A DNA stretch of 64,000 bases, taken from contig CAYHPR010000002.1 of NCBI GenBank assembly GCA_964358895.1, positions 30,773 through 94,772 of the forward strand. The letters run 5' to 3'. How positions within the stretch are numbered: position 1 is the stretch's first letter; the number at the start of each line of letters is the position of its first letter. This document shows positions 1 through 64,000 of this stretch, piece after piece. This DNA comes from Candidatus Micrarchaeota archaeon (lineage in GTDB: Archaea > Micrarchaeota > Micrarchaeia > CABMEP01). The position numbers were made by a program, and so were the translations under genes. The notes below the pieces were generated by a model that saw nothing but the letters and a program-made list of their open reading frames with translations, was not told the DNA's origin and searched no databases.

Positions 1-804
1 GGAAAGATTTGCATTTGACAATAGTTTTACCTTGTGTGCATGCGGGATATTTATCTCCGGCGTTTCTTCTATTATTACTATCCTGTCGTTTAAAGGTACG
101 AAAGAAAAAAGCGAATTGAGCGTACTGCTTTTACCGCTAGCAGTATTTCCAGCGATTATAGTGTTGTAATCTAACTGAAAGACTATCGATAAGAAAGCAA
201 GCTGTTCAGCTGAATAAACTGAACTGTTGAGAAGGTTGGAAATCGTTAGCGGGTTCTTTCTGAACTTACGAACAGTGAGCTCAACATTGGAAATCGGTGG
301 AATCGATGCGTGCAGTCGTGAGCCGTCGGGCAAAACAGCATTTAATTTTGGCTCTTGATAAGTTATTCTTCTACCAAGGGATCTAGCAATTTTATTGATA
401 ATATTGGTTGCTCCTTCTTCATTTCTAAAATATAGATTTGTTCTAAGCCAACCATATTTAGTATGATAAACATAAACCGGTTTGTCGATGCCTATGAGTG
501 CAATTTCTTCAAGCTCGTCATTTTCAAAAAGCTCGTCCAACCCACAGAATCCTGCAACATTTGAATCAATGTATCTGACAAGATAATTTGATTGTGATGG
601 ATCTAGATCAATCTGATTTATTTTGCAGTATCCTTCAAGAAGCGTTCTTATTGTTTTATTTCTATTTGCATTACTCTGCTCTTTATTAGTTGACTCGACA
701 AATAATTTAGAAATGGCTGATATAACTGTCTCTTCGGCTTTGCTCAACGGGGGAAACAATAACGGATAATCACAAGCATTTCTAGTGACAGACCAACTTA
801 ACAT
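1..804 (-). CDS. Type II/IV secretion-system ATPase (archaeal PilB/FlaI-like), N-terminal part; gene runs off the window start
   Basis: Own translation of the minus strand from ATG at 804 (MLSWSVTRNACDYP...) stays open to position 1. It contains the Walker-A-like GNTASGKSSTLNS followed by RIVIIEETPEI, typical of VirB11/PilB/FlaI ATPases. It is not in the ORF track because there is no stop inside the window. Confidence 0.7.
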   Translation of the reverse strand, partial: MLSWSVTRNACDYPLLFPPLSKAEETVISAISKLFVESTNKEQSNANRNKTIRTLLEGYCKINQIDLDPSQSNYLVRYIDSNVAGFCGLDELFENDELEEIALIGIDKPVYVYHTKYGWLRTNLYFRNEEGATNIINKIARSLGRRITYQEPKLNAVLPDGSRLHASIPPISNVELTVRKFRKNPLTISNLLNSSVYSAEQLAFLSIVFQLDYNTIIAGNTASGKSSTLNSLFSFVPLNDRIVIIEETPEINIPHAHKVKLLSNANLS

Positions 805-878
805 AATAGAGGAGCCTTCTGTAAATTAAAGAATGAAAGTGGTTGTCCCCCACATCACTAAGGAGCCTTTACTCATAC

Positions 879-1600
879 TTATTTTCCAAATCGTCTATGT
901 CTTTGTCTAAACTCGGAGATTGCTTTTTCAAAATCCTCTTTAGTTACGTCAGGCCAGAGCTTAGGGCAGAAATAAAATTCACTGTACACCGATTGCCAGG
1001 GCAATAAGCCAGAAAGTCTTTGCTCACCTGCCGATCTAAATATCAAGTCTGGATCCGAAATGTCTGGAGCATAAAGGTATGAATTGAATGTTTTTTCATC
1101 TATCTGTTTTATCTTTCCTGATTTAACATCGACTGCCATACTGTTTGCAGCATCTATCAATTCCTGCCTCCCACCGTAACCTGCCAGAAAGACTACTGTA
1201 TATTTTTTGTTTTTTCCAGTTAATTTTTCTATCTTATTTATTCGTTCAACTATGTCTTTTGGAAAAAGAGAAAGCTTACCGACCCATCTAATACTCACTT
1301 CTTTTCTTATTTTTTCAAACTCTTTGCTTTTTTCTATCCTATCCAAAAGGTTCCTGAATAATTTGAACAGTGCTTCGATTTCTACTTTTGATCTGCTAGC
1401 ATTTTCTGTTGAAAAGATCCAGATGCTAAGTGTCTTGACACCTAAATCCTTACACCATTTAACAACGTCCTTAAACTTCTCAGTACCTGCGATATGTCCC
1501 TCTGGGATTGACTTTCCGTGTTCCTTGGCCCATCTCCGGTTTATGGTCTAAAAATTCCATCCGGGATTATGCAAACATGTAGTTCTTTTGATTTTCCGAT
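879..1600 (-). CDS. uppS: cis-prenyltransferase (undecaprenyl/polyprenyl diphosphate synthase, UppS family), reading frame interrupted by a 14-nt insert at 1541..1554
   Basis: The C-terminus RSAGEQRLSGLLPWQSVYSEFYF..LWPDV..RQRHRRFGK matches the UppS signature. Homology continues upstream (NRRWAKEHGKSIPEGHIAGTEKF..IWIFSTENASRS) past the TTG used by the ORF track. The far N-terminus KSKELHVCIIPDG lies in another frame. No ATG/GTG/TTG start is available; ATC at 1600 lies 5 nt after AGGTG. Confidence 0.7.
1541..1554 (-). other. Candidate 14-nt BHB/BHL-type intron inside the uppS coding sequence
   Basis: The RNA CCGG-AUGG-AAUUUUUAGA-CCAU-AAA-CCGG forms an outer helix, a 4-bp central helix, a 3-nt bulge and a loop. 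Excision restores CCG GAU GGA AAC CGG AGA UGG, which reads PDGNRRW. Confidence 0.45.
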
Positions 1601-1615
1601 TTAAACACCTTTATT

Positions 1616-1921
1616 TTAAGAACGTTCAGCTGCTAAAATTGCATTAAAATGTTTCTCAAGTAACGTTTCAGCATTTTTCCAATGCTTTTTTGATTCCTTA
1701 ATCTTTCCAGAATCTTCAAGTTCTTCGGCTATGTCATGTTCTCTCGTAGCCTTAAAAAAATAATCTATTGCTTTTCTAGCTTCGTTTACAGAGATATTGT
1801 GAAGCAGTCTATATTTTTCAATTAAATTAGAGTATAATCTCTTTTTATCCCTACGATGGTGGGCTTTCCACCATTCGATCTCATATCTTGCTAAATTTTT
1901 AGAGATAACCTTCGTTTTCAT
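1616..1921 (-). CDS. Hypothetical protein (charged, helical)
   Basis: 101-aa ORF with coding-like composition in a co-directional gene string; no family recognised. Confidence 0.5.
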   Translation of the reverse strand: MKTKVISKNLARYEIEWWKAHHRRDKKRLYSNLIEKYRLLHNISVNEARKAIDYFFKATREHDIAEELEDSGKIKESKKHWKNAETLLEKHFNAILAAERS

Positions 1922-2032
1922 AGAATCAGTGAAGATACTGCTCTAAAAAGGAATATATGCCTTTCTTAATAAGCTCTCAAGTAATTGCTTAATCTGCGGA
2001 ATAATTAAATATGTGAACTGGCTAGATAGGAG

Positions 2033-2281
2033 ATGGGAAACATAGGATTTATTCCGACAAAAAAAGAAGCCAGGGCGATATTTACTAAAGCAAACGAACT
2101 CCATACTAGGCATATGCGAATTGTTGGAAAAGGGTTCAAAAGAGCTGGAAAATTGAATAGAACTGAACATAAAAAGATAGATTCGATAAGGTACGCCAGA
2201 CGAATGCTTTTTAGTGGACATCACGAAAAGCTTGGACTTCTTGGTCGTATTTTATATGCTAAAGAATTAGAGTCGTATTAG
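2033..2281 (+). CDS. Small basic hypothetical protein
   Basis: 82-aa K/R-rich ORF. The overlapping minus-strand ORF 1943..2224 has S/F-rich shadow-like composition, so the plus ORF is preferred. Confidence 0.3.
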   Translation: MGNIGFIPTKKEARAIFTKANELHTRHMRIVGKGFKRAGKLNRTEHKKIDSIRYARRMLFSGHHEKLGLLGRILYAKELESY

Positions 2282-2941
2282 AAAATAACCTATCAAAGCT
2301 GAAGAGATAGTGCAGATCATATTTGACGTTGACTTATTACCTATCCCCATTTCTTCAAAGATTCCTGCAATTGTATCGAATACACTTCCTAAGAAGCCAG
2401 CTATTGCAATATAAAAAATAAATGACGGATCGAAGTTATACAAAAAATAAGCAATCACTCCGATTATAAGTGCTCCGATAAAAGAAAGAAATGTTCCAAG
2501 TGCAGATATTGCTCCAGATGTACCTGCTCTGACACTTTTTAAATTTTTCAGAGAAATTGGCTTTCCTGAAAGCACGCCGAGTTCTGATCCAAATTTATCA
2601 GAAAGAGCTCCAGCAACTGAAGTTACATATGCGGCAATCCAAACTGGCGAATTCGTCAAATAAAATGCAGCACAACATAAAGTTGGGATTGAACCATTAG
2701 AAATGACATTATGCCACCCTCTCTCGTGCTCATAAACGCCTTTCTCTTTCTTTTCCTCATGTCTATACTTCGTTGCGATGACACTGATAAATAAAAATAA
2801 GAGAAGAAGTAGGATATTAGCTAACGCGTAACTTTTAGAAGTGAAAATGACGACTAAACCAATAATTAGGGAAGCAACGAAACCAGGAGTATCTAATAGA
2901 AGCGCTCTAACCAAATTATCACTTATCTGTTGTTTGTTCAC
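2267..2941 (-). CDS. DUF92/COG1836-family integral membrane protein (VTE6-like isoprenoid-phosphate kinase family)
   Basis: Multi-TM protein with GALSDKFGSELG and SGAISALGT motifs resembling the DUF92 DTxASExG / GxxSxxGT pattern. It lies next to uppS. Confidence 0.5.
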   Translation of the reverse strand: MNKQQISDNLVRALLLDTPGFVASLIIGLVVIFTSKSYALANILLLLLFLFISVIATKYRHEEKKEKGVYEHERGWHNVISNGSIPTLCCAAFYLTNSPVWIAAYVTSVAGALSDKFGSELGVLSGKPISLKNLKSVRAGTSGAISALGTFLSFIGALIIGVIAYFLYNFDPSFIFYIAIAGFLGSVFDTIAGIFEEMGIGNKSTSNMICTISSALIGYFLIRL

Positions 2942-3947
2942 CTATTCCTCTAACTGACAACTTACTGTCTTTTACATCGAATGAAATATTTGTAAACTTT
3001 GGTATAAGCCACATACAGGTTTTAGCATGTTGAGTAAGTTCTGGAACTGAAATTGATGACTCTCCATTTGCTAGCGCCATAAAAATAAGAAGCTGGTCTG
3101 ACATCCATCTATCGACAGTCGCTTGATTTGATATTTCCTTCTTCAGATCGAGCGCAACAGATCTACCAAGATCCTCTGATTTCAGACCAATTTTACCGAG
3201 ACTAGAAACACCAACTACTGTATTCTGAAATTCGGCCCAAAGAGTCAGTCCGGTGCCTGGAGATTGGGAGGACATAACAATTTTCTGTATCGAAGCGTCT
3301 GGAAGAACACTTTTTACTGCACTTATTTGTCGGTCGGCTACGTCTTCTTTAAGATTCGATAAAGCACAAACTCCCTTTATTCCATACAATAATCCTTTGT
3401 CATTAATCTCTATACCTGCCAGTTTTGAAGGATGTACTTCTATAGTCGTTGACCCTCCGCCGCGCGGATACCAGCCAAGCGAATCAACAAAAGAAACGAT
3501 CTTTGCTCCGAACCTTGCCGTAAGAGGTATGAACACGTTTCTGTAGAAATCAGTTGTTGGAGACCAGGCCACATGCGTTCCTCCAGTTAGTTTCAGCACG
3601 GATTTTTCTTTTCCGAATAGCAATACCGGAACCAATGACTGCGCTAAAAGAGTTACAGAGCCTGCCGTACCGATATCGAACGAATACTCGCCTTGTTTGA
3701 TCGCTTTTGGCGAAAAGCCCAGTTCCTGGGAACCTATTGATGCGCCCGTAACTACTGCATCGGTTATTTTAGCCATCGCCTGCACGCAAGTAAGGTGCTG
3801 CGGCTGAAGACCTGGTTTCGTACGGCCTGCTCGGATGTTCTTGATAACGAACGGTTTGCCTAGAATTGCAGATAAAGATAGAGCAACCCTTAAGATCTGG
3901 CCCCCTCCCTCTTCATAACTGCCGTCAATTTCAATAATATCTGTCAT
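2919..3947 (-). CDS. rtcA: RNA 3'-terminal phosphate cyclase
   Basis: N-terminus IEIDGSYEEGGGQILRVALSLSAILGKPFVIKNIRAGRTKPGLQPQHL is the RtcA signature; 342 aa is the typical length. Confidence 0.9.
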   Translation of the reverse strand: MTDIIEIDGSYEEGGGQILRVALSLSAILGKPFVIKNIRAGRTKPGLQPQHLTCVQAMAKITDAVVTGASIGSQELGFSPKAIKQGEYSFDIGTAGSVTLLAQSLVPVLLFGKEKSVLKLTGGTHVAWSPTTDFYRNVFIPLTARFGAKIVSFVDSLGWYPRGGGSTTIEVHPSKLAGIEINDKGLLYGIKGVCALSNLKEDVADRQISAVKSVLPDASIQKIVMSSQSPGTGLTLWAEFQNTVVGVSSLGKIGLKSEDLGRSVALDLKKEISNQATVDRWMSDQLLIFMALANGESSISVPELTQHAKTCMWLIPKFTNISFDVKDSKLSVRGIGEQTTDK

Positions 3948-4180
3948 AGACTCACAATAGAAAAATAAATAGAAAAAGGCCAGCGCATTTCGCGCTGGCG
4001 AGGCGACCAGTTTTTGAGGCAGATGTGCAAAATTCGAGTATACCTCTATTCTGTCTTTTGAAAAAGCTCATTTAAAAGGTTTTCTGTGGAAGTTTAACTT
4101 ATATATAAACATTTAGTAGAATAACCCCTCTTTCGTATTCTTCCACTAATAACATAAAGCATGAGTGAGTTTGTATAATT

Positions 4181-5440
4181 ATGGACCTTAAAAAACTGTA
4201 TTATAAATCAAAAATTTCCGGCGTTGGCGGAAGGATAAAAGAGATACCCGAATCCTTCATTGTTCAAGAGATAGGGCCCACAGGAAATACGTATTATACT
4301 GATGCAGTATTAGAAAAGAGCAAAACAGTAGAAAATTTCCTGCACATCGTTTTACAAAAGAAAAATTGGTCAACTGAAGATGCAGTCGCACGTGTTGCAG
4401 AGGCGTTAGGTATAAATCATAAAAGATTCTCTTGGTCTGGAACAAAAGATAGACGTGCAATAACTACTCAACTTGTTTCAGTATTTGGATTGAATGAAAA
4501 ACAAATAGAAACCATGGATAAATTGGAACTAAAGGATATTGCTGTCCTAGGCTATTGGGGAGCAAAAGAAAAAGTTAAATTCGGACAGCACATTGGAAAC
4601 AGATTCAAAATAATCCTGACAGATTCTGATCCGGATTCAGATCAACTGATTAGGGAGATCTATACAGATTTGGGGGGCAAGTTTCCAAACTATTTTGGAC
4701 CGCAGAGATTTGGGAAAAAAAATAATAATCATATTATTGGAAAAAGAATTATTCAAGGTAACTTCTACGAAGCAGTAATGCTTTTCCTTACTGAAACCGA
4801 AGAAAATGAAAAAGAAGAAATTGCTAGTGTAAAAAAAGAACTAAAAGATACGAAAGACTTCAAAAAAGCTATTGAAAGCTTTCCGAGAAATATGCGCCAT
4901 GAAATCAGAATGTTGGAGCACCTGAATAAAAAACCTGGAGATTTTGTTGGAGCACTTCGTGCGATACATCGAAGTGTTTCACTTAGATTTATACATGCTT
5001 ACCAATCATACTTGTTTAACAGAGTGTTAAGTGATAATCTAGAAAAAATAGAAGAACGTAAGCAGAGAGGAGGAGAAAGGGTAGAAGATAGTAAGAGTCT
5101 GAATAGCATAGGAGATGATAAGAACTTTGATTCTTACTGTGGGACAAATTCTTATGGATTTCCTGATATCGAACAGGCGGGGACAGCTTGGCAGACTAGT
5201 AATATTATAGGTTACGATACAAAGATAACTGAAGAAGAAGCTGAATTATTGGAAGATGAAAATATTTCTAAGGATGATTTCAAAATAAGATCCGTACCTG
5301 AGTTATCATCCAAAGGATCTGTAAGAACGATGCTTGTTCCGATTAAAAATTTTACATATTCAAATGCAGCATTCACATTTGAATTACCTAAAGGCGCTTA
5401 TGCTACTTCAATGTTAAGAGAATTTATGGATAAAAAATAA
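4181..5440 (+). CDS. truD: tRNA pseudouridine synthase D (TruD/Pus7 family)
   Basis: GTKDRRAITTQ catalytic motif; FPNYFGPQRFG; 419 aa. Confidence 0.9.
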   Translation: MDLKKLYYKSKISGVGGRIKEIPESFIVQEIGPTGNTYYTDAVLEKSKTVENFLHIVLQKKNWSTEDAVARVAEALGINHKRFSWSGTKDRRAITTQLVSVFGLNEKQIETMDKLELKDIAVLGYWGAKEKVKFGQHIGNRFKIILTDSDPDSDQLIREIYTDLGGKFPNYFGPQRFGKKNNNHIIGKRIIQGNFYEAVMLFLTETEENEKEEIASVKKELKDTKDFKKAIESFPRNMRHEIRMLEHLNKKPGDFVGALRAIHRSVSLRFIHAYQSYLFNRVLSDNLEKIEERKQRGGERVEDSKSLNSIGDDKNFDSYCGTNSYGFPDIEQAGTAWQTSNIIGYDTKITEEEAELLEDENISKDDFKIRSVPELSSKGSVRTMLVPIKNFTYSNAAFTFELPKGAYATSMLREFMDKK

Positions 5441-5481
5441 GAATTAAAAAGAGAATATAAATGCAAAAGAGATAGTTCCAT

Positions 5482-6660
5482 ATGGTTGACATACTTAGAC
5501 TGGCTGAATATTTGATGATGTTTGCAGTTCTTTACTTCACGATAGTTTTACTGTTAATATATTTGCAGAATAGGAATAAGATGTGGTCGAATAAAAGGAA
5601 CAAGTATGAACCGACCGTATCGTTCATCATTCCAGCCTATAATGAACAAGAAGATATAGAAAAATCAGTAAGATCTGTACTTGCAGTAGATTATCCAACG
5701 GATAAACTCGAAATTGTTGTAGTTAATGATGGGTCGACTGACAACACCGCCAACTTAGTGAGATCAATTGCTGAAAAAGAGCTCCGAGTTAGATTATTAG
5801 ATAAAAAAAATGAAGGAAAAGCTCTAGCACTAAATTATGGAATAAAAAATGCTACCGGAGAGATTGTAATAACACTAGATGCTGACTCATATGTAACTAA
5901 AAACTGTGTGAAAATTTTAATGTCTCATTTTGATAAGGATGTTGCTGCAGTTACATCTGCGGTTAAGATTAAGGATAGAAAAGACATGACATTTCTTGAA
6001 TCATTGCAAAAAGTTGAATATCTATTCACAATATTTAACCGACGTCTATTTTCATTTATTAATTCAGTTTATGTAACTCCAGGTCCACTCAGTGCTTTTA
6101 GAAAAGAGGTATTTGAAGAGGTCGGTGGATTTGATCCAAATAATATCATGGAGGATCAAGAAATGGCTTTAAGAATTCAATCAGCAAATTATCGAATAAT
6201 AAGTTGCATGGACGCAGTAGTGTATACTGAGGCTCCGAAAGATTTTGATTCGTTAATGAAACAGAGAATACGGTGGCACAGAGGAGGGTTCAGAAACATT
6301 ATGAAATACTCATATATGGTTAATCCGAAATATGGAGATTTCGGTGCATTTGTTATGCCTTACTCTTTCGTATCAATCTTCCTGTTATTCTTGGTATTCT
6401 GGATTGTTGCCGTAGCTGTTTCGAAGGTGTCTGGATTATATTTCCTTGAACCGCTCCTCTCTGTTGAACCAATTCATGTTATTTCAGCGATTGTATTGAT
6501 CATAACTTTAATCTGGACGTTTATTGCATTGTCGCAGATAGAGGAAAAACCAAGCATAAAAAACATGATACTTTATATTATAACCTATTGTTATCTGATA
6601 ACATTTTTTATGGCTATAGCGATTGTAAAGGAATTGAAAGGGGATCCCGCTTCGTGGTAA
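5482..6660 (+). CDS. Family 2 glycosyltransferase, processive type (membrane-embedded, QxxRW)
   Basis: SFIIPAYNE, VVNDGSTD, TLDADS and QRIRWHRG motifs, plus N- and C-terminal TM helices. Confidence 0.85.
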   Translation: MVDILRLAEYLMMFAVLYFTIVLLLIYLQNRNKMWSNKRNKYEPTVSFIIPAYNEQEDIEKSVRSVLAVDYPTDKLEIVVVNDGSTDNTANLVRSIAEKELRVRLLDKKNEGKALALNYGIKNATGEIVITLDADSYVTKNCVKILMSHFDKDVAAVTSAVKIKDRKDMTFLESLQKVEYLFTIFNRRLFSFINSVYVTPGPLSAFRKEVFEEVGGFDPNNIMEDQEMALRIQSANYRIISCMDAVVYTEAPKDFDSLMKQRIRWHRGGFRNIMKYSYMVNPKYGDFGAFVMPYSFVSIFLLFLVFWIVAVAVSKVSGLYFLEPLLSVEPIHVISAIVLIITLIWTFIALSQIEEKPSIKNMILYIITYCYLITFFMAIAIVKELKGDPASW

Positions 6661-6675
6661 TTTAGTAGTAAAGTA

Positions 6676-7323
6676 GTGAATAATATGATACAAAAAACTG
6701 AAAGAACAATTAATTGGTCGATCTATTTTATTGGGTTTGTTATATCTGCTTTAATCTTTGGAATTGGATTTTGGTTTGGTTCTCAAATTGAGACAGGAGT
6801 GGCTGAACAACTGAAGAGAACTATAGACATTACACGAGGAGGGGTTGTCTCGGTAGAAACAATGCTTATCTTAGAAAATGATTCTTCGTTCTGTGAATTC
6901 TTTATGGACGAAATGGCTAAATCTGACAGTGAAACTTATGAACTTGGTAAAAAGATAGGATACATGGAAGAAAGGAAAGGAGTAGACCCACAATTAAAAG
7001 CAGATTATATGACTTTGGAATTTCGTGACTACCTGCTGTCAAAACGGATAGACGCTAAGTGCAATGGCAATTCAACACTTGTACTCTATTTCTTGTCTAG
7101 CTCTTCTTGTCCGGACTGCAAATCACAAGGATTGGAATTAACAAAAGTAAGAGATCAGATCCCGTTAAGAGTTTACTCTTTTGATATGGACATTAACAAC
7201 TCACTTGTAAATTCATTATCAAAATCTTATGAAATTGAGAGATATCCAACATTAATAATCAACGACAAAAAATATGTTGGTTATTTAAGTTCTCAGGATA
7301 TTCTTAAAGCAATAAATCAATAA
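6676..7323 (+). CDS. Membrane-anchored thioredoxin-fold protein (CxxC)
   Basis: N-terminal TM helix; LYFLSSSSCPDCKSQ CxxC motif; YPTLIIND typical of the thioredoxin-fold cis-Pro region. Confidence 0.55.
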   Translation: MNNMIQKTERTINWSIYFIGFVISALIFGIGFWFGSQIETGVAEQLKRTIDITRGGVVSVETMLILENDSSFCEFFMDEMAKSDSETYELGKKIGYMEERKGVDPQLKADYMTLEFRDYLLSKRIDAKCNGNSTLVLYFLSSSSCPDCKSQGLELTKVRDQIPLRVYSFDMDINNSLVNSLSKSYEIERYPTLIINDKKYVGYLSSQDILKAINQ

Positions 7324-7351
7324 GCAAACAGATGCAGCTAAAAGTGGTTTA

Positions 7352-7654
7352 ATGCTTTCGATTAATCTGAAAAAGAGTAAAAAGGGAACTATACTCGCAA
7401 TTTGCGACAGTGAATTGCTTGGTAAAACTCTGAAAGAGGGTAAATTAGTTATAGACCTGAATAAATATAGGTCATTTTATGAAGGCAAATTAATCAGTGA
7501 AACTGACCCAAGCCTTGAACAGATAATAAAAAATGCGGACTCAATTAATATCGTAGGTAAGAAGGCAATTGAAACATTGAAAAAATTTGGCTTAGATGTG
7601 TCAGGTGTAAAAACAATCGAAAGTATACCTCATCTGCAGATATATCGACTCTAA
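7352..7654 (+). CDS. DUF424-like small archaeal protein
   Basis: ILAICDSELLGKTLKEGKLVIDL..FYEGKLIS resembles the DUF424 pattern, recalled from memory of the family. Confidence 0.45.
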   Translation: MLSINLKKSKKGTILAICDSELLGKTLKEGKLVIDLNKYRSFYEGKLISETDPSLEQIIKNADSINIVGKKAIETLKKFGLDVSGVKTIESIPHLQIYRL

Positions 7655-7693
7655 ATCTAGTTGTAGAGATTAGTCCCTTGCTAAATTTTTCAC

Positions 7694-8860
7694 TTATTTT
7701 GCTGCTGATACTATTTTTATTACATCTCCATCTTTCAAAACATAATCCTTAGCTATCCTTATCTTTTTCTTTGCATCAATTGCATATAGAAAAGATTTAG
7801 CCAGATCTGTATGTATTTTTGCTGCAAATGCAAGAGCAGTAGTTCCTCTCCTAACAAGAATCGCATCTGGAAGAATATTGCCGAAATTATCGGCAAATTT
7901 ATTTTCATCACTTACGGGGAATACAGTAATCAATTCTAATTGCCTAAATGCTGCTGCATTTAATGTCTCTTGCACGCCAGAACCCTTATTTTCCTTCAAA
8001 ATCTTAGCAATTTTATTTAGCGCAGAACGCTGGCCCTCGCTGACATTCGCAAGCATCTCAAAATCTAAAGCACCGGAATTGTATTTTACCAATCCTTTTT
8101 CGTTGGCCTTTCTTAGAGCAAGCTCTCCGTCTGCATAAACGGATAGTATAGTTCTGTTAGGAAATTCCTTAACAAGTTTATCGAATTTCTCTCTAGCATT
8201 TGGAAGATCAATCTTATTCGCAGCAATAAGTATGAGTAGTGACCTTTCCCTTATTTTATAGGCGAACTTTCTCACCTCGTCTTCAGACCACGTAATCCTA
8301 GTTTTAGGTAGAGATAATTCGTCTGCCAAATGGTCTACAACCTCTGGTGAGATGTTCAGACCCGTAAGGATAGAATGAACTGAGTCTATATTTTTTCCTT
8401 TAATTTTGGTCCAATTCTTCAAGAGTATATCCGTGAACCATTCATTAATTTCTTTTTCCAAAAATCTTATTTCTTCTGCTGGATCTGCATTTTCAATTGG
8501 GTTCCCTTCTAAGTCAGTAGTACCGCTGACATCAATGACTTGGATCAATACATCTGCAGTTCTAACACTATCAAGAAATTTGTTACCTAATCCTTTACCT
8601 TCATGTGCACCTGGAACAAGACCTGCTAAATCAACTACGTTAATTGGAACATAGCGAATGCCATTTACACATTTAGAATTTTTTGGATTACATTTAGCAG
8701 CTATAACTGATTCAGGACAGTTCGTAGTTATGAAAGTGACTCCTTTGTTTGGCTCTATGGTTGTAAAGGGTCTGGAAGAGATTGGAACATCTATCTTTGT
8801 TATAGCTGAAAAGAACGTTGACTTTCCTTTGCTCGGTGCACCGGTTATGCCTATTAACAT
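7694..8860 (-). CDS. OBG/YchF-DRG-like GTPase with C-terminal TGS domain
   Basis: G1 GITGAPSKGKSTFF, G3 DLAGLVPGA, G4 NKID, C-terminal TGS-like ..GDVIKIV. The start is placed at the internal Met (MLIGITG); the ORF-track extension to 8896 looks non-coding. Confidence 0.85.
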   Translation of the reverse strand: MLIGITGAPSKGKSTFFSAITKIDVPISSRPFTTIEPNKGVTFITTNCPESVIAAKCNPKNSKCVNGIRYVPINVVDLAGLVPGAHEGKGLGNKFLDSVRTADVLIQVIDVSGTTDLEGNPIENADPAEEIRFLEKEINEWFTDILLKNWTKIKGKNIDSVHSILTGLNISPEVVDHLADELSLPKTRITWSEDEVRKFAYKIRERSLLILIAANKIDLPNAREKFDKLVKEFPNRTILSVYADGELALRKANEKGLVKYNSGALDFEMLANVSEGQRSALNKIAKILKENKGSGVQETLNAAAFRQLELITVFPVSDENKFADNFGNILPDAILVRRGTTALAFAAKIHTDLAKSFLYAIDAKKKIRIAKDYVLKDGDVIKIVSAAK

Positions 8861-8879
8861 AAGGATATATGCACAAAAT

Positions 8880-10200
8880 ACTCTTAAAATCAACACTTCC
8901 TGTACTTCCAGTGGTCTTGTGAACTACCGCCGATTAAAATCGGTGGCTTCCTCTTTCATTAAAGGAATTTGCTGACGAAACTTTTTATCAGTTTTGTCAG
9001 TATCGGTTTCTTCTCTGAGAGGCTTGACTTCGGACAGTTCCTGCCCTATTTTGCTCAACGCTCGATTGAGTATGTTTATGGCTGCATTGTGATCTCTGTC
9101 CAATGTAAGTCCACAATAACTGCATTTGTGAATCCTGTTCCACAACTTCTTTGGACTTTCTCCCACTTTTCCGCAGCCACTGCATGTCTGAGTTGTTCCT
9201 CTTGGCTCAACCCTTACCAACTGGATACCGGCACTCGCAGCCTTGTAATCCAGCATCTGTAAGAATCTTGACCAGGATGCATCGTTTATGTTTCTTGCAT
9301 TGTATGATATTTTGATTATTCCTGATCTCAAGAGCTTCCACAGCAATAATATCATGACTGTTAACATAATGTCTCGAAAGTTTATGGAGAAAATCATTTC
9401 TCTGATTGTAGATCTTTTCGAATTGTCTTGCAACTTTAATACGTTGTTTCTGCCTGTTGGCGGATCCTTTCTTCTTTCTAGATAATATTTGTTGTAATAC
9501 CTTAAACCCCTCAAATCCAACAGTCATGAATTTTGGATTATTTACGTGGTTGCCAACACTGTCAGAGGCAAAGTGCATAATCCCAAGATCTATGCCTACT
9601 GCTTTTGTTGCTTTTTCTGCGTGTAATCTTGAATTGTCTTTTTCACATTCAACAGAAATTGAAACATACCATTTGCCTGATGGATATTTTTTGACAGTAA
9701 CTTGTTTCATCTTTCCATCGACCTCCCTGTGCACCCTCATGGGAATTTCTCCAATCTTTGATAGGTACAGCTTCTGATATCTTTTCCCTGTTGAAATCAG
9801 ATGGAAGCCTGACTGATTGTATACGAACGTCTTAAACCATTCCTTCCCTTTGAACCTCAGTCTGCCTACTTTCTTTCCGTTTTTCTTCAGCTTGGTCAAT
9901 GCCCTTAAATTTGAAAAAAGCCTATAGCATTCATATTGAAGAACTTTAGAATAAACCTGACTCAAATCCGGATTCTCTGTTTTGATTTTTGGAATTGAAT
10001 TCTGCAGTGCTGAGCTATCTGGCTTCTCTTGCTTCCGAAGACCTTCAAGCATCTTATTGTAAACAAATCTACAGCTATCGAGGACTGATTGCATTCGTTG
10101 CTCCTGAACCTTTGATGGATAAAGACGGAATTTGAATGCTTTTAGCACGTATTAACGTCGAAAAATCTATTTATATAGCTTGACAGACCCTTCACAGCCG
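8880..10200 (-). mobile_element. Stand-alone tnpB insertion element (IS1341-like, no tnpA seen); ends not defined
   Basis: TnpB without an adjacent Y1 transposase. There is a hairpin CCGCCGATT-AA-AATCGGTGG at the tnpB 3' end (8927..8950) and a CCGGTGATCCGG palindrome upstream of the start (about 10200). Confidence 0.45.
8924..10148 (-). pseudogene. tnpB: TnpB (IS200/IS605-family OrfB, RNA-guided nuclease), split by a frameshift near 9300-9320
   Basis: ORF 9207..10148 carries the N-terminal MLKAFKFRLYP, RuvC-I GIDLGI and RuvC-II IIAVEAL. ORF 8924..9520 continues in another frame with NINDASWSRFLQMLDYKAASAGIQLVRVEPRGTTQTCSGCG...CSYCG...DRDHNAAINI (zinc ribbon plus RuvC-III). Confidence 0.8.
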
Positions 10201-10311
10201 GTGATCCGGTGATTCTTGTCACTGCTACCTGAATGCTCATAATTTAATAGTAAAAGCGAAAGTCTTTACCACCGTTTGAAAACGATGGAATTCATAAGCT
10301 TTTAAAGATTT

Positions 10312-10860
10312 ATGAAAAATAGTATTATGGTCGACTTAGTGACGTCTATTGTTGTATTGCTTATCCAGCTTTTCTTAGGTTTGCTTTTTTCTATATTATC
10401 AATTTACTTCTCACTTAGAATGTTTGACAAAATGACTGAGCATATCGATGAAATTGCTGAACTGAGAAAAGGAAATATTGCAGTCGCAATCGTATTACTT
10501 TCATTGTTCGTTTCTATTACGACAATTGTTAACCAGGGGATACAACAATTTGATAACATATTTACTTCTAGCTTGTCTGTCCCATTATTCATTATTGCAT
10601 TCATGATGGCGATTGTACAACTAGTTGTTGTATTGCTTATTTCTATCTTTACCATCTATACTGCTATCAGAGTACTAGACACGTTAACTGTAGGTATAGA
10701 TGAGATGAAAGAACTGAAGCGAGGAAATATCGCTGTTGCACTTCTTATTGCAGGAGTCATATATGCTGTTGCATCAATAGTATCTAATTCGATAAGTGGG
10801 ATAGAAAACTTGGCAATCTTCAAATCTGAAACCTTGGCTGCACTGCTCGGAATCAGATAA
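10312..10860 (+). CDS. DUF350-like membrane protein (two repeats)
   Basis: Duplicated ELRKGNIAVAIVLLS / ELKRGNIAVALLIAG motifs embedded in TM helices. Confidence 0.5.
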   Translation: MKNSIMVDLVTSIVVLLIQLFLGLLFSILSIYFSLRMFDKMTEHIDEIAELRKGNIAVAIVLLSLFVSITTIVNQGIQQFDNIFTSSLSVPLFIIAFMMAIVQLVVVLLISIFTIYTAIRVLDTLTVGIDEMKELKRGNIAVALLIAGVIYAVASIVSNSISGIENLAIFKSETLAALLGIR

Positions 10861-10868
10861 CTGCTAGC

Positions 10869-11294
10869 CTAATCAGCTGAAAGAGATCCAAATATTGTTC
10901 CGTTTCTATTCTCCATTGAAAATGAGTTCATACTTGAAGGCAGTAAAGTAACAGACTCTATGTTTATTTTACATTTTATCAATTCAACCTGTTTCTGCCC
11001 AGATCGTTCAAAAATAAGCTCACTGCCTACTGCTGAAATGTTGACGTCCTTAAGTGGCTTAAGATAAAAAATACGTTTATTGCCAGGGCCCAGGATACAA
11101 ATTATATCGGCAGTATCTGAAAGATCAGATAGCATATTTTGCTCCATCAGATAAGTCATCTCATTTTCTATTGTTAGTTTGCTGTTTGTAATTAACGGTA
11201 AAATAAAAATGAAGGCGGAAATATTGATGCCGAACAACAATAGAAACTCAAGTGATAGCTGGCCTTTCAGCCGTTTAGTTGCAAATGCCATCAT
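10869..11294 (-). CDS. Pilin-like protein with class III (type IV prepilin-like) signal peptide
   Basis: KRLKGQLSLEFLLLFGINISAFIFIL is a K/R-G-Q|hydrophobic prepilin-peptidase motif. The start is placed at the internal MMAF; the ORF-track start 11372 is probably too far upstream. Confidence 0.5.
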   Translation of the reverse strand: MMAFATKRLKGQLSLEFLLLFGINISAFIFILPLITNSKLTIENEMTYLMEQNMLSDLSDTADIICILGPGNKRIFYLKPLKDVNISAVGSELIFERSGQKQVELIKCKINIESVTLLPSSMNSFSMENRNGTIFGSLSAD

Positions 11295-11520
11295 AACAGT
11301 CACCAGAACGGCACTGCCTAGAAGAGATACATACCTCTCCAGTAGCTCGCTTGGAAAAGCCGGATGTTTCATTCATCAATATCTGAACGTCTAAAGTCTG
11401 GTTTTGTATCTGTGCAGCTGTGCTACGTGATGTTTTCTGCAACTGATCCCCAAGAGTCATGACGAGACCCATCAATATTGCAATAATAATTATCATCTCA
11501 GCTGAGATTTGTCCACGCAT
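11275..11520 (-). CDS. Pilin-like protein with class III signal peptide
   Basis: MRGQISAEMIIIIAILMGLV at the N-terminus; Cys-rich C-terminus. Confidence 0.6.
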   Translation of the reverse strand: MRGQISAEMIIIIAILMGLVMTLGDQLQKTSRSTAAQIQNQTLDVQILMNETSGFSKRATGEVCISSRQCRSGDCYDGICN

Positions 11521-11634
11521 AAAATTGATAAGGAATGGATGGAGATAAACGTTTGCGGAGGACTAACACCACACAAACTTTCTTTTTAAGAAAGTTTAAT
11601 CAAAGAATTGAAGAATGAACGATGTACGAATTGT

Positions 11635-12075
11635 TTAGAATTTGATTCCTTCTTTTTCTTCTCTTTCTCTCCTCAGCAATGTCGCAAGGAGGGAACCGAA
11701 GCCTAAAGAAACAGACACGAAAATAATTTCAATTGCAACTATTGCTGCACCCGCAATAATTCTTGGGATATCGACCTGAAGCCCTCCTTTATCGATATCG
11801 AATGAGGATAACTTTATTGCATTTAAAAGAAATAGTATGATCCCGACTGCCAATCCTAGGCCAATGCCTAGTCCGAAAATTTTATACACATCAAATCTGA
11901 TTACAAACTCTTCTGTCAGTTTATATCCAATTGCAAATGAAATAAGAATGACAGATAGATCAAAATATCCTCGTGTATTTTCCAAATCTACGAAACCAAA
12001 TACAACAAGAGTAAGGTACACTGCTGAAAGCACAAGAAATCCGTAGGGAAGTTTGTCAATGAACTGCATGGCCAA
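11635..12075 (-). CDS. Hypothetical membrane protein
   Basis: 146 aa with about 4 predicted TM helices. Confidence 0.5.
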   Translation of the reverse strand: MAMQFIDKLPYGFLVLSAVYLTLVVFGFVDLENTRGYFDLSVILISFAIGYKLTEEFVIRFDVYKIFGLGIGLGLAVGIILFLLNAIKLSSFDIDKGGLQVDIPRIIAGAAIVAIEIIFVSVSLGFGSLLATLLRREREEKEGIKF

Positions 12076-12101
12076 ACATTGAATCTGCAGCTATTTAATA
12101 G

Positions 12102-14000
12102 CTATTTCAATCTGATTGTATCGAGATTCATTGGAGCTCTTGATTCAACATGCATTAACCTTGAAAGACTGAATGCTAAATCATCACACTTTCTTTCTTC
12201 GCCGTGATCACAAAGAATTCTGGTTGGTTTTGGTCGCATGTTTTTAACGAACGCCATAAGCTGGCGCCTATCGCTGTGACCACTGAAACCTTCGGCTGTT
12301 TCGATGCGCATGTTGATCTTAATAGTATCAAGACGACCGTCTTCACCGACGATTGCAACTTCTTTATCCCCTCGCTGTATCTTTCTACCTAGCGAATAAT
12401 TGGTATTGAAACCTACGAAGATAAGTGTGTTCTTTGGATCGTGTGCCAATGCCTTGAAATATTCTACAGATGGCCCTCCAGTCATCATACCGGATGGTGC
12501 AAGGATAACGCAAGGGGGACCGTCAATTATCTCTTCCCGCTTATGCTTAGCAACTTCAAATATAGGAGATTCGAATGGACTCTTGTTGCTGAGGATTGAA
12601 CGCTGAAGGCTGTCGCGTAAGTATTCTGGATAAACTGTGTGTATGGCTGTAGCTTCCAGAACCATTCCATCAATGTAAACTTTATATGGAAAGTCTGGGA
12701 CTCTTCTTGCATATTCTTCGAGTGCAAGCATCATATCTTGTGAACGGCCAATCGAAAAAACGGGAATCAATACTTTCCCACCATTTTTGAGTGTCTCGTC
12801 AACAACACGTAACAGTTTTGCTTCTGCGTCTTGGCGTGAAGCATGGAAGTCGTTCTTACCTCCGTAAGTACTTTCCATAACTAACGTCTCGACACGCGGA
12901 AATACGTTGTTCGCTGGATTGAACAGTCGCGTATGGCTGTATTTGAAGTCGCCTGTATAAACAAAATTATGTAATCCATCGCTGATATGAAGATGAACAA
13001 TGGAACTACCGAGAATATGACCAGCGTTATGAAAAGTAAGCTTTATCTCAGGAGTAATGTCGGTTACCTCGGACCATTCACGCGTTATGCAGTGGACGAG
13101 CGCATTCCTGATATCTTTTTCAGTATACAACGGCTCAATGCCTTGTCTTTTCATAACTTTGATGTAATCGAAACACAGCAATGCGAATAGGTCACGTGAT
13201 GGCGGTGTGCAATAAAGTGGACCATCGTAGCCCATGGCAAAGTAGTATGGTATAAACCCGCAGTGGTCGAGATGGCTGTGTGAGAGTACTAATGCATCAA
13301 GCTCATCAAGGGGCATATTCAATTCTCTAATGTACGGATATTCTTTCGATGTATCCGTAGCCTCGAACCTCAGCCCACTGTCTAATATAACTTTGTCGTT
13401 TGATGTCTGCATAAAGATGCAGGACCTACCGACTTCTCTGAATGCACCGAGTGCAGTTATTTTGACCCAACTGGTCTTTTCCTGAGGAGTGAAAATACGT
13501 TTCCCAACTTTCGTTAAGAATTTCTTTCTTGTTTCTGCTTCTTTGAGCAGCGTACCTCTAATTCCTTTTATGACTTCTGAAGGTAACGTTGGAATTCTAA
13601 GAACACGTGGAGCCCAACCACTGCTTTTTATGATTTCTTTTAGTGTTGATCCACCCTTGCCGATAACAAGACCTGGTTTGTAAGCATCAATCCATACTTC
13701 ATGAAACTCTGGACTGAAACGTATTTCTTCCGCTCTTGCATCAACAGGAATTACTGCCTTAATTTTTTCGATTGCTTCGTCTGGTGGCAGCAATGCGCTT
13801 GCGACAGACCTAACAATCACTTTCTTCTTTATGCCAGCCGCTATATCCTTGACTGGATTCTCAGCAGCGTAAAATTTTGCGATATCGTCTATGTATAAAA
13901 CGATGTCTGGCCCTTCTGCCTCGATCTTTACTGCAGAACAACCTGTGCGTGGTAGAAGTGATTCAATTCTTTTGACTAATTCTGGTTGTATGTTTTGCAT
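12102..14000 (-). CDS. Archaeal CPSF1 (beta-CASP/metallo-beta-lactamase RNase with N-terminal KH domains; FttA termination factor)
   Basis: KH-like VIGKGGSTLKEI, the MBL motif LSHSHLDHCG, and beta-CASP motifs; 632 aa is typical of aCPSF1. Confidence 0.92.
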   Translation of the reverse strand: MQNIQPELVKRIESLLPRTGCSAVKIEAEGPDIVLYIDDIAKFYAAENPVKDIAAGIKKKVIVRSVASALLPPDEAIEKIKAVIPVDARAEEIRFSPEFHEVWIDAYKPGLVIGKGGSTLKEIIKSSGWAPRVLRIPTLPSEVIKGIRGTLLKEAETRKKFLTKVGKRIFTPQEKTSWVKITALGAFREVGRSCIFMQTSNDKVILDSGLRFEATDTSKEYPYIRELNMPLDELDALVLSHSHLDHCGFIPYYFAMGYDGPLYCTPPSRDLFALLCFDYIKVMKRQGIEPLYTEKDIRNALVHCITREWSEVTDITPEIKLTFHNAGHILGSSIVHLHISDGLHNFVYTGDFKYSHTRLFNPANNVFPRVETLVMESTYGGKNDFHASRQDAEAKLLRVVDETLKNGGKVLIPVFSIGRSQDMMLALEEYARRVPDFPYKVYIDGMVLEATAIHTVYPEYLRDSLQRSILSNKSPFESPIFEVAKHKREEIIDGPPCVILAPSGMMTGGPSVEYFKALAHDPKNTLIFVGFNTNYSLGRKIQRGDKEVAIVGEDGRLDTIKINMRIETAEGFSGHSDRRQLMAFVKNMRPKPTRILCDHGEERKCDDLAFSLSRLMHVESRAPMNLDTIRLK

Positions 14001-14137
14001 AGTTTCAAGATCCTATATTCAAATTTCATTAGAATTTTTATTAGAAATATGAACCAGCTAATGATGAACAGATTATGAAATTGGATTCTTATTGCACAAA
14101 TATGAACGACAGAAAGTGTGCCCTCACTTTCTTCTCT

Positions 14138-14782
14138 TTACTTTCTTTTCTTATCTGATTCTGTCAGTTTCGCAAGTTCGTCTTTCTTTAAGCGTCTTAT
14201 CCCGTCTTTAGTTATTAACGCAATATTTGGATCTCCACCTGATGCCGAATCTCTTTTCTTAGCAGCATTGATTGCTCTTACTGCCAATGGAACCAATTCC
14301 TTAACTTCCATTTTTTTATAGGAATCATCCATTATTGCTTCTGCTGACAACCAACCGCTACCTGCGAATGCGGTGTGATCACTCACTGGCGCTATATCCC
14401 CTGCCGGATCAACTGCATAAAGTTTTGGTGTTCCGTTAGCATCTACACCGCCTATAATTAAACCTACATAAAATGGAGAGAATTTGTATTCATGAAGCAC
14501 TACGCCCAACATGCTTACTGTAGCTTCAACACTAATTGGCCTTCCATTTCTTGTCTTGAAAAGCTTCGCCTCGACCTGTAGCATCTTGGAGAGCGCTTGA
14601 ATATCTCCACCCATACCTGCACCTGCCATTACAATATGGTTATTAATCTCATAAAGCTTGTCAGATTCTTCGGTTGCAATTATAGTTGATACAGTACTTC
14701 GGCTTTCAGAAGCTATGAGTACTCCGTCAGTACCGATCATTCCCAATATAGTTGTACCTGTTTTTATTTTTGGTTCGGTCAT
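14138..14782 (-). CDS. psmB: Proteasome subunit beta
   Basis: TGTTILGMIGTDGVLIASESR includes the active-site Thr after a short propeptide. Confidence 0.9.
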   Translation of the reverse strand: MTEPKIKTGTTILGMIGTDGVLIASESRSTVSTIIATEESDKLYEINNHIVMAGAGMGGDIQALSKMLQVEAKLFKTRNGRPISVEATVSMLGVVLHEYKFSPFYVGLIIGGVDANGTPKLYAVDPAGDIAPVSDHTAFAGSGWLSAEAIMDDSYKKMEVKELVPLAVRAINAAKKRDSASGGDPNIALITKDGIRRLKKDELAKLTESDKKRK

Positions 14783-15005
14783 ATTAACCACAAAAAATCG
14801 TATGTCTTAATGCCTCACAATATACCAACCGTGAGCTATTTAAATCCATCTCTCAGGACGAATATGCTAAGGATTAAGAAGTGTCAAGACGTATTTCTAG
14901 AATTAATTGAACCTAACCAAAAGCTTTTAATCAATTATCTACGTACTGAATTTACTAATTAAATTGTATTATATTAACTAATATTTTGAATTTTAAGTGA
15001 GTTTA

Positions 15006-16223
15006 ATGGAAGAATTTGATGTAATCGTTGTTGGAGGGGGACCTGCAGGATCAACCTGCGCGACTTTTTTAGGCAGAGAAGGATACAAAGTACTACTTCT
15101 AGACAAGGCTAAGTTTCCAAGAGATAAAACATGTGGTGATGCAATAAGCGGTAAATCCCTATCCGTGCTAAAAGAACTTGGGTTGCCTGCTGAAGTGGAA
15201 AAAGTAATGCATGCAAAAGTCTATGGAGTCACATTTTCGTCACCGAACAGCCGTGTTCTTAAAATACCGATGAAAAATCCGGAAACAAGTTATGGATACG
15301 TAAGTCCACGTGAAGTATTTGACAATGTTCTTTTTCAGAATGCGAAGAAATATGCTAAAACTATGGAACAATTTCAAGTAACTGATCTGATAAAAGAGGG
15401 CGAAAAGATTGTCGGAATCAAGGGTATGGATTTAGTTAAAAAAACACCGTATGAATTCCGATCAAAAGTTGTAGTTGGTGCAGATGGAGCGACATCAGTT
15501 GTTGCACAGAAGTTAGGTTTGTTTGAAATGGATGATGCACACCATTGCGTTGCACTTAGAGCTTATTATGAAGGGGTAGACGGGATGGATAACACCATTG
15601 AACTTCATTTCACTGAGAATTTAATACCAGGTTATTTCTGGATTTTTCCAGCAGGGCACGACGGATACGCAAATGTTGGTCTTGGAATGCTCACAAAAGA
15701 TGTTAAAAAAAGAAAAATCAATCTTAAAGAAGTAATGTTCAAAGAAATTGAACAAAATCCACTTTTCAAAGACAGATTCAAAAATGCTAAACTCGTATCT
15801 GAAGTTAAGGGATGGAATCTTCCACTTGCATCAAAGATGAGAAAAATGGCAGGCGATGGATGGATCCTGATCGGAGATGCAGCCTCGTTAATCGATCCAT
15901 TTTCTGGTGAAGGTATTGGCAATGCAATGACAAGTGGAAAAATTGGTTTCAGAACAATCAGTAAAGCACTAAGACTCAGTAACACATCTAGTCAGGTATT
16001 AAGTGAATACGAAGCGGAACTAAAGAAAGAAATAAAGGACGAAGTAGCTATGAGCTACAAGTTGCAACAACTCGGACAACACAAATTCCTACTTAATCTA
16101 GTTATTGATAAAGCTTCACGAAACAAAGAGCTGCAAGATCAAATTTCCGGAATGCTTGTAAACGAAGAAGCAAAAAAGGGTTTCATGTCACCGTTATTCT
16201 ATCTGAGGTTATTATTCAGCTAA
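15006..16223 (+). CDS. Geranylgeranyl reductase family flavoprotein
   Basis: FDVIVVGGGPAGSTCA dinucleotide-binding motif, LIGDAAS, about 400 aa. The ATG at 15006 is preferred over the GTG at 14997. Confidence 0.85.
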   Translation: MEEFDVIVVGGGPAGSTCATFLGREGYKVLLLDKAKFPRDKTCGDAISGKSLSVLKELGLPAEVEKVMHAKVYGVTFSSPNSRVLKIPMKNPETSYGYVSPREVFDNVLFQNAKKYAKTMEQFQVTDLIKEGEKIVGIKGMDLVKKTPYEFRSKVVVGADGATSVVAQKLGLFEMDDAHHCVALRAYYEGVDGMDNTIELHFTENLIPGYFWIFPAGHDGYANVGLGMLTKDVKKRKINLKEVMFKEIEQNPLFKDRFKNAKLVSEVKGWNLPLASKMRKMAGDGWILIGDAASLIDPFSGEGIGNAMTSGKIGFRTISKALRLSNTSSQVLSEYEAELKKEIKDEVAMSYKLQQLGQHKFLLNLVIDKASRNKELQDQISGMLVNEEAKKGFMSPLFYLRLLFS

Positions 16224-16252
16224 GCTATGCAAGACCTAAGATTTTTTATTTT

Positions 16253-16807
16253 TTACCTGTTCGTTTCTTTTCTCAGTTTTTCAAAATCTTTTTCTAATAG
16301 TCTTCTTGTTTTAATCGGAGATCTCAGTGCTGCAGCCGGATGATAAGTTGGAAAAAATAAATTGTGATTTATAGAGATAATCGTTCCATGGACGTCCCCT
16401 ATCTTTAATTTTGAATCTACAAGTGTATTCAGAGCTGTGTTTCCAAGTACAACAATAAATTTTGGCTTAATAATATTTATAATTTCGCTTACAAACCGTA
16501 AGCTTTGTTCTATCTCTTTCTTTTTTGGCTTTCTGTTGTTTGGGGGCCTCCAATGCAGGATAGAAGTAATGTAAACTTCTTTTGGATCCAAACCTAATTT
16601 TGTCTTGATTAATTCTCTTAACAAGTTTCCGGATCGTCCTACGAACGGCCTGCCTGTTTTTTCTTCATTCGCGCCGGGTGCCTCACCTATGAAAAGAAGT
16701 TTAGAATTAGGATTACCTTCTCCAGGAACTGGATTTTTCCCGTATTTAGACCTCACAAATTCTCGTATTTTATCTTCTAAGACTTTCAGTTGATTATCTT
16801 TACTCAT
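16253..16807 (-). CDS. udg: Uracil-DNA glycosylase, family 4
   Basis: GEGNPNSKLLFIGEAPGANEEKTGRPFVGRSGNLL and HPAAALR motifs. Confidence 0.9.
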   Translation of the reverse strand: MSKDNQLKVLEDKIREFVRSKYGKNPVPGEGNPNSKLLFIGEAPGANEEKTGRPFVGRSGNLLRELIKTKLGLDPKEVYITSILHWRPPNNRKPKKKEIEQSLRFVSEIINIIKPKFIVVLGNTALNTLVDSKLKIGDVHGTIISINHNLFFPTYHPAAALRSPIKTRRLLEKDFEKLRKETNR

Positions 16808-17406
16808 AAAATCCTGACCAAACCTGACAAATTTTTAATTTTATAATCAGGTTTAAACTTGCTCCGTACCTTATCTTTTATTCGTTCTACATAAATAGTT
16901 TTCATACCAAGTTTTTTGGCTGCCGACAGATTCTTGAGATGGTCATCGATAAAAATAGTTTCTGCTGGATCTGAATTCATAACTTTTAATGCAACTAAGT
17001 ATATTCTTGCGTCGGGCTTTTCAATCCCCAACTGATAACTATAAACAACTTTATCGAAATGTCGTTCTATATTATATTTATGCTCAAATTTCTCCTGCCA
17101 TCTTTGACTAATGTTTGAAACTAAAGCTACGTTATACTTTTTACGAAAACGGTCTACAATTTTAGGAAAAAAGGGATCTAATCTATAGGAACCTAGAAAC
17201 TTTTCTTCATCGTCGATTGGATTGTCACTTATTCCTTTCCAAAATTGAATCGTGTTTATTTTACCTATTTTATACAAATGTGCTTTTCTCTTAATAAGTT
17301 TGGACGAAACTTTTGGAAACATCTCATGAAGTGCATGGGCAAATGAACCTTTTGCAAAAACCACACCCATCAGATCAAATAAGATAGTCTTGTTAGTAGA
17401 TGACAT
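16804..17406 (-). CDS. HAD-superfamily hydrolase
   Basis: ILFDLMGVV (DxxG-type motif I variant), VSN, and FIDDHLKN (motif IV). The start is placed at MSSTNK because the ORF-track N-terminus overlaps tRNA-Pro. Confidence 0.7.
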   Translation of the reverse strand: MSSTNKTILFDLMGVVFAKGSFAHALHEMFPKVSSKLIKRKAHLYKIGKINTIQFWKGISDNPIDDEEKFLGSYRLDPFFPKIVDRFRKKYNVALVSNISQRWQEKFEHKYNIERHFDKVVYSYQLGIEKPDARIYLVALKVMNSDPAETIFIDDHLKNLSAAKKLGMKTIYVERIKDKVRSKFKPDYKIKNLSGLVRIL

Positions 17407-17408
17407 AG

Positions 17409-17481
17409 TGGGGTCGCTGAGATTTGAACTCAGATCACCAGCTCCCAAAGCTGGTAGCATGCCAAGTTAGCCCACGACCCC
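17409..17481 (-). tRNA. tRNA-Pro (UGG), uninterrupted
   Basis: Reverse complement GGGGTCGTGGGCTAACTTGGCATGCTACCAGCTTTGGGAGCTGGTGATCTGAGTTCAAATCTCAGCGACCCCA folds as a cloverleaf, with anticodon loop TTTGGGA. Confidence 0.9.
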
Positions 17482-17531
17482 TTAAGAATAAATACTCTGG
17501 TTATGTTTTTAACCTTATAGAAGAGGAGAAA

Positions 17532-18461
17532 ATGTTAAATAAAGAAGTGAAAAAAGCTGCTGAAATAATTAAAAACGGAGGGCTTGTTGCTTTCCCTACT
17601 GAAACAGTTTATGGTCTTGGTGCATCTGCACTAAATAGCATAGCAGTTGAAAAAATTTTTAAGATAAAGGGGAGGCCGTCTGATAATCCATTGATTGTAC
17701 ATATAGGAACTGAACAGCAACTTGAGTTGCTTACTTATCCTCTTGATTTAATATCTAGAAAACTGGTCCGAAAATTTTGGCCTGGACCGCTTACATTAGT
17801 ACTTCGTAAGAAAGAAGCTGTACCTGACAACGTTACTGCAAGACTTGGCACAGTTGCAGTTAGAATGCCTGCACATGAAACTGCACGTCTGCTTGCTAAA
17901 TTAGCTGGTCCGATCGCAGCACCAAGTGCGAATAAATCTGGGAAACCAAGTCCGACATCTATAAAACATATTTTAGAGGATTACACCAAAAAAGAATTAA
18001 CAAAAATAGGGGCGATCTTAGATGGAGGAGATACGCAACATGGAATTGAATCGACAGTTTATGACCCTATTAAAAAAAGAATATTGCGGCCCGGCACTAT
18101 CACTCTGAAGCAGATACAAGAAATAATCCCTGAAGCAGCTTATTCCTCGGCCGTATCCCTGGTCCCGGCTTCGCCAGGTATGAAATACAAACATTATTCG
18201 CCTAAAGCTGAACTTATCCTTTTCACAGGAAATTTGAAAGCTATAGATGAAATATTCAAGCTGATTAAAAATGAACAAATTGCAATATTGAAAATTGATA
18301 GAACAAAGAATTCGGCAAAGACATTATTTGCGAAACTAAGACTATTTGATGAACGAAGAATCAAAACAATTTTGTGTAAGGGGATTGAAGAAGAAGGGAT
18401 TGGATATAGCATCATGGACAGATTAAAAAAGGCTTCAACACAGATTATTGAAGTCGGATAA
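17532..18461 (+). CDS. sua5: L-threonylcarbamoyladenylate synthase (Sua5/YrdC/TsaC)
   Basis: GGLVAFPTETVYGLGA, KGRPSDNPLIVHI, and a Sua5 C-terminal domain. The start is at MLNKEV; the upstream ORF-track extension overlaps tRNA-Pro. Confidence 0.9.
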   Translation: MLNKEVKKAAEIIKNGGLVAFPTETVYGLGASALNSIAVEKIFKIKGRPSDNPLIVHIGTEQQLELLTYPLDLISRKLVRKFWPGPLTLVLRKKEAVPDNVTARLGTVAVRMPAHETARLLAKLAGPIAAPSANKSGKPSPTSIKHILEDYTKKELTKIGAILDGGDTQHGIESTVYDPIKKRILRPGTITLKQIQEIIPEAAYSSAVSLVPASPGMKYKHYSPKAELILFTGNLKAIDEIFKLIKNEQIAILKIDRTKNSAKTLFAKLRLFDERRIKTILCKGIEEEGIGYSIMDRLKKASTQIIEVG

Positions 18462-18473
18462 AGAAGTGATTGA

Positions 18474-18818
18474 ATGAAACAAGCAATAATTTTTAGAACT
18501 GATCTAAAACTTGGGAAAGGAAAACTTGCTGCACATGCAGCACATGCTGCGTTAGTTGGATATCAAATTGTTATGTCAAAAAATCCAATGCTGGTTGGCC
18601 GTTGGATGATTGAAGGACAGAAAAAGATTGTACTTAAGGTTAAAGATGAAAAAGAACTGAAAACATTGTACAAAGAAATTAAGTCTCATGTTCCTGCCGA
18701 ACTGATAAGTGATGCAGGCCTTACACAAATTAAGCCAGGCACAATTACCTGTCTAGTTATTGGACCATGGGAAGAAAAAGAAATTGACAGATATACGAAG
18801 AAATTAAAGTTACTTTAA
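18474..18818 (+). CDS. pth2: Peptidyl-tRNA hydrolase, archaeal type (Pth2)
   Basis: KQAIIFRTDLKLGKGKLAAHAAHAAL and DAGLTQIKPGT; 114 aa. Confidence 0.9.
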   Translation: MKQAIIFRTDLKLGKGKLAAHAAHAALVGYQIVMSKNPMLVGRWMIEGQKKIVLKVKDEKELKTLYKEIKSHVPAELISDAGLTQIKPGTITCLVIGPWEEKEIDRYTKKLKLL

Positions 18819-18906
18819 GTAGTGGAAGTATACGTATCCTTTTTCTTCTTTTTTCACTGAACAAAAACAATATAAATTGACAAGAACACCTTTCTTTGGG
18901 AGAAAA

Positions 18907-19497
18907 ATGTTCATCGTATTCGAAGGCTTAGAAGGGGCTGGAAAAGAAGCAGTCTCGAAATGGTGCAAAAGATACCTCAAAAAAGAAGGAAAACGGGTTG
19001 AGGAACTTTCGTATCCAGACCGAGAAGGTAGATTTGCTAGAATTATGGATGAAATCTTGACTGGAAAAGCTACAATATCACCAACGTCGCAGTTTCTTGT
19101 TTTTCTAGCCGATATAACAAAAGATCAAGAAAAAATAGAGAGATGGATGGATGAAGGTAAGACAGTTGTTGCTGACAGATATTTCTTTTCGACAATTGCT
19201 TACCAGCAGATGTCACCAGAAACTGCTGAAAAGATTTTTAATGAATTGAAATTAGTTAAACCGACCGTTGTATTTTATCTAAATATTACTCCCGATATTT
19301 CTGTTGGAAGAACTAAAAATGAAAGAAAACATTTTAGCAGATATGCAGCTAATAAAGAAAGATTATTGCATGCAAAATTAAAATATCAAATAATGTTGGA
19401 GAAAAACTTGATTTCTAAATGGATAGAGATAGACGCAACTAAACCTTTGGAAGAAACTATCCAAGAAGTAAAGAAACGTCTGGATAAAATGATCTGA
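18907..19497 (+). CDS. tmk: Thymidylate kinase
   Basis: FIVFEGLEGAGKEA P-loop and DRYFFST (DRY motif). Confidence 0.8.
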   Translation: MFIVFEGLEGAGKEAVSKWCKRYLKKEGKRVEELSYPDREGRFARIMDEILTGKATISPTSQFLVFLADITKDQEKIERWMDEGKTVVADRYFFSTIAYQQMSPETAEKIFNELKLVKPTVVFYLNITPDISVGRTKNERKHFSRYAANKERLLHAKLKYQIMLEKNLISKWIEIDATKPLEETIQEVKKRLDKMI

Positions 19498-19607
19498 TTT
19501 AACCTGAACTCTGGAGATCGGATGACGCTTATTATTATTGAGGGAGTAGAATTAAGGATAAACAAGTGATACAACGTGAGATTTATGAGAAACTTAAAGA
19601 AACACAT

Positions 19608-19618
19608 ATTATTTAAAA
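19608..19618 (+). promoter_or_regulatory. TATA-box-like element upstream of tRNA-Glu
   Basis: ATTATTTAAAA is centred about 29 nt upstream of the tRNA 5' end. Confidence 0.35.
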
Positions 19619-19641
19619 TTTGGAAGTTCTATTCTAATTAC

Positions 19642-19765
19642 GCTTCGGTCGTCTAGTCCGGTTAAGGATCTTGGCCTTTCGTACAACTTTTAGTAAAAGT
19701 TTGATCAAACTTGACTAAATTTGTAAAGTTAGCCAATGACCCGGGTTCAAATCCCGGCCGGAGCA
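19642..19765 (+). tRNA. tRNA-Glu (UUC) with a 49-nt intron at 37/38 (19682..19730)
   Basis: GCTTCGGTCGTCTAGTCCGGTTAAGGATCTTGGCCTTTCG[49 nt]AGCCAATGACCCGGGTTCAAATCCCGGCCGGAGCA. Anticodon stem TTGGC/GCCAA, loop CTTTCGA. Confidence 0.85.
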
Positions 19766-20100
19766 TTTTGCAAAATCTCATTTATTGATCTTGCAATTTT
19801 TTCTCCTTTTTCAGTAAGTTTGATAATGCGTTTTTTACCTTTGATAGAAATAAGGATTATGCCTGCTTTTTCGAATTCTTGGACAGTTTTTGTGGCATAA
19901 ACGTAGGATTGTACTGTTTCTCTCGCTAGTCCGGAAGTATGCCATTGCTTATCTTGTAGGAGTAAAACAAGGAGTTTTGCTGGTTTAAGATGAAGGATTA
20001 TATCTACTACTTGTTTTTCTTTCTTCTTTTTCTCCTTTTCTTCCTTTTTGATCTCTGCTTTCTCTGGCTTTTGCTCTTCTTTTTTAATTTCTTCAACCAT
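19747..20100 (-). CDS. Winged-helix (MarR/ArsR-like) DNA-binding protein with K/E-rich N-terminal tail
   Basis: LLVLLLQDKQWHTSGLARETVQSYVYATKTVQEFEKAGIILISIKGKKRIIKLTEKG has a wHTH-like pattern. The last 19 nt overlap the tRNA-Glu 3' end on the opposite strand. Confidence 0.5.
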   Translation of the reverse strand: MVEEIKKEEQKPEKAEIKKEEKEKKKKEKQVVDIILHLKPAKLLVLLLQDKQWHTSGLARETVQSYVYATKTVQEFEKAGIILISIKGKKRIIKLTEKGEKIARSINEILQNAPAGI

Positions 20101-20177
20101 ATTGATCTATTTTAGTTGGGCTATCATAAACCTTTTAAATACATTCGATTCAATAGACAACATTGAGGCGATTAAGT

Positions 20178-20489
20178 ATGTCAATCAGAATGAGTAGACT
20201 TTATGGGATGGACATCTTTTCTGACGGCGGAAAGTATCTTGGAAAAGTATTCGATATAATCGTAGATGTTGAAAAAGGCGATGTTGTCAGAGTAACACTC
20301 GAAGCAATTCACGCAGCATCACGAGAAGAAGCTCAGCGTATAATAAAAGAAAAAACAATACTTTACAAGAATGTCAAATCTGTCGAAGACGTTATAGTTG
20401 TGTCTAAAACCCAAGGAGCAGGTGCAGCAGGTTATACATACGCACCGACAAAGGAAGAGAGCGAACAAACACTTTCTTTCCTGAAGTAG
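20178..20489 (+). CDS. PRC-barrel domain protein
   Basis: LYGMDIFSDGGKYLGKVFDIIVDVEKGDVVRVTL matches the PRC-barrel pattern. Confidence 0.6.
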   Translation: MSIRMSRLYGMDIFSDGGKYLGKVFDIIVDVEKGDVVRVTLEAIHAASREEAQRIIKEKTILYKNVKSVEDVIVVSKTQGAGAAGYTYAPTKEESEQTLSFLK

Positions 20490-20717
20490 GATATTAAATA
20501 GTCCGGATAGCGTGGCAGAGGAGAGATAATAGTAATTGATCTAGCATTAGCTTTGACTACCTCTCGGACGGATAATGAATTAATACCTACTCTAACTGGA
20601 CTTATTTTGTAGAGTACTCTCGTAATAATACGAAATTTAAAATAAGATAGAAAAAAGAATTACAACATAAAATAATATAAAAAAGAAAAAATAAAAAAAG
20701 AAAAAGAAAGATGAAAT

Positions 20718-20936
20718 TTATCTTACGTTTTTCATCTTTGCTTCGTACACATATCCGTCTTTTCCAACGTAATACATGAATCCTTTCTTCTTGGAGATTT
20801 TCTCGGCTCCTATTCTCTTCTTGGAACCTTTCTTGTTTGCCTTCATAGGCGCTCTCCAAACATAACCATCCTTACCGATAAAGTAAAGATAGCCGTCTTC
20901 TCTCTTAATTTTTTCTGATCCAACTTTCTTTCCCAT
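20718..20936 (-). CDS. Small basic protein with two tandem G(Y/F)xY(F/Y)(I/V)GKDGYV repeats
   Basis: MGKKVGSEKIKREDGYLYFIGKDGYVWRAPMKANKKGSKKRIGAEKISKKKGFMYYVGKDGYVYEAKMKNVR. The start is placed at the internal ATG of ORF 20718..21041. Confidence 0.5.
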   Translation of the reverse strand: MGKKVGSEKIKREDGYLYFIGKDGYVWRAPMKANKKGSKKRIGAEKISKKKGFMYYVGKDGYVYEAKMKNVR

Positions 20937-21065
20937 ATTAACGACCTCCCTTTGTATTCGAAGATATTTACTACAACCTTTAAAAACTATTCGGTGAAAG
21001 TAGAATATCGAGGTAAAAGAAAGGTTTAAATAGTGAAACACGTCGATATCGACGTAGGTGTACTT

Positions 21066-21476
21066 ATGGGATTGTTGGATATATTCGGAAAAAAGGATGT
21101 TGGTAAGATAACTAAGGGTGTTCCTTTCTCTATCAAAACTTCATTTATTCCTGTTAGACTAGCGTCTTACAAAGGAGATAGGACTGATTTAGTAATAAAA
21201 TTGAAGAACAACGAAGACGAAAATGTACTCGTATCGCTAGTTGTTGAAGTACCTAAAGCACTGGGTGTCGATCAGTCATGTCTTCAAAAAGCTAAGGAGA
21301 TCAGAATCGGGTATCTGAGTAAACAAGGAAGCCAGGATATAACTGTTCCTCTGTGGTCTAACGTGACTACAAAACCTGGAGACTACAGTATTACGATAAC
21401 TGCGTTCGTACATTATAGGACATACGCGTACGTTCTCAATTCTGTCAAAAAAACAGCAGAAATAAGGGTTGTTTAA
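21066..21476 (+). CDS. Hypothetical protein (beta-rich)
   Basis: ORF 21033..21476; no recognised motif; start uncertain. Confidence 0.4.
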   Translation: MGLLDIFGKKDVGKITKGVPFSIKTSFIPVRLASYKGDRTDLVIKLKNNEDENVLVSLVVEVPKALGVDQSCLQKAKEIRIGYLSKQGSQDITVPLWSNVTTKPGDYSITITAFVHYRTYAYVLNSVKKTAEIRVV

Positions 21477-21533
21477 AACCTTTGTGTTCAATATTTGTTA
21501 GGTGTTAATATCAAAAAATCGACTTCGTCAGCC

Positions 21534-22094
21534 ATGAAAACAACTGCAAACGTAAAAACCAGTTATGTTGATTTATGGATTTCTTCGCTAACCAAACCTG
21601 TAGACACATTTTCGTCCGAGAATGGGAAAGGCAATAAAACAAAAATTGCTGTTAACGTATTTTTTGCATCTGTTATAGTTGTTTTGGGCAGCACGCTTGC
21701 TCAACTAAGAACATTTGATTTAATTGCCGCGTTGTTGGCTGTAATCAGCGGCACTTTGATGACTGTCTTTGTTGGAGGTATCTTCTTTGTCCTGGCAAGA
21801 ATTCTTGGAGGAAAGTCCTCTTTTGAAAACCAACTCTACTTAACCACATTGTTCTCAGTTCCTATAGCTTTACTTAATTCTATAGTTATTCTTATACCGA
21901 TTGTAGGCAATTGGTTGGGATTGGTACTACTAATTTATCTTGCTTATCTCCTTACCCTCTCGTTAAAAGAAGCGCATGCTCTCAGCACACTCAAAGCAGT
22001 TGCAACATGGCTTATATCTGTGGTCATATTAACTGTACTTATGATAGTCATAACCTATTTTTACTACGGATCTCTCACACCATTGAGCGCTTAA
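21534..22094 (+). CDS. Yip1-like multi-pass membrane protein (putative)
   Basis: The N-terminal soluble segment YVDLWISSLTKPVDTF is followed by about 5 TM helices, the Yip1-domain layout. Confidence 0.4.
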   Translation: MKTTANVKTSYVDLWISSLTKPVDTFSSENGKGNKTKIAVNVFFASVIVVLGSTLAQLRTFDLIAALLAVISGTLMTVFVGGIFFVLARILGGKSSFENQLYLTTLFSVPIALLNSIVILIPIVGNWLGLVLLIYLAYLLTLSLKEAHALSTLKAVATWLISVVILTVLMIVITYFYYGSLTPLSA

Positions 22095-22469
22095 ATTCAA
22101 AACTTAAAATCTAACAACTGGCGTGCAGATAGAACAGGGGGAGGTCACTTCAACTAATACTATATCTATATTAATATATGTAACTATAGTTACAATATGT
22201 TAATATACATATATAATATCATTATTAAAGACAAAAAAGTACTTAATAATATAAAAAGAAGGTTTTATTACACATTTAATACTAAAATAAGCAAATTTTC
22301 TACTAAATTATCAAATAATACTCTTAAAATAGACGTTTTACACGAAAAAGAACTAGATTCATTTTTCAACGAATTTTCTGGGTTTATTGAAGTGTATAAA
22401 ATCAGTGTAAATTCAATAGAGCGAATACTGGAAGTCCCCTCCCTCTAGGTCTCAGAAAGGCAGTAAGTA

Positions 22470-22871
22470 TTATTTTTTATGTTCTTCTTTAAGAAAATCT
22501 TTGAAATCCTTGACGATTTCTTCAAATGACTTCTCTTCTTCCTCTTCAGAACCTGCGGTCCCTGAGCCTCCCTTACCGTTCTTTTTAGCCTCTTTCTGTT
22601 CTTCCTCTTCGTTTTCTTTTTCTTCTTCTGTTTCTTCCTCTTCTCCGATCTCTTTTTCTTTAAGTTTTTTTCTTGCTTTTTTGGCAATTTCTCTTATTTC
22701 TTGAAATTTTCTTATCTCTTCTATCTCTTTGTCCTTTCTCTCTTTCATTGTCTCCAATCTTTCAACCAGTCCGGTCTCAGTAAATTTCTTAGCCTTCTCT
22801 TTCTTTTCCTTTTCTTTCCTCTCCTCTTCTTCCTTCCTCACTTCTTTTTCTGTCATTGTTTTAGAATTCAT
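22470..22871 (-). CDS. Highly charged K/E-rich hypothetical protein
   Basis: 133-aa ORF. Several overlapping frames are open because of low complexity; this is the longest with an ATG start. Confidence 0.4.
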   Translation of the reverse strand: MNSKTMTEKEVRKEEEERKEKEKKEKAKKFTETGLVERLETMKERKDKEIEEIRKFQEIREIAKKARKKLKEKEIGEEEETEEEKENEEEEQKEAKKNGKGGSGTAGSEEEEEKSFEEIVKDFKDFLKEEHKK

Positions 22872-22945
22872 AGGGTATTTATAAAGATTCTGAGAATTAT
22901 TCTATTATTTTATTAGTCGGTCGAGTATCTAATCCAGATGAGTTT

Positions 22946-25195
22946 ATGACTTATGAATTGATTATTGCGGAGAAGCCTTCTGTCGCACAGAAAATCGCAT
23001 ATGCGTTATCTAACGATGTGAAGAAAAGGTTCGGACGGAAGACAGTTTATTACGAAGTAACTAGGGACTCAAAACAGATCGTTATTGTTCCTGCAGTTGG
23101 ACACTTATTCTCGCTTAGACAAAAAGGCCAGGAAACGCCAGCGTTTGATATCGAGTGGGTTCCTACATATGAACTAAACAAGACTGCGTGGTATATGCGC
23201 GGGTATCTAGATACAATAAAGGAAATGGCGAAAAATGCCAGCGTGTTCATTAATGCAGCAGATTACGATATTGAAGGCAGCCTGATTGGTTATAATATAA
23301 TTAGGTTTGCTGGCGATCTCACGCGCGCCAAGAGGATGCGCTTTTCAACACTCACCCCAAATGAGCTTAGTCAATCGTACGAACATTTAGAACCTCTGGA
23401 TGTGCCTAATGCAATAGCCGGCGAAACACGGCATATGATCGATTGGTTGTACGGAATCAATCTCAGTAGAGCGATAATGAATGCGCTCCGGGCTGCTGGA
23501 AGGTCCCGAACGCTTTCAATCGGTCGCGTACAAGGTCCGATGCTGAAGTTCTTAGCAGAGCGAGAAGAACAAATTAAGAATTTTATTTCAACACCTTACT
23601 GGGAGTTGTTTGTATATGCAAAAGAAACAAAATTTCATCACACTACTAGCCGTTTTAATTCTGAACAAGAGGCAATCAAAGTTCAGAACAATACCAAACC
23701 CGAAGGAACAATTGACATAAAGAAAACTGCTCGTACAATTTATCCATTTCCAGCCTTCGATTTTACCAGTCTTCAGATTGAAGCCTACCGCCTTTTCGGT
23801 TTTTCTCCAATGCAAACACAAGAACTCGCTCAAACCCTTTACGAACACAGTTACATCAGTTATCCCAGAACTGCTTCTCAAAAGCTTCCTGTACAATTAA
23901 ATCTACCTTCTATTATTCAGAAAATTGCCCAGATAGAACGATTCAGTGAATTAGCTAAAAAGTTAATCGAAGGAAAAAGATTCAGGCCGCGTGAAGGTCA
24001 AAAGGAAGATGTGCATCCAGCACTTTATCCAACCGGAATTATTGGTAAGTTATCAACAGACGAGCAAAAACTCTACGATCTAATCACTCATAGGTTTCTT
24101 GCTGCCTTTGCTGAACCTGCGGAAGTTGAAGATCAGAAGATTAATTTAGACGCAAAAGAAAAATATGCTGCCGAAGCAATTCATATTGTAAAAGAGGGTT
24201 GGATTCAGTTCTATCCATACACACAGCTACGCGAGTCACAGATGGCCGTGTTTAAGCAAGGAGAACTCCTGAAAATAGATAAATTCGAGATTCTTCGAAA
24301 AGAAACAAAACCATCGCCACGTTTTACTCCAGCAACAATTCTTCAACTTATGGAAAAGGAAGACATTGGAACTAAAACAACCAGAGCAATAATTCTTGAA
24401 ACACTTTTCAAGCGCGGTTATTTTACTGGAAAACAAATCACTGTTACGCCACTTGGTCGTGCAGTTTACGAAACGTTCAGAGATTATTCACCAAAGATCG
24501 TTAATCCAGAGCTGACGAAACAGCTTGAATCCGAAATGGAAATGATACAGGAACAAAAAATTGACCAGCAGAAAGTTATATCCAATGCTAAAGGTATTCT
24601 CACTGAAATTCTTGATGATTTCACAAAGAACCAACAGAAAATAGGAACCAATCTGCTTGAAAAATTGGAAGAATCTGAAAGATTCGCACCTTGCAAGTGC
24701 GGCAAAGGTTTTCAGAGAATAATTGAAAGAAAAGGGAAATACCGTTTCTTAGGTTGCAGCGATTATCCAAATTGCAAGATCACTTACTCCCTTCCTCCAT
24801 TCGGTTTTGTTAATTCCGCAGGTTTATGCGAATTTTGCAAATCTCCTAGAATCTGGGCAGCCAAAGGCAAACAACGGTACACTTATTGTCTCAATCGTGA
24901 ATGTCCGGAAAAACTTGAAAAACTTAAACGGAAAGAGGAAGCGGCAGCTGAAAAGGAAGCTGCCAAAGCAGCAGAAAAGAAGCTAAAGGCACAACAAAAG
25001 CGAGAAGAAAAGAAACTTAAGACTCAGCAGATGAAGGAAGAAACAAAAAGTAAGGCAAAACAGAAGAAAGAAGAGAAGGCATCGGAGAAAATAAAACCAA
25101 AGGAAAAAACCGAAACGGCAGATACGAAATTAAAAGTGAAAAAAGAGAAGAAACAAAAACCGAAGAGCATCTCTCCGGAAGATTCGAATAATTAG
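22946..25195 (+). CDS. topA: DNA topoisomerase I (type IA) with C-terminal zinc ribbons and a K/E-rich tail
   Basis: Toprim LIIAEKPSVAQKIA and DYDIEGSLIG; active-site region SYISYPRT; CxxC...CxxC ribbons at aa about 575-650. Confidence 0.92.
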   Translation: MTYELIIAEKPSVAQKIAYALSNDVKKRFGRKTVYYEVTRDSKQIVIVPAVGHLFSLRQKGQETPAFDIEWVPTYELNKTAWYMRGYLDTIKEMAKNASVFINAADYDIEGSLIGYNIIRFAGDLTRAKRMRFSTLTPNELSQSYEHLEPLDVPNAIAGETRHMIDWLYGINLSRAIMNALRAAGRSRTLSIGRVQGPMLKFLAEREEQIKNFISTPYWELFVYAKETKFHHTTSRFNSEQEAIKVQNNTKPEGTIDIKKTARTIYPFPAFDFTSLQIEAYRLFGFSPMQTQELAQTLYEHSYISYPRTASQKLPVQLNLPSIIQKIAQIERFSELAKKLIEGKRFRPREGQKEDVHPALYPTGIIGKLSTDEQKLYDLITHRFLAAFAEPAEVEDQKINLDAKEKYAAEAIHIVKEGWIQFYPYTQLRESQMAVFKQGELLKIDKFEILRKETKPSPRFTPATILQLMEKEDIGTKTTRAIILETLFKRGYFTGKQITVTPLGRAVYETFRDYSPKIVNPELTKQLESEMEMIQEQKIDQQKVISNAKGILTEILDDFTKNQQKIGTNLLEKLEESERFAPCKCGKGFQRIIERKGKYRFLGCSDYPNCKITYSLPPFGFVNSAGLCEFCKSPRIWAAKGKQRYTYCLNRECPEKLEKLKRKEEAAAEKEAAKAAEKKLKAQQKREEKKLKTQQMKEETKSKAKQKKEEKASEKIKPKEKTETADTKLKVKKEKKQKPKSISPEDSNN

Positions 25196-26961
25196 CTATT
25201 TAATTTTCTTTCTTTAACTCTCTGCCTTGCCTCTGAGTCTGCTCTTGACCAGTAATAATTATTATAGTCTACAAATTTCATTGAACTTGCCCTAGTTTCT
25301 GACTGCTCTTTTAATTTCTGATGCATTTTCTGGCACATTAGTCTGTAGTTAGGATGCCCCTGTTTTCCAGTTCTTAGTTCAAGCATATGCATTGCTTCTC
25401 TGTCATTCATTCCCATATACCATCTTACATTGAATCCAAATGGCACAACATATTGTGCAATTTCATTACCCATTGCCGTTCTAATCTTTTCATAAAGATT
25501 TGATGCAGTTTCATAATTTTCTACAAGTTTATCTTCGAATCCGGCTTCATTTATTTCTTCAGGTATAGAAAAGCCTAATCTAGTCGTAAGTTTCTGTCTT
25601 TCTTGAGTCAGCATCCTATGTCTTTGCAGGTCCCTATAAATGCCAAAACTTTCAACCAAATCATAAAGTAAAGGATATCCGTATTCTAATGCTCTTCCAG
25701 GTTTGTCTCTTCTTGAGTTTCTATCTCCAATATATGTACAGTATATCTCCTTCCTTTTTTCTTCAGGTAGTTCACGCACGATATTAATTATTTGTTCCAT
25801 TGAGTGTTCAGTATACTTGTATAGCATAACTGCAATCTGTCTTATTTCAAACTCTTTTTCAAATCTTTTTATCAAGTCCTTTGGCAATTCTCGTTCTAAT
25901 AACCCACTAATATTCCCCGAAAATTTACCCTCAAAATATTTGTTTAAATCTTTTGCCAATGCTTCCGCAATAAATCTTATTCCATTGTCAAGCAGTGTTA
26001 CGTCTTCTGTCAATTTAACATTTTTTTTATCAAAAATAGAATTAACTAGACGCTGCATGGTTTTTCTTGTTTCCATAATATATCCATTCGGTTTAGCTCT
26101 TTCTACAAATCTAGGGATTACTTTATTTAGTTCATAATGTAATTCTTCACCCCTAATCTTAAATTCAGGCACGTCTGACGAATAAAGTTTAGTTAGTAAG
26201 TTCTGATACGCTCTTCCATTACAGAACAACGCAACATTTGATAAGGTGGCAGCGGGCAACGGTCCTCTTATTGTGTCGCAGGCTTTAGTTTTAATATCAA
26301 AATTATACGTTGTTAACCACGCGTTTCTATCGTTTTCATCAGTCAGCGCTGCAAGTTTAAGCTGCTCACCGGTTCCTTTTATATCATAAGTTGCTTCAGT
26401 AATGGGTTTAAGTTTTTTGAAGTAGTCGGTCATCGGTGCTATCAGATCGCAATATGTTTGGAATAATTTGTCCATTGTTTTTACGTATTCCTCTTTGTAT
26501 TCTGAGTTCATTATCGGATTCTTAGTTTTATCTTTGAGATAGCGGAAATTTCCAGCAGTATCTTTTTGGTTATAGAAAACGTACCGAGAAGATTGTTCGA
26601 TATATGCTACTCCGATTCTACAGTCTTCTATTTCCTTTATGGCTAGATTGGAGATATTTTCTAATCTAACAAGAGCCCCTTCCAATTCTCCAACTGAATC
26701 GTCACCGTAAGCAACAAGCACTTTTTCAATTAGTTTATCAAGCTTCTTTAAGTTGAATTGCCCATCTTTGGCGAATTCCTTTGTAACAATTGTCCTCCAT
26801 CCATATGCCGCACGACTAAATCTAGTTACAGTCGCTCCACCTATTCCTGGAGGCAAAAGAATAACAGAGGTATCCCCAAGTGCATTTGTTGTATACTTGG
26901 ATAAGAAGTTAATATCCTGTTCATTAAATTTTTCAAATTCACCTTCAAACTGATCAGTTAT
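25192..26961 (-). CDS. thyX: Large ThyX-family (flavin-dependent thymidylate synthase-like) protein; start codon unresolved
   Basis: YRDLQRHRM (RHR motif) and ELRTGKQGHPNYR. The frame is open and conserved-looking (FNEQDINFLSKYTTN...) upstream of the TTG used by the ORF track (26856), up to 26994, without ATG/GTG/TTG. Confidence 0.75.
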   Translation of the reverse strand: MTDQFEGEFEKFNEQDINFLSKYTTNALGDTSVILLPPGIGGATVTRFSRAAYGWRTIVTKEFAKDGQFNLKKLDKLIEKVLVAYGDDSVGELEGALVRLENISNLAIKEIEDCRIGVAYIEQSSRYVFYNQKDTAGNFRYLKDKTKNPIMNSEYKEEYVKTMDKLFQTYCDLIAPMTDYFKKLKPITEATYDIKGTGEQLKLAALTDENDRNAWLTTYNFDIKTKACDTIRGPLPAATLSNVALFCNGRAYQNLLTKLYSSDVPEFKIRGEELHYELNKVIPRFVERAKPNGYIMETRKTMQRLVNSIFDKKNVKLTEDVTLLDNGIRFIAEALAKDLNKYFEGKFSGNISGLLERELPKDLIKRFEKEFEIRQIAVMLYKYTEHSMEQIINIVRELPEEKRKEIYCTYIGDRNSRRDKPGRALEYGYPLLYDLVESFGIYRDLQRHRMLTQERQKLTTRLGFSIPEEINEAGFEDKLVENYETASNLYEKIRTAMGNEIAQYVVPFGFNVRWYMGMNDREAMHMLELRTGKQGHPNYRLMCQKMHQKLKEQSETRASSMKFVDYNNYYWSRADSEARQRVKERKLNS

Positions 26962-27001
26962 TTTCCCACCATTAAAAGCTACCAGAAGACCTATTTATTG
27001 A

Positions 27002-28870
27002 TTACTGTAACTTCTGATCGGTTTTTTGGTCGATTCGTTGATCAATAATTCGTTCTTGCATTCGTGTTGCTTTTGGCAACGTGAAGCTGATTGTACTGCC
27101 TTGTCCTGTTTCTGATTTTTCAACCCACACGTCTCCTCCATGTAATTTAACGATGTCTTTAGCTATGGCAAGGCCGAGGCCGCTACCTTCTTTTTTGACC
27201 TGTTTTCCTGCCATTTGATAAAATCTCATGAAAATATTCTGCCATTCTGTTTTTGGGATGCCCGAACCTGTATCTATAACATCTATTCGTATATTTTTTT
27301 TGTCGGATGGATACGCATTTACTGTGACCGAACCTTTTTCTGTGAATTTTATTGAATTTGTGACTAGATTAGTCACTACTTGAGCGATTCGGTCCATATC
27401 TCCATCTACTTCCCCTATTATATCTGGAGTATTCCACCGCACCACTAACCCTTTCTTTTCAGCAAGTGATCTGAATGAGCAGCGGTCTTCAAGTGTGCTT
27501 AGGTAAAACGGTTTTCGGTGAATAACGATGGCACCTGCTTCAAGTTTCGAAATGTCCAGCAGATCGTTGATTAGTTTTGCTTCTCTTATTGCTTCTTTGT
27601 GTATTATTTCAGCAGCTTCAGTCTGTTCTTTGTTAAGCAGGCCAAGACTTTTACTATTCAATAATGATGCATATCCCTGAATATTTGTTAGTGGAGTTCG
27701 CAAGTCGTGCGAGACATTACTAACGAACTCTGATTTTAGTCTGTTAAGTTCCATCAGTTCTTTATTCTGTCTTTCTAATTCTCTGCGGATTTGTTCAGTT
27801 TTATCCTCTGCTTTCTTTTTTTCGTCTATGTTTCTCATCGTTCCTCTGAATCCCGTTACTGTTTGCAGTTCTTTGACTGGTACTGCATTTGCAGAGAAGT
27901 AAACCCATCTCTTCTTTGAATTTTGCAGTCTGAACTCAAGGTCACGAAAACCTTTCCCTTCGTTCTGTGCTTTATTCAAAATATTGATGACATTCGAAAG
28001 ATCGTCGGGATGTATAATGGAAACGATTGATTTGACTGTTTCGGGTTTATGTCCAAGTTGTTTTTCAAATTGATAATTTGAATACTGAATTTCTCCTTGT
28101 TTATCTATGACAAATATAATGTCAGTTACATTATCCACCAGCTGCTGGTAAACTTCCTTAGCTTGTGTTATTTGTTCCTTAAGTTTGGTGCGTTCTGATA
28201 CGTCCTTTACTATACAAACAGCAGCTCCATCTACTGGAAGCAGATTGACTTCTGCTTCAAAATTTGTTCCATCTGCTCTGACGCAATTAGTCTCATTTTT
28301 TTGCACTCTATTTTCGGCAGCAGCTTTTTTTATCAGTTGATTAATTTTGCTTCCCCAACCCATCAGATCCTTTATTCCAATTCCAGTGAAATCTTCTTTC
28401 CCAAACATTTTCTTTGCAGCTACATTCCACTCAATTATTCTACCATTTTTATCAATACGTAAAATTGCATCCTGAGTGGTTCCTTCAATTACTCTGAGAA
28501 GTTCAGTGTTCTGATCTAAATGTCTGCGTTGGCTAAGGTTTGAAAGCAACAAAACAGCACTATTATCTATCGTAAGTTCCGTAAATCCAATTTCTATCGA
28601 TGTACCGTTTTTCTTTTTCAACTTATTTTTGTTAAGTATCTTGCTTAATTTACTCCCAATTAATTCACTACGCTGGTATCCTGAAAGAAGTTCAAAGGAA
28701 TTATTTAATTCAATTATTACCTTTTTATCGTTTAGAACAATTCCAGCTTCTCTTAAGCTATCAAATAATAGTTTAAATTTGTTAATTGTCTGTTTTTGCG
28801 GTTCTGTTACATCTTGATTAATGTCTGAGAGCTGTAGCTGCCCTTCGACCGCTTTCTGTTCATCTGCCAT
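27002..28870 (-). CDS. Sensor histidine kinase with multiple PAS domains (cytoplasmic)
   Basis: H-box FVSNVSHDLRTPLTNIQGYA; HATPase N/G boxes (DTGSGIP, GSGLGLAIAKDIVKLHGG); about 3 PAS-like repeats upstream. Confidence 0.9.
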   Translation of the reverse strand: MADEQKAVEGQLQLSDINQDVTEPQKQTINKFKLLFDSLREAGIVLNDKKVIIELNNSFELLSGYQRSELIGSKLSKILNKNKLKKKNGTSIEIGFTELTIDNSAVLLLSNLSQRRHLDQNTELLRVIEGTTQDAILRIDKNGRIIEWNVAAKKMFGKEDFTGIGIKDLMGWGSKINQLIKKAAAENRVQKNETNCVRADGTNFEAEVNLLPVDGAAVCIVKDVSERTKLKEQITQAKEVYQQLVDNVTDIIFVIDKQGEIQYSNYQFEKQLGHKPETVKSIVSIIHPDDLSNVINILNKAQNEGKGFRDLEFRLQNSKKRWVYFSANAVPVKELQTVTGFRGTMRNIDEKKKAEDKTEQIRRELERQNKELMELNRLKSEFVSNVSHDLRTPLTNIQGYASLLNSKSLGLLNKEQTEAAEIIHKEAIREAKLINDLLDISKLEAGAIVIHRKPFYLSTLEDRCSFRSLAEKKGLVVRWNTPDIIGEVDGDMDRIAQVVTNLVTNSIKFTEKGSVTVNAYPSDKKNIRIDVIDTGSGIPKTEWQNIFMRFYQMAGKQVKKEGSGLGLAIAKDIVKLHGGDVWVEKSETGQGSTISFTLPKATRMQERIIDQRIDQKTDQKLQ

Positions 28871-28943
28871 ATTGTGCTTTTAGCGTAAGAGATTTAATGT
28901 TATTTATTGAAAGAGGGCTACAGCAAGTAAACAGAGGCAGAAG

Positions 28944-30158
28944 ATGAGAATAGAAGAGGCACAGCTAGAACAGGATATACTGCACGCACTGACTACTGCT
29001 GACGGTGGAGTCGAGACGTCAGAACTTTTAAGCAGTATTTCTTCGGATAAAGACGAGATTAAGGCGGCTCTAGTCAGACTTAAAGGCGATGAGCGTATAG
29101 ACAGCAGATTTGTTGGCAAGAACGAATATTGGTATGTACTGGCGCACACAGAGCCAAAAAGGATACTAGTTGTCGAGGACGATAAAGATATTAATAAACT
29201 AATTCAGCTTTCAATCGGTGGCGGGTATAAAATTGAGGCAGCTTATGACGGCGATGAAGCACTCGGTATGGTTGATGTATTTAAGCCAGATTTGATTTTT
29301 CTAGATCTAATGTTACCTGGGGCCAATGGCTTGGAGATATGTAAGAAAATAAAGCAAAGTCCAGACAAAAAAAATACAACTATTGTTATTGTTTCTGCTG
29401 CGGATGCAGCCGTTAACCGTTTCTTCGGAATTAAATATGGTGCAGACTATTATATCAAAAAGCCATTCGAGCCAATGGAGCTCAAGGCTCTAACTAAAAT
29501 TTTTCTCAAGAAACACGGAAGCTTATTCGATCCGCTTGTAGACCTCCCAGATGTGAAGAGACTTCTTACAGTGATAAAGAGTTACGTAGACGAAAAAGAC
29601 ACAGAATTTACTAAAATAGATCTTGACGGACTTGAAGAGTATCAGGTAAGTTATGGAAAGAAAGAAGCAAAACTTATTGTCAGGCTGGTTTCACAAATGC
29701 TCCAGGATAAATTGAAGGAGACAGAAATTAATGCAACTATTGCATATCTAGGTGAGAATTCTTTCGTCATAGCTGCAAAGCGTGGCAATGCTGATAAGTT
29801 CTTAGCCGAGACAGAAGCTGATTTCAGGCGTGTCTCAGGTTTCATCAGACAGAAGCACAAGATAACTGGAGAATTATTCGAAAAATTAGAACGTGGAAAG
29901 ACAGGAGGCCAGAAATTCGCACTTAGACTTGTATACTATACTATCAATATGGATGCATTCAAGAAACAGTTTGAGAAGGAAATTTGGCCAGACGTCACAG
30001 AAGAAGCCAAACAAATCAATATTGCGGCTGTACGCAATATTTCACTTGATCAGATAAGAACTCTCTTCGAGACGGTCGCATCTAAAGATATCGAAGTTTC
30101 AATGAAGGAAGTAGGCGGCCAATCAAGGATCACTGCAGGAAGACCAGGGAAAAAATAG
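28944..30158 (+). CDS. Response regulator: wHTH-like N-terminus + REC + degenerate GGDEF-like (nucleotidyl-cyclase fold) C-terminal domain
   Basis: REC: ILVVEDDKDI...DLIFLDLMLPGANG...K. C-terminus: DPLVDLPD.., KIDLDGLEEYQVSYGKKEAKLIV, AYLGENSFVIAA align with GGDEF-domain DPLTGL / DIDxFKxIND..G / GGDEF blocks. Confidence 0.8.
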   Translation: MRIEEAQLEQDILHALTTADGGVETSELLSSISSDKDEIKAALVRLKGDERIDSRFVGKNEYWYVLAHTEPKRILVVEDDKDINKLIQLSIGGGYKIEAAYDGDEALGMVDVFKPDLIFLDLMLPGANGLEICKKIKQSPDKKNTTIVIVSAADAAVNRFFGIKYGADYYIKKPFEPMELKALTKIFLKKHGSLFDPLVDLPDVKRLLTVIKSYVDEKDTEFTKIDLDGLEEYQVSYGKKEAKLIVRLVSQMLQDKLKETEINATIAYLGENSFVIAAKRGNADKFLAETEADFRRVSGFIRQKHKITGELFEKLERGKTGGQKFALRLVYYTINMDAFKKQFEKEIWPDVTEEAKQINIAAVRNISLDQIRTLFETVASKDIEVSMKEVGGQSRITAGRPGKK

Positions 30159-30304
30159 ATTTCCTTGAATTAAATCAATAAACCCTTTATTAGGTCGTTG
30201 TCTATGGCTTCTTTTTTACTGAAAAATTTGATAATGTTTTTGGGCCGATCTTTTAAACCAGAAAATATTAGAGGATTTTAGTTCTATAGCGTAGGATTTT
30301 TATA

Positions 30305-30619
30305 TTGCCAATACGTTTAATGTGTATGACAAGAGAGATTAATCATCAAATAAAAGAACTCTATTTTGAAAAAATTTTAAATCTTCGTCTTTCAGACCCA
30401 TTATTCATAAGCATCGTTTCAAGTTCTGATTTTATCCCTCTTTTTAATTATTTTCTAAAAGAAGGAGATCCACAACAAAAAGCGGCGGCAGTAACTTTGC
30501 TTTTAGTGGGCAATAATAAAGAAGCTATAAAACGTTTAAAACTAGAAGTCTTTAAACTACCTAAAACTATTCAAGAACAATTAAATTATTCAAACGAATT
30601 TAAAAAAAGATTAGTGTGA
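30305..30619 (+). CDS. Hypothetical protein
   Basis: 104-aa ORF; the true start is probably the ATG at about 30320. Confidence 0.4.
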   Translation: MPIRLMCMTREINHQIKELYFEKILNLRLSDPLFISIVSSSDFIPLFNYFLKEGDPQQKAAAVTLLLVGNNKEAIKRLKLEVFKLPKTIQEQLNYSNEFKKRLV

Positions 30620-30623
30620 GGAT

Positions 30624-31613
30624 ATGGGAACAACGGAAACATTAGAAAAAGAAAAAAAAAGTAGTATAAGAACTTTACTTAAGCTGAATAAAAATAATCT
30701 GTACAGAACAAAAGAATTAATAGAAAACATAATTAGTGAGGTTTCAAAAAATCCCGTGAAGGAATATAATCCAGTAAATAAAGAAAAAATAAGAAAAGAA
30801 TACGAAGACTTAACTGAAGCAGAATGTAAGGAGTATGTCGAAGTTATTAAAGCCTTAGAGATCACATCAACTCAAGAAAATATAGTAATGATAGATAAGT
30901 TGTTGTATCTTAACTATGGAGATATAACGCGTCTTTCGCAAGAATACATGGTCCTTAACGATGAAAATGAAAGATTAGCTATGAAAGACGGGGCGGTAAA
31001 GATCGCTAAATTTGTAAAGGATAATGATATAAAAGAAATAATTGTTTTAGAAAAAAGCGGAAGACCTATGGCTTTTTTCTTTGAATTAGTTTGGAAAAGG
31101 ATATTCTCAACAATCGAATTACCTAAAATTTACTACCTAGATCCATCGGAGTTTGCGCCTCACTATAAAGAAACCGATCAACCAAAACATGTAATAAAAT
31201 CATTTCTGCCCGAATTATACAAAACTAGCCGAATTTTTAATAGGATTCTAAATAAGTTGAATAAGGTAAAAGAAAAGTCCATCCTAATATTGGACGACTT
31301 CTTTAAAACAGGCGAACAACTCGACAGAACTAAAAAAGCATTAAAATCTATTTTAAAAATAGATAATATCTATACTGGAGCAATTGTTTCAAAATCAGAA
31401 CGAGAGTATGGATTAATAACGCCAGATGTATATGGTCCCGAGGTTAAAAATAAAACAAATTTTTCTGAGTATGTAGGATATTCTGAAATGTCACTTTCAA
31501 TCCATGAAAAATTACCTAAACTTGAGGGCAGACATCTTTGGCGTTTTTTGAGGAAAGAGCAGTTAAATAGAGATTTGATTAAGTTAGCAGAGACAATAGA
31601 CGCAGTTATATAA
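30624..31613 (+). CDS. Hypothetical protein with phosphoribosyltransferase-like PRPP-loop motif
   Basis: SILILDDFFKTGEQL resembles the PRTase VLIVDDxxxTGxT loop; the rest is unrecognised. Confidence 0.45.
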   Translation: MGTTETLEKEKKSSIRTLLKLNKNNLYRTKELIENIISEVSKNPVKEYNPVNKEKIRKEYEDLTEAECKEYVEVIKALEITSTQENIVMIDKLLYLNYGDITRLSQEYMVLNDENERLAMKDGAVKIAKFVKDNDIKEIIVLEKSGRPMAFFFELVWKRIFSTIELPKIYYLDPSEFAPHYKETDQPKHVIKSFLPELYKTSRIFNRILNKLNKVKEKSILILDDFFKTGEQLDRTKKALKSILKIDNIYTGAIVSKSEREYGLITPDVYGPEVKNKTNFSEYVGYSEMSLSIHEKLPKLEGRHLWRFLRKEQLNRDLIKLAETIDAVI

Positions 31614-31739
31614 CTCCGTCTAAAGGGTATACTTGAAACCTCATTTTTTTCCGAAGTTAGTTCCTCTCTCTTTGAGTTCCATTTTTATTACGAAAAAGGG
31701 AAGCTAAAGAATAAGGGGAAGGTTATTTGGGTAACGATA

Positions 31740-32066
31740 TCAGAACTCTATAGAATCTCCTAAACTTATTTTCAAGTTTTTAATCGATCCAGCAGGCATT
31801 TCAACTAAAAACCTAGCTTTCCTTTTAGTTGTTATGAAAGAAAAAGGCTTTACGTTGGTGTAAATCTCAACAACCTTTTTGTTTTTGTCAAGGAAGACTG
31901 CGTCGAACGGGACGCAGAATAAGGAATGGATCGAAATTATTTGTTCATGGGAAAACGGGAAGACCAGAGGTCTGGTCAATTTTTTTCTGAACATTATTCC
32001 AATAGCTCGCTTAAGCATTGTATCTGCTAGTTCGTAATTTTTGAGCCTAATTATTTTCATAAACAA
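31740..32066 (-). CDS. DUF192 family protein
   Basis: GIMFRKKL...PFDAVFLDKNKKVVEI...FLVEMPAGS...GDSIEF matches the DUF192 (COG1430) pattern. Confidence 0.7.
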   Translation of the reverse strand: MFMKIIRLKNYELADTMLKRAIGIMFRKKLTRPLVFPFSHEQIISIHSLFCVPFDAVFLDKNKKVVEIYTNVKPFSFITTKRKARFLVEMPAGSIKNLKISLGDSIEF

Positions 32067-32068
32067 AC

Positions 32069-32599
32069 CTAAAATTTTAATCTATAATTTACCTGGATAC
32101 TTGTTTGTTCAAATGTTAATAAAATATCCCTCAGTTTTTTCTTCCTCTCATTTTTGTCAGATTTTTCAGTCAATGAAATGGCAACGGATTGTTTGGACGG
32201 ATCTAGTGTGACATCTTTCATCTCAAAATTTTTCGGAATTAAATGCGATACTACTGCTGCAACAAACTTTCTAGGTTTTTTCTGTATTTCTTCACAAAAG
32301 CTTTTGAGTACAGGCATGCTTTCGACAGCAATAGAAAATGCGCCCGCAGTAGCCTCTTCGGCGTTTAATTTATTTTCTACAGCATGTCTTAGGATATCTG
32401 CAGCTGTCTGTGTTTCTTTTTTAGCTAAAAAATTTTCTATATCTCTATTTTCTGTCAGTTCTATTGAGATCAGAACATTTTTTTTTCTGTCTTTCCCTTT
32501 TTTAACAACCGGAGGCTCTGCCAAAATTAGATTAGAAAATGTAAAAAGTATGGCAAATGTTGTTGCCAATTTAGGTTTCAATTTTTCTATTGTTCCCAC
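32069..32599 (-). CDS. Hypothetical secreted or membrane-anchored protein
   Basis: N-terminal hydrophobic segment LATTFAILFTFSNLILA; no family recognised. Confidence 0.4.
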   Translation of the reverse strand: MGTIEKLKPKLATTFAILFTFSNLILAEPPVVKKGKDRKKNVLISIELTENRDIENFLAKKETQTAADILRHAVENKLNAEEATAGAFSIAVESMPVLKSFCEEIQKKPRKFVAAVVSHLIPKNFEMKDVTLDPSKQSVAISLTEKSDKNERKKKLRDILLTFEQTSIQVNYRLKF

Positions 32600-32702
32600 A
32601 GAAATGCTTAGAATTGATCATATAAAACACTTAGCTTCCGCTAGCTGTTCGTGAATCGAATTAACAATAAAAAGAATAGGTTAAGTTGAATGCCTTAGAC
32701 GT

Positions 32703-32897
32703 TCAGAGAAATACTAAATTAGATTTTCCTGGAGCATATCTCTTTTCATACATCCGTTGCATTTCCAACTGTTTTTGAAGTGCCTTTATTATGTCGTCAC
32801 TTCTTTTTTGTTTTTTCATGATTTCGCTTGTCAAGGGTTTAGGAACTAATTCTAGTTTATTTTCATGCAACTTACCAGTTAGTTGTTTAACTCTCAT
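32703..32897 (-). CDS. Small hypothetical protein
   Basis: 64-aa ORF of basic helical composition. Confidence 0.3.
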   Translation of the reverse strand: MRVKQLTGKLHENKLELVPKPLTSEIMKKQKRSDDIIKALQKQLEMQRMYEKRYAPGKSNLVFL

Positions 32898-33442
32898 TTT
32901 TAGACCTATGATATTTGTTTTTTAATCTATTAATTCTTTCTATTCTGATGTTTTACTTGAATTTTATACAGCTTACGCTAGCAGTCTGCGAAATTAATTA
33001 AGAAAAAAGAATAGGATGAGTGAAGAACACGGAAACTTGAGAAATAGGAGATTTAGTATTGGACTGGCACACAAATCGCTTGCGCTCTTTGCTTACACCA
33101 CCAACCTATCAAACCCGTCTGCTACGGGCTCCCACAGCTGACTCGTTTTGGGAGATCCTTCGACCTTAGATGCTTTCAGGTCTTATGATCTGGCGCGTGG
33201 CTGCCCGGCGATGCTTGTTACAACCGGTATACTAGAGGCGCCTACCCTCTGTTCCTCTCGTACTCAGAGGATATTACCCTCAGTCAACAACACTCCCAGT
33301 AGATACTACCGTACTGTCTCGCGACGTACTGAACCCAGCTCGTGTACCTCTTTAACGGATGTACAACCCGACCCTTGGAAGCTCCTGCACTTCCAGGATG
33401 AGATAAGCCGACAGCGATGTACCAAGCCGCGGGGTCGATATG

Positions 33443-33490
33443 TACGCGATAGTCTAATTAGTGTTTGACGAAAACTAGGCTATCGCAGGG
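33443..33490 (-). other. 23S insertion 1 (48 nt, ORF-less) inside the H89-equivalent GAGT|CATATCGAC block
   Basis: Conserved CGATATG..TACTCTCGCCCGCG is split by a hairpin, GCGATAG..CTATCGC. The boundary is ambiguous by the repeated TAC. Confidence 0.6.
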
Positions 33491-33513
33491 TACTCTCGCC
33501 CGCGACGAGCCTG

Positions 33514-33860
33514 TTTTGGGTCATTCCAGCAAAAATAAAATTACGAATAATTAATTTACGAATTTGATTTGTTATGAATAGAATTATTGACGTAGCTAAA
33601 CGTCAAAATTTACGAGGTTTATTCGTAAATTATCCATAAAGAATCCAGAGTTTCGACTAAAGCATTTTTGAAAAAAATTCGAGAATCAAGAAAAATTCAA
33701 GATTAAATCTAAGAGTAACTCTAAGAGTATTTCTAAGATAAAATCTACGATTATATCTAGATATCTAAAATTATTTTCATATTGTTTGCGCTTTAGGTGT
33801 GGTAGTAAGAGGAGATCAAACTAAACCACACTCTGGACTCCAAAATTTTCACTGAAACGA
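33514..33860 (-). other. 23S insertion 2 (347 nt, ORF-less, AT-rich) splitting GGGG(G/A)UAA|CAGGCU
   Basis: Exon halves ..gagcctg (33507-33513) and ttacccccgggg (33861-) rejoin to the universal CCGGGGATAACAGGCTGAT-like block. There is no ORF of 60 aa or more; internal TTACGAAT and TCTAAGAGTA repeats are present. Confidence 0.7.
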
Positions 33861-34029
33861 TTACCCCCGGGGTAACTTGTCTGACAGATTGAGCCCTTAT
33901 CAAAAGGATTTCAATGTTCATTAAGCCCGACTTTCGTCTCTGCGAGACATACTGTTAGTCTCACAGTCAGTCCTGCATTTCTCTTTAACCGTTATCATCC
34001 GACGTTCAGCGATGATGAGCGTCATTCGC

Positions 34030-34129
34030 TGCTTTGCCTCATCATAAACTTTTAGGAAATCTTTCGAAAATAAATTTCGAAAAATTGTTTTATAAAAAGT
34101 TTCTGAGGTTGTACATAATATCATTCGCA
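34030..34129 (-). other. 23S insertion 3 (about 100-150 nt, ORF-less, long AT hairpin); boundaries uncertain
   Basis: CCTCA..AAACTTTT....AAAAGTTT..TGAGG hairpin flanked by the direct repeat TCATTCGC. The region is longer than the corresponding E. coli or haloarchaeal segment as recalled from memory. Confidence 0.5.
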
Positions 34130-34536
34130 CATCACTGATCACTTTCGTTTCTGACCGGATTAAGCAGAACATTGGGCGCCTTTATTTCCTTATCGAAGGC
34201 GTACTGCCCCAGCCAAACTATCCATCTGCAGCTGTTCCTTTTCAGGTTAGAAACACAAAAATTGTAAAGTGGTGTTACATTGGTGCATCCACCTCGGCCG
34301 CGACCAAGGTTTCTACGCTCCCACTTACGCTATGTAACAATTCCTATATTTCAACAACAGACTATAGTAAAGCTCCACGGGGTCTTCGTTTCCCACTAGG
34401 AGTCCTCCGCATATTCACGGAGCAGTGAGTTCACCAGGTCCCTCTCTGGGACAGTGGGGGATTCGTTATGCCCTTCATGCAAGTCGCCAATTAAGCGACG
34501 AGGTATTACGCTACCTTAAGAGGGTCAGATTGGTAC

Positions 34537-34567
34537 AAAATTTCTATTAGAAATTTTCTAGAAATCT
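34537..34567 (-). other. 23S insertion 4 (about 31 nt) in the GGTAAACGGCGG|CCGTAAC-equivalent block
   Basis: aaaatttctattagaaattttctagaaatct interrupts otherwise conserved sequence immediately 5' (RNA sense) of CTTAAGGTAGCG. Confidence 0.5.
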
Positions 34568-35617
34568 CGTGTTACCCCCGCTCTTCGCCAGCCCTTTGTG
34601 CCCTTGAACGAGCGTATCGGGTACTGGTAGTGAGCAGGCATCGCCTTCCATACTAGACATTGCTATTTTGCGTAAAGCTGTGTTTTTGGTAAACAGTCGA
34701 TCCCCCCAATTCACTGCGACCTGCGCATGCAACTTGCGTCACAAACGCAGGCAATCCTTGTACCGAAGGTACGGATCTATTTGGCCGAATTCCCTAGAGA
34801 GAGTTCCCCTGCCACGCCTTAGAATTTTCATCTTGCAGCACCTGTACTGGATCTTGGTACGATCACAACGAATCGGATAGAGAAATTTTTCACGGACCCA
34901 AAGCGTACGCCAAACCGCCTAAGGGCGGCTATTCGCATATTATACTGCTTCTCCTCATAATGAGACTCCACAGTACTATGTTGCTTAAACAGAGTCTCCC
35001 CTGCTCAGCTTAGCTTCAGATGTCAATCTCTACCTTGTGTTGCCACGTCTATCGTTGTGGCTGCCGAATATTAACGGCATTCCCTTTCATGTCCTAGTAA
35101 TTGGCTGGACATTTAGGATCGGCTAACTCTTGGCTGTCGAACGTTGCCAAGAAAACCGAGTGCTTTCGGCGTTCAGGATTCTAACCTGAATTTGCTGCTA
35201 CTGACGCCAGGATATTTATTGCAAAACGGTCCATAGGAGCTCACGCCCCTACTTCTGCCCGTTCCGCACACCTTCCTACCAGATTACGTATTTTGTACGT
35301 ACTCTTGGGTATCAGAAATCAGTTTAGTCCCGTACATTTTCGGAATGTGTACTTCTTCTAGTAAACTAGATCGAGCGGTCCGCTATTACGCGTTGCTTAG
35401 ACGATGGCTGCTTCTGAGCCTACGTCCCGCTTGTCTAGAAATGAACACTCCTTGTGACTTCACACTTAACTGATATTTAGGGTCTTTAACCCAAGTTTCG
35501 GTCGTTCCCGTCACGGCACACTAGCTTACCCAGTGCAACCCGACTCTCAACTTCTACAATGAACAAAGATTCGGAGTTTGACAAGAAAGCAGACTCTTTC
35601 GAATCTATTCTCCCTAA

Positions 35618-36547
35618 TCAGTGCTCTACCCCTTGTTCCATCTCCATTGAGGTCATCCTGATGGATGCTTCGGAAGGAACCCGCTTTCGCGGACTTAAAA
35701 GGCTATTAAGTTCGTTTTTCTTCCGGATAACCGGAATATGAGTATAAAATCTTTTTACATTTTCAAGACCATTAATATACAAATCATAAGTTGATCTGTT
35801 TTTGTATGGTCCTGCTGAATTTATTGGGAAAGTTGAAAGTGCTTTCCTAATAAATTCTAAAGATTCTTTGTTTGTCTGCGTGATTTTTAGCTTATATCTC
35901 CCTGTTTTTTCAACTGTTTTAACAGAAGGGCAATATCCTTCTGCGTCGAAAAAACCAGCAATATATTTACTCCACAACTTCTTATTTTCAGCTATCATTT
36001 TTGGTGTCGACCACGTTGTTTGTCTTGTCGGCATTTCAAAAACTTTTTCGAAAAAGATAACTAAAGGTTTAGATGAAAACCTTAGTCTGTAACTTTCTCT
36101 ATCTTTTTCTATAACTCCTTTAATTCGGAAGTTCATCTGAAAAATCTTGCTTAAATATTTCAACCAAAATTCAGCATATTTTCCGCTTTGAGTTATTACG
36201 ATATCGTTTTTTCTCCCAGTTTTTCTGAGATTTCCGTCCCTCAAAGCACCTACAAGATAAGCTACATCTTCGTTTATTTTAGGAATCTTTATTCCTTTAT
36301 TGCTAAGAGACCTAATGTCTTTGGCAATTGTTAGGATTTCACTTTTTTCCTTTTCGTTCGAAATTTCCAAAAGCAAATCTAACGGAATTGCAACCCCTGA
36401 AAGATAACTATATTTTGTAGATCTTTTCAATTTGCCGAGTTTTTCGAAGTGAGTTTTAACAATCTCTTCACAACCTGTTATGAAAAGATTCTCACCTTTG
36501 AAATATTCAACAAGAAGCTGTTTATCACGCATACAGTTTTTACTCAA
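35618..36547 (-). CDS. LAGLIDADG homing endonuclease (double-motif), intron-encoded in 23S
   Basis: Motifs VAYLVGALRDGNL and YIAGFFDAEGYC. The last 22 codons of the ORF-track model read into the downstream rRNA exon. The likely ATG start is at 36532. Confidence 0.85.
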   Translation of the reverse strand: MSKNCMRDKQLLVEYFKGENLFITGCEEIVKTHFEKLGKLKRSTKYSYLSGVAIPLDLLLEISNEKEKSEILTIAKDIRSLSNKGIKIPKINEDVAYLVGALRDGNLRKTGRKNDIVITQSGKYAEFWLKYLSKIFQMNFRIKGVIEKDRESYRLRFSSKPLVIFFEKVFEMPTRQTTWSTPKMIAENKKLWSKYIAGFFDAEGYCPSVKTVEKTGRYKLKITQTNKESLEFIRKALSTFPINSAGPYKNRSTYDLYINGLENVKRFYTHIPVIRKKNELNSLLSPRKRVPSEASIRMTSMEMEQGVEH

Positions 36548-36561
36548 TTAGCCCTTTAAAT
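35684..36561 (-). other. 23S insertion 5 (878 nt) with LAGLIDADG ORF, splitting GCGAUAG|CGGGUUCC (E. coli GAGAUAGCUGGUUC block)
   Basis: Flanking sequences rejoin to the conserved ..CAATCGAACATCGCGATAG+CGGGTTCCTTCCGAAGC. Confidence 0.7.
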
Positions 36562-37554
36562 CTATCGCGATGTTCGATTGGACTTTCACCCCTATTCCAA
36601 GGTCACCCAAGTGGATATACCAACACTGGTTGCGGCCCTCCACCAATCGTTAGATCGGCTTCAGCCTGCCCCGGAATAGATCACAACCGCTTCGGGTCAT
36701 ACAATAGTGATCAAACGCATTTTCATACGTCCCGCCTCGTTCAGCACTGCGCGGAATTGCTTTCGCTACGTCTTTCGACTCACCACTACCGTATACTCCC
36801 TGGCTCTTGATTCGAGAAGTACGATGCAACACTGGTCCATTTTCCTGGTCCACTGCCTTGCGACAGTTTGCTTCGGAAAACTTCGACCCTTTCGTGCCAC
36901 ACCAACCTGTAACCATTCAGTTTCAGGCTCTTTTCAAAGGTCTTTCGACCTACTTTTCAACGTTCGCTCACGCTACTAATTCGCTATCGGTCTTGGATAC
37001 TTGTTTAGGATTAGAGGTTGATCCCCCCAACTTCGTGCTCCATTCTCGAGGAGCACTACTCACATCGTTACCCTCCTTTACGTTTTGCTTACGGGACTAT
37101 CACCCTTTGTCGTAAGACTTTCCAGTCTACTTCAGCTCCTGTAAAGGATAGTTGTAACGCCCACATCCACTACATATTACTATGCAGAGTTCGGTTTGTC
37201 CTGTCCGGCTTTCGGTCGTCTTACTCACCGGATCCCAATTGGTTTTTCTTCCTTCGGTTACTGAGATATTTCAATTCACCGAGTTTTTGTCCATTCCTGG
37301 ACGCACAGATATCTTCGGTTCAACGTTCGCATGCAACTCCCCGAAGCTTTTCGCAGCTTGCCACGTCTGCTTGAAATCCAAGCCTGGCCATCCCCTGAAT
37401 GGCGTATTAACTTCTCACTGTTCTCGTGTCCTTCACTCAAACCTATAAATCAGCGTCACAGCACATTCTCATGTGCTCAGCAATCCTTTGTCCAATCATT
37501 CGGACAAAATCATACTTCAACGAAACTTCGACGCTATTAACGTCAAAGTTTCTA

Positions 37555-37769
37555 TGGACTCGGCGTGATTCCCGCATAAGAACCTATGGTTCTTATTATC
37601 TCCTAGGCAATTGCCTAGATCGTTTCGGTTTCGAACACGCAGCCTCCTCCTGTTTTGGAAACTTTTTTTGTTAAGAAGTTTCATCATCAAACCAGCCGTT
37701 TTTTGATGAAACTTTTTCTTACAAAAAGTTTCTTGCAAAGGAGGCGCTCTACCATTGAGCTACGAGCCC
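37555..37769 (-). tRNA. tRNA-Ala (UGC) in the 16S-23S spacer, with two introns (82 nt at 37/38: 37652..37733; 61 nt in the T-loop: 37569..37629)
   Basis: Exons GGGCTCGTAGCTCAATGGTAGAGCGCCTCCTTTGCA / AGGAGGAGGCTGCGTGTTCGAA / TCACGCCGAGTCCA assemble to a 72-nt cloverleaf with the G3:U70 Ala identity pair and T-loop TTCGAAT. Confidence 0.8.
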
Positions 37770-38281
37770 AGTATTAACACTTCAAGGTCCTTCAGTGGAC
37801 ATATATGCTCTGAATTTTTTAGAAAAAAATCTAACCAAAAACAAGTTTTGATCAAACTTTCAAGAAAAAATTGTTCAACGTTTGAATTAAGTATCAAACA
37901 ATTGACGTTTTTAACGTCAATATTTAGCAATTTGCATTGCTAATCAAATTAATTACGCACACGACTCTCACAAATTTTTATTTTCATAAAATATTGGAGG
38001 TGATCTATCCGCAGGTTCCCCTACGGATACCTTGTTACGACTTAGCCCCCCTCATAAAAATTTGGTTCGAGGCTACCAATTTCTCAATAGCGCCTCACCA
38101 GACTCTCACTTGGGTGACTTGACGGGCGGTGTGTGCAAAGAGCAGGGACCGATTCACCGTACGATTGTGACATACGATTACTAGGGATTCCAGCTTCATG
38201 AGGGCGAGTTTCAGCCCTCAATCCGAACTTAGACTAGGTTTCGGGGATTAGCTCCACCTTTCGGTGTGGCAACCCATTGTC

Positions 38282-38911
38282 CTAGCCATTGTAGGCCACG
38301 TTAGGCTCTCGCGAGGTAAATTTAGGATGATAAGTATAAATTTTACGAAAATAAGCATCAGTATTATTGAAACCATTTATTTGGAGTCCATACATTTTGC
38401 CTGAATTCCAAGTAGAGAATTTCAATCCTAGATCTTTCAATAGGAAAGCCAGTTCATCTCTTATTGTTTTATTTACTACATGCATTGCAATTCTTGGATA
38501 GATGTATGTTCTTCTTTCTTTTTTTACTACTTTTCGTGTGATGCAACCTTCTGCATCCATCCACCCTCCAATATACGATGCCTTAGTTTTACTTCCTGAA
38601 TTCATGATCCATTCTGGCGTTTTCATTTGAAAAGTTTTCGTCCTTCCTTCAGGAACACCCAGTTTAATCAAGAAATTGTAGAGTTTTTTCGACCAAATTC
38701 TTATTCTATAACAAATATTACCTAAAGCAGTTTTCATCACATAAATTTTTGCTTTTATGTTCAACGTTTCTTCAAATAGTTTTGTTACAGTTTGTAAAAA
38801 TTCGAAAGAAGGATCTACAATATTGATTTCATAGTTACCTTTTCCATCTTTTGAAAGGCTTCCGTCGCCCCCAATTAGACCTACCAAATAAGCCAAAGAT
38901 TTTCTTTTCAT
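38282..38911 (-). CDS. LAGLIDADG homing endonuclease (double-motif), intron-encoded in 16S
   Basis: Motifs LAYLVGLIGGDGSL and ASYIGGWMDAEGCI. The ATG (MKRKSLAYL) is at 38911. The frame is open over the entire intron, and the last 6 codons lie in the exon. Confidence 0.85.
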   Translation of the reverse strand: MKRKSLAYLVGLIGGDGSLSKDGKGNYEINIVDPSFEFLQTVTKLFEETLNIKAKIYVMKTALGNICYRIRIWSKKLYNFLIKLGVPEGRTKTFQMKTPEWIMNSGSKTKASYIGGWMDAEGCITRKVVKKERRTYIYPRIAMHVVNKTIRDELAFLLKDLGLKFSTWNSGKMYGLQINGFNNTDAYFRKIYTYHPKFTSREPNVAYNG

Positions 38912-38992
38912 TATCTTTGTCAAATTTTTGTAGTTTTTAAAGGTTATGAGACACCTAACAACCGGTGATCCTAAGGATATTTTACCTCGCAA
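38300..38992 (-). other. 16S insertion 1 (693 nt) with LAGLIDADG ORF, splitting GGGCTACAC|GTGGCCTACAATGG
   Basis: Intron termini are complementary (CTCGCGAGGTAAA / TTTACCTCGCAAG). The exons rejoin to the archaeal GGGCTACACGYGGGCTACAATGG block. Confidence 0.75.
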
Positions 38993-39015
38993 GTGTAGCC
39001 CGGGAGATTAGGGGC

Positions 39016-39145
39016 TTTAGCCGTCGATAGCAGTGTAAATATAACAACTGCCTGCCGGCTCCCAAAAATCTTTGGCTAACATGTTCTGCGACATATTTGT
39101 GCAAAGTGCTGTGTTTAATGTGGTGTTGTGATACCACTATCGACG
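39016..39145 (-). other. 16S insertion 2 (130 nt, ORF-less) splitting ..GGTCAGTATA|GCCCCTAATC.. (E. coli CATCATG|GCCCTTA block)
   Basis: Terminal inverted repeat GTCGATAG..CTATCGAC. The flanks rejoin to GGGGCATACTGACCTACCGTCGCC-like conserved sequence (plus-strand view). Confidence 0.65.
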
Positions 39146-39259
39146 TATACTGACCTACCGTCGCCCTCTCCTTCCTCTGTTTTAACAACAGCGGTTCCTT
39201 TAGAGTGCCGCTTCCCCGGAGGAAAACGTTGCAACTAAAGATGAGGGTCTCGCTCGTTT

Positions 39260-39848
39260 CCAGACTCAATGGTAACGCCACAAAAGAAATAAGCATGATT
39301 AATGTTTAGTTTTATTTTCAGATTTTTCAGGTCTGTATTTTATTAATGAAAGAAAATTTTCAACGTCTCTGATCCAGAGATCTTTTCCCTTTCGTTTAGT
39401 ATAGAACCCAAGATGTTCAATCAGTAACTGATCTTGGAAGTTTGTGTTATGAATAATACTTCCATCTCCGTCTGATATGTACATCCCCCTTAGAAAAGAT
39501 GCGGATAAATTATTTTTTCTTCCAAATATCTCATTTTGATTTTTTAGAGTGTTTAAGAAGAAAGTCTTAATTTTGTGATGAGAGAACCAGATAGCTCTAT
39601 CTTCACTTACAATCTTTTCAGGAGGAACTAATCTAAGTTTGAGAACCATTTCGACAAATTTTTCTTGTTTATCAAAATTTCCAAATACTCCTACACTCTG
39701 ACGAGTACGTCTGAGTTTCCAGAATCCGATAAATTCTGCTAATTCGTTTGTCAATTTTAATTTCATATTCTCATCTTAGTTGTTTAGTTCTTTATTCTTT
39801 CTTTTTGTTTCTTTTGTGGACATTCACCAAAGAGTTTACTGGACTTAA
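39260..39848 (-). other. 16S insertion 3 (589 nt) with a short LAGLIDADG-like ORF, splitting GGTTAAGTCCAG|AAACGAGCGAGACCC
   Basis: The flanks rejoin to the universal GTTAAGTCC.GCAACGAGCGCAACCC block; the boundary is known to within a few nt. Confidence 0.7.
39299..39766 (-). CDS. LAGLIDADG-like protein, short (155 aa), first motif degenerate
   Basis: The second motif FLRGMYISDGDGSI is intact. The N-terminal LAEFIGFWKLRRT occupies the first-motif position but lacks the acidic residue. Confidence 0.65.
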   Translation of the reverse strand: MKLKLTNELAEFIGFWKLRRTRQSVGVFGNFDKQEKFVEMVLKLRLVPPEKIVSEDRAIWFSHHKIKTFFLNTLKNQNEIFGRKNNLSASFLRGMYISDGDGSIIHNTNFQDQLLIEHLGFYTKRKGKDLWIRDVENFLSLIKYRPEKSENKTKH

Positions 39849-40208
39849 CCAGACAGCTCACGCCACGAGCTGACGATGGCCATGCACCACCTCTCGGCTC
39901 GTTAGGTAAGATCTTTAGTCTGACCTTCATCCTGCCGTCGCTCCCGGTAATATTCCCGGCGTTGAATCCAATTAAACCGCAGCCTCCACCCCTTGTGGTG
40001 CTCTCCCGCCAATTCTTTTAAGTTTTAAGCTTGCGCTCGTACTCCCCAGGTGGCAGACTTAACGCTTACGCTACGGCACTGCCAATCCTCGAAGGAAAGG
40101 CAACACCTAGGTCTGCATCATTTACTGCTAGGGCTACATGGGTATCTAATCCATTTCGTTCTCCTAGCCTTCGCACCTCACCGTCAGACATGTTTTAGCC
40201 AGACGCCT

Positions 40209-40260
40209 AAACGCTTTCTTTCAGTTTCTTTGATGAAACTTTTCTTTTAGAAAGAAAGTT
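40209..40260 (-). other. 16S insertion 4 (52 nt, ORF-less) splitting GGCGA|AGGCGTC
   Basis: The flanks gacgcct / tcgccgc rejoin to the conserved GCCTTCGCC block. The insert is an AT hairpin containing AAAAGTTTCATCAAAGAAAC (RNA sense). Confidence 0.7.
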
Positions 40261-40467
40261 TCGCCGCTGTGGGTCCGTACAGGATTAACGGATTTTACTC
40301 CTACTCTATACGTACCTCTGGCCCCCCCCATTCTCAAGCTCGGTAGTACTCTCTGCACGCCTTTCGGTTAAGCCGAAAGATTTCACAGAGAACACGCCGA
40401 ACCGGCTACGTGCGCTTTAAACCCAATATACGTGGATACCACTCGGGCTGCCGGTATTACCGCGGCT

Positions 40468-40512
40468 TCCAGTTTCATTACGATGTAAAACGTGTAATTT
40501 CGTAAGGAAATG
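40468..40512 (-). other. 16S insertion 5 (45 nt, ORF-less) inside the universal GTGCCAGC|AGCCGCGGTAA (515-533) block
   Basis: attaccgcggct[45 nt]gctggcac, with an internal TTACGA..TCGTAA hairpin. Confidence 0.75.
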
Positions 40513-41224
40513 GCTGGCACCGGTCTTACCCAGCCCTTATTCTATCTGCTATTTACACAAATCAAAAGACCCTCTAAAAGAGGATCACTCGGAATTTCTT
40601 TGTCACGCTTTCGCGCATTGCAAAATTTTCGCGCCTGCTGCATCCCGTAGGACTAGGGCCCTTGTCTCAGTGCCCTTCTGGGGGCTCCAACTCCCATTGC
40701 CCCTACCGATAATCGGTTTGGTGAGCCGTTACCTCACCAACAGCCTAATCGGCCGCAGTCCAATCGTTAAGCCCACACCATACAATTCTGGTGCAGATTT
40801 CAGTCAGGAGGCGTTCCAGATCTCCAGACCTATAATGTATTATCCTCAATTTCTCGAGGTTATCCACTTCTAAACGTTATGTTGACCACGTGTTACTCAG
40901 CCGTGTGCCACGACTCCATAAGAAGTCGTCGACTTGCATGGCTTAGCCAAATTCCGATAGCAGTACCCTCCAGCAAGATCAACTGGAATTACGTCGATGT
41001 TTGTCGACGAGTATATTTATTTCTGTATGTTTTGACGAGCTCAAACGCTGTTGCTAACTTATCAGTTAGCGGTCGAGCACATATGTCCCTTGCTGAACCT
41101 TGAAGTGTATATCGAATCCAAACTTACGTCTTGGATTCTCATGGTAATAGTGTACGCTGCAGTGGAAACATGCAATTCATTGCACGAGAAAAAGACCCGT
41201 ACTCCTCTTGGCCGTTCTACAGCT

Positions 41225-41232
41225 TATTTAAA
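41225..41232 (-). promoter_or_regulatory. TATA-box-like element (TTTAAATA) upstream of the rRNA operon
   Basis: Minus-strand TTTAAATA lies about 240 nt upstream of the 16S 5' end; a second ATTTAAAT is at 41246..41253. Confidence 0.3.
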
Positions 41233-41450
41233 CATGCCTCTCAAGATTTAAATACTTTTCGCAGATTGAGTTTTGTGCACGTTAGAATTATTTAACTAAA
41301 TCGAACGTCTATCTGAGACAGCATTATATCCTATCACTGTTGATCAATCAAATGTTTTTGAATAATATAACTGTGTTCTCAAAATACTCTACAGTTAATT
41401 GGCAGAAAAATAGGAACAAATATTTAAATTGTAAACTCCTTCTAATAAGC

Positions 41451-41645
41451 ATGAAAACCTTTAGAATAAATTTCAACAGAGAAGCATGCATAGGCTGTGG
41501 TTCCTGCACTACTGTTTGCAGTAATTGGGTTATAGACGAAAATAAAGCTAAGCCAAAGAAAATTGAAATTTCAGAAAAAGAACTCGAAAATAACAAGGAA
41601 GCGGAAGAGCTGTGTCCCACTGGCGCTATCAAAATCGAGGAGTAA
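41451..41645 (+). CDS. Small 4Fe-4S ferredoxin-domain protein
   Basis: CIGCGSCTTVC ... CPTGAIKIE. The start is placed at the internal MKTFRINF of ORF 41340..41645. Confidence 0.7.
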   Translation: MKTFRINFNREACIGCGSCTTVCSNWVIDENKAKPKKIEISEKELENNKEAEELCPTGAIKIEE

Positions 41646-41650
41646 ATTAA

Positions 41651-43324
41651 ATGAAAACAATTCCTGAAACAAGCAGAAGTACTAAACGTTCAAAAAAATC
41701 TCTTAAAATATTGTTAGTTGTTCCGCGTTATAATCTTACAAATAAAATCGATTACAACTACACGTTTCCCTTGGGTCTTGGATATATCTCATCTACGGTG
41801 AAAAATGCCGGATATGATGTGTCTGTCTTAAACCTGAATCACAATAACGGAACAATCGCAGAAATAATGAAAACGGAATTGGATAAACAGGACTACGATA
41901 TCATAGGCACTGGACATACAGGTATGGGGTATTCTGTAATCAAAAAGACCACCGAATTTGCGAGGGAACACAAATCAAAACCAAAGGTTATCATCGGGGG
42001 AGCAGTCATAACTCCAGATCCAGAAACAATGTTTGGGGCACTTAAACCAGATTATGCAGTTGTAAGCGAAGGCGAGAAGACAGTTTTAGATCTATTAGAG
42101 TGTATCGAAAATAACGGAGATCCAAAGGACGTGAAGGGCATTGTTTACAGAAACGAATCTGGAAAAATTTCTATTACGCCTCCAAGAGAGCCCATAGAGG
42201 ATATCGATGCCATCCCAGCCCCTGATTTTGAAGGTCTTGGTTTCAAAGAATTTTTAGACCATCAGTATACAAACAGGTATTATTACAACAACCAGTTTGA
42301 TTATCCAAGAACGTATCCCATGCTCTGCAGTCGCTCCTGTCCTTTTCAGTGCACATTCTGTTATCATGCAATAGGGACTAAATATCGGGAGCGAACAATG
42401 GCAAACATAACGGAGGAACTTGAACATGCAGTTACAGCGTATAAAATAAACATGGTAAACTTGTATGATGATTTGTTCTCTTACAAGAAAGAAAGAGTGT
42501 ATGAATTCTGCAATCTTATCGAAAATTTGCGTGAAAAAGTTGGATGGGAAATTAAGTGGACTTGCCAACTTGCAGTAATAACTGTTGATAAAGAGATGTT
42601 AAATAGGATGAAAGAATCTGGATGCGATATAATAAGTTACGGTTTTGAAAGCTACAGTCCGGAAGTACTCAAGAGTATGCGAAAACCGATAACTCCACAG
42701 CAGATCGACAGCGCATTTAAATCTACAGTTGAAGCGAAAATGAGTGTTCAGGCAAATTTTATTTTCGGAGATCCTGCTGAAACAAAAGAAACTGCAAAGC
42801 AAACACTAGATTACTGGAAAAATAACTGTGAGGGACAAGTGTCTTTATTATTTATTCAGCCCTATCCGGGCAGTGCAATACACAAGTTGTGTCTAGAAAA
42901 AGGACTTATAAAAGACAAATTACATTATGTAGAAAACGACATGAATAGAACGGTCATATTCAATATGACAAATAACATGACCGACAAAGAATTAATCGAG
43001 CTAAATGAGGAAATGCAAAAACTAAGGATGCAATATGGAAAATTCGTAATCCCGAAACATGTTAAGCGTATCGATGGTCAAACAGACGAAGCAAGATATG
43101 AGGTAAACGTACAATGTCCGTTCTGCAAGGACGATCTTGTCTTTAAGAATTTTTATCTTCAGAACGAATTGATGTATCTTTCATATATAATCTGCAGGAA
43201 CTGCAATATGCGCTTCAATGTATTGAGTCCTCTAATGAAGCTATCAAAAGATATCTATTTTCTACCGCTTATAGAAAAATACTATAGACAAGTAACAAAA
43301 ATCCTTTGGAAGAATATAGAATGA
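41651..43324 (+). CDS. B12-binding-domain radical SAM enzyme (class B rSAM)
   Basis: N-terminal Rossmann-like cobalamin-binding region, CSRSCPFQCTFC (CxxxCxxC), and a C-terminal Cys cluster CPFC..CRNC. Confidence 0.85.
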   Translation: MKTIPETSRSTKRSKKSLKILLVVPRYNLTNKIDYNYTFPLGLGYISSTVKNAGYDVSVLNLNHNNGTIAEIMKTELDKQDYDIIGTGHTGMGYSVIKKTTEFAREHKSKPKVIIGGAVITPDPETMFGALKPDYAVVSEGEKTVLDLLECIENNGDPKDVKGIVYRNESGKISITPPREPIEDIDAIPAPDFEGLGFKEFLDHQYTNRYYYNNQFDYPRTYPMLCSRSCPFQCTFCYHAIGTKYRERTMANITEELEHAVTAYKINMVNLYDDLFSYKKERVYEFCNLIENLREKVGWEIKWTCQLAVITVDKEMLNRMKESGCDIISYGFESYSPEVLKSMRKPITPQQIDSAFKSTVEAKMSVQANFIFGDPAETKETAKQTLDYWKNNCEGQVSLLFIQPYPGSAIHKLCLEKGLIKDKLHYVENDMNRTVIFNMTNNMTDKELIELNEEMQKLRMQYGKFVIPKHVKRIDGQTDEARYEVNVQCPFCKDDLVFKNFYLQNELMYLSYIICRNCNMRFNVLSPLMKLSKDIYFLPLIEKYYRQVTKILWKNIE

Positions 43325-43356
43325 AGTGCGTTTATAGACGACTTAAACTAGATGAT

Positions 43357-44130
43357 TCAATCGATTTTTTTGCAAATAATACTAATGCTCTGAGCAAAAG
43401 GAAATTCTATATGTTTTTCTATATCAACCATAAAAGAAAACGCATTCAATAGGGGCATCACAACCCTAGCGGGTCCGCCTCCGAAAGGTAAAATATCAGA
43501 ATTCCTTATCGAGAGAACTTTGTATCCTGTTTCTTTCAGCAATCTCAAAATAGTTCCTCTGCTGAATCTTTTTTTATGAGCAAATCCATTGAAAAAAAGT
43601 TGTGCTACAACTTCCTTATACGAATATTTATTAGGCAAATTGAAAATAAGTAGAACGCCGTCCTTTTTTAAAACACGTCTTATTTCTTTGAGAAAGAGAG
43701 TCTCTATATCATAATCCTTGCGATCTTCAGCTACGTGTTCCAGTACTCCAAACATTGTTATTGCATCGAACATTCCATTCTTAAACGGTATTTTTGAGCC
43801 ACCATATTTCTGAAACTTGATGTTAAACCCATATTGATTGCAAGTTTTCCATACTTTTGAATCTTGAATATCAATCCCGTATAATCCTGCACCAGGAAGT
43901 TGCGACCTTATCAGAACAAGCGAATATCCTGTACCACATCCTATGTCAAGCAAGCTCTTCGGTGCGAAACCTTTAATTTTTTCTATGTATGCTGAACGCA
44001 CTTTTAGGTTGCTTTTACTTTTAATAACATTACTTCGCCAATCTCCTTCTACTTCTTCGTATTTCTTAAGAAATTTTACTACTTTAGGATCAGAAAACAT
44101 CGGATGTACGTTCATAAATTCCTTTGTCAT
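43357..44130 (-). CDS. Class I SAM-dependent methyltransferase
   Basis: LLDIGCGTGYS motif I; FDAITMFGVLEHV. Confidence 0.8.
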   Translation of the reverse strand: MTKEFMNVHPMFSDPKVVKFLKKYEEVEGDWRSNVIKSKSNLKVRSAYIEKIKGFAPKSLLDIGCGTGYSLVLIRSQLPGAGLYGIDIQDSKVWKTCNQYGFNIKFQKYGGSKIPFKNGMFDAITMFGVLEHVAEDRKDYDIETLFLKEIRRVLKKDGVLLIFNLPNKYSYKEVVAQLFFNGFAHKKRFSRGTILRLLKETGYKVLSIRNSDILPFGGGPARVVMPLLNAFSFMVDIEKHIEFPFAQSISIICKKID

Positions 44131-44173
44131 ACTTATAATTTAAAGCTTATGCGCCGAAACGATAAATGAGAAT

Positions 44174-45358
44174 ATGAAAGTTGCATTCTTGGTTCAGCGC
44201 GGTTTCGATCTTCGCGGTGCCTCCTTCGGAGGCTCGCCGAGTGTTTTATACATATTCAGGAGGCTTGTAGAACGCGGGCATACGCCTATTCTTATTGTAC
44301 CTTCGGACAGAGAAGGCGAAGAAATTTTTGAGGGAGGTAAAATTTTTTACGTGAAAGATACCGTCAATCCAAAAGATATCTATGCGGGTTTGTTGAAAGT
44401 TGTCGGAAAAGCTATAGGAAATTTTGCATCCGTTTTCAGGTTTAAAAAAATAGTTGACCGAGAGAAACCGGAACTTATTATCTATCAGCCAAGTCTTTTG
44501 GCCGCATTATCTCTTTTGATTAAATACTCTTTTTCGAAGACAAAATTTGTATTTAGACATGAAGATTCGATTGCAAATCTTGCCAGAATCAGGGGGGCAA
44601 AAGGTATGCAACTTTTGCTGCCAAAATTTCTTGAATGGTTTTATTGTTTTTTTTCAGATCATATTCTGACTTCTCAACGTGAATTGACTGCGATATTAAT
44701 TGAACAGTATGGAAAATTCGGCATTCCCAAATCTAAGATCACAGCCGTTCCATATTCTGTAGATTTTTCTATTTTTATGAAAAAAAGAAACAAAACCTTA
44801 AAGCAGAAAAAAATCAGATACAAGTTTTTGTACACTGGAGGGATTGGATATCGACAAGATATTCCCGAGTTTCTTTCTCTAGTTCTTCCCGTACTTAAGA
44901 AAAGAAAAGACCTAGAATTTCTTTTCGTTGGTAAGGAACAAAATAATAGTCTATCGACATTTATCAAAAGAAACGGACTTTATAATACTATTAAAATTCT
45001 TCCATCAATTGAATATGGAAAGATTCCCGAATTGATTAGATCTGTAGATTTCGGATTAACTATTCTTAAAAATGATCAGGGGCTTAATTATTCTGTTCCT
45101 TCAAAGACAATTGAATATATCGCATCAGGTAAACCGGTTTTAGCATACGGGCCACCTGGTGGAAAACTTGACCAGTTAATCTCTGGTTTTCGGGCCGGAA
45201 TCTTTTTGAGAAAAGATTTAGATATCTTTAACCAAATGGAGCAGTTAATTAGAAATAGACAAAGATTTACTATGAATACAAAAAAAGCAGTTAACAGTGA
45301 AGTATTTGGTACTGCAGATACGTTTATAGATGTCTGCGAAAAATTATTGAAGCTTTAA
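44174..45358 (+). CDS. GT-B glycosyltransferase (family 4-like)
   Basis: Two-Rossmann layout of about 390 aa; the C-terminal part has the E..x7..E-like region VPSKTIEYIASGKPVLA. Confidence 0.7.
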   Translation: MKVAFLVQRGFDLRGASFGGSPSVLYIFRRLVERGHTPILIVPSDREGEEIFEGGKIFYVKDTVNPKDIYAGLLKVVGKAIGNFASVFRFKKIVDREKPELIIYQPSLLAALSLLIKYSFSKTKFVFRHEDSIANLARIRGAKGMQLLLPKFLEWFYCFFSDHILTSQRELTAILIEQYGKFGIPKSKITAVPYSVDFSIFMKKRNKTLKQKKIRYKFLYTGGIGYRQDIPEFLSLVLPVLKKRKDLEFLFVGKEQNNSLSTFIKRNGLYNTIKILPSIEYGKIPELIRSVDFGLTILKNDQGLNYSVPSKTIEYIASGKPVLAYGPPGGKLDQLISGFRAGIFLRKDLDIFNQMEQLIRNRQRFTMNTKKAVNSEVFGTADTFIDVCEKLLKL

Positions 45359-45371
45359 TGTATAATGTTGG

Positions 45372-46523
45372 ATGGATAAAATGGCATTTGTTAAACTATT
45401 GGATAAATATATCGGGATCCCTATCTGCTATCTCCTTTGGCCATTAACAAAAATTATGGCAAGAAATAAAGGGAAAAATATTCTTATAGTTAAGATGTGG
45501 GGAATGGGGGACGCAGTAATTATTTTACCAGTTGTAAATTTCCTTAAAAAAAGAATGCCAGATAGAAAAATAATCGCACTTGCAACGAGAGAGACTGCAG
45601 ACGTTTTTAAGCACGAAGCCATAGACGAAGTAGTTATTTTCAATGATAAAGTTGGACCGTCCCTTCCATTAGATTCTTTGAAAACTATACATGAATTATC
45701 TAAGAAGAATATAGGAACAATTCTTGATTTTGAACAGTTTACAAGAATATCTGCAATTTTTTCTTTCCTTTCCGGAGCTGCAATGAGAGTTGGTTATAAG
45801 GGCCTTGGTAAAGATAGGCTGTATACCCATCGCGTTCCCTTCAATTCAGATGTTCATGCATCTGAATCATTTTCAGACATAACTGGCATACTTGGAGTCA
45901 AGGAAAAGATAACTGAGCTTGAACGTTTGACAATATCGAGGGAAGATCGGGCAATAGCCGCGAAATTTATTAGAGAAAATAATCTTGGAAAAAAGAAAGT
46001 AATAGGAATACATCCCGGTTCAGGTCCTACTGCAATTTCAAGAAGGTGGGATCCAGACAAATTCTCTAGGTTAGCCGACATGTTGGCAAAACTCGGATAT
46101 TCTATTGTTATCTCCGGGACGAAATCCGAATCAGAAGTTATAGGAGCTGTATCAAACCATATGAAAGAAAGGAAAGTTTTAGCAACTTCACTTACAATCA
46201 AACAATTTTGTGCTTTAATTGAAAATTTCGAATTATTTGTAAGCAATGATACTGGGCCAATGCATCTTGCAGCAGCAATGGGTACGCCAACATTAGGTCT
46301 TATGGGGGTTAATACTCCTACCCGATACGCCCCTCTTGGTAAAAAAAATAGATATATTTACAAAAATTTTCCATGCAGTCCATGTGTTAATGTTCACAGA
46401 GGTATAGTCCCAATGGTATGTCCGTTATACGAGAATGCAAAGTGTATGGAAGCGATATCCGTAATCAACGCATTCACAGTAGCAAAAGAAATGCTTCAAA
46501 ATAAACCAAATTCTTCAAATTAA
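45372..46523 (+). CDS. Family 9 glycosyltransferase (heptosyltransferase-like)
   Basis: ILIVKMWGMGDAV, IGIHPGSG, and FVSNDTGPMHLAAAMGTPTLGL are GT9 hallmarks. Confidence 0.8.
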   Translation: MDKMAFVKLLDKYIGIPICYLLWPLTKIMARNKGKNILIVKMWGMGDAVIILPVVNFLKKRMPDRKIIALATRETADVFKHEAIDEVVIFNDKVGPSLPLDSLKTIHELSKKNIGTILDFEQFTRISAIFSFLSGAAMRVGYKGLGKDRLYTHRVPFNSDVHASESFSDITGILGVKEKITELERLTISREDRAIAAKFIRENNLGKKKVIGIHPGSGPTAISRRWDPDKFSRLADMLAKLGYSIVISGTKSESEVIGAVSNHMKERKVLATSLTIKQFCALIENFELFVSNDTGPMHLAAAMGTPTLGLMGVNTPTRYAPLGKKNRYIYKNFPCSPCVNVHRGIVPMVCPLYENAKCMEAISVINAFTVAKEMLQNKPNSSN

Positions 46524-46559
46524 TTCTTCAAATTATTAATTTTATCAATGCCTAAGTGG

Positions 46560-49205
46560 TCAGTCTTTAATTTTGTATATTCTTACTGGAATATCGGGTT
46601 TGTTAGAATAGACATTAGGATAAACCTGTACAAATCCAGGAATGTTGCCTTCAAAGAACCCTTTGTAAAATACGGATTCGTAATAACTTCCTTTTTTGTC
46701 AGTCGCATCTGCTCCATAAATAGCCATGAAAATCGCAAATCCCTCTTGTTCTCCTTGCTGAAGCAGGTTAGTTATTCCAGCAACAGATCCGTTTTCATAT
46801 AGTAATGGCAGTTGTCCAGTATAACAGTAATTATTGAAGCCAGTCAACTGCCCTAATGAGCTATATATCTTTACCGCAGTAACATTCCCTCTCTTTAACT
46901 TACATAAATCGTTCGATGTTGGATTCTTAGGTGCAAATACCTGTTCAGCATAGCTTAATGCATCGCATTCCGAATTTCCTGGTCCTTTTTCTATAGTTGT
47001 TTTATTGTTGTAAAAACATGAATGATATACTAGGGCGCCCCATTTTCCAATCAAATCTTGGTCAAGAAGCAAGTATTTTGCACGGTGTTCTTTCATATAT
47101 TTTACAAGTGATTCTGGTGTGTCGTGCACAAGTTTATCTGCAACTTCCTGGTGCATTATGGTATATTCGTGTGTATTTCCAGTAACTGATTTCTTTTGTC
47201 CAAAGGAGTTTGTCCAATGTCCATAATCCCACCACGAGAAGATGCGTTCTTCTTCACCAACGTTCTCTTTTATCCATGTCATTGCATCAATCCAGAAATC
47301 CGGCATCCTGCTACAGTAAATTCTCAACGCAAGGGATTGTGCCCTACCTACAAATTCTTTGATAAATTGTGGTGAGTTTGTCGAGAACGTACTCTGCAAA
47401 TCCTCATTTATTTTATTACAAACGTTTTGGTTGAACGTTGGGTTATTTTCAACACTTTCTTTTGCTGCAAAAGTTGTTGAGTAAAGTGTTATGCCATAAT
47501 ACGGCGCGGCTTGGGCAACAAATAACAACAATCCCACAGCAAGGCCAACAGATCCAATTTTATATTTTTTGATTTTGTAAAATTCCGCAATCAGTACGCA
47601 GAAGATTATTGGCACCATAAGTGCCGTAAAAACTACGAATTTTGCTTTGAAAAATCCAGCCAATGAGACCGGGAAAAGTCCAATTAGAAACAGTATTAGT
47701 TGTTCAAGTTCAACTTTTTCACTTTCAGATAACGGCAGAGTTTTCATTTTTGATGCAAATCGATACAGTGCAAACAGAATTGCAAACAGCGTTACGATGA
47801 TGATTACAGGAGTCATACTAAGTGTTCCGAAGTTTGTTCCAAGAACGCCTAAAGGATAAGAGAAATCTATCGATGCCCTAGTTTGTTCAGCGATCGTCTG
47901 AAGGGTCGGATCCGTGTAAGTTGTAACATAAAGCACCGTTCCCATCACTCTGTCAATAAGGCTTCTAAGCGGCGTAATCAAGATTAGAATAAGTCCAAGG
48001 ACCAGAAATACAGAGAGATAAAGCAACCTATCCTCTGTGTTTTTCATTGCATTTTTCATGTAATATAACGTCGTTGCCAGTATCAAAGACAAGATTGGCG
48101 CAAATGGCAGTATGTGCGTTTGATCTAAGTCGCGTATTTCGTCAACGGGTAAATAAAGCCATATCATTATTACTGCCAGTAGAACTCCCGGAACGATCAT
48201 TGTAGCATTCATCTTCAAGAAATCCGGCGTTATATCGTTGAGAAAGAAATATGCCAATGTCAGTACTGCCAAGAAAATAGTAAGAGTCAATGCCGGTATG
48301 ATTCCAGATGCCGAACCTACGAGAGACAGGGCAAGTGCGAAAGTTGTAAGCAGAGCAAGTCGTTTTGATCGGTATAATGTAGCGAGTGCGAACGTTGAGA
48401 AAAAGAAGATTATAGAAAAAAAGCCAAAAGGTGTTAGTTCAAAATTTCCAGTTAAAACTTTGTCAACAAGGGACGGGGTAAATGCCATAAATCCAGCTGC
48501 TATTAACCCAATTTTGTTATTGTAAACGCGTGATAACCAAAGATAAGCAAAAAATGTGAATACTGCCGCAATTATTGGTGGGTAAAGTGACGACACCAAT
48601 GTCATTTTTTCAAAATTAAAAATTTCCAAACCATTAAACATGGAATATAAGAAATACCACCCTGCTTCCATTGTTTGAACAAGGCCAAATACTCTGTGTG
48701 TTGATGGGTTTGGATACCAGACTAAATCGTCATGCAGAGGCACAGTTCCCTTCTCTATCAAGAATTGTGTAGCTTGATTATACCAATACGGGTCAAAATC
48801 ATAAAAGTAAGGCGTAAGTGACTGCATTCTTATCCAAAATGCTAGGAAAGTTATTATCAGTATAGCGCCCATCAGTTTGAAATTCGCACCTTTTAGTCCG
48901 ATACTTGTTGGGAGCACCGTAAGTTTATCCCGATATATGACAAATAGCGAAATTGCAACAACGACTAAGACATTGATCAACATCATTGAAGATGTAAAGC
49001 TTATTCCAAGATTAAATTCAAGGAAACCTAAAACTGCAGGAACAAACATCCCCAAAGGTAACCCTATGAAAAAAAGTTCCAAAGAATTAAACTTCTGCAT
49101 TTTTCTTAGTAATGCTATTGCGAGCAAATATCCCGGAACAGATACGGCAATAAATATTGGCAATGACTGAACTAAGAATTCCAAAATTGTTGTCATGTTA
49201 TACAC
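46560..49205 (-). CDS. aglB: Oligosaccharyltransferase AglB/STT3
   Basis: 13-TM-like N-terminal half, the WWDYGHW (WWDYG) motif, and a soluble C-terminal domain; 881 aa. Confidence 0.9.
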   Translation of the reverse strand: MYNMTTILEFLVQSLPIFIAVSVPGYLLAIALLRKMQKFNSLELFFIGLPLGMFVPAVLGFLEFNLGISFTSSMMLINVLVVVAISLFVIYRDKLTVLPTSIGLKGANFKLMGAILIITFLAFWIRMQSLTPYFYDFDPYWYNQATQFLIEKGTVPLHDDLVWYPNPSTHRVFGLVQTMEAGWYFLYSMFNGLEIFNFEKMTLVSSLYPPIIAAVFTFFAYLWLSRVYNNKIGLIAAGFMAFTPSLVDKVLTGNFELTPFGFFSIIFFFSTFALATLYRSKRLALLTTFALALSLVGSASGIIPALTLTIFLAVLTLAYFFLNDITPDFLKMNATMIVPGVLLAVIMIWLYLPVDEIRDLDQTHILPFAPILSLILATTLYYMKNAMKNTEDRLLYLSVFLVLGLILILITPLRSLIDRVMGTVLYVTTYTDPTLQTIAEQTRASIDFSYPLGVLGTNFGTLSMTPVIIIVTLFAILFALYRFASKMKTLPLSESEKVELEQLILFLIGLFPVSLAGFFKAKFVVFTALMVPIIFCVLIAEFYKIKKYKIGSVGLAVGLLLFVAQAAPYYGITLYSTTFAAKESVENNPTFNQNVCNKINEDLQSTFSTNSPQFIKEFVGRAQSLALRIYCSRMPDFWIDAMTWIKENVGEEERIFSWWDYGHWTNSFGQKKSVTGNTHEYTIMHQEVADKLVHDTPESLVKYMKEHRAKYLLLDQDLIGKWGALVYHSCFYNNKTTIEKGPGNSECDALSYAEQVFAPKNPTSNDLCKLKRGNVTAVKIYSSLGQLTGFNNYCYTGQLPLLYENGSVAGITNLLQQGEQEGFAIFMAIYGADATDKKGSYYESVFYKGFFEGNIPGFVQVYPNVYSNKPDIPVRIYKIKD

Positions 49206-49369
49206 TGTATTGTCTAATCCATTTATCTAATCTATTTTAACTTTTTAGCAAATATCAATTGTATACATTAGATCCTTGCTAACAATTAGTATAATTACTT
49301 AATTACTACTTATTATTTATACTAATAACATTAGTATTTTAATTTAATAAGCTTTTGAGATAGATTGGA

Positions 49370-50884
49370 ATGGAAGACGAATCAGTTACTGAATATTCAA
49401 CTCAGTTTGAGCAAAAACGAATAATAGTGAAGGGCGCCTTTTGGACGTATTTTGGCCATTTTATTCTCGTTACATCCTCGCTTTTTACAAATATTCTTCT
49501 TGCCAGGCTACTCGATAAGGATAATTGGGGAGTATTCTCATTAGTTCTTTCACTCGTGTCCTTCTTTTCTGCATTTTCAGATGTCGGATTTAATTATACA
49601 ATCCAGCATAAGCTTGCTTCCAGCATCGATAAGCGTGCGAGTGCAGTAAAACGGATTGTTGGAGTATTATTACGATATAAATTATTCCTCTTAGTGCTGG
49701 CAACTGTCATACTTTTGTTTTTGGCAGGTACAGATGTTTTAACGAATCTCTTCAAAGTTGAAAACGGGACGATATATTTTGTCGTAGGTGCTGTATTTTT
49801 CTTGTTTTTCAATATTATGGGCACATTCGATTCAGTTTTTCTCGGACTTAAGCAGTTCAGAGACAGTTCTTTGACCCTGAGCGTATATCACGTTTTGCGA
49901 TTATTTCTATCTTCGTTGTTAGTTTTTTTTGGATTTGGTATTTCGGGAGCTATCGTAGGATTTGTGATTGCTTTGGCAATAACTACAGCCATACAGATTT
50001 ATTTTCTTAGATCTTTTTTGACACTTGCAGGGCGTGCAGACGAATCGTTGATGAATCAATTCAGTTATGGATTCAATATAGGTCTTGCTTCAATGGCAAT
50101 GAATATTCTTCTGTACACGGATTCAGTAACTATCGGATTGCTAGTCAATGCGACTGCCGTAGGTTTCTACAGAATCGCCAGCGGCATAGCTACTGCAGCT
50201 GGGGGTGCGATAGGAGTTATAAACAAAGTACTTTTTCCGATTTTCAGTTCTGAGTCCGATAAGAAAAAGTCAACAGTTCAATTCAACCGATCCCTAAAGT
50301 ACGCTGTAATATTTTCAATCCCTGCGTTTGTAGGACTTGCTGTTGTCAGCGATGTGTTGGTAGGTGTCTTTTTCGGAGTTCAATACGCAGAAAGTTCACT
50401 GCCCCTAATTATACTGAGCTATTCGGTTTTTGATACAGTGTTTACAGGAATCCTTGTAGCTTATCTAGCTGCAAAGAAGCATACGGCAATTGTAGGACAA
50501 ACTGCGGCAGCAATAACAATAATGAATGTTATCCTTAACGTTGTTTTAATCAATTACCTTGGATTTATAGGGGCTGCGGTTGCAAGCGTGTTCGTAAGAA
50601 TAGTAATGTTTCTAACACTTTATTTATGGGCAAAAGCAAAAATAGGATTGTCAATAGACTGGTCAATCTTCAAACAACCAATTGCTTCATCGGCAATAAT
50701 GTTATTGGCCCTTATTTTGGTTAAAACATATGTTCCTATTAGCTATTCCTTGGAGCTTGTAAACCTTGTCAAGTTTTCATTATACGTAGTAGTTGGCATT
50801 ATTTCTTATTTCGGTCCAGCATACGTTTTCGGTTTCAATATATTTGGATTTGGAAAGAAAGCTTATGAGTTGCTGTTCTCCTAG
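49370..50884 (+). CDS. Polysaccharide/oligosaccharide flippase (MOP/Wzx family)
   Basis: 504 aa with about 12-14 TM helices, the typical polysaccharide biosynthesis protein layout; adjacent to aglB. Confidence 0.7.
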   Translation: MEDESVTEYSTQFEQKRIIVKGAFWTYFGHFILVTSSLFTNILLARLLDKDNWGVFSLVLSLVSFFSAFSDVGFNYTIQHKLASSIDKRASAVKRIVGVLLRYKLFLLVLATVILLFLAGTDVLTNLFKVENGTIYFVVGAVFFLFFNIMGTFDSVFLGLKQFRDSSLTLSVYHVLRLFLSSLLVFFGFGISGAIVGFVIALAITTAIQIYFLRSFLTLAGRADESLMNQFSYGFNIGLASMAMNILLYTDSVTIGLLVNATAVGFYRIASGIATAAGGAIGVINKVLFPIFSSESDKKKSTVQFNRSLKYAVIFSIPAFVGLAVVSDVLVGVFFGVQYAESSLPLIILSYSVFDTVFTGILVAYLAAKKHTAIVGQTAAAITIMNVILNVVLINYLGFIGAAVASVFVRIVMFLTLYLWAKAKIGLSIDWSIFKQPIASSAIMLLALILVKTYVPISYSLELVNLVKFSLYVVVGIISYFGPAYVFGFNIFGFGKKAYELLFS

Positions 50885-50905
50885 CTACTTCATTTTAATT
50901 GCAAG

Positions 50906-51508
50906 TTATACAATCAATCCACCAGAAAACATCATTGCTAAAGCAATTACGAACGCAACCGCCCATATTCCTTTATCCCAATTGAAAACCTTCGCACCAT
51001 CTAGAATGAAGATAGGTAATAAGTTAAAGACTGCAAGAAGTGCGTTGATATTCATTCCAAATATTGCTATTTCTTTTACTATCTGAGTGAGGTTTATAGA
51101 TAAAATACTTGAGCCTAAAAGTATACATACAAAAAAGAGCCACAATGCCATGTTTATTGCAGGACCAGTTAATGAAATGATTCCATTTTCTTTCTTTGTC
51201 ATATAATTTTTGAAGATGTAAACTGCGCCAGGAGCTGCAAAAATTATTCTTATGAAAAATGCGAGTATGAACATCAAAAATAGTCCTTCTTTCCAAACAA
51301 TAAATCTTGCACGTGCACCGTGGCGTTCTGCCATCCATTTGTGTCCAAGTTCATGACTTATGAATCCAATCCCAACTGTGAATAAAACTATAGCAAGTTT
51401 CGGAATAAGATTCTGTTCGAAAAAAACACCCGGTCCCCAGAACACAATGGCAAAAGCTAGTACAATTGATGCCATTGCGATTATCATGTCTTCTGTTTCG
51501 CTACCCAT
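50906..51508 (-). CDS. M50-family (site-2 protease-like) membrane metalloprotease
   Basis: HELGHKWMA HExxH within a TM helix; LLPIFILDGAKV (the LDG motif). Confidence 0.8.
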   Translation of the reverse strand: MGSETEDMIIAMASIVLAFAIVFWGPGVFFEQNLIPKLAIVLFTVGIGFISHELGHKWMAERHGARARFIVWKEGLFLMFILAFFIRIIFAAPGAVYIFKNYMTKKENGIISLTGPAINMALWLFFVCILLGSSILSINLTQIVKEIAIFGMNINALLAVFNLLPIFILDGAKVFNWDKGIWAVAFVIALAMMFSGGLIV

Positions 51509-51574
51509 AAACTTACCTACTAATCCATTGTGATTAACGCTGTTTCTCTCAAATCATGATGTCAGTTTATTTTT

Positions 51575-51976
51575 TTATCCTCTTATCTCTATAGGGATGT
51601 TTTTTTCCATCACTTTAACTTCCGGATTTGTTAATAGTCCTTCATATCTTGAAACCTTTCCTATTCCTGTTGTTCCATCCATTAGTTCGAACTGAATCAA
51701 GTCATTAAATCTTCCATCACTCATTGCAACTGCATTAGTGAATCCAAACAAAAAAATAGGCAATTTTTCTTCCGAGACAATTATTCGATCCCCCTTTCTA
51801 ATCCCCCGGATTTGCGGATAAGCCAATAATGTTACTAGTGCAAGTCCGATATCTATTGCAATAAGTTTTGCCAATAATCCCAATGTTGCATTTGGAGTGA
51901 TCCCAAATAATATCAGGGCCATTGCAGTAAAAAAGACCAGTACTCTAGCAAAAAATCCGATTAGCATATATATCAC
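51575..51976 (-). CDS. Hypothetical membrane protein (2 TM + small soluble domain)
   Basis: 133-aa ORF, co-directional with the M50 protease gene. Confidence 0.45.
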   Translation of the reverse strand: MIYMLIGFFARVLVFFTAMALILFGITPNATLGLLAKLIAIDIGLALVTLLAYPQIRGIRKGDRIIVSEEKLPIFLFGFTNAVAMSDGRFNDLIQFELMDGTTGIGKVSRYEGLLTNPEVKVMEKNIPIEIRG

Positions 51977-52013
51977 TTTACAACTTTTAACTACAATTTA
52001 TTTCAACCGTTCG

Positions 52014-54164
52014 TTATTGGTACATTCCAACAACGCCTTGTTCAAATCTTTTTATTCTCTCCATATGTTCTTTTGTTACAGTTGCACGAACTTCCGTGAT
52101 CGAACCTTCAAAATCTTCCATAGTTACCTTATCATGTTTAGCACGTATTGCATTCATGCCTGCTTCTCTAACAACGCCTTCCACATCTGCACCAGAATAA
52201 CCTTTGAGTAGGCTGTTTATTCTTTCCAGATCAACATCCTTTGCAATCGGCATATTTTTCGTGTGAACTTTTAGCACTTCAATTCTAGATTTATCATCTG
52301 GGAACGGAATCTCAATTATTCTGTCAAATCGACCAGGACGTAATAATGCTGGATCTATTATGTCGGGTCTATTTGTAGCTGCAATAACTACGATATTCTT
52401 CAGTTCTTCAAGTCCATCCAATTCTAGCAAGAGTGTATTTACAACGCGTTCACCAACTCTACTTCCATCATCCGATCCGCCTCGCGCGCTAGCTATTGCG
52501 TCTAATTCGTCAATAAATATGATTGAAGGTGCAGCCATTCTTGCTTTTCTAAATATCTCGCGTATTGCTTTTTCCGATTCTCCAACCCATTTAGAAAATA
52601 GCTCAGGGCCTTTAATCGAAATGAAGTTTGATTCACTTTCTGTTGCGACTGCTTTTGCAAGCAACGTTTTTCCAGTCCCGGGTGGTCCATACAGCAAAAT
52701 ACCTTTGGGTGTACGTATTCCCATTTTTTTGAATACATCCGGATTCTTAAGTGGAAGGTCTACGGCTTCTTTTAGTTTTGTTTTCACTTCTTCAAGTCCT
52801 CCAACATCCTTCCAATGAACATTAGGAACTTCAACAAATACTTCTCGTAAAGCCGATGGTTGAATCTCACGCATTGCATCGGTGAAATCATTTGCTGTAA
52901 CTGTCAATTTTTCTAGCACTGCAGGAGGTATGATGTCTTGTTCAAGATTTATTTCAGGCATAATCTTTCTCAACGCTTTCATTGCAGCTTCCTTCGTAAG
53001 CAATGAAATATCCGCACCAGTATAACCGTGCGTTACATTTGAAAGATGATCAAGACTAACATCTTTATTTAACGGCATATTGCGCGTGTGAATCATAAGA
53101 ACTTCTTTTCTCGAATTTTTATCCGGTACACCGATTTCGATTTCTCGATCAAAGCGGCCAGGACGGCGCAGAGCCTGATCAATGGAATTCGGTCGATTTG
53201 TTGCACCGATAACTATAACTTGTCCTCTTGTTTTCAACCCATCCATAAGCGCAAGAAGCTGACTAACCATTCTTCTTTCAACCTCACCTGTCGCCTCCTC
53301 TCTTTTCGGTGCTATTGCATCGATTTCATCCATAAAAATGATTGAAGGTGCATTCTCTTCGGCCTCCTTGAAAAGTCCACGTAGCCGTTCTTCAGATTCT
53401 CCGACAAACTTTGAGATCAGTTCCGGTCCACCGACATAAATAAAATTCGCTTCACTTTCGTTTGCGACTGCTTTCGCAAGAAGCGTTTTTCCAGTTCCTG
53501 GCGAACCATGGATAAGAACTCCTTTCGGTGCTTCAATTCCAAGCCTTTCGAATAGTTCAGGATGTCGCAGCGGTAGTTCAATCATTTCTCTTACTTTTCT
53601 TATTTCTTCTTTAAGTCCGCCGATATCTTCATATGAGACTGTTGGAATTCTGCCAACATCTTTCATTGGTTCTTCTTTCAGTTCAATTTGTGTAGCTTCA
53701 GTAATTATGACTGCAGATGGAGGTTGAACGATTGCAGCTATGAGCGGAAAAGTGGTTGTACCAAAAACGCTGACAAAAATTGTATCTCCCTTCACCAGCG
53801 CTCTTCCTTCCATTCTCTTCTTTATCAATTCAGGAAATCCTGGGGAGAATCGCATTGGCTGGTATGGCGCAAAAGTTACTTTTTTAGCTTCCTTAACTTC
53901 GTTTTTTCTTATAAAGATTTTATCTCCAAGTCCAACGCCTGCATTTTGACGCATATATCCGTCCATTCTGATGATGCCAGCTCCTTCGTCTTGTGGATGC
54001 GAAGGCCAGACGAGACCGACAGTGACTTTTTTGCCTTTTAATTCAACTACGTCGCCAGTTGTCACTGCAAGTTTTTTCATCGTTGCAGCATCGAGTCTAA
54101 CTATCCCTCGTGCAACGTCTGTTTTTAGCGCTTCAGCAATTTTTAGTTCGACTCCTTCTGCCAT
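52014..54164 (-). CDS. cdc48: Cdc48/VCP-like AAA+ ATPase (two AAA domains)
   Basis: Two Walker A motifs ([26 protein letters not shown]), two DEID/DELD Walker B motifs, and an N-domain LKIAEAL..GIVRLD. The ATG at 54164 is preceded by GTGAG. Confidence 0.92.
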
Positions 54165-54304
54165 GGAACTCACAATTTTAGTTTAATGTGTCGGTAGCTT
54201 ATCCTATTCTGTCTTAATCTATCCGACGATAATTTCATGTATGCTAACCTTTTAATTACTATCCTGGCTAGCTCGGAGATCCTAAGAACCGTAGGTTCTT
54301 AGAG

Positions 54305-54441
54305 CGAGCCCGAAGGGATTTTCGGAACAATCGGAAAGTTTTGTCGAACTTTTCCAAAAGTTCGTTCGAACCCTCAACCTCTCTGGACCGGTTATTGTGT
54401 TGGTCCGAAGCCAAGCGCTCTGTCCGTTGAGCTACGGGCCC
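54305..54441 (-). tRNA. tRNA-Arg (UCG, tentative) with a T-loop intron (46 nt, 54319..54364) and a short insert 3' of the anticodon loop (about 18 nt, 54382..54399)
   Basis: Exons GGGCCCGTAGCTCAACGGACAGAGCGCTTGGCTTCGGACCAA / GAGGTTGAGGGTTCGAA / TCCCTTCGGGCTCG give a stem CTTGG/CCAAG, loop CTTCGGA, and T-arm GAGGG-TTCGAAT-CCCTT. The exact boundaries of the first insert are uncertain. Confidence 0.65.
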
Positions 54442-54687
54442 TCGCTTAATGTATATCTAACTTCTGCAATAATAAGACTTACTGTTAGGTGATGCAAGAC
54501 TACGCTCCATTTTTTGTTTTCCTCCCATTTTCACTTCCTGCGCTTCCCTTTTCGTTCCAAACCTTTACGGTTGAGAACGAAAACGGTTCTCGGAGTGGAA
54601 ATATGGTAAAGAAAAACAAAATACATAGGTGTGGAGGTCGACTTCCCTCACGGATAATAATAAAGACATTTATCTCTAGGTGAGAAT

Positions 54688-55407
54688 ATGGTTACGTATT
54701 CTAAACCAATTAATTCTAGAATGACTAAAAGATTTGCTGAGTTCATAGGTATTTTGATAGGAGACGGACATTTAGAGTATCGTAAAAGAGGAAGTTATTT
54801 TAAGATAACAGGAAATCCTAAAACCGAAATAGATTATTACGAGCACGTTGCTAGACTTGCATCCGAAATTTTAAAGAGAAAGATTAAACCGAGAATAATG
54901 GATACTGGGCGGTCAATAGGGATTTCTTTCGGTTCTAAAAGATTAGGTGAGTTTTTATTTAGACTAGGTTTTCCTAAAAAGAATAAATGTCATACAGTTA
55001 AAATTCCTAAAAAGATTCTCACAAAAAGAAATTTATCCATAGCTTGTTTAAAAGGAATTTTTGATACCGACGGTTGTCTTACTATTAAAAGAAGATACAG
55101 AGAAGATCCGTATTATCCTACGGTTAATATTACGCTAGCGAACAAACCTTTAATCATTCAAATTTCAAAAATACTTGATAGGTTGCGAATGGAACATTGT
55201 AGAGTTTTAGATAAGTGTTATTATGATGAACGAACTAAAAAATTTTATACAAAAAGTTTCATTTATTTGTACGGATTTACAAGAGTTCACAAATGGTTCA
55301 AAGTGATAGGCTCAGGTAATCCGGCAACTATTCTAAGATATAAGGATAAGGTGAAGGAGCATTATAGCGGAGAAAGGCTAATTCAGTTTAATAAAAGAAA
55401 AAAGTAG
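54688..55407 (+). CDS. Free-standing LAGLIDADG homing endonuclease (double-motif)
   Basis: Motifs FAEFIGILIGDGHL and ACLKGIFDTDGCL. It has its own GGTGAG-N3-ATG ribosome-binding site and lies on the strand opposite to the flanking tRNA genes. Confidence 0.85.
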   Translation: MVTYSKPINSRMTKRFAEFIGILIGDGHLEYRKRGSYFKITGNPKTEIDYYEHVARLASEILKRKIKPRIMDTGRSIGISFGSKRLGEFLFRLGFPKKNKCHTVKIPKKILTKRNLSIACLKGIFDTDGCLTIKRRYREDPYYPTVNITLANKPLIIQISKILDRLRMEHCRVLDKCYYDERTKKFYTKSFIYLYGFTRVHKWFKVIGSGNPATILRYKDKVKEHYSGERLIQFNKRKK

Positions 55408-55410
55408 AAG

Positions 55411-55598
55411 TAGCGGGAGATGGAGACTCAGGAATTAGATTTGTCTAAATTCCATTTGAATTCGACGGACATAAGACGGCTCTTAAGTCCTCCATCGATC
55501 TCCGGGTGACTCAGAAAGCTTTCTCTCTTATGAGCTTCGCCTTCTACAAGTTTTAACTTGTAAAATCCGGCGGGCACTCCAAGCTACCCTACCCCGCT
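55411..55598 (-). tRNA. Initiator tRNA-Met (CAU), apparently split into five exons by four inserts
   Basis: AGCGGGGTAGGGTAGCTTGGAGTGCCCGCCGG[31]GCTCATAA[21]CCCGGAGATCGATGG[31]TTCAAAT[30]CCATCTCCCGCTA. It has A1:U72, three G:C pairs closing the anticodon stem, and 75 nt after removal of the inserts. Confidence 0.65.
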
Positions 55599-55621
55599 AC
55601 GAAATAAGTATCTTCGTGTAG

Positions 55622-55630
55622 ATTTATATT
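55622..55630 (-). promoter_or_regulatory. TATA-box-like element upstream of initiator tRNA
   Basis: Minus-strand AATATAAAT is centred about 28 nt upstream of the tRNA 5' end. Confidence 0.4.
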
Positions 55631-55693
55631 CTCTTGCGATCTCTGCGCGAGAGGCTACGTAGGTTATTTATACTTTGAAAAAGTAAATTAAAT

Positions 55694-56356
55694 ATGGCTA
55701 CAGTAGCATTGGCGACACAGGTCCCCAAAAATAATAATAATGGTAATTCACATAGGATTGCTACAAGCATGATTCTTAGAGATAGTTCAAAACTCATGAA
55801 ATTAAAAAAAGAATATGAGAGTAAACACAATTTTTCGTTAACCTCATTCGTTTCCCATCCGTTAAGCTACTTACCAATACTCAGCACATTGATCAGCCGA
55901 TTTGGAGACCTTAGTGGAAAACATGTACTCGAAATAGGCAGTGGGGCTGGAGAATTCCTTTATGTACTCAATAGTTGTGGCGCTATAACGCTTGGGATCG
56001 ACTGGACTGGAGCTCTAGGAAACTTTTCAAAACAAATCGGAGTGAAAACATTAACGGATGATGTCTTTAGTCTTATTGGTTCTCCATACAAGTTTGATGC
56101 AGTCATAAGCAAGGGCTTCTTGACTCCAACAATTCTTGATCCAGAATTCGATGATAAATTCGAGATTAATCTTGAGAAATTTTTGAAGCTTACATACAAC
56201 TGGACAAGCGACGGTGGAGTAGGTATTCATTTGTATCCTACAGCAAGAGAGATCTCAAACCAATTATGTGCTTCGGCAGGATACAGCTCCAGTCTAACAA
56301 GGCAGATTTATTATAAAAACAATCCGTATAAAACAATTCTATTATTGGAAAAGTAA
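55694..56356 (+). CDS. SAM-dependent methyltransferase-like protein
   Basis: VLEIGSGAGEF motif I; FDAVISKGFL. Start uncertain. Confidence 0.6.
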   Translation: MATVALATQVPKNNNNGNSHRIATSMILRDSSKLMKLKKEYESKHNFSLTSFVSHPLSYLPILSTLISRFGDLSGKHVLEIGSGAGEFLYVLNSCGAITLGIDWTGALGNFSKQIGVKTLTDDVFSLIGSPYKFDAVISKGFLTPTILDPEFDDKFEINLEKFLKLTYNWTSDGGVGIHLYPTAREISNQLCASAGYSSSLTRQIYYKNNPYKTILLLEK

Positions 56357-56441
56357 CAGATATCTGTTCAGACATTACGGGCGTATCTGATTTGGCAGGT
56401 TCCACCACATCAGAATAAATGCAGGTCTGTTTGCTAGTGTG

Positions 56442-57134
56442 ATGAAAGGGTTTCTTTCATTTCTTTTATTTCTGTCAATTTCTTCGACTTTGATACTATT
56501 GGTTTCATACCGTAACAATCTCGAAGCAAGTTCAAATGAAATTGCAACAAATCTGCTGCTAATGGAGACAAGGAAAGGATTAGAACTGGATTTGAAAAGA
56601 GCAATAACTAAAACGATGGCTTATTCTGCACAGAAAATAATTCGGACTGCCACGGCTGAGGAAATAATTACTGGCGTTGCTGAAGGTCTGGTACAGCTAG
56701 AATCATTAGAAGCGTATTATTATGGACGACACAATGTTACTGTTAATTTTTGGTGCGGCACACCGACTGAACAAGATCTGAAGTTAACAATACAAAAGAT
56801 TAGAAATGCCAGTAATAAATCAGGGAATACTAAGGTAATCTGTAACAACTGTGAACGGTTCAGCTCTTTTGCTATTAAGCAGTCAAACAATGATCAAAAA
56901 TTAGTTAGAGCATGCACGAAATTTCTTTCAGCAAATACATTGGAAAAGACACTCTCTATATCTGATCCCGACTTGCAGGTCGTATCTTTAGATAATCCCC
57001 TGGTAGAGTTGATGGCATCATATTCTGGAGATCCAGCTTTCGGTGCATTTATCTATGATCAAAAAAACGACATCGGTTCAGTTATTTTGATTCCAAAATC
57101 TTCAAAAATAAATTGGGATATTAACGGAGAATAG
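56442..57134 (+). CDS. Pilin-like protein (class III signal peptide)
   Basis: MKGFLSFLLFLSISSTLILLV N-terminus. Confidence 0.5.
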   Translation: MKGFLSFLLFLSISSTLILLVSYRNNLEASSNEIATNLLLMETRKGLELDLKRAITKTMAYSAQKIIRTATAEEIITGVAEGLVQLESLEAYYYGRHNVTVNFWCGTPTEQDLKLTIQKIRNASNKSGNTKVICNNCERFSSFAIKQSNNDQKLVRACTKFLSANTLEKTLSISDPDLQVVSLDNPLVELMASYSGDPAFGAFIYDQKNDIGSVILIPKSSKINWDINGE

Positions 57135-57136
57135 TT

Positions 57137-57442
57137 ATGATAGGACAGTTATCTCTTGAATTTTTAGTAGCACTTTTAATCTACACAACTTTTTTGCTAG
57201 TTTTGCTAAACTCACAGCAATTGTCCAAGATCAAAATTAAAGAAAGTTTATCATTTCAAAAAATTAAATTGAATATGCTAAACTCACTAATATCAGAGCA
57301 ACATATCCTCAATAGATTTCTTTCTTTCTCTGTCTCACAAGATTGTGTAATAACTGAAACTGAAATATTTTGCAAAGATTTAGGCGAATTGTTATCCGAG
57401 CGTATATTCATCAATAAGTCAAGTGAGGGATATCTGGAGTAG
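57137..57442 (+). CDS. Pilin-like protein (class III signal peptide)
   Basis: MIGQLSLEFLVALLIYTTFLLVL, the same GQLSLEF motif as in ORF 10869..11294. Confidence 0.6.
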   Translation: MIGQLSLEFLVALLIYTTFLLVLLNSQQLSKIKIKESLSFQKIKLNMLNSLISEQHILNRFLSFSVSQDCVITETEIFCKDLGELLSERIFINKSSEGYLE

Positions 57443-57462
57443 TCGACGTGATAGGTGGATTT

Positions 57463-57894
57463 ATGAAAGCATTTGCTATGTTTGATATTTTATTTGCAAT
57501 TCTTGCAGTCCTTTCACTTTTGTATTTAGGAAACAATCTGATCTCTATTGTGTCAAAGTCTATTTACGATGAGAGTAAGACGACCGATAATCTAGTCAAG
57601 TTAATCCTTCTATCAAATCAACTAGTAAGATGGGATTTAGCCTATAATGAAAATAGCCGAGTGTTTTCAAACAAAATTGATCAAAATGCGTTTAAAAATT
57701 TAGATTTATCAAAATATCTGCAACAGTTCAATTTTTCATACGTTTCAATTTCTAGTTCTGAAATTGTCAGAACTAGCAATGCTAACAACAAAAACGAAAT
57801 CGAAAAGGAAAAGTTTGCAGATTTATACTGCCAGCAACGGTTTATTCTGAATTCTGTTGACAAGGTTGATTCTCTTGAGATATGTGCGAAATGA
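57463..57894 (+). CDS. Pilin-like protein (class III signal peptide)
   Basis: MKAFAMFDILFAILAVLSLLYL N-terminus. Confidence 0.5.
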   Translation: MKAFAMFDILFAILAVLSLLYLGNNLISIVSKSIYDESKTTDNLVKLILLSNQLVRWDLAYNENSRVFSNKIDQNAFKNLDLSKYLQQFNFSYVSISSSEIVRTSNANNKNEIEKEKFADLYCQQRFILNSVDKVDSLEICAK

Positions 57895-58285
57895 CAAGCA
57901 GGAAAAACTTAGAAAAGGATTCATATTTACTTTGGAAGTGATAATTAGTTTGCTGAGTCTATTTCTGTTACTTTCAAGTCTTCAGATAAATAGTCAGAAT
58001 AGTCGTGTCTATCCGACTTTGGCTAAATTCCTAATCCTTTCGGATTCTCACGAAATAATTGAAAAAGGATTCAGCTCAGAGCTTTCAGATTTTATCGACA
58101 ATGGATTTAAAGATGAAAAACTTGTACAAATATTTGACCTAATTTATCAAAAAACTAGGAGTCGCACGTATATACAATCTGATCAACAGTGGCTTCCGAA
58201 CGAATGTGAGCGAGAGATATCTACGGAACGTTTGGTAACTACTTCAAAAGGTTTTCACTTTATTGAGATTGGGGTTTGTAAGTAG
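57884..58285 (+). CDS. Pilin-like protein (class III signal peptide)
   Basis: ..KLRKGFIFTLEVIISLLSLFLLL. The start (GTG at 57884) is uncertain, and it overlaps the preceding gene. Confidence 0.45.
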   Translation: MRNDKQEKLRKGFIFTLEVIISLLSLFLLLSSLQINSQNSRVYPTLAKFLILSDSHEIIEKGFSSELSDFIDNGFKDEKLVQIFDLIYQKTRSRTYIQSDQQWLPNECEREISTERLVTTSKGFHFIEIGVCK

Positions 58286-58301
58286 AATAAGCACGCTGTG
58301 A

Positions 58302-58550
58302 TTATCTTTTTTTCTTTCTCATTTTTTTAGCTGCTTTCGATCTTATTTTTTCTTGTAGAGCTATGGTTGTTACGAAACCAGTGCTAACTGCTGAAATTCC
58401 AACCAACACAGTGCTAACTTCTGGAGAAAAGAATGCGCCTATGGTCAACATTCCAAGTCCTGCGGCAGTCCCGCCATACACTCCTTCTAATATTATCGGC
58501 ACGGATTCGTGGAGTTCAAGTTCATCTGGGAATAAAATTTCCTTGACCAT
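58302..58550 (-). CDS. Small membrane protein with basic C-terminus
   Basis: 82-aa ORF with 2 TM helices (Gly-zipper-like) and a KKMRKKKR tail. Confidence 0.4.
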   Translation of the reverse strand: MVKEILFPDELELHESVPIILEGVYGGTAAGLGMLTIGAFFSPEVSTVLVGISAVSTGFVTTIALQEKIRSKAAKKMRKKKR

Positions 58551-58626
58551 TTGGTATCTATCATGCCTTAGGTCGGGTTATTTATAAGACTTGCGGTAAC
58601 CATATTATTGTCTTAAAACGACGAAG

Positions 58627-58750
58627 GCCAGGGTAGCTCAGTTTGGTTAGAGCGCCAGACTCATAAGATCTTAAAACTCAAGACCGATCGATGTCTGTCA
58701 TCGGTTTCTAAGAAATCTGGAGGCCGAGTGTTCAAATCCCTCCCCTGGCA
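58627..58750 (+). tRNA. Elongator tRNA-Met (CAU; could be tRNA-Ile2) with a 49-nt intron at 37/38 (58666..58714)
   Basis: GCCAGGGTAGCTCAGTTTGGTTAGAGCGCCAGACTCATA[49]ATCTGGAGGCCGAGTGTTCAAATCCCTCCCCTGGCA, with one U:C mismatch in the T-stem. Confidence 0.8.
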
Positions 58751-58761
58751 TTAGTGATAAA

Positions 58762-59844
58762 ATGGTTGTAAATCTTCTGTCAAATACCGATGTGATCTCA
58801 AGGACAATCTCCTTATCAGATAATCAATTGGTCACTCAGATGTCCAAATTTGTAGATATATTTACCTACCCTATTCTGTTTATTTTTGCTTTATGGTTAT
58901 TTTTTTATAAGTTCAAAGGAGATAAACAAAAAAGAAACGCAATATTGCTCTCCTCCATACTTCTAATCGTTGCGGTCCACGCAACAAAAACATTACTTTA
59001 CCAACAGCGACCATGCTGGCAGGATACTGCTTCTAAAATTGAATGTCCTCTAGATTCAACATTTCCATCAGGTCATGCTTCGGTCGCTGCACTATTAGTT
59101 TTGCCTTTAATTCAATCAGCACTGTTTATTCCATACCTTATATTCACCCTATTTGTTGCGTTTTCTAGAGTTTATCTAGGTGTGCATACAGTCCTCGATG
59201 TTTCTGCTGGATTTGTTTTTGGCACTGCAGCATATCTAATTACAAGCAGATTTCTTACTAGCAATTCTTTTAAGAAGAATAATGGGGAATTAATCAGACA
59301 GGCTACACACATCTTTTCTGGAGTTGTTTCATTAGGCTTGTTGTTATTGATATACTATTCTACAACTGACTGGAGAGCATTAGCTGCCTTAACTTTCGCC
59401 TTCTTAGTAATTCTTTTGTTGTTTATCATCTATTTGATGAAATATTCCATCCGGATACCTTTCGTAAGCAATCATCTGAAGGTCATAAGTTTCAGAGATT
59501 CTTTTATAGGTGAAGCAGCAATATGGTATCTGCTAGGTATTATCCTTCTTGTAACTTTTTTGAATAATTTTCAGCAGATTATTGCATCACTTCTTATTCT
59601 GACGTTGGGAGACAGCGTTTCTACAGTTTTTGCCTCAAAATTAAAAAGTAAAACAATATTCAAAAATAAAACGCTCGTATCCTTTGCTGCGTTCATTCTT
59701 TTCTCTTTACCTGCTTTCTTTTTTGTTGGGGCTGCAGCAATTCCTTTGGTAATAATCTGTGCGTTAGCAGAATCAGTATACCTGAAAATAGATGATAATT
59801 TTCTTATTCCCGTAGTATGTGTGCTTTATTTCCTACTTCTCTAA
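58762..59844 (+). CDS. Fusion of PAP2 (type 2 phosphatidic acid/polyprenyl-diphosphate phosphatase) and dolichol/polyprenol kinase-like domains
   Basis: PAP2 motifs KTLLYQQRP, PSGHAS, SRVYLGVHTVLDV. C-terminal half: GEAAIWYLLG, LGDSVSTVFASKLKSK, KTLVSFAAF, DDNFLIP resemble the DolK/phytol-kinase (CTP-dependent) family. Confidence 0.65.
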   Translation: MVVNLLSNTDVISRTISLSDNQLVTQMSKFVDIFTYPILFIFALWLFFYKFKGDKQKRNAILLSSILLIVAVHATKTLLYQQRPCWQDTASKIECPLDSTFPSGHASVAALLVLPLIQSALFIPYLIFTLFVAFSRVYLGVHTVLDVSAGFVFGTAAYLITSRFLTSNSFKKNNGELIRQATHIFSGVVSLGLLLLIYYSTTDWRALAALTFAFLVILLLFIIYLMKYSIRIPFVSNHLKVISFRDSFIGEAAIWYLLGIILLVTFLNNFQQIIASLLILTLGDSVSTVFASKLKSKTIFKNKTLVSFAAFILFSLPAFFFVGAAAIPLVIICALAESVYLKIDDNFLIPVVCVLYFLLL

Positions 59845-59849
59845 CCTCA

Positions 59850-61682
59850 TTAAATCAGAGTGTTCAATTTTTCAATTAGTTTTTCCATTTCGCTAATAAC
59901 AAATCCAACCGATTCGCCAGATCTGACTATTGCTATTACAGAAAGAGATTTTCCACTATAAATCAAAATATTTTGATCTCCAGCTTTGATTAATACGAAC
60001 TTAGGTCTTCCTTTTTCAAGTTCCATTGAGGACATTTCTGCATTCGCCATTACCTTTGTGCCCATTGCTGCAATTAAATTGGGATCGACGTCTTTCGGCA
60101 TAAATGATGAGATTGTCAGGCCGTCTTTTCGCATGACTGTCATTCCCTCAATCTTTCCTGCCCTCATGAAATCTGTCAATATCAGATCAACCTCTTCTTT
60201 TCCAACTGCTGCAATTTTTATCTTCTTCAGAATCCCCTCTTCAATTGTCAATGCCTCGCCAAGATGCTCTGAGAGATATCTAGTTAATGCCCATTTTCTC
60301 CATCTTGAAGGAACAGCAGTCAGCATTTCTGCAGTTACACTATCCTTTGTAATCAGTAAATCATCTACGTTCTTTCGCCACATAGGCCAGCTTGTTAAAA
60401 CCTCTATTTTATTTTCCAAGCTGTCTATGGATGTTTGTACATTATTTATTGCGTTGACCAATGGTTTGACATAATACTCTGCATTTTCTTCATTAAGTTC
60501 GCTAGCTATTCTCTCTGCTTTATTCCTTTCAACTTCCATTACAATTTCTTCAGGCTCTGTATCAATTCCTTGAGTATTCTGTTGAGATATCTCTCTATCT
60601 AATCGGTCAATTGTGTCTAGCAATTGCTTGAGTCTTGCTCTTGCCATATCTATTGGAACTAAAAAGTATCTCTCACCTAGCACTATGCCTTTAAGCATGT
60701 CTGCTAAGACGTAATATATTGAAACGATTCCAAGAACGAATATTGCGATGCCGATAGTTTTAGGTACGTTCGATGCTAACCTCACTACAAGTGTTAGTTC
60801 ACCTGTTCCAGCTATTTCCTCAGTCATTACGATTGCAACGGTCCCTAAAATAGCTAATAAAATTCCAAGCGCAATCCATACTTGATTATCTTTTTTTCCA
60901 TGTCCAACCAATTTCAAATATTCCTTTTTTATTTCCGTTCTGCCTACAGTACTTCTAACATATGCAAATACTGCCATAAATAATTCGATCAGTACAAGAA
61001 ATACTATAACAATTATTGAGGTATACGCTGCTGTTGCCAAGTAGAAGCCTATTGTATTCGTCAGGAATTCGTAAATCGTTTTGTTCAGGCTACTTAACTG
61101 GACATAAATTGGGATTGCTTTTGGATCTATCACTTCAACTTCGATGGATGGAGCTTGTGCGTATCTATCAATCCATGCTCGGTTAATCTCCTGGAACGCA
61201 GTGACCGTATATTCAATTGTTTTTCCAATCTCTCCTCCACTTCCGAAAGTAAATCTCCATACCACAGTTATCGGTGGTTCTTTTCTTACTAGTTCACTGT
61301 ATTTAGGTGAGAATGAGAGTTTGTCTATTGAGGATGCCAATGAGGTAGGAATCGTTTCCTGAAGAACGATATTTGATATCTTATCTGTGGCGTTCGATAT
61401 AATGTTCAGTCTTACTACGACAATATTTCCAACTTTTCGTTGGACAAGTATCTCGCGGTGAACAGTCACTGTTCCAACAGTTCTGTCCTGAAACGTGTAA
61501 ATAATCTGATCAGGAATTCCATCTCCGTCCAAATCGATTGTCCTCTCTCTATCAATCGTTTCTTTTTCAGATGGATATACGCTTCTTTGGATACATCCTA
61601 AAAATACAAACGTAAGCATGATCGTAAGTAGGATCAATATTTTGCTATACTTAGTCGCCTTAGTTGTCATGGTTCTTTCCAT
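59850..61682 (-). CDS. Multi-domain membrane protein with C-terminal Roadblock/LC7 (MglB-like) domain
   Basis: Lipobox-like FLGCIQ, DLDGDGIPD, about 4 TM helices, a coiled-coil region, and a C-terminal ..MTVMRKDGLTISSFMPKDVDPNLIAAMGTKVMA...VLIKAGDQNILIY.. Roadblock pattern. Confidence 0.55.
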   Translation of the reverse strand: MERTMTTKATKYSKILILLTIMLTFVFLGCIQRSVYPSEKETIDRERTIDLDGDGIPDQIIYTFQDRTVGTVTVHREILVQRKVGNIVVVRLNIISNATDKISNIVLQETIPTSLASSIDKLSFSPKYSELVRKEPPITVVWRFTFGSGGEIGKTIEYTVTAFQEINRAWIDRYAQAPSIEVEVIDPKAIPIYVQLSSLNKTIYEFLTNTIGFYLATAAYTSIIVIVFLVLIELFMAVFAYVRSTVGRTEIKKEYLKLVGHGKKDNQVWIALGILLAILGTVAIVMTEEIAGTGELTLVVRLASNVPKTIGIAIFVLGIVSIYYVLADMLKGIVLGERYFLVPIDMARARLKQLLDTIDRLDREISQQNTQGIDTEPEEIVMEVERNKAERIASELNEENAEYYVKPLVNAINNVQTSIDSLENKIEVLTSWPMWRKNVDDLLITKDSVTAEMLTAVPSRWRKWALTRYLSEHLGEALTIEEGILKKIKIAAVGKEEVDLILTDFMRAGKIEGMTVMRKDGLTISSFMPKDVDPNLIAAMGTKVMANAEMSSMELEKGRPKFVLIKAGDQNILIYSGKSLSVIAIVRSGESVGFVISEMEKLIEKLNTLI

Positions 61683-61743
61683 CCTAAGCTTATTTTACCG
61701 TCGGTTTTAAATCTCTTTGGCACTTTACTATTTTCGTTTATTT

Positions 61744-63027
61744 ATGTCTGATTTCCTAAGGATCAATGCAGATCTGCATATGCACGGACTGTATGCGGGA
61801 GCAGTGTCAAAGGATATGATCCCTCGCGTGATCGCTGAGCAGGCACCGCTTAAAGGGCTTCAACTTGTTGGAAGTGCGGACATCCTTAATGGAAGATGGT
61901 TGAACCTAGTTAAGCAGCAACTTGAGCAGGTGGACGAGTCAATATTCATTCATAAGAATGGGACCCATTTCGTTCTTCAAACAGAAGTTGAGGACAACAG
62001 ACGGATTCATCACATTATTCTATTTCCTTCGCTCAGCAAGGTGCAAGAAGTAAAAGAGAGGCTAGCTGGTAAAAGTGCCGATCTAGATATCGACGGAAGG
62101 CCAAAATTATATCTCGGCGGTGCTGAGATTGCACAGATTGCAATCGATGCTGGCTGCCTTATCGGGCCTTCGCATGCGTTCACTCCCTGGACTGCAATAT
62201 TCAAAGAATACAACTCGCTAAAGGAATGCTATGGTGATCTCGCAGACAAGATCCATTTCATAGAACTCGGTCTTTCAGCAGATACAAATATGGCTGATCG
62301 GATTAGCGAACTTCATCGTGTCACGTTTCTAAGCAACAGCGATGCTCATAGTCCATGGCCGAACAAGATAGGTCGAGAATTCACTACTTTTACAATGAAG
62401 GAGATAACTTTTGACGAGTTAAGCAAAGCAATAAGACGGGAAGGCGGGAGAAAACCGGTGCTTAATGTCAAGTTCGATCCTAAAGAGGGCAAGTACCATA
62501 AGACTCGCTGCATCAATTGTCTCACTTTCTTCTCAGCTCTCGACGCCGCCACCTGTAAATGGAGATGTCCAATCTGCAGAAGTCCAATCAAGAAAGGAGT
62601 CGCAGAGAGAATAGAAGAATTGGCCGACCTAAAAGAACCGATGCACCCAGACCACCGACCACCGTGCCTTCATACTATTCCTCTATCAGAAATTATTGCG
62701 CTAGCATTGAAAACTAAACAGCCATACTCTGCTAAAGTTCAAGAAATGTGGAAACGTTTCATCAGTAAGTTTGGAAATGAAATAAACGTTCTGATAGATG
62801 CACAACCAAATGTCCTGGCGGAAATCGATCAGAAGACATCTGAGCTAATAGTCGCTTTCAGAAACAACCAATTCTCTTACGTTCCCGGTGGCGGAGGAGT
62901 TTATGGCATCCCCGTCCCTCCAGGCGCTGAGGCAACTATGAAAGTGTGGAAAAACGGCCAGGTTAACGAGACAACACTTAACGAACAGATTGATTCAAAA
63001 CAACGTTCACTAAGCGAATTTTTTTGA
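61744..63027 (+). CDS. Endonuclease Q-like protein (PHP-fold, TIGR00375 family)
   Basis: INADLHMHGLYAGAVSKDM..LKGLQLVGSADILNGRW, SNSDAHSPW, and a Zn-ribbon CINC..CPIC. These match my recollection of EndoQ. Confidence 0.65.
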   Translation: MSDFLRINADLHMHGLYAGAVSKDMIPRVIAEQAPLKGLQLVGSADILNGRWLNLVKQQLEQVDESIFIHKNGTHFVLQTEVEDNRRIHHIILFPSLSKVQEVKERLAGKSADLDIDGRPKLYLGGAEIAQIAIDAGCLIGPSHAFTPWTAIFKEYNSLKECYGDLADKIHFIELGLSADTNMADRISELHRVTFLSNSDAHSPWPNKIGREFTTFTMKEITFDELSKAIRREGGRKPVLNVKFDPKEGKYHKTRCINCLTFFSALDAATCKWRCPICRSPIKKGVAERIEELADLKEPMHPDHRPPCLHTIPLSEIIALALKTKQPYSAKVQEMWKRFISKFGNEINVLIDAQPNVLAEIDQKTSELIVAFRNNQFSYVPGGGGVYGIPVPPGAEATMKVWKNGQVNETTLNEQIDSKQRSLSEFF

Positions 63028-63102
63028 ATAGGTTCGATAACATGCTACCTAAGTAGGTGTTAAAGAAAGAAAAATAAAAAAAAATAAGAAAATAGAATTA
63101 GT

Positions 63103-63396
63103 TTAGATTCCTATAGTTTTTCTGTCAACGATAACATAGTCAGAAGCAGCAAGAATCGCAGTATACGGTATGTATACGTTGCCTTCTTCCTTTCTAGCCT
63201 TTCTCATGCTCATGTTGTCAGGGTTCGGTTCTACGACAAGTGTCTCTAGTCTTCCGTTCTTTTCGTTGATTATTATATCAACAAGTCGTCCTAGTTCTTC
63301 CCCGTCGTTTGTTATGAGTTTCCGTCCAGCTAGCTGCCTCGCTAGTAATAGTTTAACCATTACATCCACCTTCTGCATTGCATTTATAAATATCAA
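63103..63396 (-). CDS. PRC-barrel domain protein
   Basis: LAGRKLITNDGEELGRLVDIIINEKNGRLETLVVEP. Confidence 0.6.
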   Translation of the reverse strand: MIFINAMQKVDVMVKLLLARQLAGRKLITNDGEELGRLVDIIINEKNGRLETLVVEPNPDNMSMRKARKEEGNVYIPYTAILAASDYVIVDRKTIGI

Positions 63397-63441
63397 ATTT
63401 AAATATCTTTCGATATCCCGTCGAAAACCAAAAACACGCGC

Positions 63442-63575
63442 GCAGGGGTGGCGGAGCTTGGAAATCGCGCAAGACTTAAGACCTTAAGCGATCTCGCACA
63501 AAACTTTCTTAGAATAAAGTTTGTAGGAGATCTTGTGCCTTAGTGGCTACGTGGGTTCAAATCCCACCCCCTGCA
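63442..63575 (+). tRNA. tRNA-Leu (UAA) with a 49-nt intron at 37/38 (63481..63529)
   Basis: GCAGGGGTGGCGGAGCTTGGAAATCGCGCAAGACTTAAG[49]ATCTTGTGCCTTAGTGGCTACGTGGGTTCAAATCCCACCCCCTGCA. It has a long variable arm and is 85 nt when mature. Confidence 0.85.
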
Positions 63576-63660
63576 TTTCAGAATCTACCCGACGTTTTAT
63601 TGCTTTTAGAGGCGGTAGTCCGCCGCGCTGTAATAATAAGCAAGAATATACATTTTCAGT

Positions 63661-64000
63661 ATGTGTAGGGGATCTCGGCGCATACTATCTGTTTCAGTCC
63701 TAGTTCTTCTATTATTCTTTTTTTTAACACCTGTTGTACACAGTTGTCTCGTTCCAGAAAATGAATCTATCTCGTACATTAGAAGATTGCCTGAGGAATT
63801 GAGAATAGTTTGCAGTGAGCTTAATCCTCTTGATATCTTATTTACTAAGGCTGGTTGTTTAGGTGCTGTCGATCAGTTATGCCTCGATTCAGCAAATCCT
63901 TCTCCACAGGATTTCATAAGTTTCCTTTCACCAAGCGAAGCAAAGATATATGCTCAAGCGATCAAACATTTTGAAGCAAGTAATTCAAAATTATTGCAAG
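63661..64000 (+). CDS. Hypothetical secreted protein, 5' part (runs off window end)
   Basis: Own translation from ATG 63661: MCRGSRRILSVSVLVLLLFFFLTPVVHSCLVPENES..., with a signal-peptide-like N-terminus, open to the window end. Confidence 0.45.
   Translation, partial: MCRGSRRILSVSVLVLLLFFFLTPVVHSCLVPENESISYIRRLPEELRIVCSELNPLDILFTKAGCLGAVDQLCLDSANPSPQDFISFLSPSEAKIYAQAIKHFEASNSKLLQ

Follow-up and report, generated by a model that had tools for sequence, protein, structure and literature searches.

A two-intron tRNA-Ala(UGC) gene in the rRNA spacer of a groundwater Micrarchaeota archaeon, with a T-loop intron that is probably inherited

The rRNA operons of Euryarchaeota have the order 16S-tRNA-Ala-23S with the UGC isoacceptor in the spacer, and to our knowledge these spacer tRNAs are normally intron-less. 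In the Thermoproteales, tRNA genes with up to three introns are processed by a heterotetrameric (alpha-beta)2 EndA; the intron sites there include non-canonical ones such as the T-loop, the BHB motifs can be relaxed, and intron families are common to several sites. The non-canonical introns of Thermoproteales are viewed as recent transpositions. For ARMAN-2, the epsilon2 enzyme has been found to cut in vitro a 37/38 intron with a strict motif and also a 59/60 intron with a relaxed hBH motif (Fujishima et al. 2011, PMC3239211). The roles of its catalytic residues Tyr236, His251 and Lys282, and of Lys161 in the specificity loop, have been described (PMC6379350), and a crystal structure of 2025 has the specificity loop holding the bulge (PMC12397907).

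The gene presented here is encoded by a groundwater archaeon of the Micrarchaeota with a genome of 938 kb that is 94.8% complete and has a GC content of ~37%. The splicing endonuclease described below assigns the organism to this phylum, DPANN archaea of the ARMAN type. It lies in a stretch of 64,000 nucleotides, referred to as the window, which is the whole of the DNA to which unprefixed positions refer. Rfam places an archaeal 16S gene at 37995-40989 and a 23S gene at 33033-37422, both on the minus strand; both far exceed the length of their models, so both are intron-rich. The tRNA-Ala(UGC) gene is in the spacer between them on the same strand, at 37555..37769, and has 3 exons and 2 introns. 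In the direction of transcription these are exon 1 with tRNA nucleotides 1-37 (37769..37734, 36 nt), intron 1 at the canonical position 37/38 (37733..37652, 82 nt), exon 2 with nucleotides 38-59 (37651..37630, 22 nt), intron 2 in the T-loop at 59/60 (37629..37569, 61 nt), and exon 3 with nucleotides 60-73 (37568..37555, 14 nt), which does not encode CCA. The lengths add up as 36 + 82 + 22 + 61 + 14 = 215. A sequence-only reading of this DNA had given the same coordinates, lengths and 215-nt sum, here placed on the minus strand, and had reconstructed a 72-nt tRNA-Ala(UGC) with G3:U70, which is what ARAGORN calls when it is given the spliced sequence. The joined exons form a perfect cloverleaf of 72 nt, with 7 acceptor pairs including G3:U70, the T-loop UUCGAAU and discriminator A73. 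With intron 2 alone removed, ARAGORN recovers intron 1 as 82 nt in the canonical position, and the unspliced gene gets no call from either ARAGORN or the Rfam tRNA model. A permissive Rfam scan of the spacer gave only chance microRNA-like matches, on the intron 1 hairpin, and was set aside, as was the idea of a guide RNA in the introns, since by eye intron 1 shows UGAUGA but lacks a D box, and both boxes are missing from intron 2.

Intron 1 scores in the BHB scan as a strict hBHBh' motif, with H 4/4, h 5 and h' 5. Its central helix pairs UUUG (nucleotides 32-35) with CAAA close to the 3' end of the intron over 4 bp, the outer helix h is the anticodon stem, both bulges are 3 nt, and the inner helix h' begins GAAAC/GUUUC. 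It belongs to a dispersed family: a BLAST search of the spacer against the genome finds introns of 70-80 nt like it in tRNA-Ala(CGC), tRNA-Val(UAC), tRNA-Leu(CAG), tRNA-Arg(UCU) and others. The tRNA-Ala(CGC) gene (C5:8124-8276) has a homologous 37/38 intron of 81 nt and no T-loop intron; over C5:8139-8276, exon plus intron, BLAST aligns it to the spacer gene at 79% identity.

For intron 2, whether a BHB motif can form at the T-loop junction at all had been put forward as a check on the sequence-only reading. It can, in relaxed form only, so that the BHB-type sites proposed at 37/38 and 59/60 both have motifs, strict for intron 1 and relaxed for intron 2. BHB scoring in the 59/60 register gives H 4/4, h 5 and h' 1. 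The outer helix is the 5-bp T-stem, and the central helix pairs U54-U55-C56-G57 with CGGG near the intron end (UUCG/CGGG, 4 bp, two of them G.U). The 3' site has a 3-nt bulge, A-A|U60, and the 5' cut after A59 falls in the junction loop. The inner helix is one C-G pair closing a three-way junction with two hairpins. Those hairpins, already pointed out from the letters alone, are real: the first has 6 bp (CUAGGC-AAUU-GCCUAG, 37603..37618, minus strand) and the second 9 bp (37576-37596, minus strand). Because of an A run, four cut registers for intron 2 yield one identical product; registers 58/59, 57/58 and 56/57 were rejected for their poorer motifs, and only 59/60 is good. Intron 2 by itself has a folding z of -4.5. 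The hBH-type conformer has -24.5 kcal/mol and the MFE fold -27.6, a gap of 3.1 kcal/mol, and the MFE fold is a different one, with UUC/GAA plus CCG/CGG and bulges of 4 and 1 nt. This difference weighs against the intron 2 motif, as do the single C-G pair that makes up h' and the G.U character of two of the four central-helix pairs. The motif is of the type reported for the 59/60 intron of ARMAN-2 pre-tRNA-Cys.

Comparison with related genomes bears on whether the gene works. The spliced tRNA is 72/72 identical among this genome and relatives G003, G006 and G008, while intron 1 is 82 nt here versus 73, 46 and 42 nt in those three, and intron 2 is 61 nt versus 32, 31 and 31 nt. An identical 72-nt product in three other genomes despite differing introns excludes chance. 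In relative G001 both the acceptor stem and the anticodon stem of tRNA-Ala have changed in a compensatory manner, and G3:U70, the anticodon UGC and discriminator A73 are kept in all 11 orthologues examined. Within intron 2, the central-helix pair C56:G is invariant in 22/22 orthologues. Nucleotide 57 and the intron base opposite it covary, the pair being G:C in 9 of 9 cases, A:U in 8 of 13 and A:C never, as counted over these 22 orthologues, which come from related genomes and are not independent. Beyond the central helix the sequence of intron 2 is not conserved in this set. These patterns argue that the tRNA-Ala gene is functional and that the intron 2 motif is under selection. That the gene is instead dead, disrupted by the insertion of a mobile hairpin element, might be suggested by the copy of a dispersed repeat that intron 2 holds (below) and by the silence of standard tRNA finders. 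We regard it as scarcely credible, given the perfectly conserved exons, the compensatory changes across genomes, the covarying BHB helix, and the matching endonuclease and ligase encoded in the same genome. Moreover, this is the sole UGC isoacceptor found; no other copy of tRNA-Ala(UGC) turned up in the 94.8% complete assembly.

The next matter is the age of the T-loop intron. The orthologous tRNA-Ala gene was delineated in 10 relatives from at least 6 families, and all 10 have an insert at 59/60, of 20 to 145 nt. Three of them (G014, G019 and G024) keep the 59/60 intron where the 37/38 intron is absent, and G019 has a D-arm intron in place of the latter. A narrow pattern restricted to introns of 18-48 nt, whose counts are hence a lower bound, finds the T-loop-intron form in 28/151 genomes and 12/30 families of the class. 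A fully intron-less UGC form is found in 9/151 genomes, one of them being G025, where it is the spacer gene. On these distributions the T-loop intron of tRNA-Ala is old and widespread, although not universal, and its occurrence in at least 12 families argues that it was inherited and not recently gained. Locus L016 (G013:C3) has, as a separate observation, what seem to be two tandem tRNA-Ala(UGC) genes in its rRNA spacer: the 3' part of a gene with a T-loop intron is followed 47 nt on by another 5' exon, which has an intron of its own.

A recent gain at a preferred site, by site-specific intron gain or transposition, has to be weighed against this because the T-loop is a preferred intron site in this genome. 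Run with the intron option, ARAGORN finds only 26 tRNA genes, and further genes were added by a BHB-guided scan and by a T-arm-anchored search in which the stems had to be GC-rich and a D-arm present. T-loop introns, at 58/59 or 59/60, occur in at least 12 tRNA genes. Position 59/60 is interrupted in Ala UGC, Arg UCG, Arg UCU, Arg GCG, Pro GGG, Gln UUG, Gln CUG and Ser UGA, and Arg CCU and Pro CGG have 58/59 introns with a strict motif in shifted register. Besides the two in the window there are ten more such genes, which cluster among the isoacceptors for Arg, Pro, Gln and Ser; they are at C1:27500-27620, C1:115951-116123, C4:8561-8753, C5:58294-58412, C6:37212-37329, C9:27326-27445, C10:4168-4388, C10:4567-4754, C13:16101-16260 and C22:2669-2788. 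Both C10 genes have T-loop inserts and no unambiguously assigned isoacceptor, and to judge by their T-loop sequence they may be of the 58/59 type. ARAGORN also calls a tRNA-Glu(CUC) at C12:13935-15131 that would have an intron of 1102 nt in the canonical position; this could be real or a false call.

The second gene in the window is tRNA-Arg(UCG), at 54305..54441 on the minus strand, with two introns. Its interruption at 59/60, which the sequence-only reading had likened to that of tRNA-Ala, holds up as a 46-nt insert (54319..54364, minus strand) with a perfect, strict hBHBh' motif, H being UUCG/CGAA and h' GAAC/GUUC. An 18-nt intron that the earlier reading did not mention lies at ~41/42 on the 3' side of the anticodon stem (54383..54400, minus strand; H 4, h 6, h' 1), and its removal restores CUUGG/CCAAG. 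Several T-loop introns, in Arg, Pro and Gln genes, share a hairpin module, GAAACUUUU..AAAAGUUUC-AUCAAAAC, with 37/38 introns including intron 1, and this common AUCAAAAC module would fit the copying of introns between sites. The hot spot and the shared module both speak for recent gain. The Ala T-loop intron, however, does not have that module, and its presence in all 10 relatives with a delineated spacer gene and in 12 of 30 families even by the narrow pattern runs against a recent origin, which we consider very unlikely for this intron. The either/or originally proposed, site-specific intron gain or a tolerant endonuclease (heterotetrameric or epsilon2), is accordingly split: gain as a recent event is not supported for tRNA-Ala, and the tolerant endonuclease stands.

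That endonuclease was to be sought in the rest of the genome, and two EndA genes are found there, both on contig C2 just beyond the window. One, at C2:18579-19766, is of the epsilon2 type, a single chain of 395 aa with three units and with two N-terminal and two C-terminal Pfam domain matches. Its residues 19-395 align to 9-387 of PDB ID: 4FZ2, the crystallised ARMAN-2 enzyme, at E = 2.7e-131 and ~60% identity, and this alignment shows all of the catalytic residues Tyr236, His251 and Lys282 conserved, as well as Lys161 in the specificity loop (ARMAN-2 numbering). The epsilon2 gene is present in 31 of the 31 relatives sampled. No EndA compared among the relatives is identical to 4FZ2, the nearest being that of G014 at 495 bits. 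An RtcB ligase is also encoded in the genome (2.4e-169).

The other EndA is a single-unit protein of 173 aa, encoded at C2:98815-99336 on the minus strand, just past the end of the window, with its Tyr/His/Lys triad intact. The PDB entry that it matches best is 1A79, the alpha4 enzyme of M. jannaschii (1.6e-22). This alpha-type gene accompanies the epsilon2 gene in 9/9 genomes of the family, a few other genomes also have both, and a term search of the ARMAN-2 papers found no mention of such a paralogue.

The interior of intron 2 is of interest for what it contains. The 9-bp hairpin is part of a module, GGAGAU-NN-hairpin (UAAGAACC..GGUUCUUA), at 37576..37603 on the minus strand. The genome has ~10 copies of this SD-like module, often preceded by a CUAG-closed hairpin, and most are 0-14 nt upstream of start codons, the one in the tRNA-Ala T-loop intron being placed otherwise. 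A second copy in the window (54275..54302, plus strand) is antisense to tRNA-Arg(UCG) and 2 nt from its 3' end, a third is at 5111-5135 (plus strand), and others are at C3:64208, C3:68069, C3:90183, C5:16740, C6:19514, C8:12043 and C9:23195. Judged by eye from their N-termini, the proteins encoded downstream look like SBDS, prefoldin beta, a KaiC-like ATPase and others. The G.U pairs in two of the copies favour a hairpin at the RNA level in the orientation with GGAGAU first. As for other genomes, the Ala intron of G001 retains the orthologous hairpin, in which an A-U pair has become G-C by compensatory change, and G001 has no further module copy in its genome; G002 has one copy in a non-tRNA context, and the module is missing from most orthologous Ala introns.

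The 9-bp hairpin directly abuts the 3' strand of the central helix, adjoining the C-G pair, where h' would be. This position, in G000 and with its compensatory change in G001, together with the retention of the 59/60 intron in the three relatives whose 37/38 intron is absent, would suit a T-loop intron that selection keeps as a checkpoint, coupling the maturation of tRNA-Ala to rRNA processing that depends on EndA, with the hairpin as a surrogate h' or a protein-binding platform. The idea is weakened by relative G016, whose intron-bearing tRNA-Ala is outside the spacer, 18 kb off the 16S 3' end and so unlinked from rRNA, and by the wholly intron-less spacer gene of G025; the rarity of the module among orthologous introns also counts against it, and we think it unlikely. 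Another speculation, about as improbable, is that the 59/60 intron is ancient and has been retained across much of Micrarchaeia for its usefulness, for example by delaying the folding of the T-arm until EndA acts, with the module as a portable helix supplying the missing part of the endonuclease substrate. If that were true, the GGAGAU-hairpin module would be a mobile "intron-building" element.

Taking these lines together, we hold it very likely that this is a functional tRNA-Ala(UGC) gene, co-transcribed with the rRNAs and matured by the epsilon2 EndA and RtcB through one strict and one relaxed BHB motif, with a T-loop intron that was inherited. The tRNA would be released from the common transcript by the archaeal protein-only splicing pathway. 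The epsilon2 EndA would cut intron 1 at the strict BHB built on the anticodon stem, and intron 2 at the relaxed motif based on the T-stem, in which nucleotides 54-57 pair with the final bases of the intron. For intron 2 the 3-nt bulge (A A | U60) would contain the 3' site, and the 5' site is predicted after A59 in the junction loop. RtcB would then join the three exons. From the gene structure, the potential to form both motifs, the covariation and the presence of the enzymes, all observed here, we infer the cleavage itself, the order of both cuts and the conformer that serves as substrate. The T-loop intron would have been passed on vertically within the class while its interior turned over, here coming to host a copy of the module.

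The mechanism is not new and the novelty is low, since the cutting of ARMAN-2 59/60 introns by the epsilon2 EndA has already been published (PMC3239211). Genes with two introns, one of them in the T-loop, are a kind known from ARMAN-2, and the present gene is a clean, ordinary example of it. It resembles the ARMAN-2 case in phylum, in the type of endonuclease at the identity given above, in the 59/60 site, in the relaxed hBH-type motif on the T-stem and in having multiple introns per gene. It differs in that another tRNA is concerned, the tRNA-Ala of the rRNA spacer, and in the longer intron of 61 nt with its three-way junction and dispersed hairpin module; this genome also appears the more disrupted, with introns in roughly four-fifths of the tRNA genes found here versus 56% reported for ARMAN-2. 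The ARMAN-2 picture is in this way extended to another genus, and essential tRNA genes of Micrarchaeota are seen to be missed by standard tRNA finders. With the 16S-tRNA-Ala-23S operons of Euryarchaeota the locus shares its gene order and the UGC isoacceptor of the spacer. What is new here is that the T-loop intron is old and covaries in structure, along with the genome count of T-loop introns and the resident hairpin module. The Thermoproteales likewise have several introns per gene, T-loop sites, relaxed BHB motifs and introns of one family at different sites, but they are an unrelated lineage with another enzyme architecture, and here the tRNA-Ala T-loop intron is common to many families. 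The modestly new point is that a non-canonical T-loop intron can be old and vertically inherited, with its BHB helix kept by covariation, and need not always be a recent transposition.

Follow-up and report, generated by a model that had tools for sequence, protein, structure and literature searches.

A Micrarchaeota archaeon has its single 16S rRNA gene interrupted by five inserts, which are very probably archaeal bulge-helix-bulge (BHB) introns. They do not represent a new kind of element: the type is known, and is here so heavily loaded and dense that it splits the 515F primer site. The host is a mesophilic, low-GC (~32%) member of the DPANN from Hainich groundwater, and the stretch of its DNA analysed here, referred to as the window, is 64 kb long.

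The Rfam archaeal SSU model RF01959 aligns over its full length (1-1478 of 1478, 1041.5 bits) with positions 37995-40989 of the window on the minus strand, which upholds the gene span given by the first-pass annotation, where the strand was not stated. The corresponding 2995-nt RNA, from AUUCCAGUUGAUC at its 5' end to GAUCACCUCCA at its 3' end, consists of six exons and five introns (~50% and ~30% GC, respectively). In the covariance-model alignment all five inserts are insert states within conserved core blocks, at the positions proposed beforehand. Their exact ends were set by the BHB geometry and the E. coli positions are our own count. I1 (RNA 479-523, window 40467-40511, minus strand, 45 nt) lies after E. 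coli ~523 in the 515-533 primer site, and its removal joins GUGCCAGCC to GCCGCGGUAA. I2 (RNA 731-782, window 40208-40259, minus strand, 52 nt) follows E. coli ~729 and leaves the junction of GGCGAA with GGCG. I3 (RNA 1154-1732, window 39258-39836, minus strand, 579 nt), which contains a 155-aa ORF, follows E. coli ~1101, or 1093-1094 when placed by alignment alone; we take this site to be the locus named '1093' in the literature. I4 (RNA 1844-1974, window 39016-39146, minus strand) follows E. coli 1205 and is devoid of ORF; its best reading is 131 nt, with GGUCAGUAU joined to GCCCC in the mature RNA. Finally, I5 (RNA 1996-2688, window 38302-38994, minus strand, 693 nt), which carries a LAGLIDADG gene, follows E. 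coli ~1226 with a boundary ambiguous by 2 nt due to an AC repeat, and is separated from I4 by a micro-exon of 21 nt (exon 5, 38995-39015, minus strand, GCCCCUAAUCUCCCGGGCUAC).

Three of the insert lengths first proposed (693, 52 and 45 nt) are unchanged, while 589 nt is corrected to 579 nt and 130 nt to 131 nt. The third insert, taken between the flanks first claimed, GTTAAGTCCAG and AAACGAGCGAGACCC, corresponds to RNA 1152-1730 and is also 579 nt long (580 nt for the Rfam insert). The introns total 1500 nt and the predicted mature 16S RNA is 1495 nt, not 1486 nt; since 1495 nt is still a normal archaeal length, the argument drawn from length in favor of the boundaries survives this arithmetic slip. 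Removal of the introns restores the conserved sequence as well as this length, with consensus junctions in all five cases.

A scan for BHB motifs at the junctions compatible with the covariance model gave a strict 3-4-3 motif for I1, I2, I3 and I5, and a relaxed one for I4. The central helix is CCAG/CUGG for both I1 (bulges CCA and AAG) and I3 (bulges UAA and AAA, with 4+6+12 bp in the closing stem), GGCG/CGUU for I2 (inner helix of 9 bp, fold z = -2.4) and GGCU/AGCC for I5 (bulges ACA and UAA, inner helix of 13 bp). In I4, a 3-bp central helix AGU/GCU with a C.A mismatch is flanked by the bulges AUA and AAG and followed by a 13-bp inner helix (fold z = -2.9). The MFE folds include these motifs. 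As strict BHBs occur at only 4.5e-4 of all position pairs of the 16S gene, whereas four of the five inserts have one among the one to three pairs that fit the covariance-model boundaries, their presence at the junctions is not due to chance. The stems are furthermore maintained by compensation: those of I1, I2 and I3 show compensatory changes relative to a related genome (L129), and among eight mini-introns at locus 523 all eight pairs of the inner helix vary on both sides, 92.7% of the cells being paired against 23-49% with slid partners, a value reached by none of 500 shuffles. In another genome, L004, a canonical BHB is also present at the I5 site, but the sequence of its stem is wholly different. 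The assignment to introns of the Thermoproteales type made in the first-pass annotation is thus borne out by a BHB at each of the five inserts, in a Micrarchaeota host and not in a crenarchaeote.

We propose that the 16S RNA is transcribed with its introns and that each junction would fold into two 3-nt bulges, a 4-bp helix and a stem closing the intron. The tRNA-splicing endonuclease EndA would then cleave within both bulges and an RtcB-type ligase would seal the exons, yielding a normal 16S rRNA of 1495 nt, the introns probably being circularised; I1, I2 and I4 would be hairpin introns lacking any ORF. The Micrarchaeota EndA is expected to be the broad-specificity epsilon-2 type, and in vitro that of ARMAN-2 cuts relaxed as well as strict BHBs (PMC3239211). 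No EndA or RtcB gene was found among the larger ORFs of the 64-kb window.

RNA contigs bearing on splicing come from freshwater-sediment metatranscriptomes, in which the source is a relative from another habitat, ~98-99% identical in the exons. Contigs from four runs jump exactly over 40208-40259 (I2), with 0-4 mismatches in up to 459 flanking nt, and contigs from three runs (90% likeness) jump exactly over 40467-40511 (I1). For I5, one contig runs from 38301 to 38995-39006, 12 nt of its loose end being matched. The match of every rRNA contig ends exactly at 39147, the edge of I4, and no contig spans the I3 junction. In the metatranscriptomes of this close relative from a different habitat, I3 and I5, the two large inserts, have an RNA depth of zero, contrary to the equal coverage of inserts and exons that the first-pass annotation named as a refutation. 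Words from I5 were absent from all the RNA runs searched, and because no run contained intron RNA, the circular introns are unsupported. A relative without introns in its DNA would yield RNA contigs of identical appearance. In the case of I1 and I2 we rely on phylogenetic bracketing, since the DNA of a more distant relative carries both introns; for I5 the bracket fails, as relatives do lack this intron. We infer that the 16S RNA of this population is itself spliced.

The adjacent 23S rRNA gene (33033-37422, minus strand; RF02540, 2026 bits) is built in the same way, with 4390 nt against the 2987 positions of the model. It contains two BHB introns, at 35686-36563 (878 nt, with a LAGLIDADG ORF at 35618-36547 matched by Pfam) and at 34004-34148 (145 nt), and a third intron at ~33514-33860 (347 nt) with a relaxed BHB, for which a strict-BHB register would leave the product 2 nt too long. 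RNA contigs of up to 1558 nt jump exactly over the 878 and 145 nt and read through the third junction. With three of the four tRNA genes of the window carrying 49-nt introns, eight rRNA introns and three tRNA introns are found in 64 kb.

In other lineages some rRNA insertions are removed without ligation, and excised inserts could likewise leave a fragmented 16S rRNA held by base pairing, similar to that produced by bacterial intervening sequences. The RNA does not come from the exact population and the I3 junction was not read, which leaves some room for this explanation; we nevertheless consider it improbable. Continuous RNA contigs from near-identical relatives pass over the exon joints of I1, I2 and I5 together with three joints of the 23S RNA, and it is hard to see how a free micro-exon of 21 nt, lying between I4 and I5, would be retained. 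Moreover, in Archaea ligation by RtcB goes hand in hand with the cleavage of BHBs.

The view that the inserts are expansion segments retained in the mature 16S rRNA has nothing positive in its favor, only the same-population RNA being missing, and its probability is very small. The inserts break the 530 loop and other universal single-stranded or helical elements of the core, in agreement with their placement by the covariance model as core inserts and not as expansion segments. A splicing motif brackets each of them, near-identical rRNAs are devoid of them, two contain ORFs of endonuclease type and one is polymorphic in DNA.

A self-splicing nature, of group I or group II, could also be considered for I3 and I5. 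Introns of group I have been described in DPANN rRNA genes, where the coexistence of BHB and group I introns within one gene has already been shown, and Micrarchaeota examples with LAGLIDADG genes occur at LSU 1923, 1931 and 2593 and at SSU 1498 (Nawrocki et al. 2018, PMC6125680). The phyla, the host genes and the LAGLIDADG ORFs are alike in both cases, whereas here there is no group I signal and the sites of I3 and I5 differ from those reported. Indeed, no Rfam group I or group II match was obtained at gathering score in the whole window, and relaxing the filters and the threshold to E ≤ 1 gave none in 38290-39845 either, keeping in mind that Rfam may miss some group I subtypes. Both I3 and I5 possess a canonical BHB and long closing stems, and a self-splicing origin is accordingly most unlikely for either. 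It is equally hard to believe in a decaying pseudogene or an assembly chimera accompanied by a clean 16S gene elsewhere, for which the only argument is that the visible genome is limited to 64 kb: the exons match the model over its full length with 1041 bits and their helices are intact, a 23S gene of similar style lies next to the 16S gene, equally intron-loaded 16S genes are present in many other DPANN genomes, and the locus is not an assembly artefact, as two independent groundwater DNA runs yielded contigs identical to the window at the exon-intron junctions checked (3' and 5' of I5, both of I4, and those of I3, I2 and I1) and the same locus is found in separate ENA and Logan assemblies.

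Intron gain and loss are visible among close relatives. Relatives' DNA contains I1, I2 and I4 and lacks exactly the 693 nt of I5; L129 has I1 to I4, no I5 and a different intron farther downstream. The I3 site is uninterrupted in a relative (GUCGAGUAACGAGCG) and the I4 site in L004 (CAGUAUGGUC). For I5, alleles with and without the intron were both seen at one target site. Its ORF (38282-38911, minus strand, 209 aa from ATG), whose frame includes the first 20 nt of exon 6, past the 3' splice site, matches Pfam LAGLIDADG_3 (PF14528) in two stretches (5.2e-13, 49.5 bits for a cutoff of 22.5), which agrees with the LAGLIDADG ORF first noticed in the 693-nt insert. Both catalytic acids are kept in the motifs YLVGLIGGDGS and SYIGGWMDAEGC (..WMDAEGC), so that, judging from its sequence, the ORF encodes an intact double-motif LAGLIDADG enzyme. 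Homologs with 46-50% identity occur at the same 16S site in three distant Micrarchaeota (L004, L005 and L006). I5 would be a mobile element in the sense that its predicted endonuclease may cut intron-less alleles at E. coli ~1226, repair of the break then copying the intron into them (homing).

The product of the I3 ORF (39299-39766, minus strand, 155 aa) has no Pfam match and its best PDB sequence match is PI-PfuI, with an E value of 0.12; LAGLIDADG_3 is matched by three of 60 members of its family. The AF2 model (pLDDT 95.2, pTM 0.89) is composed of two alpha-beta-beta-alpha-beta-beta-alpha half-domains, the LAGLIDADG fold, and Foldseek returned I-DmoI for each of its 20 best hits (TM ~0.6, prob 1.0), with a sequence identity of 15-18%. 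I-DmoI, a LAGLIDADG enzyme that is monomeric and has two motifs, is encoded in a 23S BHB intron of Desulfurococcus mobilis; architecture of this type also characterizes the ORFs of I5 and of the 23S intron. The I3 protein, as modeled, is thus a compact double-LAGLIDADG protein with an I-DmoI-like fold, and the LAGLIDADG-like character first attributed to this short ORF stands despite the absence of a Pfam match. In comparison with I-DmoI it is shorter (155 versus ~190 aa) and has a tryptophan (W16) instead of the catalytic Asp of motif 1, a residue shared by 43 of the 60 members of the family. In motif 2 there is D99, at a position which is variable in the family and occupied by D only in the subclade of the window. 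The protein has lost one of the two catalytic acids found at position 8 of the motifs and, with it, probably the ability to cut both DNA strands.

The family of this protein has at least 92 representatives (clusters at 50% identity), occupies more than one intron site in rRNA genes and includes at least one free-standing copy (L128). Because it is so widely spread over clusters, sites and a free-standing copy, a function other than homing can be considered. We therefore put forward, as a speculative proposal which is more likely wrong than right, that these are conserved, non-decaying miniature I-DmoI-like proteins without canonical double-strand cleavage, kept for a non-homing function. Candidate roles are (i) a nicking enzyme and (ii) a maturase or chaperone folding the intron-laden pre-rRNA for BHB splicing; to our knowledge, no maturase has been described for BHB introns.

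In the Micrarchaeota ARM-1 and ARMAN-2, a 16S insertion at '1093' of ~520-580 nt encodes a ~150-aa protein without recognisable homology, and both its splicing and the function of the protein were left open in that study of cultivated Micrarchaeota (Sakai et al. 2022, PMC8784108). I3 fits the description of this insertion (same phylum, same 16S region). Beyond that study, a strict BHB is present at the I3 junction, where the 22-bp stem covaries, and the protein model resembles I-DmoI, two elements that bear on the '1093' question.

Introns at 13 loci of the 16S gene, bounded by BHBs, have been described in Thermoproteales, Desulfurococcales and Aigarchaeota (Jay & Inskeep 2015, PMC4496867). 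As here, they interrupt highly conserved sites, including universal primers, and combine LAGLIDADG introns with short hairpin-only ones. Locus 1205 is common to both sets, and a hairpin intron lies just upstream of an endonuclease intron in both (1205/1213 in that study, 1205/~1226 here). In contrast, ~523 and ~1226, by our E. coli count, are outside the 13 loci; ~729 and ~1101 are 7-8 nt from loci 722 and 1093, to which they may or may not correspond. The present host also differs in being a low-GC mesophilic DPANN archaeon with five introns in one gene. A similar situation exists in CPR/Patescibacteria, in which several inserts per rRNA gene, many with LAGLIDADG, are missing from the mature rRNA (PMC11270868). 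These are also episymbiotic groundwater organisms with small genomes, swollen rRNA genes and the same consequence for primers, but they are bacteria without a BHB/EndA pathway, and some of their inserts belong to group I or group II while others are unclassified (PMC11270868).

As to the disruption of the 515F/806R primer pair announced in the first-pass annotation, it holds for 515F, split by I1, and not for 806R, whose site is intact with two mismatches according to our reading of the sequence. Since the 515F site is split after 523 and I2 falls inside the V4 amplicon, the organism would be missed in the most widely used amplicon surveys or give amplicons ~100 nt too long, and pipelines expecting a 1.5-kb 16S gene would misread it. 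Among the matches listed, at least 29 other DPANN genomes have a mini-intron at 523 or 526, so that about 29 other DPANN species would likewise be missed or give anomalous amplicons. The locus itself gathers in a compact form the natural range of archaeal introns, from 45-nt hairpins to elements bearing an endonuclease.

The 16S rRNA gene lies on the minus strand at 37995-40989, where it matches the Rfam archaeal SSU model end to end with a score of 1041.5 bits, and its RNA of 2995 nt starts with AUUCCAGUUGAUC and ends with GAUCACCUCCA. The first-pass annotation had described five inserts in conserved blocks of this gene and had read them as archaeal rRNA introns. Alignment to the SSU covariance model, the check it had proposed, placed the extra sequence as inserts within conserved blocks, the long ones included, at all five of the places indicated. 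Counted between the flanking motifs used in that annotation, the inserts (I1 to I5, from 5' to 3' along the RNA) measure 45, 52, 579, 130 and 693 nt. The lengths of I1, I2 and I5 stand as first given; the 589 nt reported for I3 was miscounted by ten, I4 is 131 nt at its splice joint rather than 130, and the inserts sum to about 1500 nt rather than 1509, with a spliced product of 1495 nt. The large inserts have a GC content of about 30%, against about 50% for the exons. The exon-intron junctions are identical between the window and contigs from two independent groundwater DNA runs, and the I3 ORF was found again in separate assemblies, from ENA and from Logan, of the samples Hain_H52_02um (Hainich groundwater); the inserts are therefore genuine DNA rather than an artefact of assembly.

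The splice rule was taken from the canonical pre-tRNA bulge-helix-bulge (BHB) motif and scanned within ±8 nt around each insert: exon 1 closes with one strand of the central helix (4 nt) and two bulge nt, the intron closes with the complementary strand (4 nt) and likewise two bulge nt, and the first bulge leads into a stem within the intron. A strict 3-4-3 BHB was found at the joints required by the covariance model for I1 (RNA 479-523, central helix CCAG/CUGG, inner stem of 4 bp, then 6 bp), I2 (RNA 731-782, GGCG/CGUU, inner stem of 9 bp), I3 (RNA 1154-1732, CCAG/CUGG, stem of 4+6+12 bp around the ORF) and I5 (RNA 1996-2688, GGCU/AGCC, inner stem of 13 bp). I4 (RNA 1844-1974, 131 nt) has a relaxed BHB, with a 13-bp stem, 3-nt bulges and a central helix of 3 bp plus a C.A mismatch. 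Since the background of strict motifs is only 4.5e-4 of position pairs over the whole 16S gene, their occurrence at four predetermined joints cannot be due to chance. When I1, I2 and I4 are folded together with short flanks, the minimum-energy structures also contain the motif. Folding of the immediate flanks of the gene (37423-37994 and 40990-41120) gave no clear BHB processing stem around the whole 16S. Two of the joints first proposed were moved. For I3, the joint between CCAG and AAACGAG is replaced by the BHB register, CCAGUA joined to ACGAG; in L004, a relative without an interruption here, the sequence is GUCGAGUAACGAGCG. For I4, the joint between GUAUA and GCCCC leaves one extra A, and the relatives and all RNA contigs favour GUAU joined to G.

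[quoted passage not shown] 2018, PMC6125680) are at other sites than these inserts. Expansion segments retained in the mature rRNA were rejected in view of the position of the inserts, the BHB motifs and RNA contigs. These contigs are rRNA of a very close relative from four freshwater-sediment metatranscriptomes. One of them, of 480 nt, with 0 mismatches to 39956-40207 and 4 to 40260-40466, skips exactly 40208-40259 (I2) and also 40467-40511 (I1), and the I2 joint is present in all four runs. Another, with 97 nt identical to exon 6, breaks at 38301 and continues into GTAGCCCGGGAG (window 38995-39006), so that I5 is absent from that RNA, and all contigs matching exon 4 end their match at 39147, the 131-nt boundary of I4. 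The RNA depth over I3 and I5 was zero in the sediment metatranscriptomes; no RNA contig crossed the I3 joint, even at 88% likeness, and words of I5 occurred in none of the public RNA runs. The joined sediment RNAs would be equally expected if the gene of the sediment relative had no introns, and the study behind these RNA runs lists no metagenome DNA. Both I1 and I2 are found in the DNA of a more distant relative (DNA runs X6 and X9; locus L129), and therefore, by parsimony, the intermediate sediment relative has them too. This bracketing argument for RNA splicing fails for I5.

The locus L129 (ENA ERZ27247916 k141_3727825, 490-3409), whose 16S is 88-98% identical to that of the window, contains I1 to I4, lacks I5 precisely, its intron-less site reading GGGCUACACGUGGCCUACAAUGG, and carries, further downstream, a different intron of ~565 nt, which is inserted after mature position ~1281 and contains a 180-aa ORF. 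At the I5 site, sediment DNA contigs also skip exactly 693 nt. There is thus turnover of introns among close relatives. The stems of I1, I2 and I3 covary between the window and L129: the I3 stem has paired changes (A-U to G-C, G.U to G-C and U-A to U.G), the I1 stem has lost two pairs at the base of its upper part and gained two above, and the I2 helix is kept by matching deletions on both strands. Homologs of the I5 endonuclease are 46-50% identical to it; in L004, a distant Micrarchaeota MAG with a 3038-nt 16S and about eight inserts, and in L005, an I5-type homolog occupies this very position of the 16S, where the BHB is canonical and the stem unrelated in sequence, and L006 has its 5' junction at this site. 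Another relative (DNA run X9) has, where most of I4 would lie (39023-39144), a 30-nt hairpin (CCCAATAGTCAGTACTCGGCTACTATTGGA, plus strand), perhaps a form of the 1205 intron that differs in size.

The LAGLIDADG ORF first noted in the 693-nt insert (I5; 38282-38911, minus strand, 209 aa) matches Pfam LAGLIDADG_3 at 5e-13, and both of its motifs (LIGGDGS, WMDAEGC) have acidic residues. The 23S rRNA gene contains a second large endonuclease ORF (35618-36547, minus strand; LAGLIDADG_3, 4e-11). Both ORFs cross the 3' splice site and stop in the exon beyond it, after 20 nt in the case of I5 (38282-38301) and after 68 nt in that of the 23S intron (35618-35685), and both C-termini are therefore encoded by conserved rRNA sequence. 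The I3 ORF (39299-39766, minus strand, 155 aa) has no Pfam match and only three word-level relatives, yet its predicted structure has the I-DmoI fold, in line with the short LAGLIDADG-like ORF noted in the third insert. An exhaustive profile search gave a family of 92 cluster representatives of ~150-170 aa, of which 3 of 60 members individually reach LAGLIDADG_3, and the best PDB match of the profile, located at the second motif, was to the endonuclease PI-PfuI (E = 0.12). An AF2 model from 4 sequences was too poor (pLDDT 57.5), and an AlphaFold model from a 60-sequence alignment was used instead (pLDDT 95.2); all of its top 20 Foldseek matches were I-DmoI (TM ~0.6, probability 1.0). Position 8 of the first motif is Trp in 43 of the 60 members, and position 8 of the second is variable, with Asp only in the subclade of the window. 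The I3 family therefore has, by its model, the fold of a homing endonuclease and lacks the canonical two-acid active site. A homolog 58% identical to the I3 protein adjoins a glycosyltransferase gene in L128 (ENA ERZ27247989 k141_3496239, 107-565), a 2.2-kb contig with no 16S similarity across its whole length, and looks like a free-standing copy. In L016, L012 and L004, tblastn also locates family members beyond the limits of the 16S.

In E. coli numbering, by our own approximate count, the intron sites are ~523, ~729, ~1101, 1205 and ~1226. I3 is placed at 1093-1094 by alignment alone and cut after ~1101 by the BHB register. It fits the published description of an insertion, 522 bp long and located at 'E. 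coli 1093', in the 16S of ARM-1, a cultivated member of the Micrarchaeota, and of its equivalent in ARMAN-2; the insertion encodes a hypothetical protein, and the authors call its function and splicing uncertain (Sakai et al. 2022, PMC8784108). Thirteen intron loci, including 722, 1093, 1205 and 1213, were described in crenarchaeal and aigarchaeal 16S (Jay & Inskeep 2015, PMC4496867). Fujishima et al. 2011 (PMC3239211) found 56% of the tRNA genes disrupted in ARMAN-2 and showed cleavage of both strict and relaxed BHBs by its epsilon-2 endonuclease EndA. By analogy with established archaeal biology, EndA and the ligase RtcB would splice the inserts out, the introns would be released as circles and I5 could home.

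The 23S rRNA gene (33033-37422, minus strand; 4390 nt against a model of 2987 positions) is interrupted by BHB introns of 878 nt (35686-36563, with the LAGLIDADG ORF) and 145 nt (34004-34148), both skipped exactly by RNA contigs of a relative (up to 1558 nt). A third joint is read through by an RNA contig in a register yielding the canonical GGGGGUAACAGGCU, and this third intron (about 33514-33860, minus strand) therefore has 347 nt and a relaxed BHB; the strict-BHB register (345 nt) leaves a product 2 nt too long. A 49-nt intron directly after the anticodon, missed by default ARAGORN and found by Rfam and the ARAGORN intron mode, is carried on the plus strand by tRNA-Glu(UUC) (19642-19765), tRNA-Met(CAU) (58627-58750) and tRNA-Leu(UAA) (63442-63575), tRNA-Pro (17408-17481) being the only one of the four tRNA genes of the window without an intron. 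The 16S-23S spacer (572 nt, 37423-37994) contains no tRNA. Neither EndA nor RtcB is among the 20 largest ORFs of the window, only the RNA 3'-terminal phosphate cyclase RtcA (2919-3947, minus strand; Pfam RTC, 3.6e-82), whose products, 2',3'-cyclic phosphate ends, are the substrate for RtcB-type ligation. Other archaeal housekeeping genes are TruD, aCPSF1/FttA, CDC48, topoisomerase and ThyX. The aCPSF1 is 72% identical to 'Candidatus Micrarchaeia archaeon' proteins, its named matches being overwhelmingly Micrarchaeota. The aCPSF1 of one relative (P0016, 1065 aa), with LAGLIDADG_3 and intein domains (PF14528, PF14890), is an intein-interrupted copy, which suggests that homing-type elements are generally common in the lineage.

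GTDB species genomes were scanned for an insert within GTGCCAGCC...GCGGTAATAC, the counts being lower bounds. Two classes of mini-intron in the 515F primer site were found, in at least about 29 genomes of DPANN archaea. Most of these are Micrarchaeota, and the other hosts among the matches listed are Aenigmarchaeota, Woesearchaeota, Nanoarchaeota and Iainarchaeota. Class A is at the I1 position, after GCC, and ends in CUGGAA before GCCGCGG. In eight sequences of this class, all 8 of the inner-helix pairs vary on both sides and 92.7% of the cells pair. With slid partners the figure is 23-49%, and 0 of 500 shuffles reach the observed value. Class B, 3 nt downstream, lies between GCCGCC and GCGG, starts with AUG and ends with CACGGUAC, with a 3-4-3 BHB of central helix GCCG/CGGU. 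It measures 28-38 nt, occurs in at least 21 loci among L010-L121 with the 3' end pattern CACGGUA[AC] before GCGG, and among the matches listed its hosts are Micrarchaeota, Aenigmarchaeota, Woesearchaeota, Nanoarchaeota and archaea without further name. The 16S genes of mini-intron genomes have 33 to about 3800 extra nt among the matches listed, and 16S genes of twice the usual length are common in this DPANN group. Intron-containing 16S genes are already known to hamper the detection of DPANN with universal primers (He et al. 2021, PMC7906910). The 806R target of the window (40129-40148, minus strand) is ATTAGATACCCATGTAGCCC, with two mismatches to ATTAGAWACCCBNGTAGTCC by our own reading, so that the reverse V4 primer is imperfect too, independently of the introns.

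Taken together, these data confirm the initial observation with small length corrections and, through the BHB motifs and the RNA joints in relatives, support its interpretation. The five inserts are BHB introns: I1, I2 and I4 are hairpin introns, I5 is likely an active homing element, and I3 appears from its model to carry an I-DmoI-like protein, degenerate or repurposed. The 16S gene is heavily loaded with introns of an already known type, to which our results add, modestly, exact splice sites supported by joints in the RNA of relatives, the distribution of mini-introns at the 515F site among DPANN archaea and a putative identification by predicted structure of the Micrarchaeota '1093' ORF family.

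Follow-up and report, generated by a model that had tools for sequence, protein, structure and literature searches.

The 64,000-nt stretch of DNA analysed here (hereafter the window) carries on its minus strand what is in all likelihood a functional Micrarchaeota initiator tRNA-Met (iMet) gene that is interrupted by four short bulge-helix-bulge (BHB) introns, located at tRNA positions 30/31, 37/38, 53/54 and 59/60. This reading draws on the anatomy of the gene, the geometry of its splice motifs, the conservation of its exons, the orthology and covariation of two of its introns, and the conservation of its promoter. An initial annotation of the sequence had already proposed an archaeal initiator tRNA gene with four introns and five exons, and the sequence comparisons described below lend support to that proposal. 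The gene would raise the documented ceiling of introns per tRNA gene from three to four, and it would do so in an initiator tRNA. Since this tRNA is indispensable to the cell, its splicing must reliably handle micro-exons of 7 and 6 nt as well as overlapping splice motifs.

Anatomy of the interrupted initiator tRNA gene

Joining the five exons (Table 1) gives the 75-nt sequence AGCGGGGTAGGGTAGCTTGGAGTGCCCGCCGGGCTCATAACCCGGAGATCGATGGTTCAAATCCATCTCCCGCTA, which is identified as tRNA-Met(CAT) by ARAGORN and has a cloverleaf fold at −32.5 kcal/mol. Archaeal initiator tRNAs are distinguished by a CAU anticodon, an A1:U72 pair and three consecutive G:C pairs at 29-31:39-41. The spliced product has all of these, the three anticodon-stem pairs being G29-31:C39-41, and the cloverleaf with initiator hallmarks that the initial annotation described is thereby borne out. 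The other CAU tRNA of the window, in contrast, has G1:C72. As read from the sequence, CCA is not encoded at the 3' end of the iMet gene.

Every segment quoted in the initial annotation was found on the minus strand of positions 55411-55598, and its count of four inserts and five exons stands. However, its micro-exon sizes of 8 and 7 nt had to be corrected to 7 and 6 nt, because the BHB geometry moves two junctions by one base. The junctions originally placed at 38/39 and 60/61 are equivalent in sequence but do not fit the BHB motif, and 37/38 and 59/60 take their place; the spliced product is unchanged. The hairpins that had been noticed within the inserts turned out to be the intron-side helices of the BHB motifs. 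Likewise, the CTGAGTC ends common to introns 2 and 4 could be explained: TGAG is the strand that pairs with CTCA of the anticodon loop or TTCA of the T-loop, and it is followed by the bulge TC.

A TATA-box-like element, ATATAAAT, precedes the gene and sits inside a block (GAGAATATAAA..CACGAAGATA) that is conserved in the syntenic relative L004. Its role as a TATA box is assumed from the usual spacing of archaeal promoters. Downstream of the gene, the T-rich run TTTTTTCTTTT is a likely transcription stop. The unspliced locus produced no ARAGORN call, and no Rfam match was obtained in positions 55300-55700 either at the gathering threshold or at E ≤ 10. We do not regard this silence as evidence against the gene, since it is attributable to the extent to which the gene is disrupted.

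Two other architectures were rejected. The five exons follow one another in order on a single strand over 188 nt, which leaves no place for a split or permuted tRNA gene. Group I and group II introns are families of catalytic RNAs with sizes of hundreds of nucleotides. Self-splicing introns of these types were discarded, as the inserts measure 21-31 nt and the region had no Rfam match at E ≤ 10.

Table 1. Features of the window that are discussed in the text. A slash separates the two strands of a central helix and marks the splice site within a bulge.
Feature	Coordinates	Strand	Description
tRNA-iMet(CAU) gene, whole	55411..55598	−	188 nt; five exons (75 nt) and four introns (113 nt)
iMet exon 1	55567..55598	−	32 nt; acceptor 5' strand, D arm, anticodon-stem positions 27-30
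iMet intron 1	55536..55566	−	31 nt; position 30/31; central helix CGCC/GGCG; bulges GG/A and AA/G; 10-bp intron stem
iMet exon 2 (GCTCATA)	55529..55535	−	7 nt; position 31 and anticodon-loop positions 32-37, including CAU
iMet intron 2	55508..55528	−	21 nt; canonical position 37/38; central helix CTCA/TGAG; bulges TA/A and TC/A; 5-bp stem
iMet exon 3	55492..55507	−	16 nt; position 38, anticodon-stem 3' strand, variable loop, T-stem 5' strand
iMet intron 3	55461..55491	−	31 nt; position 53/54; central helix CGAT/GTCG; bulges GG/A and AA/T; 9-bp stem with one mismatch
iMet exon 4 (TTCAAA)	55455..55460	−	6 nt; T-loop positions 54-59
iMet intron 4	55425..55454	−	30 nt; position 59/60; central helix TTCA/TGAG; bulges AA/T and TC/T; intron stem of 6 contiguous bp
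iMet exon 5	55411..55424	−	14 nt; position 60, T-stem 3' strand, acceptor 3' strand, discriminator A73
TATA-box-like element	55622..55629	−	ATATAAAT; −31 to −24 from the tRNA 5' end
T-rich run	55393..55403	−	TTTTTTCTTTT; begins 8 nt past the discriminator
tRNA-Arg(UCG) gene	54305-54441	−	two introns
tRNA-Arg(UCG) intron	54383-54400	−	18 nt; about 41/42; central helix GGAC/GTCC
tRNA-Arg(UCG) intron	54319-54364	−	46 nt; 59/60; central helix TTCG/CGAA
Other CAU tRNA gene	58627-58750		
tRNA gene	17408-17481		
tRNA gene	19642-19765		
tRNA gene	63442-63575		
Archaeal rRNA operon	33033-40989	−	SSU 2,995 nt (model 1,478); LSU 4,390 nt (model 2,987)
LAGLIDADG ORF, SSU gene	38282-38992		
LAGLIDADG ORF, LSU gene	35618-36547		
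Free-standing LAGLIDADG ORF	54688-55407	+	239 aa; between tRNA-Arg(UCG) and iMet
RtcA (RNA 3'-phosphate cyclase)	2919-3947	−	
TruD	4181-5440	+	
Sua5	17424-18461	+	
IS605-type OrfB/TnpB	9207-10148	−	

Splice motifs and the intron series in related genomes

With the splice sites placed after the second base of each 3-nt bulge, all four introns display a perfect central helix (4/4 bp) flanked by two 3-nt bulges, the intron stems being 10, 5, 9 and 6 bp long. BHB geometry thus holds for all four inserts after the two one-base shifts. Introns 1 and 3 have no exon-side helix and are of the relaxed hBH type; their central helices draw on nucleotides 25-28 and 48-51 that subsequently become part of the D and anticodon stems and of the T stem, respectively. 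Introns 2 and 4 acquire an exon-side helix of 5 bp, formed by the anticodon stem and the T stem, respectively, only after introns 1 and 3, respectively, have been removed. A generic BHB scan of the locus, which required a central helix of 4 bp and an intron stem of at least 4 bp, gave 9 matches compared to 8.6 +/− 3.8 in shuffled sequences, and is not discriminating when taken alone. We therefore turned to shuffles of the individual introns and to a blind splice-and-test search. When the introns were shuffled with the exons kept fixed, a perfect central helix combined with the observed stem was obtained in 0, 12, 56 and 8 of 200,000 trials for introns 1 to 4. The blind search covered the entire 9.5 kb of non-coding window sequence on both strands; all combinations of up to four BHB-shaped inserts were removed and the 5,268 resulting products were submitted to ARAGORN. 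At the iMet locus, the only tRNA-Met came from the removal of exactly these four inserts. The inserts are archaeal BHB introns, chance being excluded by the shuffles, the blind search and the match to uninterrupted orthologs.

These orthologs were collected by scanning genome and metagenome collections with a 22-nt probe that represents the 5' end of the gene and is blind to introns downstream of the D-loop. The probe identified 21 loci, to which synteny look-ups added further ones. The first 22 nt of exon 1 are identical in 20 or more Micrarchaeota iMet genes, and all species-representative genomes with the same 22 nt (10/10) belong to Candidatus Micrarchaeota/Micrarchaeia, as do the closest named homologs of the CDC48 protein encoded in the window. 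By these 22-mer matches the relevant lineage is Micrarchaeota (DPANN) rather than the Thermoproteales, to which the initial annotation had referred. The contig also matches assemblies from Hainich groundwater, and the rRNA operon of the window is archaeal. The iMet locus of the window is syntenic with those of L004, L030, L031 and L034, and the CDC48 proteins of the syntenic relatives are 77-81% identical to that of the window. The spliced product matches the uninterrupted iMet of L009, L011 and L015 at 73 of 75 positions, and the two differences make up a compensatory pair, A50-U64 for G50-C64. Since the intact orthologs differ at these two positions only, the inserts represent insertions and the exons are under selection.

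The number of introns in the iMet gene varies considerably between the loci. Most loci, including the syntenic L030 and L034, have none. A single intron is present at 59/60 in L005 and at 30/31 both in L008, a complete chromosome, and in the syntenic L031/L032. Two introns (in the D-loop and at 59/60) are found in L004, which is syntenic and has the same promoter block, and three (30/31, 43/44 and 59/60) in L007 (JAHJBR010000076.1) and L012 (JBAYGV010000010.1). Four occur in the window gene only. In the complete chromosome OY970229.1, the sole gene matching the 22-nt probe itself has an intron. The intron content of the iMet gene thus changes quickly in this lineage. The same gene with 0, 1, 2, 3 or 4 introns in Micrarchaeia, and with 0 to 4 among syntenic relatives, constitutes a well-resolved natural series for the study of intron gain and loss.

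Two of the four introns have orthologs. Intron 1 has counterparts in L031, L008, L007 and L012, and its identity to the L031 intron (84%) is above that of every shuffle. Across the five orthologs, 95% of the cells in the 30/31 motif are paired compared to 52% or less when the partners are slid, and 8 of 13 pairs are compensatory; the observed values were reached in 0 of 500 shuffles. The central helix itself covaries (CGCC/GGCG, CGCT/GGCG, CGTC/GACG). Intron 4 has an ortholog in L004 with an identity of 71%, which is likewise above every shuffle, and position 59/60 is also used in L005, L007 and L012. It should be noted that the 59/60 introns were compared by a table of their geometry and by the identity to L004, and that their MAFFT alignment was left out of the covariation analysis because its stems were misaligned. 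No iMet introns at 37/38 or 53/54 were found in relatives by the 22-mer scan, in the sole homolog of the neighbouring 220-aa protein, or in seven CDC48-based look-ups. Since introns 2 and 3 have no counterpart in any relative examined, their identification rests on single-sequence geometry together with the uninterrupted orthologs.

Several of the related loci have peculiarities of their own. In L026 (approximately 3272-3672, plus strand), a syntenic relative with a CDC48 protein 81% identical to that of the window, the iMet 5' end AGCGGGGTAGGGTAG is followed by an insert of approximately 0.33 kb with an ORF of about 115 aa, and then by a partial second copy of the 5' end that runs into an otherwise uninterrupted iMet. 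The arrangement may represent a long intron that contains an ORF, or else an integration event that duplicated its target. In the three-intron genes of L007 (approximately 3562-3730, plus strand) and L012 (approximately 3463-3636, plus strand) the T-stem pair 50:64 is mismatched (U.C and U.U), an intronic GTTGG/GATGG copy adjoins the 3' strand, and one of the four central pairs is missing from the 59/60 motif. The uninterrupted iMet of L021 (approximately 1434-1508, plus strand) has C33 (GGGCCCATAACCC), where U33 is near-universal.

Alternative explanations and predicted processing

The inserts might have piled up in a decaying or redundant copy that the cell does not need, with an intact initiator gene elsewhere and little or no mature tRNA made from the present locus. 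Such a copy would be compatible with several observations: the sequence visible to us is 64 kb of a genome, one Micrarchaeota MAG has two iMet genes (L006, L013), introns 2 and 3 are unique to the window genome, and the motif of intron 2 hardly appears in the ensemble predicted for the whole precursor. We nevertheless consider this explanation improbable. None of the 75 exon positions is damaged, and the two that differ from the orthologs compensate each other, whereas the perfect splice-motif geometry in four of four inserts is not what decay would yield. Moreover, the promoter and the T-run are kept, the locus corresponds by synteny to the iMet gene of L030, L031, L034 and L004, and no second initiator-like sequence exists within the 64-kb window. 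A tRNA pseudogene was rejected on account of the intact exons, the compensatory T-stem pair and the conserved promoter block. Judged from its sequence, the locus is a real gene, and very probably a functional one.

Even in a functional gene the number of introns could be lower than four, if another parse applied, if inserts were retained in the mature RNA, or if two adjacent introns were removed as one. Two junctions are indeed ambiguous by one base, and the one further match of the blind search at this locus was a product with a 23-nt version of intron 2, which ARAGORN accepts as 'tRNA-SeC'. That version leaves an anticodon loop of 5 nt and was rejected, as was the merging of introns 1 and 2 or 3 and 4, by which the anticodon or the T-loop would be lost. 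Furthermore, the blind search gave no tRNA at the iMet locus from the removal of any one to three inserts among its 5,268 products, and no parse other than the four-intron one gives back the sequence seen in uninterrupted orthologs, which makes a smaller number of introns very improbable. We find it harder still to credit that the inserts are an artefact of assembly or a chimera of a mixed population. The source is a metagenome, and the matching ENA contig has low coverage (cov_3 in the contig name); however, an identical 188-nt locus came out of an independent assembly of another replicate, in a contig that matches the window at 99.93% over 6,086 nt, and misassembly would not give four perfect BHB motifs whose removal restores a tRNA.

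The 188-nt precursor folds with z = −4.6, and a structure that contains the acceptor stem and all four BHB cores (−64.8) lies within 5 kcal/mol of the optimum (−69.6). In the predicted ensemble, the helix of intron 2 has a probability of 0.01-0.02 as long as intron 1 is present and of 0.56-0.58 after the removal of intron 1. On account of this rise, we infer an order in which intron 1 leaves the precursor ahead of intron 2; this order can be stated as a prediction of the present analysis. For introns 3 and 4 the predicted ensemble gave no clear order.

Transcription, the participating enzymes and a function in translation are likewise what we infer for this gene, and its processing may be envisaged as follows. 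Transcription of the 188-nt precursor would start from a TATA promoter belonging to the gene itself, and the introns would be excised by a broad-specificity splicing endonuclease (EndA), with both cuts for each intron falling within its 3-nt bulges. Introns 2 and 4 would become strict hBHBh' motifs once the neighbouring introns are gone, and the removal of intron 1 first would also prevent the 7-nt exon from being lost as a free oligonucleotide. The exons would then be ligated into the 75-nt tRNA by an enzyme of the RtcB type, with CCA addition as the last step. EndA and RtcB were not found among the 25 of approximately 52 window ORFs that were scanned. The enzymes are proposed because the phylum carries an epsilon2 EndA: this type is known in Micrarchaeota, and the Ca. 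Micrarchaeum enzyme cuts both strict and relaxed hBH motifs in vitro, including one at 59/60. Other genes observed in the window encode RtcA, TruD and Sua5, which act on RNA ends or in tRNA modification, and an IS605-type OrfB/TnpB.

Known multi-intron tRNA genes, intron origin and neighbouring genes

Positions 30/31, 37/38, 53/54 and 59/60 all belong to the published lists of non-canonical intron sites. The use of 37/38, 53/54 and 59/60 as intron sites was confirmed in the papers cited here. The maximum number of introns documented for a tRNA gene is three (PMC8450103, "up to three"; PMC4390854; PMC4033280, "a maximum of three"; PMC3239211, "one to a maximum of three"), as had been stated in the initial annotation. 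No tRNA gene with four BHB introns was found in the full texts that were searched. The iMet gene exceeds the published maximum by one intron, and its splicing mechanism would be the known one.

The three-intron genes of the Thermoproteales, such as tRNA-Glu(UUC) of Pyrobaculum calidifontis and tRNA-Pro(UGG) of P. islandicum, likewise contain short BHB introns at canonical and non-canonical sites. As in the window iMet gene, neighbouring introns can be so close to each other that one must go before the motif of the next can form, and the hosts have a broad-specificity EndA. However, these genes have three introns and belong to Crenarchaeota with an (alpha-beta)2 EndA, whereas the present one has four, belongs to Micrarchaeota (DPANN) and encodes an initiator tRNA. 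A precedent within the same phylum is the pre-tRNA-Pro(GGG) of ARMAN-2, in which introns at the same two T-loop positions, 53/54 and 59/60, likewise enclose exon 54-59 of 6 nt. Contrary to the initial annotation, exons as short as this one are therefore not beyond precedent. The relaxed hBH type seen in introns 1 and 3 is accepted by the epsilon2 EndA in vitro. Whereas one or two introns are present in the ARMAN-2 genes, the window gene has further ones at 30/31 and 37/38 in the anticodon arm and thereby a second micro-exon of 7 nt. The three-intron iMet genes of L007 and L012 share with the window the gene itself, the 5' 22 nt, the introns at 30/31 and 59/60 and the junction style GG/A...CGAA/ (slashes marking splice sites), but their third intron is at 43/44 and they have none at 37/38 or 53/54. 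Three BHB introns are also known from the nuclear tRNA-Ile(UAU) of Cyanidioschyzon merolae, which is eukaryotic and involves a different endonuclease.

The four introns fall into two pairs with respect to their junctions, each pair joining an older intron (1 or 4) with one that is specific to the window (3 or 2). Introns 1 and 3, both of 31 nt, have the common style CGNN-GG/A...GNCG-AA/, and introns 2 and 4 the common style YTCA-NA/...TGAG-TC/. The identity between introns 2 and 4 (0.60) is marginally above the shuffle maximum (0.57), and this was the only pair above shuffles among the four iMet introns and the three canonical introns of other window tRNAs; for intron 3 and the 30/31 introns the identity was not above shuffles. 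Intragenic transposition could account for the likeness of the junctions, but convergence could do so just as well: similar exon words have to be complemented by the intron strand, and an AA bulge is a frequent feature of introns in the Micrarchaeota genomes compared. A bolder scenario, which we put forward tentatively and regard as unlikely, would be that this gene encodes the only initiator tRNA of the organism and is the first tRNA gene with four introns, that intron 2 was recently copied from the 59/60 intron and intron 3 from the 30/31 intron by reverse endonuclease/ligase insertion at sites resembling the exon half of the parental BHB motif (YTCA-NA and CGNN-GG), and that splicing follows a fixed order so that the exons of 6-7 nt are not lost. 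If true, the lineage would show tRNA introns in the act of proliferating within a single essential gene.

ARAGORN and the Rfam tRNA model miss not only the iMet gene, but also the tRNA-Arg(UCG) gene with its two introns 1 kb away, which explains the gap in annotation. Incomplete tRNA sets of DPANN archaea have been suspected in the literature to point to undetected disrupted genes, and the two cases support the suspicion that "missing" DPANN tRNAs are of this kind. The spliced 73-nt product of the tRNA-Arg(UCG) gene matches an uninterrupted ortholog in L031. In L030 this gene has the 59/60 intron only, and in L034 an insert of approximately 250 nt follows the anticodon loop. The six tRNA genes of the window comprise Pro without introns, Glu, Leu and the CAU tRNA (elongator or Ile2) with one each, Arg with two and iMet with four. 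These approximately nine introns correspond to about 1.5 per gene, which, in this small sample, matches the most intron-rich Thermoproteales (71 introns in 46 genes; PMC8450103).

The rRNA operon of the window is also enlarged, both genes being considerably longer than the corresponding models (Table 1). Each contains a LAGLIDADG homing-endonuclease ORF, and several inserts of approximately 50 nt are present. The extra segments are probably rRNA introns, of either the BHB or the group I type; no group I match was obtained in the rRNA region with Rfam at the gathering threshold. The third LAGLIDADG ORF of the window is free-standing, and its stop codon is located 3 nt from the 3' end of the iMet gene. 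It is 28% identical to the LAGLIDADG protein of the SSU intron (E 3e-13). The ORF is not present at the corresponding site of L030, L031 and L034, in which 60-370 nt separate the two tRNA genes.
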